A DNA stretch of 32,000 bases. Origin: an uncultured Clostridium sp. Lineage in GTDB: Bacteria > Bacillota > Clostridia > TANB77 > CAG-508. The stretch is taken from positions 3,597-35,596 of the forward strand of contig CAMSMU010000012.1 in the NCBI GenBank assembly GCA_947061115.1, read 5' to 3'. The notes under the pieces were generated by a model. It was not told where the DNA came from. It did no database searches and saw only the letters and a list, made by a program, of their open reading frames with translations. How positions within the stretch are numbered: position 1 is the stretch's first letter; each line of letters opens with the position of its first letter. Positions 1 through 32,000 of this stretch are shown in pieces. The position numbers were made by a program, and so were the translations under genes.

Positions 1-1863
1 AATAGATTCTATAGATGTTCCTAAGGCTTCGCTTACTGCTTCTTTTTTCTCATTTCCTTCTTTTCTTTTATTTATATATTTAGTAGTTATTAATATTGCA
101 TAATCTATTGTAGCTCCTAATTGTATTGTCCCTATTACTATTGATGCAATAAAAGGCAAAGTTGTATTTGTATAATATGGTATTCCCATATTAATAAATA
201 TTGCAAATTCTATAACAATCATTAAAATTACTGGTAAAGACGCTGACTTTAGTACAAATATCATTAATATAAATATAACTGCATTTGAAACTATAGTTAC
301 ACTGTTGAAATCATGGTCGCTTATTTCTACTAAGTCTTTCATTAATGGACCTTCTCCTGCAAGTATTGCATTTTCATCATATCTTTTAATAATATTATTT
401 ATTTTAGTTACTTGCTCATTAAGTTCATCTGTTGCCATTTCATATTTTGAATTTATAATTATCATTTGGTATTCTTCATTTTGGAATATGTTGACTAAAT
501 CTTCTGGTAAGGCCTCTTTAGGAATTCCTTTACTCCCCAATTTTGAATATCCTATAGTCCATTCTATACCATTTAAATTTTCTATTTCATCGATCATATT
601 ATTTACTTTATAATCTGGCAAATCTTTGTCTACTAATAATAATTCCATTGATACCATGTTAAACTTTTCCTGTAATTCATTATTCGCTGATATGCTATCT
701 AATGTTGCTGGCAAAGATTTATCTAAATTATAATATACTTTCGTATTTCTATACCCCCAAAATGCTATTGGGAGAATTATTAAAAATGATATTGCTATTG
801 CTTTATAATACTTAATTATAAAATCCTTTATTTTTATAAATTTAGGTAATATTTGTCTGTGCTTTGTCTTTTCTATTAAATTATTTAACTCTAATATCAT
901 TGCTGGCAATATTGTTACTACACATATAACCCCTAATAATACCCCTTTTGCCATTACTAAACCTATATCTTTTCCTAAAGTAAGATTCATACTACATAGT
1001 GCTAAAAAGCCTGCTATTGTTGTAAGTGAACTTCCTACTACTGATAATAATGTTTTATTAATTGCATTTGCCATTGCATCTTCTATATTTTTATGCTTTT
1101 CTTTTTCTTGCATATAACTATGATATAAAAATATTGCAAAATCCATTGTTACACCTAATTGAAGAACAGCACTTATTGCTTTTGTTATATATGAAGTTTC
1201 TCCTAATAATATATTACTTCCCATATTATATAGGATAGCTATGCCTATATTTACTAACAACAATACTGGTGCTAAATATGAATCTAGAGCTATTTCTAAT
1301 ATGATCAAACAAAGTATTACTGCTATTATTACATATATTGCTATTTCTGAATTTGATAAATTTCTTGTATCTATTAAAGTAGCCGTCATCCCACTTATTT
1401 TACAGTGTTCATCTGTTATATTTCTTATTTCTTCAACAGTTTTCATTGTTGTATCTGATGAAATAGCCTCTTTAAATGTAACTAGCATTATAGTTTCTTT
1501 GTCTTTATATATTTTTTCTTTTATATCTTCTGGTATCATTTCTACTGGAATTCCTGTTCCTATTATATCTGCTATACTTACTACTTTTTCAACATTGTTT
1601 AACTCTTTTATTTTATCTTCTAATTTGAGTATATCTTTTGTTTTCATATCATCTAATATAACAATTGAAAATGCACCCATATTAAACTTTTCTGATAAAA
1701 TATTTTCACCTTGTACAGTTTCTACATTATCTGGAAGATATACTAATATGTCATAATTTATTTTAGTCATTTTCATTCCTATAATAGATGGTATTAATAA
1801 TAGTAAAGCTATAATTAAGATAAGTTTTCTGTGTTTGCAAATAGCTTTTCCAAACTTCTGCAT
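1..1863 (-). CDS. MMPL/RND-superfamily membrane exporter, partial (C-terminus runs off the left edge)
   Basis: The minus frame is open from the window edge to the ATG at 1863-1861, preceded by an AGGAGA SD. My translation starts MQKFGKAICKHRKLILIIALLLLIPSIIGMKMTKINYDILVYLPDN and continues through repeated polytopic hydrophobic blocks (LAPVLLLVNIGIAILYNMG, GVTMDFAIFLYHSY), typical of MMPL/YdfJ-type exporters. It is absent from the ORF track because no stop lies in the window. The plus ORFs 305-613 and 1241-1756 are its shadows. Confidence 0.7.
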   Translation of the reverse strand, partial: MQKFGKAICKHRKLILIIALLLLIPSIIGMKMTKINYDILVYLPDNVETVQGENILSEKFNMGAFSIVILDDMKTKDILKLEDKIKELNNVEKVVSIADIIGTGIPVEMIPEDIKEKIYKDKETIMLVTFKEAISSDTTMKTVEEIRNITDEHCKISGMTATLIDTRNLSNSEIAIYVIIAVILCLIILEIALDSYLAPVLLLVNIGIAILYNMGSNILLGETSYITKAISAVLQLGVTMDFAIFLYHSYMQEKEKHKNIEDAMANAINKTLLSVVGSSLTTIAGFLALCSMNLTLGKDIGLVMAKGVLLGVICVVTILPAMILELNNLIEKTKHRQILPKFIKIKDFIIKYYKAIAISFLIILPIAFWGYRNTKVYYNLDKSLPATLDSISANNELQEKFNMVSMELLLVDKDLPDYKVNNMIDEIENLNGIEWTIGYSKLGSKGIPKEALPEDLVNIFQNEEYQMIIINSKYEMATDELNEQVTKINNIIKRYDENAILAGEGPLMKDLVEISDHDFNSVTIVSNAVIFILMIFVLKSASLPVILMIVIEFAIFINMGIPYYTNTTLPFIASIVIGTIQLGATIDYAILITTKYINKRKEGNEKKEAVSEALGTSIESI

Positions 1864-1882
1864 ATTTCTCTCCTTTCTTCTA

Positions 1883-1932
1883 TGACTATTAGTCATTTTT
1901 GCATATTATACTATATTACTGACTATTAGTCA
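1883..1932. promoter_or_regulatory. Two copies of a 13-bp perfect palindrome TGACTATTAGTCA (1883-1895 and 1920-1932), candidate TetR operators
   Basis: An identical inverted repeat (TGACTA-T-TAGTCA) occurs twice in the divergent intergenic region between the MMPL start (1863) and the TetR start (2091). Confidence 0.6.
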
Positions 1933-2090
1933 ATATTTTTCTTATATTTTATTAAATACTTTTAAATTAAGTGATATTAGTATAGTAATTTTTTTAATAC
2001 TTTTATATTAATTTCAACAAATCCAAAAAAATAATTGACCAATGTTCAAAAATATGTCATAATCTATTATATAGGGGAGGATAATTTATT

Positions 2091-2687
2091 ATGAAAGAAA
2101 ATAATGAAAATGATAAAGAAAATAGACTTCTAACATCTGCTTTTAAATTATTTAATGAAAAAGGTATTAAATCTACATCTATACAAGATATTGTTGATAA
2201 TGCAAATGTTGCTAAAGGAACTTTTTATTTGTATTTTAAAGATAAATATGAAATTAGAGATATTTTAATTGCTAAAAAATCTAAAAAATTATTTAATGAT
2301 GCTTTAGAAGAGTTAAGAAAAAATTATATACAAAATTTATCTGATCAAGTAATTTTCATAATAAATTATGTTATTGATGAACTTACAAAAGCCCCAACAT
2401 TACTAAAATTTATATCTAAAAATCTTTCTTGGGGAATATATAACCAAACTGTATTAAAAATATATGAGGATAGCGAGGATGCAGAAGATAGTGTACTTAA
2501 TTTATTTTTAAAGGGAGTTAAAGAAAGTAACTTAAAACTAAAAAATCCAGAAGTAACTTTATTCATGATTATTGAATTAGTAAGTTCTACTTGCTTTAAT
2601 TCAATAATATATAATGAACCACTTCCAATAGATGAATATAAGCCATATTTATATGATGCTATTCGTGAATTAATTAATAATAAATAA
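2091..2687 (+). CDS. TetR/AcrR-family transcriptional regulator
   Basis: The N-terminal HTH pattern LLTSAFKLFNEKGIKSTSIQDIVDNANVAKGTFYLYFKDK is typical TetR_N. A GGGGAGG SD lies upstream. The gene is divergent from the exporter gene. Confidence 0.85.
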   Translation: MKENNENDKENRLLTSAFKLFNEKGIKSTSIQDIVDNANVAKGTFYLYFKDKYEIRDILIAKKSKKLFNDALEELRKNYIQNLSDQVIFIINYVIDELTKAPTLLKFISKNLSWGIYNQTVLKIYEDSEDAEDSVLNLFLKGVKESNLKLKNPEVTLFMIIELVSSTCFNSIIYNEPLPIDEYKPYLYDAIRELINNK

Positions 2688-2822
2688 TTTTAAAAAACTA
2701 TTGATTTTTTTAATCTATTATATTATTATGTTACAAGAGGTGTAAAAAAGTGACAAATTATTCTATTAAAAAAGATAAATTAAAATTAATTGATTCCTCA
2801 AAATTTATATTTATTGTTTTCT

Positions 2823-2847
2823 AAACACTATTTATTAGTGTTTTTTT
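2823..2847 (+). terminator. Rho-independent terminator-like hairpin in the uraA leader (possible attenuator)
   Basis: AAACACTA (2823-2830) pairs with TAGTGTTT (2836-2843), followed by a T-run. It sits about 40 nt upstream of the uraA start, after the end of the TetR gene. Confidence 0.5.
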
Positions 2848-2888
2848 GTTGCTAATTTTTGCACAAAAAAATAAAAGGAGGTATTCTC

Positions 2889-4256
2889 ATGGAAGAGAAT
2901 GAAAAAATGCTTGTTGATGTAAACGAAAAACCTGCTATTGCAAAATGGATTATACTTGCTATTCAACATGTTTTTGCTATGTTTGGTGCTACAATATTAG
3001 TTCCAATTTTAGTAAATTCAACAGCAGGCGAAACAGTTTTAACAATACCTGTTGCACTTGTTACATCTGGTATTGGTACACTTATTTACATATTATGTAC
3101 AAAAGGAAAATCACCAGTTTATTTAGGTAGCTCATTTGCTTTTATAGCACCACTTGCAGCAGCTTATTTAAAAGGTGGCATAGCTGGAGCTATGACTGGT
3201 GTAATGGTAGTAGGTTTAATCTATGTTATAGTCGCTACAATAGTTCATTTTGCAGGTAAAAACTGGCTTAATAAATTATTGCCACCTGTAATTATTGGCC
3301 CTATGATTATGGTTATAGGTTTAGGATTAGCACCAAGTGCTATTTCACAAATTGGTCTTACTTCTGGAATGGAATTTGATTGGAAAATAGTATTAGTTGC
3401 TTTTGTATCTTTTATTGTGACAGCAGTTGTAATGACAAAAGCAAAAGGATTTTTAAAAGTAATTCCTTTCTTAGTTGGTATAGTAGTAGGTTACGTTTTA
3501 TCTGTTATATTAGGGATTATAGACTTTACAGCAGTTCAAGAAGCTAAATTCTTTAGTGTTCCTCAGTTTATAATACCTTTTGTAAATTACATGCCTGATT
3601 TTAGTGCTTTAATTACTATCGCTCCTATTGCTTTTGTTACATTATGTGAGCATATAGGAGATCATACTTCATTAAGCAACATTATTCATAAAGATCTATT
3701 AAAAGAACCTGGTTTAGATAAGACATTATTAGGAGATGGTATTGCTACTTTTGTAGCAGGTATATTAGGAGGACCAGCAAATACTACTTATGGAGAAAAT
3801 ACTTCTGTTGTAGGTATAACTAAAGTAGCATCTGTATGGGTTATTGGTTTAGCAGCAATTATTGCAATAGTAGTAGGCTTTTTAGGTAAATTTACAGCTT
3901 TAGTTTCTACTTTACCAAGTGCAGTTTTAGGTGGAGTATCACTATTATTATATGGATTCATTGCTGTAAATGGTTTAAAAGTACTTATAAAAAATCAAGT
4001 CAATTTTGAAGATCCTAAAAATGTTGTAGTTGCTTCTACAATGCTTGTATTAGGATTAGGTGGAGCCGCAATATCTATAATTAGTGGAGATTTATCTGTT
4101 ACAATTTCTGGTATGAGTTTAGCAGCTATAATTGGTATAGTTCTTAACTTAGTTTTATCTATTAATATTGGAAAAGATAAGCAAAGTACTAAAAAAGAAG
4201 AAAAAGTAGCAAAACCTAAGAAGGAAAAATCTAAAAAGGATAAAGTTACTAAATAA
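2889..4256 (+). CDS. uraA: Uracil permease (NCS2 family)
   Basis: Polytopic NCS2-like sequence (QHVFAMFGATILVP, GDGIATFVAGILGGPANTTYGEN) immediately upstream of upp. The AAAGGAGG SD at 2873-2880 favours ATG 2889 over the track's TTG 2859. It has an unusual Lys-rich C-terminal tail. Confidence 0.85.
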   Translation: MEENEKMLVDVNEKPAIAKWIILAIQHVFAMFGATILVPILVNSTAGETVLTIPVALVTSGIGTLIYILCTKGKSPVYLGSSFAFIAPLAAAYLKGGIAGAMTGVMVVGLIYVIVATIVHFAGKNWLNKLLPPVIIGPMIMVIGLGLAPSAISQIGLTSGMEFDWKIVLVAFVSFIVTAVVMTKAKGFLKVIPFLVGIVVGYVLSVILGIIDFTAVQEAKFFSVPQFIIPFVNYMPDFSALITIAPIAFVTLCEHIGDHTSLSNIIHKDLLKEPGLDKTLLGDGIATFVAGILGGPANTTYGENTSVVGITKVASVWVIGLAAIIAIVVGFLGKFTALVSTLPSAVLGGVSLLLYGFIAVNGLKVLIKNQVNFEDPKNVVVASTMLVLGLGGAAISIISGDLSVTISGMSLAAIIGIVLNLVLSINIGKDKQSTKKEEKVAKPKKEKSKKDKVTK

Positions 4257-4267
4257 GGAGATTATAT

Positions 4268-4894
4268 ATGAAAACAATTGAATTAAAACACCCTTTAATT
4301 GAACATAAACTTGCAATTTTAAGAAATGAAAAAACGGGTACAAAAGAATTTAGAGAAATTATAGGCGAAATATCTATGATTTTATGTTATGAAGCAATGA
4401 AAGATGCTACTCTTGAAAAAGTAGAAATTACTACACCAATACAAAAAATGACTGCAGGAGTATTAAATGAAGATAAATATGCTTTTGTTCCAATTTTAAG
4501 AGCTGGCACAGGTATGCTTGATGGAGTAATTAAACTTATACCAAATGCAAAAATTGGCCATATTGGTATGTATAGAGATGAAAAAACATTCAAGCCAATT
4601 AATTACTTTTTTAAAGTTCCAAAAGATATTCAAAATAGAGAAGTAATCATATTAGATCCAATGCTTGCAACTGGTGGATCTGCTATTGACGCAATAGAAC
4701 TACTAAAAGAAAAAGGTGTTAAAAAAATGAAATTTCTATCTATAATTGGTGCACCTGAAGGATTAAAAAAAGTAGAAGAAACACATCCTGATGTTCAAGT
4801 ATATTGTGCTCACATTGATGAATGTTTAAATGAAAATGCTTATATAGTACCAGGGTTAGGTGATGCTGGAGATAGAATATTTGGAACAAAATAA
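4268..4894 (+). CDS. upp: Uracil phosphoribosyltransferase
   Basis: Typical Upp sequence (HPLIEHKLAILRNEKT, ILRAG, LDPMLATGGSA, YIVPGLGDAGDR) of 208 aa, with an AGGAG SD. Confidence 0.95.
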   Translation: MKTIELKHPLIEHKLAILRNEKTGTKEFREIIGEISMILCYEAMKDATLEKVEITTPIQKMTAGVLNEDKYAFVPILRAGTGMLDGVIKLIPNAKIGHIGMYRDEKTFKPINYFFKVPKDIQNREVIILDPMLATGGSAIDAIELLKEKGVKKMKFLSIIGAPEGLKKVEETHPDVQVYCAHIDECLNENAYIVPGLGDAGDRIFGTK

Positions 4895-5052
4895 TAATTA
4901 GAACAAAACGGACCTCTTCTTATGTCAGACGATTAAAATTATTTTTAGGTCCGCATAATTTGTTCGTATCGCCAAAATTGCATAGCAATTTTGTGTGACT
5001 TGTATTTTTATATTATAGGAAGTTCGAAGAACTTTCCTATAATATAAAATAG

Positions 5053-5080
5053 TGCTTCTTAAATGAAGCATTATTTTTTT
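5053..5080 (+). terminator. Rho-independent terminator after upp
   Basis: TGCTTC (5053-5058) pairs with GAAGCA (5065-5070), followed by TTATTTTTTT. Confidence 0.6.
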
Positions 5081-5141
5081 GTTTTATGAATACATATACA
5101 AATTTTTTTAAATTGGGTATAATAACTTTAGGAGTAAATTT

Positions 5142-6413
5142 ATGGATGATATTAAAATTATAGCTAATAAAATAAAAAATGCTGGAGGAAGGTTATATTT
5201 AGTTGGCGGTGCCGTTAGAGATGAATTAATGGGTATAACTAAACATGACGAAGATTATTGCGTAACTAGAATAGATTCAAATGATTTTGAAAAACTTTTT
5301 CCTAATGCTGTTTCCAGAGGTAAGTTCTTCCCTGTTTACGATTTAGATGGTAAAGAATTTGCTATGGCAAGAAAAGATATAAAAACTGGAATTGGTCATA
5401 AAAATTTTGTTTTTGAAGTTAACAAAAATATATCTATTGAAGAAGATTTAGAACGTAGAGATATAACAATAAATTCAATTGCTAAAGATGTATTAGATAA
5501 TACAATAATAGATCCTTTTAATGGAATAAAAGACTTAGAAAGTAAAATTATTAGGGCAACTTCTAGCCATTTTGTTGAAGATCCTTTAAGAGTATATAGG
5601 GTAGCTAGATTTGCTTCCATATTTGGATTTGATGTTGATAGTACTACTTTAAATATGATGAATTCATTAAGAAATGAATTAAATAGTTTATCCCCTGAAA
5701 GGGTATTTATTGAATTTAGAAAAGCACTCTTATCATCAAAACCATCTATATTTTTCAATATATTAAGAAAATGTAATTTACTAGATGTTCATTTTAAAGA
5801 AATATATGATCTAATTAATGTAGAACAACCTGTTAAATATCATCCTGAGGGTGATGCTTATAACCATACTATGTTAGTATTAGATATGTCTGCTGATTTA
5901 ACAGCTAATTTTGAAGAATTTAGAAAACTGCAAATACGTTTTTCTGCTTTAGTACATGACTTAGGAAAAGGGTTAACTCCAAAAAGTATGTATCCTCATC
6001 ATTACGGTCATGAAATTAATGGATTAAAATTAGTTAAATCTTTATGTAATAGTTTAAAAGTTCCTGAAAGTTGGAAAAAATGTGGAGAAACTGCTTGTAA
6101 ATTTCATATGAAAGGTGGTATTTTTGCAAAAATGAGGCCTTCTAAACAAATAGACTTCATTGAACAAATAAATAAAACTCCTCTTGGTTTAGATGGAATG
6201 AAAATTGTAGTAATATGTGATAAAACAAGTAGTAATAAAAATTATAATATAAGTGAAATAAATTTTGATATAATTGGAGAAAAATGCTTGAATATAATAA
6301 ATGGGGATTATATTAAAGAAAAATACGGTTTAAGTTCTGGATTAGAATTAAAGAAAAAACTTCACGACGAAAGAGTTAGCTGGTTAGTTAAGGAATACAA
6401 AAAAGCCCTTTAG
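5142..6413 (+). CDS. cca: CCA-adding tRNA nucleotidyltransferase with HD domain
   Basis: LVGGAVRDELMG and RRDITINS PolyA_pol head motifs, followed by an HD region (LVHDLGK, HHYGHE). Confidence 0.8.
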   Translation: MDDIKIIANKIKNAGGRLYLVGGAVRDELMGITKHDEDYCVTRIDSNDFEKLFPNAVSRGKFFPVYDLDGKEFAMARKDIKTGIGHKNFVFEVNKNISIEEDLERRDITINSIAKDVLDNTIIDPFNGIKDLESKIIRATSSHFVEDPLRVYRVARFASIFGFDVDSTTLNMMNSLRNELNSLSPERVFIEFRKALLSSKPSIFFNILRKCNLLDVHFKEIYDLINVEQPVKYHPEGDAYNHTMLVLDMSADLTANFEEFRKLQIRFSALVHDLGKGLTPKSMYPHHYGHEINGLKLVKSLCNSLKVPESWKKCGETACKFHMKGGIFAKMRPSKQIDFIEQINKTPLGLDGMKIVVICDKTSSNKNYNISEINFDIIGEKCLNIINGDYIKEKYGLSSGLELKKKLHDERVSWLVKEYKKAL

Positions 6414-6432
6414 TAATCTAAAAGGCTTTTAT

Positions 6433-6891
6433 TTATTCTTCAACTTTTCTTTTGTAGTTTCCAGATATAAGTCTTGGAAAATATTTTATTATTTTATAAA
6501 CTGCTAATTTTATCTTCTTGCTCCATAGATATGTTTTTCTTAATCTTCTTTGAACATCTAAAGTATTATTTTCTACAACTGCCAATGATGCTGGTACATC
6601 TTCTAATTGAAATTTATAATTTTGTCCTTCATTATTATCCCATTCATTATTAGAGTTTCTAAAACATAAATTTATTTCTTCATTATCATTTAATGGTAAC
6701 TCAGCTTGAAATCCTAAATTAGTTTTATCCATTTTTATTTCATTTAAATTGTCCCAATTATTTCCAAATCCATAATGAATAAATACTTCTTCAGATTGAT
6801 TTTGAAAAAGATTTCCTGTATATGATATTTTAACATTTGTGCCTTTTATCAATTTATCTGTATTAAAGAATATGTTTTTTACTAACTCCAT
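6433..6891 (-). CDS. Hypothetical protein with a CBM25/53-like (starch-binding-type) domain and a basic C-terminus
   Basis: Pattern V.ISYTG....EVFIHYGFGNNW.....M......F.AELP.....INLCF.....WDNNEGQNYKF, recognised by eye only. Confidence 0.4.
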   Translation of the reverse strand: MELVKNIFFNTDKLIKGTNVKISYTGNLFQNQSEEVFIHYGFGNNWDNLNEIKMDKTNLGFQAELPLNDNEEINLCFRNSNNEWDNNEGQNYKFQLEDVPASLAVVENNTLDVQRRLRKTYLWSKKIKLAVYKIIKYFPRLISGNYKRKVEE

Positions 6892-7022
6892 AATTTTCTC
6901 CTATGCTTAAACTATACAAATTATATTATTTTTCTTCAAAATATTCAATGCTTTTAATAATTTGTATCAAAAATGTAAAAAAAATGTAATATTTTTGTAT
7001 AATATTACATTTTCTATATTTT

Positions 7023-7595
7023 TTAAACTTTTCCTAATACTTTTCCAATAATTTTGAAGTCGTCTTTTGAAGTAACTATAATATCTTCTATTCCTTCTTT
7101 TTCAGCTCTTAATACTAAGTCATTCATTCTAACAATAAATTTTCTAATAATATGCCTATTTCCATATTCAAATAATCCAAAGTCTTTATTATTTAATGGT
7201 GTATTAAATTCAATATATACATATGTACCTATTTCAAATCGTGGAGACATTGAATCATCATTTACTCTTAAACATGCAGATGCTGAATGATACTCTTTTG
7301 GGCATGTGCAAAAACCAGAAATATTATCTATTTTGGGAAGTACATCATATTTTATATGATCTACTACTTTATATCCTATTTGCTCTTCTGTTAATTTTTT
7401 GTCATATGCATACATTAATGGCTGATAAGGAACATCTAATGCATCACAAATACTTTTTAATGCTTTATGACTTGGATTCCTTTCACCTTTTTCAATATGT
7501 GTTAAATGACCAACATTTATATTTGTGTCCTTTGCTAAATTTGTCTTTGATATCTGCTTATCTTCTCTTATTTTAGAAATTAAATCTCCTATCAT
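7023..7595 (-). CDS. XRE-family HTH plus S24 (LexA-like) peptidase-domain repressor
   Basis: The N-terminus ISKTNLAKDTNINVGHLTHIEKGERNPS is an XRE HTH. The C-terminus VNDDSMSPRFEIGTYVYIE ... IIGKVLGKV resembles the S24 autocleavage domain. Confidence 0.75.
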   Translation of the reverse strand: MIGDLISKIREDKQISKTNLAKDTNINVGHLTHIEKGERNPSHKALKSICDALDVPYQPLMYAYDKKLTEEQIGYKVVDHIKYDVLPKIDNISGFCTCPKEYHSASACLRVNDDSMSPRFEIGTYVYIEFNTPLNNKDFGLFEYGNRHIIRKFIVRMNDLVLRAEKEGIEDIIVTSKDDFKIIGKVLGKV

Positions 7596-7755
7596 ACTAT
7601 CACCTCATAATTCGACATTATTATATATAATTCTACAAAAAATGTCTAGTAAATATAATATAATTTTTAATATATTTACATTGTAAAAAAAATTTTTTTA
7701 TGATACTATTCTATCAGTAATAATATATTAATAAAATATAATTAGGGGTTAATTA

Positions 7756-9285
7756 ATGAAGAATAAAAGAATATTAGTTATAGTTGTATTAATTGCAATT
7801 ATTATATTTATTTCTATAGCTTTTAGTATAGTTAATATTGGTAATAATAAAATATATAACAATATTAAAATTCAAGGAATCTCAGTTGCAGGTCAAACTC
7901 AAGAAGAAGCTAGTAGTATTCTAAATAAAAAATATAATGAAAAAAAATTGGAAGGTATAAAGTTAGTTCATAATGACTATGAAACTACAATATCTTTTGA
8001 TCAATTAGGAATTGAATCTAATATTGGAAATGCTGTAGATAAAGCATATTCTATTTGTAGAAGTGGTAATATTATAACTAATAATTATAATATAATTTTA
8101 AGATTCTTCGTTTCCAAAAATATAGATGCTAATATCAAATATGATGAAAATAGTATAAATAAAGTAATTGAAGATGTTGGTTCAAAATTACCTGATGTTA
8201 TGACAGATAATGATTATTATATAGAAGATAATAATCTTATAATTATAAAAGGAAAAAAGGGAGTTAAAGTAGATTCCCAAAATTTAAAAAGTAGTATTAT
8301 AAATAAAATACTAAATTTTCAAACAGAAAGTAATAAAATTGAAATACCTACATTTGAAGCAAATCCTGAAAATATAGACATTGAAAAAATAGTAAGTAAA
8401 ATAAAGTCTGAGCCACAAGATGCTTATTTAAGTGAAAATCCATTAGAAGTTCACGCAGATAAAGATGGTATTGATTTAGCAGTTTCTATTGAAGAAGCTA
8501 ATAAAATGATTAAAGAAGATAAAGAAGAAATTTCTATACCATTAAATATAACAAAAGCAAATGTAACAGTGTTAGATTTAGGCGAAAAAGCTTTTCCTAA
8601 TTTATTATCTACATGTACTACAAATTATGATGCAAGTAATATAAACAGAAATAATAATTTAGTACTAGCTGCTAAAAAATTAAATGAAACAATAATTAAT
8701 CCTGGTGAAGTTTTTTCATATAATCAAACTATTGGGCAAAGAACCATTGCTTCAGGTTTTAAAGAAGCAAAAGCTTATGCTAATGGTAAAGTAGTATTAG
8801 ATGTTGGTGGAGGTATTTGTCAGCTTTCTTCTACATTATATAACTCAACTTTGCTATGTAACTTAGAAATTGTCGAAAGAAGAAGCCATTATTTTAAAAC
8901 ATCTTATCTTCCAGCAGGTCAAGATGCTACTGTTTCATGGGGAAGTGTAGACTTTAAATTTAAAAACTCAAGAACTTATCCAATAAAAATTTTGGCTAAA
9001 TCTCAGGATGGAGTTGTAAAAGTAGATATATATGGCATAAAGCAACAAGATGATTATGATGTTAAAATAGAATCTTCAGAAACAAGTATAATTCCTATGG
9101 AAACTATTTATGAAACAGACACTTCCTTGTCTAAAGGATCTCAAGTAGTCTCTCAATATGGAGAAGATGGTTGTACATCTGAAACCTACAAAATACTTTC
9201 TAAAAATGGAATTATAACTTCAAGAACCTTAGTTTCAAAAGATACATATAATGATTTGCCTAAGATTATTAAGCAAAATAAATAG
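7756..9285 (+). CDS. VanW-family protein with N-terminal membrane anchor and C-terminal G5-like domain
   Basis: An N-terminal TM segment, then the VanW core (PGEVFSYNQTIGQRT..GF..A....NG....VGGGICQLSSTLYN, VERR.H), then a G5-like tail (GEDGCTSETYK). Confidence 0.8.
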   Translation: MKNKRILVIVVLIAIIIFISIAFSIVNIGNNKIYNNIKIQGISVAGQTQEEASSILNKKYNEKKLEGIKLVHNDYETTISFDQLGIESNIGNAVDKAYSICRSGNIITNNYNIILRFFVSKNIDANIKYDENSINKVIEDVGSKLPDVMTDNDYYIEDNNLIIIKGKKGVKVDSQNLKSSIINKILNFQTESNKIEIPTFEANPENIDIEKIVSKIKSEPQDAYLSENPLEVHADKDGIDLAVSIEEANKMIKEDKEEISIPLNITKANVTVLDLGEKAFPNLLSTCTTNYDASNINRNNNLVLAAKKLNETIINPGEVFSYNQTIGQRTIASGFKEAKAYANGKVVLDVGGGICQLSSTLYNSTLLCNLEIVERRSHYFKTSYLPAGQDATVSWGSVDFKFKNSRTYPIKILAKSQDGVVKVDIYGIKQQDDYDVKIESSETSIIPMETIYETDTSLSKGSQVVSQYGEDGCTSETYKILSKNGIITSRTLVSKDTYNDLPKIIKQNK

Positions 9286-9325
9286 TCAAACATTACAATG
9301 GAAAGATTTTAAAAAGCTGTATATC

Positions 9326-9356
9326 AGTATGCAGAGTAATAACTGCATACTTTTTA
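9326..9356 (+). terminator. Rho-independent terminator after the VanW gene
   Basis: AGTATGCAG (9326-9334) pairs with CTGCATACT (9343-9351), followed by TTTTT. Confidence 0.7.
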
Positions 9357-9382
9357 TGTTATATTTTTAATTCAAATAATTA

Positions 9383-9411
9383 TTGACATAACTAATAAAA
9401 TACTGTATAAT
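9383..9411 (+). promoter_or_regulatory. Sigma-A-type promoter for tRNA-Lys(CUU)
   Basis: TTGACA (9383-9388), a 17-nt spacer, then TATAAT (9406-9411), about 35 nt upstream of the tRNA. Confidence 0.65.
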
Positions 9412-9445
9412 CTTTTTTGTATTAATAATGCAAAAAATTATATAT

Positions 9446-9521
9446 GGGTGACTAGCTCAGTTGGTAGAGCAGCTGACTCTTAATCAGAAGGTCCGGGGTT
9501 CGACCCCCCGGTTGCCCACCA
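9446..9521 (+). tRNA. tRNA-Lys (anticodon CTT), CCA encoded
   Basis: Hand-folded cloverleaf: acceptor GGGTGAC/GTTGCCC, D arm GCTC-AGTTGGT-AGAGC, anticodon loop CTCTTAA, T arm CGGGG-TTCGACC-CCCCG, then ACCA. Confidence 0.9.
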
Positions 9522-10153
9522 AAAATAGTAAAGCTTTTGTAGCTTTGCTGTTTTTTATTTGAAGATTTTTTAATTAAAAATCACTCTTAATTTTTCTGAT
9601 AATTCTCTTCTTAAAGTTTGTTCATCACTTTCATTTTTTACTTCTCCACCTATAAGTTGGATGTTTTTTTGCATAATATTTATTGTTTTCCTAATAAGGA
9701 CATTGTATAATAATTTCAATCCTTTTTTATGAGGGAATCTAGGAAAGGAGGAATTTACCGATGACATCGTTTGATTTAATTTGGTTGTTAATACAAGAAA
9801 TATTGAAAAATAATTCTTGTAAAGATAGCCAAACTAACAAAGAGAAATAGTATAACAAAGCTATTTCGAGAGTAGTCTGATCAACTGCTCTTTTTTTTTT
9901 TACCAATAAAAAAAGAGATATGTGATCAGCATATCCCGTTCACCGTATGACATCTTATGACTAACGAAGTCACTCGAGTTGTTAAATATAGTATACTACT
10001 TTTTTTAGTATATGTCAAACATGTTATAAAAATTCATTTTTTACTAATTTTTAGAAAACTATTCAATTACACCATTTGTCTTTTATTAAATTTACCAATA
10101 AGTACTAACTTTATGAAATGACATTTTACCTAAATTTAGATTCTTATATTATT

Positions 10154-12608
10154 TTACTCTACATCATGTCTTGCAAGTATTTTAGCTGGTGTTTTTCTAA
10201 GTACTTTGAAAAGTGGTAATAGACCAACTATTATATTAAATAAGTATACTATTAAAATGCTTATTCCTATTGTGTTAAAGTTTATAATAAACATTCTATC
10301 TACATAAGGTATCTTTGATATTTGACTTAATATATATGACATAAGAACTATACCTGGCATGCTTGCTATTGTTGTTATTGATATAATTTCTCCAATAAAC
10401 ATTCTATAAACATCTCTCTTTTTTACGCCAATAGCTCTTAATACTCCTATTTCTTTTATCCTTGATAAGAAAGAAGATCTTATCATTAAATAAATTTCGA
10501 TTAGGGAGATTGCTAATATTACACCTGCAAATATTACAGCACTTTTAATTTCATCCTTCTTATTATTAATATAAGTATTTTTATCCTTTTCATATCTATC
10601 TATAATGTTTAGGTTATATTCGTTTTGTAATTCGTTAATAACATTTACTTTGTCTATAGGATATATCATAAAGCCATTATTTTTTGAAATAACATGATAT
10701 TTCACAGTATTATTATTTACTAAGTAATCTTGTCTATTGGTTTGGCTAGTATAATATCCTACTACTGTTAATTGCTTTCCGTTTATTTCTGTTTTTATTG
10801 GTTTATTCAACTTCATTTCATATTGGTTATTTTCATCTACAATTACTTCATAATCATTTTCTGGTAATCTACCTTTTGTAATGTTTATATTATCTAAATA
10901 TAAATTATAATCTTTAACAGCAGTATCAGAATCGTCCTCCTTATTAAAATACATACCCATTCCAAATTCGCTTTGTGTCATATTATTTAATATATTTATA
11001 AACATATTTTTATTTGCATAAATTGATTCTGTATTATTATCTGTAAATCCTACTATTACAAAATCCTTCATATCATTTATATTTAAAACTTTGTTAAGTA
11101 ATTCATCTTCATCTTTTATTCCCATACTTGCAAATGATGAAAAACTATTATTACGCATATTATTTATGATTTTTTTATCTATTACTATTTCATAATCATT
11201 TTCTGGCATTCTTCCTTTTATCAATTTATCTTGACTAATCTTGGCAATATCTACAAGAGTGCCAGTAAGTTCAAATGAATAATTTGACAACTGGTAATAA
11301 CTATCCATTTTAATTTTAAAGCTTGCTACAGCTTGTCCGTGGAACAATATAATCTATATTTTCCAAATTCTCGTATTTTATATAATCATCTACATTTACT
11401 CTTGCCATATCAACTTGAAGATAGTTTTTGTCTATTTTTATATAATCAGATTCTCTTATATCTGTAGTTCCTGCAATATTAGCTACGCTATATACAACAA
11501 ACATTGCTGATGCAAAGAATCCTAAAAGTAATACTTTTTTTAATACTGTATAATTTAAGATTCTATTAAAACCATTTTTAATTGATTTAAAAATCCCATA
11601 AATTGAGCTATATTTTAATTTATATTTTTTATCTATGACATCATCTAAATTATATTTATATTTTTCATATATACTTTTATCAATTTTCTTATAATGTTCA
11701 TTGATAAGTTCTATTGCTGAATTATCATCTACTACTTCAACTTTTCTATTTTCTGCTTGAATAAATATATTTCCATTTTTTATTACTAATTTTACATCTA
11801 TTTCATCGTTATTATTATCATCAGAATATATATCAATATTAACTTTTTTATTTTTTATATTATTAACGTCTTTTATATCTTTTAAATAAATTTTATTATC
11901 TAGTCTATATTCTAATGATTGCATTGTTTCATTTTTATAATCTTTAATTACCTTTCCATCTTGTACTTCTACTATTCTTGTTGCATAAAAGTTTGCTAAC
12001 TCTACTTCATGTGTTACTAATATAACTAATTTTTCTTTTGATATAGCTTTTATTATATTCATAATTTCTAATGAATTTTTACTATCTAAATTACCTGTTG
12101 GTTCATCTGCAATTACTATACTTGGATTTTTTACAATAGCCCTTGCTATTGCTACTCTTTGTTTTTCTCCTCCTGATAACATTCCAGCTGGTCTATTTCT
12201 GTATCTGTACATATTTACTGCTTCTAGAACATAATTAACTCTTTTTTGTATTTCCTTTTTATTTTTAAGACCTATCATTCTTAAACTAATAGCAATATTA
12301 TCGAATACAGACATATTTTCTATTAATTTGTAATCTTGAAATATATATCCAATATTTAAGTTTCTTATTTTATCAACTGTATTTTGTGTTCTTCTAGTTA
12401 TTTTATTACCATTAATATATATTTTCCCTTTGTTTACTTTATCTAAACCGCCAATAGCATTTAAAAGAGTAGTTTTACCGCTTCCAGAATTTCCTAAAAT
12501 TGAAACTAAACCTTTATCTTCAAGTTCTAATGAGGTATCATTAATAATATGTATTTCATTCCTTTTTCTTCTATTAAAATATTTATGTACTTTTTCAATT
12601 TTTATCAT
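10154..12608 (-). pseudogene. Fused ABC ATPase / FtsX (MacB-type) permease gene split by a frameshift near 11316-11347
   Basis: The ATPase part (start ATG 12608 with a GAGGAGG SD; GNSGSGKTT, LSGGEKQR, IADEPTGNLD) runs through TM1 and ends at ...ENIDYIVPRTSCSKL*. The next frame continues (FHGQAVASFKIK... GRMPENDYEIVID ... FtsX C-terminal helices) to 10154. The intact paralog immediately upstream is one 737-codon ORF with the same NIDYIV region. Confidence 0.6.
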
Positions 12609-12612
12609 ATTA

Positions 12613-14823
12613 TTACACCTCCTCATTGTATGTATTAATTGCTGTATTTTTGAATAGTTTTTTTGCAAATTTCATTGATATTAATCTTGAAATTACAGCT
12701 AATATTATATACATTAATATATATTCTCTTATACTTAGAAATTCACTAAGTTTTGCTATACTGCCTAAATTAATTATGTTTAATTTTGAAATATAAATAA
12801 CTAATAATAATAATATATATGATACTGTGGAATTTATGAATAACTCTATATCTAATATTCTTCTTACATTTTTATACGTAGCTCCTAACATTCTAAGTGT
12901 TGTATAATATATATTTCTCGATTTTAGTATTATTTTTATAATTAAATATGATATGAAAAATAGTACAATAATTAATATAATAGTTACTATAACTTTTATT
13001 ATTTTTATAATTCTTTGGTATATTTCTCCTTGATTAACTTTAAAATCTGTAACTTTTTTTGGATTTAAACCTAAGTTTTCAAGATCTGACATTGTTTTAT
13101 CTATTGTTTTTGAATCTGTTACGTATACACTAGATTGATAAGAAGGCTTGTCAAAAAGTGAATTATAGTCATCTGTATTTATAAATATTTTGTATCTATT
13201 ACTATCATATTTATCTAATTCTAATACTCTTTTTATATTTGATTTTGTGTATGTATTTGATATAGATAATTTTAATTCTTCTTTATAATAAATATTGTTT
13301 ACATATATATCTAAAGGCTCATTTTTTATCTTATAATTTTTAAATTGATTTTTAAACTCATCATCAACCATCGCCTTTCCTCTTTCTACATTATCATTAG
13401 GCTCAACTGTATATTGTGAATATTTATTATTTAAAAAGATTTTCATATTACTATAATTCTTATTCATATTACTACGTAATTCATTTAATATATTTTTAGA
13501 AACATAAAACTTGCAATCATAATTGTTTTCATTGTCATAAGTTTGAATTCCCACTACTATCAAATCTCTTACCTTTTCATCACTCCATGCATTTACACCT
13601 TGTGATTTAAGTATTGAAAAATTTTTATTTAATAGTTCTTCTGATCTATTTTTAACATAAAAATGATCTTTGTTAATCCTTATAATAATTTCGTCTTCAT
13701 TCTCTGGCATTCTACCAAAATCGACATTACCTCTAAAATTATTTATATCTATCATATTTCCATAAATACTCATATCATTTCTAGATAAAGGTACTCCTCC
13801 ATCTATAAAAACATCATCTTCTACTATATAGTCTATATTTGATAATTCTTTTATTCTTTCATAATCTTCATTTGTAAAAGATGTCCTATCCTTTTTATTT
13901 ATTAAAATTCTTTTATCCGATAAATCATTAAATCCTATACTGTATCCACTATCAGTAGTTTCCTCCTCTGACATTTGAAAACTTGCATATTCGGCAAGAA
14001 TAGCTGCACTCATAAAAAAGAATACAGCAAATAATAGTAAAAATTTAGATACTATATTAAAAGTATTTCTAATTCCTAACCTATATTTGTTGATTATACT
14101 TATATTATTGTATTCACTTTCAGAAGCTAATTCTTCTTTTTCTATTTTTTTTACTTCTGTATTTTGTATTATTCTACCATCATGCATTTTTATAATTCTT
14201 GTGGCAAATTCTTCTATTTGTTCAATATTATGAGTTACTACTATAACTAGCTTATTTTTAGCAACCTTTTTTAATATTTCAATAACTTCTTTTGCAGATT
14301 CAGAATCTAAATTTCCTGTTGGCTCATCAGCAACAATAATTGGTGTATCTTTTACCATTGCTCTTGCTATTGCTACTCTTTGCTTTTGTCCTCCTGATAA
14401 TTTAGATACTTTTGTATTTTTAAATTTTGTAAGTCCAACTTTATCTATAATATCTAATACTTTGTCTTTAATATCTTTCTTTTTACATCCATTTAATAAC
14501 AAAACTAATTCTACATTTTGGTAAACAGTATAACTATTAACTAAATTAAAACTTTGAAAAATATTAGCTATATATCTTCTCCTATAATCTTCAAAATCTT
14601 TTTCAGAATAATGGCTAGTTTCGTTACCATTTATATACATTTCCCCTTCTTCATAACTGTCTAAACCTGAGATTACATTTAAAAGCGTACTTTTCCCGCT
14701 TCCAGATTCACCAGCTATAATTACAAACTCTCCGATTTTTAATTCTAAGTTTACTTTTGTAAATCCTGATGCAATAATTCCCTTGTTATAATAGAATTTT
14801 GATACATTCTCTAATTTTAACAT
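12613..14823 (-). CDS. Fused ABC transporter ATP-binding / FtsX-family permease protein
   Basis: GESGSGKST Walker A, LSGGQKQR signature, VADEPTGNLD Walker B, then TM1, a large extracytoplasmic domain (GRMPENEDEIII) and C-terminal FtsX helices. SD spacing favours the second ATG (14823). Confidence 0.85.
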   Translation of the reverse strand: MLKLENVSKFYYNKGIIASGFTKVNLELKIGEFVIIAGESGSGKSTLLNVISGLDSYEEGEMYINGNETSHYSEKDFEDYRRRYIANIFQSFNLVNSYTVYQNVELVLLLNGCKKKDIKDKVLDIIDKVGLTKFKNTKVSKLSGGQKQRVAIARAMVKDTPIIVADEPTGNLDSESAKEVIEILKKVAKNKLVIVVTHNIEQIEEFATRIIKMHDGRIIQNTEVKKIEKEELASESEYNNISIINKYRLGIRNTFNIVSKFLLLFAVFFFMSAAILAEYASFQMSEEETTDSGYSIGFNDLSDKRILINKKDRTSFTNEDYERIKELSNIDYIVEDDVFIDGGVPLSRNDMSIYGNMIDINNFRGNVDFGRMPENEDEIIIRINKDHFYVKNRSEELLNKNFSILKSQGVNAWSDEKVRDLIVVGIQTYDNENNYDCKFYVSKNILNELRSNMNKNYSNMKIFLNNKYSQYTVEPNDNVERGKAMVDDEFKNQFKNYKIKNEPLDIYVNNIYYKEELKLSISNTYTKSNIKRVLELDKYDSNRYKIFINTDDYNSLFDKPSYQSSVYVTDSKTIDKTMSDLENLGLNPKKVTDFKVNQGEIYQRIIKIIKVIVTIILIIVLFFISYLIIKIILKSRNIYYTTLRMLGATYKNVRRILDIELFINSTVSYILLLLVIYISKLNIINLGSIAKLSEFLSIREYILMYIILAVISRLISMKFAKKLFKNTAINTYNEEV

Positions 14824-14994
14824 TTGCATCCTCCTTTTTCACTTTAATTTTATCACAGTTAAAACTCGTTATTCAACATATTATGGAAAATATGTGTTAC
14901 TATTAATTATTAAGTATTTTATTGTAGACAAACGTTAAGTTTTATAATAGAATAATAAATGTATAAAATCACTATTTAAGAGGGATTAATTAAA

Positions 14995-15591
14995 ATGAAA
15001 ATATTATTTGCTACAACAAATCCAGCAAAAGTAAAAAAATATAAAAATGCATTAGAAGAAAAAGGAATAGATCTAATTACAATAAATGATTTAGATTTTA
15101 AATTAGATATAAATGAGAATGGAAAAAACGCTATTGAAAATGCTTTTATAAAGGCTAAATCATATTATGATGCTACCAATATTATAACTATAGGCATGGA
15201 TAATAATTTATTTATAGAAAACCTACCAGATGAAAAACAGCCTGGAACTCATGTTAGAAGAATAAATGGAAAATACTTAAATGATGATCAAATGATTGAA
15301 TATTATACCAATTTAGTTAAAGAACATGGCGGGAAATTATCAGCAAAATGGGTATATGGAATGGTAATATATAATGGTAAAGATTCTAAAAATTTTACAT
15401 GGAGTAAAAGTCATTTTTATCTTGTAGATAGTCCTTCTAACAAAAGAAATCTAGGTTATCCTTTAGATTCAATATCTATTATGCCAGAATGTAATAAATA
15501 TTTTGTAGATTTAACTGAAGATGATAGAAATAAAAATACAGAAAATTATACTGAAAATGAAGTTATTGATTTTATAATCAATAATATATAA
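14995..15591 (+). CDS. Ham1/ITPase-like non-canonical purine NTP pyrophosphatase-family protein
   Basis: The N-terminus KILFATTNPAKVKKY resembles the Ham1 ATxNxxK motif. Size is about 198 aa. Recognised by eye only. Confidence 0.45.
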   Translation: MKILFATTNPAKVKKYKNALEEKGIDLITINDLDFKLDINENGKNAIENAFIKAKSYYDATNIITIGMDNNLFIENLPDEKQPGTHVRRINGKYLNDDQMIEYYTNLVKEHGGKLSAKWVYGMVIYNGKDSKNFTWSKSHFYLVDSPSNKRNLGYPLDSISIMPECNKYFVDLTEDDRNKNTENYTENEVIDFIINNI

Positions 15592-15611
15592 TTTAAAAAT
15601 AAGTTAATATA

Positions 15612-16477
15612 TTAACTTATTTTTTCTATTTCAGGATTTTTCTTTATAAATTTTTCATACATTTCTCTCCAAAAGTAATTTGGTGTTTCATCTTTAGTAT
15701 TAATTCCATTCTTGCTAGCTTCTTCTTCCACAAAATCTACAAATTCTTGTGTATAATTTCTATTATAATTTAGATTATTTAATAATAATTCTGACCATTC
15801 TTTTACTTTTATATGATAATCACTACTTAATAAATATTTTTTACATATTCATAATTATATTCTATAGTTTTATTCTCATAATATATATTTCCATTATCTA
15901 TACAAATTACTTCATATCTAAACTTTTTTCCATGTGAAATTGGCATACCTACACTTCCAGGATTTATAAAGATTTTATCTTTATAATTAACATATGTATT
16001 TATATGTGTATGTCCCATTAAATATATATCACAATCAAAGTCTTTAATAATTCTATTAAACATTTCATACGAATCTTAAAAAATAGAATCTCTAGTATTA
16101 TATGGCGATCTATGGAAAAAGCAAATTCTTTTTCCCTCTATTTCTACTATTTTATATTTTTCTAGCCCTCTTATATAATCCATATTCCTTTTTTCTATTA
16201 TATCATATGTATATGTATATTATTCCATCTATCCTGTCTTTTCAATCCATTTATATTTTCTGAATCCATATTAGCAACCATTTCTTCTTTGTTACCATAT
16301 ACAACATTTTTACTTAATTCTTTTATCTTATTTAAAACATTATTACAATCAAATCTATCTAAAATATAATCACTAAAAAAATAAATTCATCTATTTTTTC
16401 ATTTTTAATTCTTCTAAAACTTTGTTAAATGCATACATATTAAAATGTATGTCTGATATAATTGCAATTTTTTTCAT
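15612..16477 (-). pseudogene. Metallophosphoesterase (YfcE/MPP-type) pseudogene with several frameshifts and in-frame stops
   Basis: From ATG 16477 (AAGGAGAAG SD) it reads MKKIAIISDIHFNMYAFNKVLEELKMKK*. A second frame reads IDEFIFL.., and a third reads GDYILDRFDCNNVLNKIKELSKNVVYGNKEEM...HMI*. Later comes ...LEKYKIVEIEGKRICFFHRSPYNTRDSIF*DSYEMFNRIIKDFDCDIYLMGHTHINTY (track ORF 15827-16063), plus a further out-of-frame C-terminal piece down to 15612. The DIH, GD, GN and GHTH motifs appear in order but in different frames. Confidence 0.75.
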
Positions 16478-16648
16478 TATCTTCTCCTTATATTATTATA
16501 TATTTTAACATATATATAATAAAATTTTTATAATATATTTATAATGAATAAATATTAAATTATATCAAATACTATTTATAAATTTTTTCTATTGTAATTC
16601 TACAAAACTCACTTTTATTTTCAGTTGCCAATTTTTTTCCAAAAGTTG

Positions 16649-16677
16649 TTGACAAACATCTAGTTATATAGTACAAT
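16649..16677 (+). promoter_or_regulatory. Consensus sigma-A promoter of the tRNA Lys-Glu-Thr operon
   Basis: TTGACA (16649-16654), a 17-nt spacer, then TACAAT (16672-16677), about 55 nt upstream of the first tRNA. Confidence 0.7.
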
Positions 16678-16732
16678 AATGTATGTGTCAACTATAGTTG
16701 TCATTAAAATCAACTATAAGTTGCCAACTAAT

Positions 16733-16808
16733 GAGTCATTAGCTCAGTTGGTAGAGCACTTGACTTTTAATCAAGTTGTCCGGGGTTCGATTCCCCGATG
16801 GCTCACCA
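16733..16808 (+). tRNA. tRNA-Lys (anticodon TTT), CCA encoded
   Basis: Acceptor GAGTCAT/ATGGCTC, D arm GCTC-AGTTGGT-AGAGC, anticodon stem CTTGA/TCAAG with loop CTTTTAA, T arm CGGGG-TTCGATT-CCCCG, then ACCA. Confidence 0.9.
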
Positions 16809-16857
16809 AATATTTAGGAGTTAAGCTCAAGCTTAATTCCTAAACATTTACATTAAA

Positions 16858-16932
16858 GGCCCCTTGGTCAAGCGGTTAAGACATCGCCCTTTCACGGCGG
16901 AGACATGGGTTCGATTCCCGTAGGGGTCACCA
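16858..16932 (+). tRNA. tRNA-Glu (anticodon TTC), CCA encoded
   Basis: GGCCCCTTGGTCAAGCGGTTAAGACA is a typical Glu body. The anticodon stem is TCGCC/GGCGG with loop CTTTCAC. The acceptor 3' strand is AGGGGTC, followed by ACCA. Confidence 0.9.
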
Positions 16933-16935
16933 TAT

Positions 16936-17247
16936 GCCACTTTAGCTCAGCTGGTAGAGCAACTGACTTGTGGGATAGGTAATAATATTATTACTTTGAA
17001 CTATCTTGCACCTTCATATGGAAACGTATGAAGTGGACATCGCTAATTCGGGGAATACTAAGTAGAAATATATGTTAATCCCGAGCTAGAAAAGAAATTT
17101 TCGAGTGTAGAGACTTTATACGATGTACCTAAGGTTTTATACTATGGTAAAGAGAAAGTCCAGACCGCAAACATTATTATAATGGCAATGAAAATTGTAG
17201 TGGTATGAATCAGTAGGTCGTCCGTTCAAATCGGACAAGTGGCTCCA
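16936..17247 (+). tRNA. tRNA-Thr (anticodon TGT) interrupted by a 236-nt intron between positions 36 and 37; exons 16936-16971 and 17208-17247 (CCA encoded)
   Basis: The 5' half is GCCACTT-TA-GCTC-AGCTGGTA-GAGC-A-ACTGA-CTTGT. The 3' half is AA-TCAGT-AGGTC-GTCCG-TTCAAAT-CGGAC-AAGTGGC-T-CCA. Joined, they give a perfect 73-nt cloverleaf with anticodon loop CTTGTAA. The AGAGCAACTGACTTGTAATCAGTAGGT core matches what I recall of Firmicute tRNA-Thr(UGU). Confidence 0.85.
16972..17207 (+). ncRNA. Group I (IC3/Azoarcus-like) intron in the tRNA-Thr anticodon loop, no internal ORF
   Basis: The 5' splice site follows U (16971) and the intron ends in G (17207). IGS GCA 17008-17010 pairs with exon UGU (U-G wobble at the splice site), and TT 17006-17007 can pair with exon AA 17208-17209 (P10). 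P2 is 17012-17020/17025-17033, capped by GAAA. P3 is ACATCG 17037-17042 / CGATGT 17121-17126. P4 is TCGGG 17048-17052 / CCCGA 17080-17084, within AATTCGGGGAA and AATCCCGAGC (P/Q-like elements). P6 is GAAAA-GAAA-TTTTC, 17089-17102. P7 is GACTTT 17112-17117 / AAAGTC 17155-17160, within GTAGAGACTTTA (R-like) and AAGAGAAAGTCC (S-like). Confidence 0.8.
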
Positions 17248-17311
17248 TTATTAAAGGTCAGTAATTTTAGTCAAACTATTATTATTGGCTTTTATTTTTA
17301 TCGAGGTGTTT

Positions 17312-17698
17312 ATGAAATGTTTAAATTGTAATGTTCCCTTAATAAAAAATAGTAAATTTTGCTCTATAAAATGTCAGAAAGAATATCAATATAATATTTA
17401 TATTAATAATTGGAAAAATGGTAAAGAATCAGGATTAAGAGGTAATTATCAAACCTCTATGTATTTAAAAACTTATCTCTTTAAAAAATATAATAATAAA
17501 TGTAATAAATGTGGTTGGGGTGAAAAAAATAAATATACTGGAAATATCCCTTTAGAAATTGAACATATAGATGGTAATTATATGAATAATGCTGAAAGTA
17601 ATCTATTATTACTTTGCCCTAATTGTCATTCGTTAACAAGTACATATAAAGGAGCTAATAAAAATGGTAGAAAATCAAGAAAAAAATATTCGAAATAA
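17312..17698 (+). CDS. Free-standing HNH endonuclease with N-terminal zinc-ribbon
   Basis: MKCLNCNVPLIKNSKFCSIKC, then CNKCGW...EIEHIDGNYMNNAESNLLLLCPNCH (HNH motif). A GAGGTG SD precedes ATG 17312. The 3' end overlaps the next gene's start by 35 nt. Confidence 0.8.
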   Translation: MKCLNCNVPLIKNSKFCSIKCQKEYQYNIYINNWKNGKESGLRGNYQTSMYLKTYLFKKYNNKCNKCGWGEKNKYTGNIPLEIEHIDGNYMNNAESNLLLLCPNCHSLTSTYKGANKNGRKSRKKYSK

Positions 17699-18407
17699 AG
17701 TTGCTATTGTAACTGGTGGCTCACGAGGAATTGGAAAATCTATAGTAGAAAAGTTATCTCTTAATGGTTACAATGTAATATTAAATTACAATAACTCTTA
17801 TCAAGATGCTCAAAATATCGCAAACAATAATTCTAATATTTCTATTTTTAAGGCAGATGTTTCTAATTATGATGATGTAAAAAATCTTGTAAATTTTGCT
17901 ATTACTAAATTGGGACATGTTGATTTACTTGTTAATAACGCTGGTATAGATTTAATTAAAACTATAAATAATACCAGTATAAATGATTTTGATAATATAT
18001 TAAAAACTAATTTATATTCTGCTTTTTACACTTGTAAAGAAATTGTTCCTTATATGGTAAAAGAAAAAAGCGGACATATTATAAATATATCTTCTATATG
18101 GGGCATTATAGGGGCATCTTGTGAGTCAGCTTATTCTATTAGCAAAGCTGGTTTAGATGCATTAACTAAATCTTTAGCAAAAGAATTAGGACCTTCTAAT
18201 ATTTTAGTTAATAGTATTGCTCCAGGGATTATTGATACAGATATGAATAAATTTTTAAGTGATGATGAAAAGAAACAAATAATAAATGAAATTCCTTTAG
18301 AAAAGTTGGGAAATACTTGCGACATTGCAGATTGTGTATTATTTTTAGCAAATTCTAATTATATTACAGGACAAATTATTCAAATAAATGGTGGATGGAA
18401 TATTTAA
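17664..18407 (+). CDS. Short-chain dehydrogenase/reductase, FabG-like (3-oxoacyl-ACP reductase family)
   Basis: TGGSRGIGKS Rossmann motif, NNAG, catalytic S...YSISK, PGIIDTDM. An AAGGAG SD lies upstream of ATG 17664. Confidence 0.8.
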   Translation: MVENQEKNIRNKVAIVTGGSRGIGKSIVEKLSLNGYNVILNYNNSYQDAQNIANNNSNISIFKADVSNYDDVKNLVNFAITKLGHVDLLVNNAGIDLIKTINNTSINDFDNILKTNLYSAFYTCKEIVPYMVKEKSGHIINISSIWGIIGASCESAYSISKAGLDALTKSLAKELGPSNILVNSIAPGIIDTDMNKFLSDDEKKQIINEIPLEKLGNTCDIADCVLFLANSNYITGQIIQINGGWNI

Positions 18408-18437
18408 ACCAGTAAGTAAATTCTTACTGGTTTATTC

Positions 18438-18626
18438 TTACTCTTTATTTAATTCTTCTACTAATTCATTTACATCTATACCATGTATCATACATGCTTC
18501 TTCTAAAGTTTCTCCTTGTGAAGCTGGACATCCAATACAGTGCATTCCTATTTGTGTAAGTATTTCTACTTTATCTGGATCTTTTTCTAAAATTTCTCCT
18601 ATTTTTGTATCTTTACTAAACTTCAT
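18438..18626 (-). CDS. DUF1858-type small redox/disulfide protein (hybrid-cluster-protein-associated family)
   Basis: 62 aa with the pattern TKIGEILEKDP....IL...GMHCIGCPASQGETLEEAC..HGID, and an AAGGAGGA SD. Confidence 0.65.
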   Translation of the reverse strand: MKFSKDTKIGEILEKDPDKVEILTQIGMHCIGCPASQGETLEEACMIHGIDVNELVEELNKE

Positions 18627-18769
18627 AATATCCTCCTTAAAACTATTATTCTCGTTTATTTTAGTTTTATAAAATAATATTTATAATATTTTATCACTTT
18701 TTTTCAAAAAAGTATAGACAAAAGTAAAATTATGTTATATACTTCCATTTATTGGAAGGAGTGTTTTAT

Positions 18770-18922
18770 ATTTTAACATTATTAGATATATTTTTTATTA
18801 GCTTTATTCTTAACATTTTAATTATTTTTTACAGTTTATATACATTTATTCAATTTAATATATTTAAATCTAGTCAGGGTTTCAAATTAAATTTAAAATT
18901 AAGAAAGGAGAATAAAAATTAA
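18770..18922 (+). CDS. Small hydrophobic membrane protein opening the T4SS-like plus-strand arm (start uncertain: ATT 18770, GTG 18761 or TTG 18752)
   Basis: The frame is open from 18728 to TAA 18920-18922. The GGAAGGAG SD at 18754-18761 sits 8 nt before ATT 18770. The product ILTLLDIFFISFILNILIIFYSLYTFIQFNIFKSSQGFKLNLKLRKENKN has one or two TM segments. It is too short for the ORF track. Confidence 0.4.
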   Translation: MLTLLDIFFISFILNILIIFYSLYTFIQFNIFKSSQGFKLNLKLRKENKN

Positions 18923-20600
18923 TTTTTTATTTGTATGCATTTTTACTTTTTTCATTTTAATATTTTCTATTATTATTTTTAAACCTATTCTATTTAATTC
19001 AATATTAAATCTTTATAGTAACTTAAAAATATTTAATTTTATATTAGATGATATTAATTTATGGCATAATTTTAAGATATTATATTATATTTCACTTTTT
19101 TTATCATCAATTATTATTGGTAATTTTATATCGTTAAAATTATTTTCTAAAATTCATTTCATTAAAAAACAAGAACAAATTGATTTAAACTCTTTAAATT
19201 TATTAATAGGAAAAAAAGAAAATGGTAATTTAGTATATATACCTGAAAAAAGTTTATACCAAAATATACTTATAACTGGAGGGATTGGAAGCGGAAAGAC
19301 TTCCTCTGCAATGTATCCTTTTACCAAACAACTTATAAACTATATGTGTAATGATAATTCTAAGAAATTAAGTTTTCTTATATTAGATGTTAAAGGAAAT
19401 TATTATTCTATGGTCAAAAATTTTGCAATAGAGAGTAATAGATTAAATGATGTAATAGTAATTGAGCTTAATGGTAAATACACATATAATCCACTTGATA
19501 AGCCTGCTATAAAGTCTTCTGTTTTAGCTAATAGATTAAAAACTATATTATTATTATTTTCCCCAAATAATTCTGAGTCTTATTGGCTTGATAAAGCAGA
19601 ACAAGTTATAGAAAACTGTATTACTTTTTGTAGATTATATAATAACTACTATGTTACTTTTGAGGAATTACATAAGCTTGTTACAGACAAATCTTATTAT
19701 ACAAGTAAAATGCATGATGTTAGAAAAACATTTTTATCTGGTAAATTAAAAGAAAATGAAATATATGATCTATTATCTTGTATTAATTTTTTAGAAAATG
19801 ATTATTTTTCACTTGATGAAAGAACTTATAATATATTAAAATCTGAAATAACTAGAATAACAAATTGCTTTGTGTCTGATTATGAAGTTCTTAATACATT
19901 TTGTCCTAATAAATATAAAGAAAACTTTTTTGGATTTCAAGATTCAATTAAAACAGGTAAAATAGTGGTTTTAAATCTTAATATTGGAAAATATAAAAAT
20001 TTATCTAAAATTATTGCAGCATATTTAAAATTAGATTTTCAAACAGATGTAATATCTCAATTATCAAACAAAGTAATGAGAACTACTTGTTTTATTTCAG
20101 ATGAGTATCAGGAATATGTTACTTCTTCTGATGCTGAATTTTTTGCTCAAAGTAGAGAAGCAAAATGCATTAATATAGTAACTACTCAAAGTTATACTTC
20201 CCTTTTACATACATTAAATAATCAATATTCAGTTAAAGTAATTATTCAAAATCTTGTTAATAAATTGTGGTTTAGAACAGATGATATATTTACTATTGAA
20301 GATGCACAAAAGCAAATTGGAAAAGAAGATAAAGAAAAATTTTCTCGCTCTATTTCTGAGAACTCAAAAGAAAATAACTATAATTATCTGATGAAAAATT
20401 TTTCATCATTAGACTCTACTTTATCAGAAAGCATAAATACATATTCTCAATTTGATTTTTCTTATGACTATAATTTTTTTACACAAAGTCTTGAGACTTT
20501 TTCTTGTCTTGCCTTTTTATCTGATGGCAATAAAATTATAAAACCAGATAAAATTAAAATGATGCCATATTTCAAAGGAGGTTTAAATGAAAAAACGTAA
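18918..20600 (+). CDS. VirD4/TraG-like type IV coupling protein (T4CP) with N-terminal TM segments; probable ATT start
   Basis: The frame is open from 18903. Walker A ILITGGIGSGKTSS is encoded at about 19269-19307, upstream of the first canonical start (ATG 19311) used by the ORF track. Three hydrophobic segments precede it. Walker B-like CFISDEYQEY. The AAAGGAG SD at 18904-18910 sits 7 nt before ATT 18918. Confidence 0.7.
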   Translation: MNFLFVCIFTFFILIFSIIIFKPILFNSILNLYSNLKIFNFILDDINLWHNFKILYYISLFLSSIIIGNFISLKLFSKIHFIKKQEQIDLNSLNLLIGKKENGNLVYIPEKSLYQNILITGGIGSGKTSSAMYPFTKQLINYMCNDNSKKLSFLILDVKGNYYSMVKNFAIESNRLNDVIVIELNGKYTYNPLDKPAIKSSVLANRLKTILLLFSPNNSESYWLDKAEQVIENCITFCRLYNNYYVTFEELHKLVTDKSYYTSKMHDVRKTFLSGKLKENEIYDLLSCINFLENDYFSLDERTYNILKSEITRITNCFVSDYEVLNTFCPNKYKENFFGFQDSIKTGKIVVLNLNIGKYKNLSKIIAAYLKLDFQTDVISQLSNKVMRTTCFISDEYQEYVTSSDAEFFAQSREAKCINIVTTQSYTSLLHTLNNQYSVKVIIQNLVNKLWFRTDDIFTIEDAQKQIGKEDKEKFSRSISENSKENNYNYLMKNFSSLDSTLSESINTYSQFDFSYDYNFFTQSLETFSCLAFLSDGNKIIKPDKIKMMPYFKGGLNEKT

Positions 20601-20913
20601 TTTTTTTATTACTCTATGTATAATTATTATTTTTATATTTTTATTTTATTCAACTATATCATATGGTGCTGATCCTAAAATTGTAAAAAAATTAAGCTCA
20701 GCATTTAAAGATATAGAAAGCTGGATATTAAAATTATCTACTCCCGCAGCTGCTGTTGCAGTTGGAGTTGGTGTATTTATGAAAAAATTTAGTTTTGGAG
20801 ATGAAGAAAAAATACGTATGTCTAAAAAAGTAATACGAGGTTCTTTATTTTCATATGGATTTATTTTAGCAATTGATTTAATTCTTTCAGCAATTAGTTC
20901 TTTAATTAAGTAA
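20587..20913 (+). CDS. Small secreted/2-TM protein, VirB2/TrbC- or Maff2-like
   Basis: Signal-peptide-like N-terminus (KKRNFFITLCIIIIFIFLFYSTISYGA), then two hydrophobic segments (AAAVAVGVGVFM; LFSYGFILAIDLILSAI). The GGAGG SD lies inside the end of the T4CP gene. The call rests on position and size. Confidence 0.5.
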   Translation: MKKRNFFITLCIIIIFIFLFYSTISYGADPKIVKKLSSAFKDIESWILKLSTPAAAVAVGVGVFMKKFSFGDEEKIRMSKKVIRGSLFSYGFILAIDLILSAISSLIK

Positions 20914-20922
20914 GGAGGCATT

Positions 20923-21786
20923 TTGGAAAAAACAGAAGTTATTAATATCATTATAGAAACTATAAATTCCATTTTTTCTAACCTTTTTTCTTCTATTGAT
21001 AATAATATTTATTCAAATTTAGATACATTTACTTTTATAGATAAAAATATAATAAATAATTCTTTCTTTGAAAAAATATTAGGTTCAAATGGAAAAAATG
21101 GAGTATTGTATTTAACAGATGCTTTGTTTTTAGCAATAATTATTTATTATTCAATTAGATTAGCTTATTCATCCTTTTCTGGAAACACTATAGAAAAACC
21201 ATCACAATTTATATTTAAAATGATTATATTAGGTATAATTATAAACTCTTCATATTTTATATGTGAACAAATACTTAATATAAATTATCTTTTATCTGAA
21301 AGTATAAAAGAAATTGGTAAATCTATAGTAAACAAGGATATATCTTTTTCTAGTCTAATATTGAATTTAAATTCAACTATTTCAATTGGGCAAAATTCCT
21401 TTGATTTATTTTCATTTGATGGTATGATTAAAAGCTTTATATCTGTAGGATTACTTAATTTACTATTTACATATTCTTTAAGATATATAATGGTGCAAGT
21501 TTTTGTTATCACTACACCAATTGTACTTGTTTCTTTAATAAATTCATCTACATATTGGATTTTTAAATCATGGGCAAAGGGATTTTTCTCTCTACTTATT
21601 TTGCAATCTTTTGTTTCTATAATTATAACTGTCATGCTATCTTTTGATGATTCAAATAAGTTATTATTAATTGGTGCTATATATGCATTAATTAAATCTA
21701 ATAGCTATATAAGAGAAATCTTTGGTGGTATTAATGTTGATGTATCTGCAAATGTTTCATCATTAATGTCTAATTTTAAATCTTAG
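20923..21786 (+). CDS. Polytopic membrane protein, VirB6/TrbL-like
   Basis: 287 aa with about 5-6 TM segments and a TTG start after an AAGGAGG SD. Its position after the pilin-like gene matches the Firmicute T4SS order as I recall it. Confidence 0.5.
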   Translation: MEKTEVINIIIETINSIFSNLFSSIDNNIYSNLDTFTFIDKNIINNSFFEKILGSNGKNGVLYLTDALFLAIIIYYSIRLAYSSFSGNTIEKPSQFIFKMIILGIIINSSYFICEQILNINYLLSESIKEIGKSIVNKDISFSSLILNLNSTISIGQNSFDLFSFDGMIKSFISVGLLNLLFTYSLRYIMVQVFVITTPIVLVSLINSSTYWIFKSWAKGFFSLLILQSFVSIIITVMLSFDDSNKLLLIGAIYALIKSNSYIREIFGGINVDVSANVSSLMSNFKS

Positions 21787-21794
21787 GAGAATTT

Positions 21795-22073
21795 ATGAAA
21801 TTTATATTTCCACAAAACTTTAATTTTAAAAATAAATTATTTGGAATAATTGATTATCCTACTCTAATATTTAATATTATTTATTTATTATTTTTATGGG
21901 CAATTTGCAATTTATTAATAAAAAGTTTAACTATAAAAATTATAATTATCATATCTTTTTACTTACCTATTTTCTTACTAAGTATAATAGATTTTAATCA
22001 TGAGAATATTTTATACTTTTTTTGGTATATGATTAAATTCTTGCTTAAACCTAAGATTTATTTATATAAATAG
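21795..22073 (+). CDS. PrgI/VirB3-like small membrane protein
   Basis: 92 aa. The N-terminus FPQNFNFKNKLFGIIDYPTLIF, followed by two TM segments, resembles PrgI-family proteins (VP.DL...K.K.LF.LT.RQL). Confidence 0.5.
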   Translation: MKFIFPQNFNFKNKLFGIIDYPTLIFNIIYLLFLWAICNLLIKSLTIKIIIIISFYLPIFLLSIIDFNHENILYFFWYMIKFLLKPKIYLYK

Positions 22074-22102
22074 TTGTAAACTTCGACTAAAAATGATATA
22101 AT
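22074..22102 (+). promoter_or_regulatory. Sigma-A-type promoter for the dnaD-like/dnaI-like pair
   Basis: TTGTAA (22074-22079), a 17-nt spacer, then TATAAT (22097-22102), starting right after the PrgI-like stop. Confidence 0.55.
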
Positions 22103-22127
22103 TCGCTTACACAATTTGGAGGTAAAT

Positions 22128-23084
22128 ATGAAGCTAGAACAAAATGATTCATCATTAATATTTTCTAATACATTTATACCAGATATTTTCTTTACTGAGT
22201 ATTTATCTCAGGCCAATGGAGATTTTATTAAAGTTTATCTATATTTGTATTTTTTATCTAAATACAATAAAGAAGCAAAAATTAACGATTTATCTAAAAA
22301 ATTAGAATTACCACTAAAAACAATTCAAGATGCTATAAAATACTGGGAAGAATTAGGTCTTCTTATTCGTAAAAATCAAGGATTTATAGTTTCTAATATA
22401 CAAGAAATTGAATTAAATAAACTTTACAAACCCAAAATTACAATTTCAGCATCAGATATGAAAAAAGTTGCTGAAAATAAATATAGAGCAAAAGCAATAG
22501 ATACCATCAATAATGAATTCTTTCAAGGTGTAATGTCTCCTTCATGGTATGGAGATATTGATCTTTGGTTTAAAAAATACTCATTTGATGAAGAAGTTAT
22601 GATAGCATTATTTAGATATTGTTTCAATAAATCCGCTTTACATAGAAATTATATAGCTACTGTTGCCGAAGCTTGGTATAAAAATAATATTAAAACATTC
22701 AGTGATTTAGATATATACTTCCAAAAACAAGGAAAAGTAAAGTTAGTTGAAAATGCTATTAAGAAAAAACTTAGATTATCTAGAAATTTATCTATTTATG
22801 AAGAGGCTTATGTTGAAAAATGGCATATTACTTATGGATATAACATAGATGTTATTGAAATAGCACTTAAGAAAACTACTGGTAAATTTAATTTAAGTTT
22901 TGAATATATGGATAAATTAATTACAGATTGGCATGAAAGAGGTTTAAAAACTCCAGCTGAAATAAATATTCATTTAGAAAAACAAAAAAGTAAACCAGTT
23001 CAAAATAAATCAACTAGTGATAAAAAAATTAATTATTCTCAAAGACAATATTCTGATTTGAATAATTTTTATAGTAATGTTTAA
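22128..23084 (+). CDS. DnaD-domain replication initiation / helicase-loading protein (B. subtilis DnaB/DnaD-like)
   Basis: N-terminal winged-helix-like region (GDFIKVYLYLYFLS...LSKKLELPLKTIQDAIKYWEELGLL) and two DnaD/DnaB_2-like repeats (FDEEVMIALFRYCFNKSALHRNYIATVAEAWYKNNIKTFSDL; IDVIEIALKKT....SFEYMDKLITDWHERGLKT). The GGAGGT SD favours ATG 22128. Confidence 0.75.
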   Translation: MKLEQNDSSLIFSNTFIPDIFFTEYLSQANGDFIKVYLYLYFLSKYNKEAKINDLSKKLELPLKTIQDAIKYWEELGLLIRKNQGFIVSNIQEIELNKLYKPKITISASDMKKVAENKYRAKAIDTINNEFFQGVMSPSWYGDIDLWFKKYSFDEEVMIALFRYCFNKSALHRNYIATVAEAWYKNNIKTFSDLDIYFQKQGKVKLVENAIKKKLRLSRNLSIYEEAYVEKWHITYGYNIDVIEIALKKTTGKFNLSFEYMDKLITDWHERGLKTPAEINIHLEKQKSKPVQNKSTSDKKINYSQRQYSDLNNFYSNV

Positions 23085-23102
23085 AAGAAATGAGGTGATT
23101 AT

Positions 23103-24110
23103 TTGAATTCACAAAATTTAAAATCACTACTTATTGAGTATGATCAAAAAAGAAATAAAGCAATATTAGATGCAGAAAATAAAAAAATGGAGCTATATTC
23201 ATCAATTCCAGAATTAGAAAAGCTAGATAATGATATTAATTCTGTTTCAATTTCTGCAATAAAAGCTGTGCTTACTAATACTGATTCTAATGCTCCTAAG
23301 AAATTAAAATCTGAATTATCTAATTTGAAAAAGAAAAAAGTTACATTATTAAAAAATGCAGGTAAATCATTATCCGATTTGGAGCCAAACTTTGAGTGTA
23401 ATAATTGTAAAGATACAGGATATATTTCTACTGAAAACGGAAATATACTTTGCCCATGTATTAAACAAAGACTTTACAATTTACAATATAATAATGCTAA
23501 TATTTATGATTTAAAAAATCAAAACTTTGATAAATTTAACTTAAATTATTATTCTGATAAGGTAGACAAAGAAAAATATAATTCAGAGATTTCACCTAAA
23601 GAAAATATTCTAAAAATAAAAGAGATATGTAACAATTTTATAAAAAATTTTGATGACCCTAATGAAAATAATTTACTTTTTTGCGGTAATTCAGGATTAG
23701 GAAAAACATTCCTTTCTTCTTGTATTGCTAATGAAATTATAAAAACAGGAAAAACAGTATTATATCAAACAGCACCTATTATGTTAGATAATATTATAGA
23801 CTATAAATTTGGAAAAACAAATAATGATATAATTAAAAATATTAATAATGTTGATTTATTAATTATAGATGATTTAGGAACAGAAACTAAAAATGATTAT
23901 AAAATTACTGAATTATTTAATATTATTAATTCTAGATTATTAAATCAAAATAACAAAATAACTAAAACAATAATTTCTACAAATTTATCTCTTCAAGAAT
24001 TATATGATGCATATGAGGAAAGAATTATATCTAGAATTATTGGAAATTACACATCTTGTTACTTTTTTGGTGAAGATATAAGAATCAAAAATAGAACTTG
24101 TTGTAAATAA
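23103..24110 (+). CDS. DnaI/DnaC-like helicase loader ATPase
   Basis: Zn-finger CNNCKDTGY....ILCPC, Walker A GNSGLGKTF, Walker B LLIIDDLGTE. TTG start after a GAGGTGA SD. Confidence 0.8.
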   Translation: MNSQNLKSLLIEYDQKRNKAILDAENKKMELYSSIPELEKLDNDINSVSISAIKAVLTNTDSNAPKKLKSELSNLKKKKVTLLKNAGKSLSDLEPNFECNNCKDTGYISTENGNILCPCIKQRLYNLQYNNANIYDLKNQNFDKFNLNYYSDKVDKEKYNSEISPKENILKIKEICNNFIKNFDDPNENNLLFCGNSGLGKTFLSSCIANEIIKTGKTVLYQTAPIMLDNIIDYKFGKTNNDIIKNINNVDLLIIDDLGTETKNDYKITELFNIINSRLLNQNNKITKTIISTNLSLQELYDAYEERIISRIIGNYTSCYFFGEDIRIKNRTCCK

Positions 24111-24153
24111 TTTTTATGTAATAAAACTATATGGAAAATTTATAAATTAATGT

Positions 24154-24190
24154 AAAAAAAGCGAATATATTTTATTTATATTCGCTTTTT
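24154..24190. terminator. Bidirectional rho-independent terminator between the convergent dnaI-like and gyrA genes
   Basis: GCGAATATA (24161-24169) pairs with TATATTCGC (24177-24185), flanked by an A-run on the left and a T-run on the right. Confidence 0.75.
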
Positions 24191-24215
24191 CTTATATTAA
24201 ACTTAATTATGTATG

Positions 24216-26690
24216 TTAGCTTTCTTCTTCTATTTCAATTTCTTCTTCAATTTCATTAATTGTTTCTATGCTAACTACTTTACCATCATTTGTTCTCATT
24301 AAAGTTACACCTTGTGTATTTCTACCTAATACACTAATTTCTTTTGCTTTAATTCTAATTATTGTACCTGTATCTGTAATCATCATTACGTCATCATCTT
24401 CGCTTGCAATTCTTATTCCTACAATGTCTCCAGTTTTTGGTGTTATTTTATATGTTATAACTCCTTTTCCACCTCTAGTTTGAACTCTATATTCATCAAG
24501 CTCTGTTCTTTTTCCAAATCCATTTTCTGTAATCGCTAATAATGTTTCCTTGCTATTTGATATTATGGATTCCATACCTATTACAGTGTCGTTATCTGAT
24601 AATCTTATACCTATAACTCCTTGAGCTGTTCTTCCAACTGCTCTTACATCCTTTTCACTAAATGTTATACATATACCCTTTTTAGTTACTAAAACTATAT
24701 TGTCTTCTCCATCTGTTAATCTTACATCAATAAGCTCATCATCTTCTCTTAAATTTATTCCTTGAAGTCCTGTTTTCCTTGAAGAATCATATTCTTTTAA
24801 AGGTGTTTTCTTAATAAGCCCTGATCTTGTAGCCATAAGTAAAAACTTACCATCTTCAAAATTTTTAATTGGTATTACAGCTGTTATTTTTTCTCCTGCT
24901 TCTAGTGCTAAAAGATTAACTATTGCTGTACCTCTAGCTGTTCTTCCTGATTCAGGAATTTCAAATCCTCTAAGCCTGTATAATTTTCCTTTATTACTGA
25001 AGAATAATATTATATCATGTGTTGATGCATTAAAGATTTGTTTTACAAAATCTTCTTCTCTAGTTGTCATTCCTGTAATGCCTTTTCCTCCTCTTTTTTG
25101 ACTCTTATATGTATCTATTGGCATTCTTTTTATATATCCAAAATGTGTTAAAGAGATTATAGAGTTTTCATTTTTTATAAGATCTTCTTCATTAAATTCA
25201 CCTTCTGCTGCAACAATTTTAGTAAGTCTATCATCTCCATATTTTTCTTTCATTTCTAAACATTCTTCTTTAATAATGTCATATACCAGTTTTTCATTTG
25301 AAAGAATTTCTCTAAGATGCGCTATTAGCTTCATTAATTCATTATATTCTTCTTCTATTTTTTCTCTTTGCAATCCTGATAATGTTTTTAACCTCATATC
25401 TAGTATTGCTTGTGCTTGTATATCATCTAGTCCAAATCTTGCCATTAATCTTTCTTTCGCATCATCATATGATTCACGAATTATTCTTATAACTTCATCT
25501 ATGTTATCTATAGCAATCTTTAAACCTTCTAATATATGTGCTCTTGCTAGAGCTTTATCTAAATCGAATTTTGTTCTTCTAACTACTACTTCTTTTCTAT
25601 GTTCTATATAATAATTTAAACATTGTTTTAATGTAAGTATTTTTGGGACTCCATTAACTAATGCTAACATTATTATTCCAAAAGAATCTTGCATTTGTGT
25701 ATATTTATATAATTGATTTAATATAACTTTTGCATTTGCATCTCTTTTAAGTTCAATAACAACTCTTACTTTTTCTTCTCTATCTGATTCATCCCTTACT
25801 TCTGAGATTCCTTCTATTCTTTTATCTCTAACCAATTGGCTTATATCTACTATTAATTTAGCTTTATTTACTTGATATGGTAATGAAGAAACTATAATTC
25901 TTTGTCTATTTCCACTCATTTCTTCAATTTCAGCTTCTGCTCTTAATGTTATTTTTCCTTTACCAGTTGAGTATGCTTGTTTTATTCCTTCTCTGCCTAA
26001 TATTAATCCTCTTGTTGGAAAATCAGGGCCTTTTATTATTTGGAATAACTCATCATCAGATATTTCTTCTTCTGATTCTATTATTCTTATAATTGCATTT
26101 AATACTTCTGTTAAATTATGTGGTGGAATATTAGTTGCCATACCAACAGCTATACCTGAAGATCCATTAACTAATAGTGCTGGTAGTCTCGCTGGAAGTA
26201 CTGTAGGTTCTTGTCTTATACCATCAAAGTTTGGCATAAAATCTACTGTATCTTTTTCTATATCTGTAAGCATCCTTTCCGCTATTTTTGACATTCTTGC
26301 TTCAGTGTAACGGTAAGCAGCTGCTCCATCACCATCAATTGATCCAAAGTTTCCATGACCATCTATAAGAGGATATCTTAATGAAAAGTCCTGAGCCATT
26401 CTTACCATTGCATCATATACTGATGAATCTCCATGTGGATGATATCTACCTAAAACGTCTCCAACTGTAGTTGCAGATTTTCTGTATGGCTTATCTGATG
26501 TAAGTCCATCTTCATACATTGTATATAGTATTCTTCTATGAACAGGTTTCAAACCATCTCTTACATCTGGAAGAGCTCTTTGAACTATAACACTCATTGC
26601 ATAATCAATATATGCCGTTTTCATTTCTGTTTCGACATCTCTTTCAATTATCTTTCCTTCTCCAAATTCTGGTTCTTCTTTGTTATCCAT
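24216..26690 (-). CDS. gyrA: DNA gyrase subunit A
   Basis: [47 protein letters not shown], active-site [11 protein letters not shown], GyrA-box-like QKRGGKGI, and an acidic C-terminal tail. The GAGAGG SD favours ATG 26690 rather than 26729. Confidence 0.9.
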
Positions 26691-26764
26691 TTGTATACCT
26701 CTCTTTATGCTATTTTTAAATATGAACAATTACTATATTTTTTAGTTACATTATTCACATATTT

Positions 26765-26793
26765 ATTATACTAAACCAATTTTTAATTTGCAA
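26765..26793 (-). promoter_or_regulatory. Sigma-A-type promoter for gyrA
   Basis: On the minus strand: TTGCAA (26793-26788), a 17-nt spacer, then TATAAT (26770-26765). Confidence 0.6.
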
Positions 26794-26814
26794 GGCTTTT
26801 TCTCTCTTTTTTAT

Positions 26815-27537
26815 TTAATTTATAAGCTTTTTAGCCAATTCTGTTTCTTCTTTTGTTAATTCAAAATTACCACCTTTATTTTTTATTAATATATGTAAAT
26901 TCTCTATATTTCTAGCATTTTTTATAGTATTTTCTAATGGTATTATATTTTTAATTTCCTTTTTCAATTTTTTATATTGTTTCTCCATATCACTAAAATC
27001 TTTATTGTTATAACTTTCTTTCCAATTTTGCATATATTTATCAATTTTTTCTACAGATGTAATTTGTTTATTAAACTCATTTTCTATATTATTACTTATA
27101 GTATTTAATATGGTATTTTTTCCATTTTTTAATATTGTTATAATTGAATTTGGAATTTTACCTATTTTTGAACTCATATTTAAGCCATAATCTAATGCTT
27201 TTGATATGCCATCAATAATTCCTCCATTCTTACAAGCATTTCTTGCCTGTGTAACATTATCGAATTTTCCTGTAAATATGCCTATTGTACTTTTACCTAA
27301 TTCTATTGCTGATGATATTGCTTCCTTGACACCTGCCTGAAAGCCATTATTAATTATCTCATCTTTTATATTTATTACTTGATCCTCTATTAAATCAGGA
27401 AGTAATGCTCTAATTCCCACATTTAGTGCAGTATTTACTACTTTTCCTAAACTACTTTCTAAAAAATTTTTTTGATTTGATAAATTTATATTAGAATTAA
27501 TATCCATATTATTATTTAAATTAGCTGTTAATTCCAT
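26815..27537 (-). CDS. Hypothetical 240-aa protein, overlapping the end of the ParA-like gene by 17 nt
   Basis: Clean ORF whose ATG overlaps the upstream gene's end. The Asn-rich N-terminus is followed by predicted helical repeats (FLESSLGKVVNTALNVGIRALLPDLIEDQ..., GGIIDGISKALDYGLN). I recognise no family. Confidence 0.55.
   Translation of the reverse strand: MELTANLNNNMDINSNINLSNQKNFLESSLGKVVNTALNVGIRALLPDLIEDQVINIKDEIINNGFQAGVKEAISSAIELGKSTIGIFTGKFDNVTQARNACKNGGIIDGISKALDYGLNMSSKIGKIPNSIITILKNGKNTILNTISNNIENEFNKQITSVEKIDKYMQNWKESYNNKDFSDMEKQYKKLKKEIKNIIPLENTIKNARNIENLHILIKNKGGNFELTKEETELAKKLIN

Positions 27538-32000: not shown

Follow-up and report, generated by a model that had tools for sequence, protein, structure and literature searches.

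A group I intron in the tRNA-Thr(UGU) gene of Clostridia-labelled bacteria and the predicted HNH nuclease gene beside it

The gene for tRNA-Thr(UGU) of an uncultured Clostridium sp. is divided by an insert between nucleotides 36 and 37, and a gene for a small zinc-ribbon HNH protein lies just beyond its 3' end. Here, we analysed both in a window of 32,000 nucleotides, the whole stretch of DNA under study, and compared them with their relatives. The insert is probably a group I intron, functional and of subgroup IC3, and the HNH protein is most likely its homing-endonuclease partner or the relic of one. Group I introns of bacterial tRNA genes, of which there were four classical classes, have been expanded to 21 tRNA/site classes in the account given by Williams (2020, bioRxiv 10.1101/2020.01.27.920355). 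The intron is one more member of this family, as widened in 2020. What is new is that the neighbouring HNH comes from a family found inside the same intron in phage-like DNA.

Results

The split gene is the third of a tRNA operon; the genes, exons and helices described below all lie on the forward strand. The first two genes of the operon, tRNA-Lys(UUU) (16733-16808) and tRNA-Glu(UUC) (16858-16932), were called by ARAGORN and scored 74 and 63 bits, respectively, with the Rfam tRNA model. The 5' exon of tRNA-Thr(UGU) (16936-16971, 36 nt) comprises positions 1-36 of the tRNA and ends in CUUGU. The 3' exon (17208-17247, 40 nt) runs from AAUCAG to CCA and comprises positions 37-73 and the encoded CCA. 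The joined exons form a 76-mer that ARAGORN calls tRNA-Thr(tgt), and the same program, when introns are allowed, calls the native sequence tRNA-Thr(tgt) i(37,236). An earlier note, made by a model from the letters of the DNA, had described two perfect tRNA-Thr halves around a 236-nt insert in a Clostridia-like genome; its coordinates are exact, and the relatives of the host are labelled Clostridia/Eubacteriales by NCBI. Both ARAGORN in its default mode and the Rfam tRNA models missed the split gene. In an alignment of 11 homologues, pairing is complete (100%) in the acceptor, D and anticodon stems, with compensatory changes, and the T stem has changed on both sides in 4 of its 5 pairs. The order Lys-Glu-Thr is kept in all relatives with enough flanking sequence. 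A promoter-like site, TTGACA-17-TACAAT, is located 5' of the operon (16649-16677, forward strand) and has 11 of 12 matches in a consensus scan; it may serve as the promoter, and a near-identical TTGACA...TACAAT is also present in the relative L323.

The intron (16972-17207, 236 nt) has no ORF and a GC content of 34%. It begins with GGGAUAG and terminates in UAUG, in which the last nucleotide, G17207, is omega-G. Helix P1 (16969-17010) is composed of UGU of the exon and GGGAUAG of the intron (16969-16978), which pair with CUAUCUU-GCA (17001-17010), and it encloses hairpin P1a, a palindrome at 16979-16994. At the 5' splice site, U36 (16971) makes a wobble pair with G17008, and the UGU/GCA pairing is invariant in 11/11 homologues. 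P1 is 97% paired; three pairs of its extension and 3 of the 6 pairs of P1a have changed on both sides among the 11 homologues, while the extension is absent from L107 and L202. The guide GCA (17008-17010) with its U-G wobble, the terminal G, and the AT palindrome as an expansion of P1 nested in GATAG/CTATC had all been noticed before, and the homologues agree with each of them.

P2 (17012-17033) is a hairpin of 9 bp with a GAAA tetraloop; it is 99% paired, and 6 of its 9 pairs show both-sided changes. The strands of P3, ACAUCG (17037-17042) and CGAUGU (17121-17126), are 98.5% paired, with both-sided changes in 4 of 6 pairs; CAUCG/CGAUG, for example, corresponds to GGCGG/CCGCC in L107. The P4-P5 domain occupies 17048-17084. 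P4, made of UCGGG/CCCGA, is 100% paired in the 11 homologues and has one swap of U-A to A-U, and the outer pair of P5 occurs as GC, AU, GU and CG. P5 consists of ACUAAG...UAUGU, which we take, from the Azoarcus intron, to be a variant of the 11-nt receptor motif. P6 (17086-17105) is 98.7% paired, with both-sided changes in 5 of 7 pairs. P7, the guanosine-binding helix by analogy, is formed by GACUUU (17112-17117) and AAAGUC (17155-17160). P8 (17127-17148) is a hairpin with CCUAAG...UAUGG, the 11-nt GAAA-receptor motif, and is identical to that of the Azoarcus seed. P7 and the pairs of P8 are invariant among the Thr introns, an invariance that is partly imposed by the search pattern, which fixes the 5' half of P8. 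Over a wider set of 139 introns that carry the core pattern, the fifth pair of P7 is complementary in 138, and A-U, G-C, U-A and C-G all occur. The P9 three-way domain (17164-17204) is composed of P9 (ACCGC/GUGGU), P9a (CAUUA/UAAUG) and P9b (GCAAU-GAAA-AUUGU), which are 98%, 88.5% and 100% paired and have 1, 3 and 3 pairs with both-sided changes, respectively. GAAA loops cap P2 and P6, as the earlier note had said, and P5 and P9b likewise. The order of P3, P4, P6, P7 and P8 is canonical, with the P3/P7 pseudoknot in place; P3, P4, P6 and P7 covary. None of the Thr introns varies in the U at position -1, the GCA guide, omega-G or the core strings; all 11 terminate in ...UAUG, and relatives that bear an ORF terminate in ...UAUG or ...GAAG.

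The helix model, P1 to P9, was built by hand and scored on 11 sequences, with 3' partners slid by 1-3 columns and 500 shuffles as controls. Over the 11 homologues, the helices are 98.1% paired, against 36-40% when slid, and 40 of 94 pairs show both-sided, compensatory changes, against 5-9 when slid. None of the 500 shuffles attained the observed values of pairing and covariation. The minimum free energy fold recovers P1/P1a, P2, P4-5, P6 and P9/9a/9b, with z = -2.1. In a sensitive local scan, the Rfam model RF00028 matches 16988-17182 over its full length, with 34.0 bits and an E-value of 3.9e-7. The score is below the Rfam gathering score of 50, and a scan of the whole window at the gathering threshold did not detect the intron. 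For calibration, the same model gave 39.3 bits for a Rhizobium tRNA-Arg(CCU) intron, 32.7 for the Thr intron of L107, and 57-59 for Leu- and Ile-type (IC3) introns. Williams (2020) describes the seed of this model as being without bacterial sequences and used cutoffs of 18-20 bits. The earlier note had proposed RF00028 as a check and would have counted the lack of a significant match against the intron. The match to the full model is there, with a score under the cutoff, and the score is a poor test, since the Rhizobium intron is also sub-threshold. The second check that had been proposed, compensatory support in homologues, turned out in favour of the intron for P3 (ACATCG/CGATGT) and P4 (TCGGG/CCCGA) in the 11 homologues and for P7 (GACTTT/AAAGTC) in the 139 introns, with the pairs at the places where the note had put them.

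The intron has the features of subgroup IC3: the site in the anticodon loop, a length of 236 nt, and a simple P5 hairpin without P5abc. It also has core blocks in common with the Azoarcus, Arg.5Ug and Leu.3Ug seeds, which are marked as IC3 in GISSD according to Williams (2020). Together with the covariation and the RF00028 match, this supports the reading, first put forward in the earlier note, of the insert as a group I intron that belongs to the Azoarcus-like IC3 type of bacterial tRNA genes, as far as sequence comparison can tell. Strings that the note had ascribed to the Azoarcus tRNA-Ile intron were found in the published seed Aol6.Ile2.5Ug. Both introns are inserted after anticodon nucleotide 36, have an exon/guide helix of three pairs, one of them a U-G wobble, have a P2 with a GAAA loop, lack an ORF, and are ~200-240 nt long. 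The core strings that they share are AAUUCGGxGAA, CCGAGC, GUGUAGAGAC, ACCUAAGG...CUAUGGU, and AGUCCA. However, the guide is GCA in the intron of tRNA-Thr(UGU) and GUG in Azoarcus, and P7 is GACUU/AAGUC in the former and GACUA/UAGUC in the latter. The window intron further differs by a P1 that is 7 bp longer, the extra hairpin P1a, the three-way junction of P9, and its 34% GC. The earlier note knew of no precedent in tRNA-Thr or in Firmicute tRNA genes. That statement is outdated, as the seed alignment of Williams (2020) includes sequences named Thr.5Ug, Thr.3Ug and Thr.2Ug. The Thr.5Ug class, represented there by the seed Rba53.Thr.5Ug, shares with the window intron the isotype, position 5 of the anticodon loop (36/37), U-1 and omega-G; its exon ends in ggU, which we read as Thr(GGU), while that of the window ends in UGU. 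Identity to the published seeds is 70-80% for all classes and discriminates poorly between them, so that no donor class is claimed.

The same intron is present at the same site in 10 other species genomes and in more than 40 metagenome contigs. The intron is 82-91% identical in nucleotides to those of 9 species representatives labelled Clostridia and 69% identical to that of L107, a metagenome-assembled genome labelled Gammaproteobacteria with a same-site Thr(UGU) intron. All 312 nt of the locus (312/312) are identical in four independent assemblies. The intron was found in every syntenic context that was fetched, and no intron-less allele in chromosomal context was seen in ~40 of these; a search with the flanking short-chain dehydrogenase (SDR) yielded relatives of 69-100% and reached no outgroup that carries an intron-less allele. 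In one clade of low-GC bacteria from gut and rumen, labelled Clostridia, the intron is fixed and is inherited vertically, and any homing within the clade is historical at best, given the lack of such an allele. Identity between the flanking SDR proteins has fallen to 51-58%, and the exons retain perfect, compensated stems.

The HNH gene (17312-17698, 128 aa) is free-standing. It starts ~64-65 nt 3' of the split tRNA-Thr and overlaps the start of the SDR gene (17664-18407; Pfam adh_short, E 5e-56), which keeps its synteny with the split tRNA-Thr among relatives. Beyond the SDR gene, at 18405-18434, is a terminator-like hairpin, and no terminator-like site was found between the tRNA operon and the HNH gene. 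The earlier note, sound on the intron itself, had overlooked this neighbouring ORF and its membership of an intron-associated family. The protein carries the motif CNKCGW...EIEHIDGN...NLLLLCPNCH, and the residues C64-x2-C67, H85 (EHIDGN), N97 and C102-x2-C105-H106 are invariant in 14/14 aligned sequences. Its match to PF01844 scores 18.5 bits, against a cutoff of 21.4. For the family as a whole, PF01844 is matched by 13 of the 14 aligned members, with E-values down to 9.6e-6, and PF13392 by 14 of 14; many database relatives have a precomputed PF01844 match. Sequence and profile searches of the PDB gave no relative. The distance from the split tRNA-Thr to an HNH gene downstream of it is 56-115 nt at 17 metagenome loci and in 5 species genomes. 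It is lost or reduced to a remnant in L091, L053, L035, L131, L323 and L324, where the intron and the tRNA are intact. Where it is present, the HNH protein has 63-81% identity, and the SDR protein of the same loci 51-75%. In L194, the HNH gene is inverted and yet remains next to the split tRNA on its 3' side.

Homologues of the HNH protein occur in three other settings besides the window arrangement, in which the gene is free-standing beside an ORF-less intron. At seven loci (L189, L196, L199, L202, L243, L245 and L246), three of them on IMG/VR viral contigs, the HNH is intron-encoded; these are phage-like tRNA arrays, in which the ORF occupies the P5 loop (L5) of the homologous tRNA-Thr intron, and the L5 insertion itself was seen in L189, L196 and L202. 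The loci L184 and L189 have identical exons, with the ORF outside the intron in the former and inside it in the latter. A further 51 homologues are free-standing beside an unsplit tRNA-Thr(UGU), a tRNA that makes up only 11% of the tRNAs of those loci. Finally, 61 homologues flank other tRNAs only and 22 flank none within 400 nt, and the family overall is therefore one of tRNA-array nucleases that is not intron-specific. In a neighbour-joining tree without support values, the intron-associated HNHs cluster together. This HNH lineage is tied to tRNA-Thr(UGU) genes and to the same intron. All 37 split genes have the anticodon arm CUGA(C/U)U-UGU-AAUCAG, and none of the unsplit neighbours has the exact sequence of the window, a pattern that is confounded by phylogeny. 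The isotype calls of ARAGORN in intron mode are unreliable for long introns; the label 'Tyr(gta)' for the hosts of L243 and L246 was rejected, their 3' exons being Thr-like, and the labels 'His(atg)' and 'Phe(aaa)' were set aside as untrustworthy. A search of the phage GenBank collection with the locus matched tRNA parts and nothing else. In a literature search with thin coverage of subscription journals, nothing specific was found on HNH-bearing tRNA introns or phage tRNA-Thr introns. Another type of nuclease was observed in a related Firmicute tRNA intron, that of L089, which holds a PD-(D/E)XK ORF (PF11645).

Discussion

Because the intron is kept in 10 other species and more than 40 contigs, with 98% pairing and 40/94 compensatory pairs, the tRNA is very probably spliced and functional. 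The chemistry of splicing would be that of the family. In the precursor, the anticodon UGU would pair with the guide GCA, with the U-G wobble in P1, and the P3-P8 core would bind the free guanosine that attacks after U36. G17207, the last intron nucleotide, would then take the guanosine site, and the freed 3'-OH of U36 would attack after G17207, so that U36 is joined to A37 in the mature tRNA-Thr. As in Azoarcus, the receptor motifs of P8 and P5 are the probable docking sites for the GAAA loops of P2 and P9b.

The role of the HNH protein can be viewed in the light of known systems. In collaborative, or trans, homing, an ORF-less intron is paired with a free-standing nuclease, as the psbA intron of S-PM2 with F-CphI and the nrdB intron of T4 with mobE; in the cases described, the nuclease has its target at the site of intron insertion, and pairs of this sort have been put forward as precursors of composite mobile introns (Hausner 2014; PMC2790892; PMC6083498). 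By analogy, the HNH protein would be an active nuclease that cuts intron-less tRNA-Thr alleles (...GCAACTGACTTGTAATCAGTAGG...), the intron would render its own tRNA-Thr gene immune to the nuclease, and the intron and the HNH gene would be co-converted together. The family is sporadically distributed, has degenerated after becoming fixed, and includes copies of the ORF that lie within the intron, which is the pattern of a homing endonuclease. In contrast to S-PM2 and T4, the host gene in the window is a chromosomal bacterial tRNA gene, the predicted nuclease is of the zinc-ribbon HNH type, and its family also has ORF-in-intron and intron-less states. The theme of a homing endonuclease that belongs to the group I intron of a bacterial tRNA gene is shared with the tRNA-fMet intron of Synechocystis, which is reported to encode a PD-(D/E)XK endonuclease that is specific to the anticodon region in tRNA-fMet (Bonocora & Shub 2001); in the window, the predicted nuclease is an HNH and its gene is outside the intron. 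Of nucleases, Williams (2020) says that introns above ~400 bp may hold genes and does not otherwise discuss encoded or neighbouring ones.

The HNH gene may instead have nothing to do with the intron and encode an ordinary free-standing homing endonuclease of tRNA arrays with a target preference of its own, which we regard as unlikely, though it has to be taken seriously. The F-Tfl enzymes of T5 are free-standing homing endonucleases of this kind in phage tRNA clusters. Phage tRNA-cluster nucleases such as T4 SegB drive the inheritance of the tRNA region (PMC2330249). In both systems nuclease genes lie among tRNA genes, as do most homologues of the window HNH (61 with other tRNAs only, 51 with unsplit tRNA-Thr), and the intron persists wherever the HNH gene has been deleted. 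However, SegB is a GIY-YIG enzyme, and no intron is part of the SegB and F-Tfl systems. An unrelated nuclease is also difficult to reconcile with seven homologues encoded in the P5 loop of the homologous intron, with the identical exons of L184 and L189, with the clustering of the intron-associated copies, and with a position at the split tRNA's 3' end that is kept despite the inversion in L194.

It is far less probable that the HNH protein has been domesticated, be it as a maturase-like splicing cofactor or to serve the host in another way under joint expression with the tRNA operon and the SDR. Its higher conservation than that of the SDR (63-81% against 51-75%), its invariant catalytic and zinc ligands and the lack of a terminator-like site between the operon and its gene could mean a host function and not selfish mobility. 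Yet the gene is deleted or a remnant in six relatives with intact intron and tRNA, so that it cannot be required for splicing, and a maturase role was rejected on account of these natural deletions. We know of no HNH maturase for a group I intron. It is hardly credible that the intron is a decayed, non-splicing relic in a tRNA-Thr pseudogene, with another tRNA-Thr(UGU) elsewhere doing the work, a reading to which the sub-threshold RF00028 score, the AT-rich ribozyme and a view of the genome confined to the window lend something, but which is opposed by the retention of the split gene in 11 species or more and over 40 contigs beside neighbour proteins down to ~51-58% identity, by compensatory changes that preserve ribozyme and tRNA helices alike, and by the invariant U-1, GCA guide, omega-G and core strings.

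With the HNH protein as the partner of the intron, or the relic of one, the one HNH lineage and the one site, tRNA-Thr(UGU) 36/37, can tentatively be read as preserving three proposed stages in how a mobile group I intron arises, a proposal that we hold with some reserve. In the first stage, a free-standing nuclease would lie beside its intron-less target gene, as in phage tRNA arrays. In the second, the free-standing nuclease would be accompanied by the ORF-less intron, which is the arrangement of the window and of L184. In the third, the nuclease ORF would be captured in L5 of the same intron (L189, L196, L202, L243 and L246). The pair may have reached the chromosome out of a phage tRNA array, when the near-identical tRNA-Thr gene of the host was cleaved and co-conversion followed; it would then have become fixed, and the nuclease would now be decaying lineage by lineage.

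The tRNA-Thr(UGU) is probably the main reader of ACA codons in this clade. Since default ARAGORN and the Rfam models miss the split gene and tRNAscan-SE is not designed for detecting such introns, genomes of the gut clade will seem to be without it. The intron is an unusually AT-rich ribozyme of the Azoarcus type with an extended P1, of use for the study and engineering of small ribozymes. The point of greater interest is an HNH family that is found outside the intron, inside it, and beside intron-less copies of the tRNA. If the HNH protein cuts intron-less tRNA-Thr, these loci would be a natural and tractable series for the merging of an ORF-less intron and a free-standing nuclease into mobile introns, and a likely example of transfer from phage to chromosome by way of a conserved tRNA gene.

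Results

The exons at 16936-16971 and 17208-17247, which form the third gene of a Lys-Glu-Thr operon, are separated by a 236-nt insert (16972-17207). The two halves had been described as a canonical tRNA-Thr(UGU) with CCA, and this was confirmed by ARAGORN, which calls the 76-nt joined exons as tRNA-Thr(tgt) with a standard cloverleaf and an encoded CCA. In its intron-permitting mode, it places tRNA-Thr(tgt) on the native sequence, interrupted at position 37 by a 236-nt intron. The split gene was not called in the window by ARAGORN at its default settings or by the Rfam tRNA model, which found just three other tRNAs, tRNA-Lys(UUU) (16733-16808), tRNA-Glu(UUC) (16858-16932) and, separate from the operon, tRNA-Lys(CUU) (9446-9521). 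By its own statement, tRNAscan-SE 2.0 is not designed for detecting such introns, and routine annotation is therefore expected to overlook the split tRNA-Thr. The tRNA-Lys/tRNA-Glu spacer, within an apparent single operon, holds a 14-bp hairpin (16813-16844) that was flagged as terminator-like. A hairpin-forming spacer lies at the same place in a relative, L323 (L-numbers denote loci retrieved for comparison), and the hairpin may serve as a signal for processing and not for termination.

As the earlier note had described, U is the last base of the 5' exon and G that of the insert, a GCA guide is present at 17008-17010, and all the proposed helices were found where they had been placed. The 3' half of the insert contains an Azoarcus-type core. 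This resemblance, also pointed out in the earlier note, is confirmed by the published seed Aol6.Ile2.5Ug, which has the blocks AAUUCGGxGAA, CCGAGC, GUGUAGAGAC, ACCUAAGG...CUAUGGU and AGUCCA in common with the window intron. An MFE fold of the intron alone recovered P1/P1a, P2, P4-P5, P6 and the P9 three-way junction (z = -2.1). The AT palindrome suggested as an L1 expansion is a real, covarying hairpin located inside an extended P1; the hairpin is missing in L107 and L202. A match to RF00028, by which the group I reading was to be judged, was obtained for the full model at 16988-17182 in a sensitive scan of 16900-17300 (34.0 bits, E 3.9e-7), and it lies below the gathering score, which was not reached in the whole-window scan. 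The score was calibrated on other tRNA introns retrieved: Ile-type (Massilia), Leu-type (Rhizobium) and Nostoc tRNA introns scored 57-59 bits, a Rhizobium tRNA-Arg(CCU) intron 39.3 bits and a second Thr intron (L107) 32.7 bits. By the account in Williams 2020 (bioRxiv 10.1101/2020.01.27.920355), the RF00028 seeds include no bacterial sequence, and cutoffs of 18-20 bits were used. Given these scores and remarks, a sub-threshold score is normal for part of the bacterial tRNA intron family. The reading of the insert as a group I intron of the IC3 type, as first proposed, is supported, and the intron, an unexceptional one for the bacterial tRNA IC3 family, can be taken as real with confidence.

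The pattern GTGTAGAGACT-N11-ACCTAAGG has matches in 21 viral contigs and in at least 120 species-representative genomes. By intron-aware ARAGORN, most of the matches listed lie in tRNA-Leu(UAA), tRNA-Arg(CCU) and CAU-anticodon tRNA genes of Proteobacteria; also among the matches listed are 10 in tRNA-Thr(UGU) at the identical bond, with inserts of 227-241 nt. Nine of these 10 MAGs are labelled Clostridia, Clostridiales or Clostridium, with intron identities of 82-91%. The tenth, L107, is labelled Gammaproteobacteria, has the tRNA order thrU-tyrU-glyT-thrT and an intron identity of 69%. Its same-site intron (571-880, minus strand) is 234 nt long, has a higher GC content and a minimal P1 without the extra hairpin. 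The Thr(UGU) class at 36/37, the bond directly after the anticodon, therefore extends beyond Clostridia-labelled genomes. Among the viral contigs matched, eight from IMG/VR (L009, L011, L014, L016-L018, L020, L025) have the exact Azoarcus-type core string with no split tRNA around it by ARAGORN; these cores may belong to introns in protein-coding genes, to long-ORF introns, or to tRNAs too divergent to call.

A hand-built model of the tRNA stems and of P1, P1a, P2, P3, P4, P5, P6, P7, P8, P9, P9a and P9b was applied to an 11-sequence alignment. Standard pairs occupy 98.1% of the alignment cells, compared with 36-40% in controls that displace the 3' partners by 1-3 columns. Both sides have changed in 40 of 94 pairs (5-9 in the displaced controls), and none of 500 shuffles attained the observed pairing values. 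Helices P2, P3, P6, P9a and P9b each have several compensatory pairs; P3 is GGCGG/CCGCC in L107 and CAUCG/CGAUG in the window. P7 and P8 are invariant across the 11 Thr introns, being partly fixed by the search pattern. Among 139 core-pattern introns, 138 have a complementary fifth P7 pair, with A-U, G-C, U-A and C-G all in use. Compensatory support for P3, P4 and P7, whose lack in homologues would have counted against the intron in the earlier note, is found for P3 and P4 in the 11-sequence set and for P7 in this pair.

The pre-tRNA is identical at 312/312 positions in four independent metagenome assemblies. The Lys-Glu-Thr order and the intron occur in every syntenic context retrieved, about 40 contigs reached via the flanking short-chain dehydrogenase (SDR) gene (17664-18407), the HNH nuclease gene and the pattern scan; no intron-less allele in the chromosomal context of the window was found among them. 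Among the species representatives, identity of the adjacent SDR protein has fallen to 51-58%, and pairing in the tRNA acceptor and T stems stays perfect via compensatory changes. Such conservation in all contexts, with compensated stems beside a diverging SDR, goes against a pseudogene and strongly implies that the tRNA-Thr precursor is spliced.

A zinc-ribbon HNH gene (17312-17698), encoding 128 aa and not mentioned in the earlier note, starts 64 nt after the tRNA-Thr. A treble-clef zinc ribbon at the N-terminus is combined in this protein with a textbook HNH motif, CNKCGW...EIEHIDGN...NLLLLCPNCH. It scores 18.5 bits against a Pfam HNH cutoff of 21.4; among aligned relatives, PF01844 was found in 13/14 and PF13392 in 14/14, with no variation at the catalytic and zinc ligands. 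In L028, L038, L116, L142 and L157-L162, the gene stands between tRNA-Thr, which is split, and SDR (63-74% identity). Only fragments of it are left in L131 and L035, it is missing in L091 and L053, and in L323 and L324 it is deleted save for a C-terminal remnant overlapping the SDR start. Since the intron is kept in all the loci compared, whether HNH is intact, fragmentary, absent or a remnant, HNH is ruled out as a required splicing factor. The stop region of HNH and the start of the SDR gene share 17664-17698 in the window (compare L035 and L323). The piece kept in HNH-deleting lineages is always the C-terminal end adjoining or overlapping the SDR start, and presumably carries SDR translation signals. 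On the minus strand of the window at 15827-16063, the similarity of a 78-aa ORF to YfcE/Metallophos_2 phosphodiesterases is confined to their C-terminal part (profile positions 101-141 of 158). L003, an assembly with an identical Ham1 protein, has a 151-aa Metallophos_2 gene in its place, and the window ORF may be truncated or frameshifted.

No fewer than 1,733 database relatives belong to the HNH family; JGI metagenomes contain at least 540 and viral contigs of IMG/VR at least 544. Neighbourhoods were classified at 160 loci. The window type, with HNH 56-115 nt downstream of a split tRNA-Thr(UGU), was found at 17 loci, with SDR downstream except in L171 and L209. HNH lies downstream of an unsplit tRNA-Thr(UGU) at 25 loci and upstream of one at 26, mostly in dense, phage-like tRNA arrays; 61 loci have it adjoining other tRNAs only, and 22 have no tRNA within 400 nt. 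Of the tRNAs in these loci, 11% are Thr(UGU). Other sub-lineages lie repeatedly about 5-25 nt from Ala(UGC), Met(CAU), Arg(CCU) or Gln(UUG) genes, which hints at HNH sub-families specialised for different tRNA genes. HNH homologues also lie directly upstream of other split tRNA genes with ORF-less group I introns (L249, 2863-3150; L303, 2851-3150); the 5' exon in L249 ends in ...CAGCCTTC. Two metagenome tRNA arrays with HNH homologues (L204, L207) have suppressor-type tRNAs by ARAGORN (anticodon tta), consistent with phages using recoded stop codons.

In L189, L196 and L202, an intron of 590-629 nt that is a homologue of the window intron interrupts tRNA-Thr(UGU) at 36/37, with the HNH ORF inserted in L5, the P5 loop, and its last codons reading through P5'/P4'/P6. 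Independently of ARAGORN, seven HNH ORFs run directly into ...UAUGGCAAUCCCGAGC...GUGUAGAGACU and are intron-encoded, four from metagenomes (L189, L196, L199, L202) and three from viral contigs (L243, L245, L246). The exons of L184 equal those of L189; its intron is ORF-less (223 nt) and its HNH gene free-standing a few tRNAs downstream. In L194, the HNH gene lies on the opposite strand, oriented towards the 3' end of tRNA-Thr, which is split. A tree built by neighbour joining, with no support values, places window-type, intron-encoded and L184/L194 copies together, nested among free-standing lineages adjacent to Thr(UGU), with copies by other tRNAs more distant.

Introns related to that of the window occur in other tRNA genes. 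In the MAG 'Clostridia bacterium RGIG8562' (L087, 2247-2510), tRNA-Lys(CUU) is interrupted by a group I intron of 176 nt, and the core of this intron has 82% identity with the window Thr intron over 152 nt. Its splice site is 35/36, given omega-G, the terminal G of the intron, and its guide differs, GGAG pairing with CUCU. The tRNA-Lys(CUU) of the window is uninterrupted, with exons near-identical to those of L087. This combination of a similar core and an uninterrupted gene suggests that one intron lineage moved between tRNA genes, with its guide re-adapted. In a MAG labelled Romboutsia (L089, 3355-4054, minus strand), a 616-nt intron, related in its 3' core, interrupts a tRNA provisionally labelled Asn(gtt) by ARAGORN. 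The 165-aa ORF of this intron is a PD-(D/E)XK endonuclease by PF11645 (E 9.6e-24), and a second, unrelated nuclease family therefore occupies Firmicute tRNA introns.

Discussion

Reviews and GISSD give four classical bacterial tRNA hosts, Leu.3Ug, Arg.5Ug, fMet.2Ug and Ile2.5Ug. Williams 2020 reports 5,292 mapped bacterial tRNA introns, raising the tRNA/site classes to 21, and its seed alignment has the Thr entries Rba53.Thr.5Ug, Mti5.Thr.3Ug and Pgr210.Thr.2Ug. Rba53.Thr.5Ug has the same site as the window intron; its seed exon ends in ggU, read here as Thr(GGU). A tRNA-Thr intron is therefore not new in kind, and the initial impression of a host without precedent is not supported by that preprint. 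For Thr(UGU) at 36/37, an intron fixed in a Clostridia-labelled clade counts as a new member at most.

The main rival explanation for the adjoining gene is that HNH is simply a homing endonuclease of tRNA arrays, its neighbourhood with the intron being incidental. The anticodon arm CUGA(C/U)U-UGU-AAUCAG is common to 37/37 split tRNA-Thr(UGU) genes, whereas unsplit ones beside HNH genes have diverse arms, none with the exact window sequence. This contrast, which is confounded by phylogeny, fits an intron that would shield a cleavable site. The phage-like tRNA arrays, with tRNA-Thr exons identical over a long stretch to those of the bacterial gene, are a plausible source of the chromosomal copy. 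Collaborative homing was described for the cyanophage psbA intron paired with F-CphI and for the nrdB intron of T4 paired with mobE; it has been proposed as a way in which composite mobile introns arise (Hausner 2014, section 12). Like these systems, the window has an ORF-less intron beside a free-standing gene for a putative cognate nuclease, and the arrangement matches the collaborative-homing model. The adjoining HNH gene is a testable and more interesting lead, and the three configurations seen for a single nuclease family at a single tRNA site would provide that model with a natural series.

What the first reader, a model, noticed from the sequence alone, without database searches (positions are those of the whole stretch)
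18754..18920. Recurrent non-canonical (ATT/ATA) initiation after strong SD sites in the T4SS-like genes
Three or four genes in this cluster have essential N-terminal sequence upstream of any ATG/GTG/TTG.

1. T4CP: the frame is open from 18903, and all 136 codons up to ATG 19311 lack ATG/GTG/TTG/CTG. Yet they encode three TM segments and the Walker A GGIGSGKT. AAAGGAG is followed by 7 nt and then ATT 18918.
2. TadZ-like gene: 189 codons including the receiver-like domain and Walker A (28208-28231) precede the first ATG (28180). GGAGG is followed by 8 nt and then ATA 28747. Alternatively ATT 28753, overlapping the VirB4 TAA, is used.
3. VirB4 C-part: GAGGTG is followed by 5 nt and then ATT 30500.
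4. Small ORF: GGAAGGAG is followed by 8 nt and then ATT 18770.

Standard gene callers and the supplied ORF track truncate or miss these genes. A cluster-wide use of weak start codons would imply deliberately low or coupled translation.
Basis: seen in the sequence. Interest (0 to 1): 0.6.

Follow-up and report, generated by a model that had tools for sequence, protein, structure and literature searches.

The report
Secretion-machine genes starting at ATT/ATA
Four genes of a chromosomal type IV secretion-like machine in an uncultured, very AT-rich gut Clostridia bacterium, including all three of its ATPases, almost certainly begin at the weak start codons ATT or ATA behind a strong ribosome-binding site, so gene finders truncate them; this is a known kind of start site.

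Summary
The interpretation, real ATT/ATA initiation, is strongly supported by comparison with relatives.

- **Codon exchange.** In each of the four genes (small ORF, T4CP, VirB4 C-part, TadZ-like), the codon 6-9 nt behind a conserved strong or extended Shine-Dalgarno (SD) motif alternates between ATG, ATT and ATA across species.
- **No alternative start.** In many species no in-frame ATG/GTG/TTG exists ahead of the essential N-terminal sequence.
- **Derived state.** The TadZ-like gene has ATG at that codon in 9/9 genomes of sister families and ATA/ATT in 18/19 members of this genus.
- **Positive control.** infC in the same order uses the same layout (AGGAGGTG, 7 nt, ATA).
- **Not cluster-only.** About 10 of 1238 ORFs in this genome look alike. 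One of them, a short DprA paralog, shows the same ATG/ATA exchange. The cluster is enriched: 4 of about 10 genes, including all three ATPases.
- **Annotation.** The public gene call for the T4CP is the truncated 429-aa form.
- **VirB4 split.** The split into two genes is conserved across the order. The in-frame TAA is a coincidence of this genome.

This is a new set of members of a known kind (infC; pcnB; S. aureus cvfC1, ccpN, citZ). The scan found the same thing before on other genomes of this lineage (e1-3764038, e1-1091455).

The parts
18715..18743 (+). Promoter-like site of the plus-arm operon (TAGACA, 17 nt, TATACT)
   Evidence: Best consensus match in 18600-19000, 10 of 12. The block aaaaaagtatagaca...tgttatata is conserved upstream of the small ORF in orthologs. 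It is a consensus match only.
18754..18763 (+). Shine-Dalgarno site of the small ORF (GGAAGGAGTG)
   Evidence: TGGAAGGAGTG is conserved in 22 orthologous loci whatever frame it falls in.
18770..18922 (+). Small membrane-protein ORF (50 aa) starting at ATT 18770 and ending at TAA 18920-18922
   Evidence: At the homologous codon, two codons before the conserved T-L-L-D-L-F-F, the count is ATT 14, ATA 1, ATG 7. L002 has no ATG/GTG/TTG anywhere in the ORF.
18902..18910 (+). Shine-Dalgarno site of the T4CP gene (AGAAAGGAG), inside the end of the small ORF
   Evidence: A run of 9 nt is complementary to the assumed Firmicute 16S 3' end.
18918..20600 (+). Type IV coupling protein (VirD4/TraG-like, 560 aa) starting at ATT 18918
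   Evidence: Pfam TrwB_AAD_bind scores 36.8 bits against a cut-off of 20.5, from residue 108, which lies before the first ATG. Of 79 species, 27 have no in-frame canonical codon before TM1, 23 are ambiguous and 29 are canonical. The public call is truncated to 429 aa.
30516..31064 (-). VirB4 N-part gene (separate cistron) with a canonical ATG start (31064, or 31085) and TAA at 30518-30516
   Evidence: In 23 relatives the upstream gene is not in frame with the C-part. No family passed its curated Pfam cut-off. The 'VirB4 N-part' label rests on position only.
30504..30511 (-). Extended Shine-Dalgarno site of the VirB4 C-part (GAGGTGAT)
   Evidence: It is conserved as a nucleotide motif in three different frames across genus members, and in L042 it contains the in-frame stop.
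28749..30500 (-). VirB4 ATPase gene (C-part, 583 aa) starting at ATT 30500
   Evidence: Pfam P-loop_TraG 66.2 bits and AAA_10 52.7 bits. At the homologous codon 18 of 21 genus loci have ATT/ATA and 3 have ATG (L043, L046, L050). L042, L051 and L052 have their first canonical codon at 126-142.
28755..28761 (-). Shine-Dalgarno site of the TadZ-like gene (AGGAGGT), inside the end of the VirB4 gene
   Evidence: TAGGAGGT is conserved in the genus.
27521..28747 (-). TadZ/CpaE-like ATPase (receiver-like domain plus ParA/MinD ATPase, 408 aa) starting at ATA 28747
   Evidence: Pfam CbiA scores 30.5 bits against a cut-off of 25.4. At the homologous codon 18 of 19 genus loci have ATA/ATT, and 8 of 19 have no nearby canonical codon. 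Sister families have ATG at that codon in 9 of 9.

Best explanation
The four genes are intact and are translated from AUU (small ORF, T4CP, VirB4 ATPase) or AUA (TadZ-like ATPase).

Mechanism (inferred). A long SD helix, 7-9 nt complementary to the 16S 3' end, docks the 30S subunit. This places the near-cognate codon, 6-9 nt downstream, in the P site. Initiator fMet-tRNA then reads it with a third-position mismatch, so the protein starts with Met, not Ile. This is the mechanism known for infC, pcnB and the S. aureus genes cvfC1, ccpN and citZ.

Expected consequence, from those systems and not shown here: output of a few per cent to about 30% of an AUG start, and sensitivity to IF3 level.

Translational coupling. 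Three of the four starts lie 0-15 nt from the stop codon of the upstream cistron. Ribosomes finishing the upstream gene probably feed these weak starts.

Evolution. The state is derived. Sister families have ATG at the same codon, and this very AT-rich genus has replaced it with ATA/ATT many times while keeping or lengthening the SD. The habit occurs at about 1% of genes in this genome but is concentrated on the secretion machine's three ATPases.
For: - **ATG/ATT/ATA exchange at the homologous codon behind a conserved SD.**
  - Small ORF: ATT 14, ATA 1, ATG 7.
  - VirB4-C: ATH in 18 of 21 genus loci, ATG in 3.
  - TadZ-like: ATH in 18 of 19 genus loci, ATG in 9 of 9 from other families.
  - T4CP: 27 forced ATH, 23 ambiguous and 29 canonical among 79 species.
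- **Forced cases.** In L042 the stop lies inside the SD, followed by TAC ACT ATA, and the next canonical codon is at 126. In L136 the sequence is ...ggaggataa CCA ATA AAA.
- **The SD is a nucleotide motif, not coding.** It is conserved whatever frame it falls in. The in-frame GTG/ATG of some species sit inside it or 0-2 nt behind it.
- **Forced-ATH orthologs have longer SDs.** Median run is 8 nt against 6 nt, Mann-Whitney p = 6e-5, with the caveat that kin are not independent.
- **Regions before the first canonical codon are coding.** They hold Walker A, TM segments and Pfam domains. They match orthologs from residue 1-5. pN is below pS.
- **Positive control.** infC in 20 relatives starts at ATA (ATT in one, ATC in one) behind an SD motif, AGGAGGTG plus 7 nt in most of the genus.
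- **Experimental precedent in Firmicutes.** AUA/AUU starts behind extended SDs gave about 10-30% of AUG output (PMC13009471).
Against: - There is no direct evidence of initiation. No ribosome profiling, N-terminal proteomics or reporter data exist for this uncultured lineage.
- The 16S 3' end is not in this MAG, so the anti-SD sequence is assumed to be the usual Firmicute one.
- In about a third to a half of species an in-frame GTG or ATG lies within or just behind the SD and cannot be formally excluded as their start.
- ATT and ATA are also the commonest Ile codons (3.2% and 7.3% of codons), so a conserved Ile at that position would look the same. Only the species with no alternative start, and the exchange with ATG, separate the two readings.
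- Synonymous sites are near saturation, so the dN/dS values for the N-terminal part are noisy (0.13-0.62).
Confidence: 0.85

Rival explanations
1. The ATT/ATA codons are used only by ribosomes that have just terminated on the upstream cistron (termination-reinitiation or 70S scanning), and not by free 30S subunits. The genes would then be strictly coupled, and the SD would only hold the ribosome in place.
For: ATT 18918 overlaps the small ORF's TAA by one base. ATA 28747 starts 1 nt after the VirB4 TAA. ATT 30500 lies 15 nt after the TAA of the N-part. The ATTAG/ATTAA overlap recurs in several T4CP orthologs.
Against: The small ORF is the first gene behind a promoter-like site, has no upstream cistron, and still uses SD plus ATT. 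infC does the same. In orthologs the position of the upstream stop relative to the ATH codon varies while SD plus ATH stays fixed. This is a variant of the main explanation and not an exclusive rival.
Confidence: 0.2
2. The genes start only at the first canonical codons (ATG 19311, ATG 28180, ATG 30395), as gene callers say. The upstream open frames would then be untranslated remnants.
For: The public gene call for the T4CP is the 429-aa form. ORF lists built on ATG/GTG/TTG give these starts.
Against: Those products would lack both TM segments and Walker A (T4CP), or the receiver-like domain and Walker A (TadZ-like). The upstream frames stay open and alignable from residue 1-5 in dozens of species. 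The downstream ATGs have no SD.
Confidence: 0.04
3. The genes are fused to the upstream ORFs by programmed frameshifting or stop-codon read-through (small ORF with T4CP, VirB4-C with TadZ-like, VirB4-N with VirB4-C through the in-frame TAA), so no start codon is needed.
For: The cistrons overlap or abut. VirB4-N and VirB4-C are in the same frame in this genome.
Against: None of the junctions has a CGG or a slippery site. The N-part and C-part are in different frames in the 23 other genomes checked. The distance and frame between upstream stop and ATH vary among orthologs. The SD-to-ATH spacing fits initiation and not a prfB-type shift, which needs the SD 3 nt before the shift site.
Confidence: 0.04
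4. The cluster is a recently inactivated remnant whose start codons decayed under AT mutation pressure, or the codons are assembly errors.
For: The genome is 26% GC, and ATG to ATA is the expected direction of mutation.
Against: Frames of 560, 583 and 408 codons without a stop persist in 21% GC DNA. The same state occurs in independent MAGs from many studies and hosts. The cluster is present in 21-24 of 24 genus genomes depending on the gene, and in the sister families where searched. pN is below pS.
Confidence: 0.03

Closest known systems
AUA/AUU start codons behind extended Shine-Dalgarno motifs in Staphylococcus aureus and Bacillus subtilis (infC AUA, cvfC1 AUU, ccpN AUA, citZ AUA; PMC13009471)
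   Same: A Firmicute setting. A long SD helix lies close to a near-cognate AUA/AUU. The layout is conserved among relatives. Gene callers miss the start. In S. aureus the measured output was about 10% of AUG, and up to 30% for ccpN.
   Different: There, four scattered regulatory or metabolic genes were mapped experimentally. Here, four genes of one secretion-machine locus, including all its ATPases, are inferred only by comparison. The codon flips between ATG, ATA and ATT among species instead of being fixed.
E. coli infC (AUU, IF3 autoregulation) and pcnB (AUU, expression limited by the start codon; Binns and Masters 2002, as cited in PMC13009471)
   Same: A weak start codon that IF3 discriminates against and that sets low or IF3-dependent expression. 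infC of this order has the same layout as the cluster genes.
   Different: No feedback logic is evident for the secretion genes. In E. coli, non-canonical codons gave 0.01-2% of AUG (abstract of 10.1101/063800), which is probably lower than in Firmicutes with extended SDs.
The same T4SS-like locus in other genomes of this gut Clostridia lineage, noted earlier in this scan (e1-3764038, e1-1091455)
   Same: Secretion-motor genes start at ATA/ATT behind strong SDs, and are read as a brake on the level of motor proteins.
   Different: Those are unchecked AI notes on other genomes. This report adds the ATG state in sister families, the small ORF as a fourth case, the infC and DprA controls, and a genome-wide rate.

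Membership tests
SD-led non-canonical (AUU/AUA) bacterial start sites (infC / pcnB / S. aureus cvfC1-ccpN type) | No in-frame ATG/GTG/TTG upstream of indispensable N-terminal sequence | tested here: met
   The first canonical codon is at 136 (T4CP), 193 (TadZ-like) and 40 (VirB4-C). Walker A, TM segments and domains lie before it.
SD-led non-canonical (AUU/AUA) bacterial start sites (infC / pcnB / S. aureus cvfC1-ccpN type) | Strong or extended SD 5-10 nt upstream of the near-cognate codon | tested here: met
   SD runs of 7-9 nt with spacings of 7-8 nt from the GGAG/GAGG core. The anti-SD is assumed, because the 16S gene is not in the MAG.
SD-led non-canonical (AUU/AUA) bacterial start sites (infC / pcnB / S. 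aureus cvfC1-ccpN type) | Conservation of the site among relatives, with ATG at the homologous codon in some | tested here: met
SD-led non-canonical (AUU/AUA) bacterial start sites (infC / pcnB / S. aureus cvfC1-ccpN type) | Direct evidence of initiation (ribosome profiling peak, N-terminal peptide, reporter) and reduced, IF3-sensitive efficiency | not testable with these tools
   The lineage is uncultured and no such data are held.
Type IV coupling protein (VirD4/TraG/TrwB) | N-terminal TM segments, Walker A P-loop and the TrwB-type nucleotide-binding domain | tested here: met
   PF10412 scores 36.8 bits against a cut-off of 20.5. GGIGSGKT is present. Two TM segments are found by hydropathy. 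PF12696 scores 19.8, below its cut-off of 22.
VirB4 ATPase | VirB4/TraG-type P-loop ATPase domain | tested here: met
   PF19044 scores 66.2 bits and PF12846 scores 52.7 bits, both above their cut-offs. The N-terminal domain is a separate cistron here and in all relatives searched.
TadZ/CpaE-like ATPase | Receiver-like N-domain followed by a ParA/MinD-type ATPase | tested here: inconclusive
   CbiA/ParA-type PF01656 scores 30.5 bits against a cut-off of 25.4, so that part is met. Response_reg scores only 17.3 bits against a cut-off of 30.2.
prfB-type programmed +1 frameshift | Slippery codon plus in-frame stop with an SD 3 nt upstream of the shift site, conserved among orthologs | tested here: not met
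   There is no slippery codon. The SD lies 6-8 nt upstream. The frame relation between the cistrons varies among orthologs.

The most novel reading that the evidence does not exclude
The weak starts are not mere drift. The three ATPases and the leading small membrane protein would form a translational regulon read out through IF3 or ppGpp. The secretion machine would then be assembled only in particular growth states.

This would be made possible by lineage-wide relaxed start-codon proofreading. One possible cause is the loss or truncation of the 16S m5C967 methyltransferase RsmB, which I saw in this genus.
Probability: 0.15. Interest if true: 0.6.

Novelty: new member of a known kind. Interest (0 to 1): 0.4.

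Why it matters
Annotation. ATG/GTG/TTG-only gene callers cut the Walker A and membrane anchor off the coupling protein. They also cut the receiver-like domain and Walker A off the TadZ-like ATPase. The window's own T4CP is recorded at 429 aa, and many database homologs of the 560-aa T4CP are recorded at 430-524 aa. Surveys would therefore score this widespread gut-Clostridia secretion machine as degenerate or incomplete.

Biology. All the motor proteins of a conserved chromosomal T4SS-like machine carry start codons expected to give a small fraction of AUG output, and three of them abut the upstream cistron. That would give a built-in low and coupled stoichiometry that could be tested in reporters.

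Evolution. The data give a clean natural series of ATG to ATA/ATT replacement with longer SDs in a very AT-rich genus. This is useful for models of start-codon selection.

Tried and rejected
- **infC and initiator tRNA in this MAG.** Neither was found; the MAG is 76% complete. The only tRNA(CAT) has G1-U72 and lacks the three G-C pairs in the anticodon stem, so it is not the initiator. I used infC of relatives instead.
- **16S 3' end.** It is not in the assembly.
- **Orthologs of two further genome-wide candidates.** The PP-loop protein on C24 and the ABC membrane domain on C58 had no match in relatives at the thresholds used (E <= 1e-20 and 1e-40). They remain unconfirmed.
- **T4CP N-termini of sister families.** They are too diverged for a reliable alignment of the start (E-values 0.001-1).
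- **dN/dS of the N-terminal part.** pN is below pS, but synonymous sites are near saturation and the script failed on distant pairs. I use this only qualitatively.
- **L18 and a C32 gene.** They first looked like ATA/ATT starts but have an ATG 12-13 nt behind the SD, so they are not counted.
- **Loss of RsmB or RsmD as a cause of relaxed fidelity.** RsmD is present everywhere. Full-length RsmB is missing from the genus but also from family f3, which keeps ATG at the TadZ-like start. The link is weak and is kept only as a lead.
- **A terminator-like hairpin at 18742-18758.** Its 5' arm probably lies upstream of the transcription start.

Full report
**Setting.** The window is contig C12 (3597-35596) of a 1.29-Mb MAG with 75 contigs, 76% completeness and 26% GC. 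Record titles of the closest T4CP loci are uncultured gut Clostridia MAGs and 'Clostridium sp. CAG:793' and 'CAG:571'. From my own knowledge, and from an earlier unchecked note (e1-3814920), this is the order TANB77. I did not verify that.

The finding lies in a T4SS-like locus with two arms.
- Plus arm: small ORF, T4CP, pilin-like gene, VirB6-like gene, PrgI-like gene.
- Minus arm: pilin/tail-collar protein, VirB4 N-part, VirB4 ATPase, TadZ-like ATPase, a 240-aa protein.

Pfam supports the T4CP, VirB4 and ParA-type assignments. The T4CP gave a match in 21 of 24, the TadZ-like gene in 20 of 24 and the VirB4 ATPase in 24 of 24 genus genomes searched. Sister families have them too. This is a resident machine and not a stray mobile element.

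**Observation.**
- T4CP: the frame is open from 18903. No ATG, GTG, TTG or CTG occurs in the 136 codons before ATG 19311. AGAAAGGAG at 18902-18910 is followed by 7 nt and ATT 18918, which overlaps the small ORF's TAA by one base.
- TadZ-like: the first canonical codon is codon 193 (ATG 28180). GGAGG at 28760-28756 is followed by 8 nt and ATA 28747.
- VirB4 C-part: TAA at 30518-30516, GAGGTGAT at 30511-30504, ATT at 30500.
- Small ORF: AAGGAG at 18756-18761, 8 nt, ATT at 18770.

Two small corrections apply. Hydropathy shows two clear TM segments in the T4CP, not three. ATT 28753 lies only 2 nt behind GGAGG and is not a credible start.

**Comparative test, T4CP.** In 12 genus loci the match begins at residue 1-5 of the ATT-initiated protein. 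Five loci have no in-frame canonical codon near the N-terminus. In the others a GTG or ATG sits inside the SD or 0-2 nt behind it, as in GAGGTGATG.

Among 79 species-level representatives from public genomes:
- 27 have no in-frame canonical codon at all before TM1;
- 23 have one, but with no usable SD, while an ATH codon sits behind a strong SD;
- 29 have a properly spaced ATG, TTG or GTG.

Examples at the homologous place are 'ggaggataa CCA ATA AAA AGG ATT' against 'AGGAGCATT ATG AAA AAA AGA'. Forced-ATH orthologs have longer SD runs (median 8 nt against 6 nt, Mann-Whitney p = 6e-5). Relatives are not independent, so this is indicative only.

**Comparative test, TadZ-like gene.** In 19 genus loci the codon 8 nt behind TAGGAGGT is ATA or ATT in 18. 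Eight of the 19 have their first canonical codon at positions 20-246. In nine genomes of four sister families the same codon is ATG: 'ATG AAR AAR ATT ... ACN GCA' against our 'ATA AGA AGA ATA TTA ACA GCA'. This fixes the position as the start codon and shows that ATH is the derived state.

**Comparative test, VirB4 ATPase.** All relatives have a separate open frame of 583-627 aa where the frame is intact, so the N/C split is ancestral in the order. Only in our genome are the two parts in the same frame, so the 'in-frame TAA' is a coincidence. Behind (A)GAGGTGAT, 18 of 21 genus loci have ATT or ATA and 3 have ATG at the homologous codon. In L042 the in-frame stop lies inside the SD and is followed by TAC ACT ATA, with the next canonical codon at 126. 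L051 and L052 are similar. The SD keeps its sequence in three different frames, so it is a nucleotide signal and not coding. Sister families use an ordinary SD plus ATG further upstream.

**Comparative test, small ORF.** Two codons before the conserved T-L-L-D-L-F-F, and 6-8 nt behind TGGAAGGAGTG, the codon is ATT in 14 loci, ATA in 1 and ATG in 7. One ortholog has no canonical codon anywhere in the ORF.

**Controls and scope.**
- infC of 20 relatives starts at ATA (ATT in one, ATC in one) behind an SD motif (AGGAGGTG, 7 nt, ATA in most of the genus). This is the classical IF3-autoregulated layout and has the same architecture as the cluster genes.
- The other cluster genes have ordinary SD plus ATG or TTG starts.
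- Genome-wide, 1238 ORFs of at least 80 codons cover 87% of the MAG. At strong SDs the starts are ATG 546, TTG 37 and GTG 32. About 10 ORFs have an orphan strong SD plus ATH at their 5' end, three of them in this cluster.
- Sites with ATH and no canonical codon exceed the chance expectation by about 10 (35 of 102 observed, about 25 expected).
- One non-cluster candidate, a short DprA paralog, shows the same exchange: ATG in 7 and ATA in 7 genus members.

The habit is therefore lineage-wide at roughly 1% of genes. That compares with four mapped sites in S. aureus, which I estimate at about 0.15% of its genes. It is heavily concentrated on this locus: 4 of about 10 genes, including all three ATPases.

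**Mechanism.**
- *Shown:* intact frames, conserved SDs, the right spacing, and ATG/ATH exchange.
- *Inferred from established knowledge and PMC13009471:* the extended SD helix positions AUU or AUA in the P site. fMet-tRNA reads it with a third-base mismatch. IF3 disfavours it. Output is a minor fraction of an AUG start. Reported values are about 10-30% in S. aureus reporters, 0.01-2% for non-canonical codons in E. coli (10.1101/063800) and 5-7.5% in an older E. coli case (PMC5499595).
- *Coupling:* three starts abut the upstream stop (overlap of 1 nt, gap of 1 nt, gap of 15 nt), so coupling to upstream translation is likely. The promoter-proximal small ORF and infC show that coupling is not required.
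- *Selection or drift:* whether the weak starts are selected, for low motor-protein stoichiometry or IF3/ppGpp-dependent control, or are near-neutral products of AT pressure buffered by long SDs, cannot be decided here. The frequent flips between ATG, ATA and ATT fit drift. The concentration on the three ATPases fits selection.

**Rivals.**
- Truncated products would lack Walker A and the membrane anchor.
- Fusion by frameshift or read-through is contradicted by the variable frame and distance relations in orthologs and by the absence of CGG or slippery sites.
- Pseudogenisation or assembly error is contradicted by long stop-free frames in 21% GC DNA, shared by independent MAGs from several hosts.

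**Annotation consequence.** The public protein collection holds the window's T4CP as a 429-aa protein starting at ATG 19311. It also holds many homologs of 430-524 aa next to full-length forms of 557-574 aa.

**Novelty.** The kind is known. The new items are the gene set, the genus-wide conservation, the ATG ancestry and the rate. The scan noted the same phenomenon before on other genomes of this lineage (e1-3764038, e1-1091455). My tests were made independently on this window and its relatives, and they agree.

Noticed in passing
window 30516-30518 and 28749-31151 (minus strand); loci L033-L056: The VirB4 N-part and ATPase part are separate cistrons in all 24 loci examined (open frames 583-627 aa where intact). 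Only in this genome are they in the same frame, so the 'in-frame TAA' is a coincidence and not a nonsense mutation or a read-through site.
   Followed up: yes
G000 contigs C7:28465-29622, C8:7777-8988, C13:22445-23404, C24:6886-7566: The frames of EF-Tu, Obg and two FtsZ-like genes begin in mid-protein, for example '...GHVDHGKTT' for EF-Tu. Essential genes therefore look frameshifted in this MAG. CGG is 0.01% of codons.
   Followed up: no
relatives G001-G018: Full-length RsmB (16S m5C967 methyltransferase with a NusB-like N-domain) is found in families f2, f4 and f5. In this genus only a 304-334 aa methyltransferase-only form, or no match, is found. RsmD is present throughout. In E. coli, loss of these P-site methylations is reported to relax initiation fidelity (my own knowledge). 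The link to ATH starts is weak, because family f3 also lacks RsmB yet keeps ATG.
   Followed up: partly
window 18742-18758 and orthologous loci: A conserved inverted repeat (TTCCA-N5-7-TGGAA, or CCAAATATTGG in several species) lies between the -10 box and the small ORF's SD, and its 3' arm overlaps GGAAGGAG. It could be an operator, or a 5'-terminal mRNA hairpin that masks part of the SD.
   Followed up: no
G000:C8:29946-30581; loci L163-L180: A short (about 211 aa) DprA-like paralog, present beside a paralog with a 286-codon open frame, starts at ATA behind GAAAGGAG here and in six other genus members, and at ATG in seven.
   Followed up: yes
G000: C10:19315-20295(-), C24:1726-2469(-), C58:682-1665(+), C7:16131-17096(-), C3:42813-43850(-): These are further candidate ATA/ATT starts behind strong SDs. 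They are a lipoprotein-like 'MKKLLKK...' protein, a PP-loop (SGGKDS) protein, an ABC exporter membrane domain and two paralogous membrane proteins. Two of them had no ortholog match in the relatives searched, so all remain unconfirmed.
   Followed up: partly
loci L137-L156: infC starts at ATA (ATT in one, ATC in one) behind an SD motif in all 20 genomes of the order examined (AGGAGGTG plus 7 nt in most of the genus). IF3 autoregulation of the usual type is therefore probably intact.
   Followed up: yes
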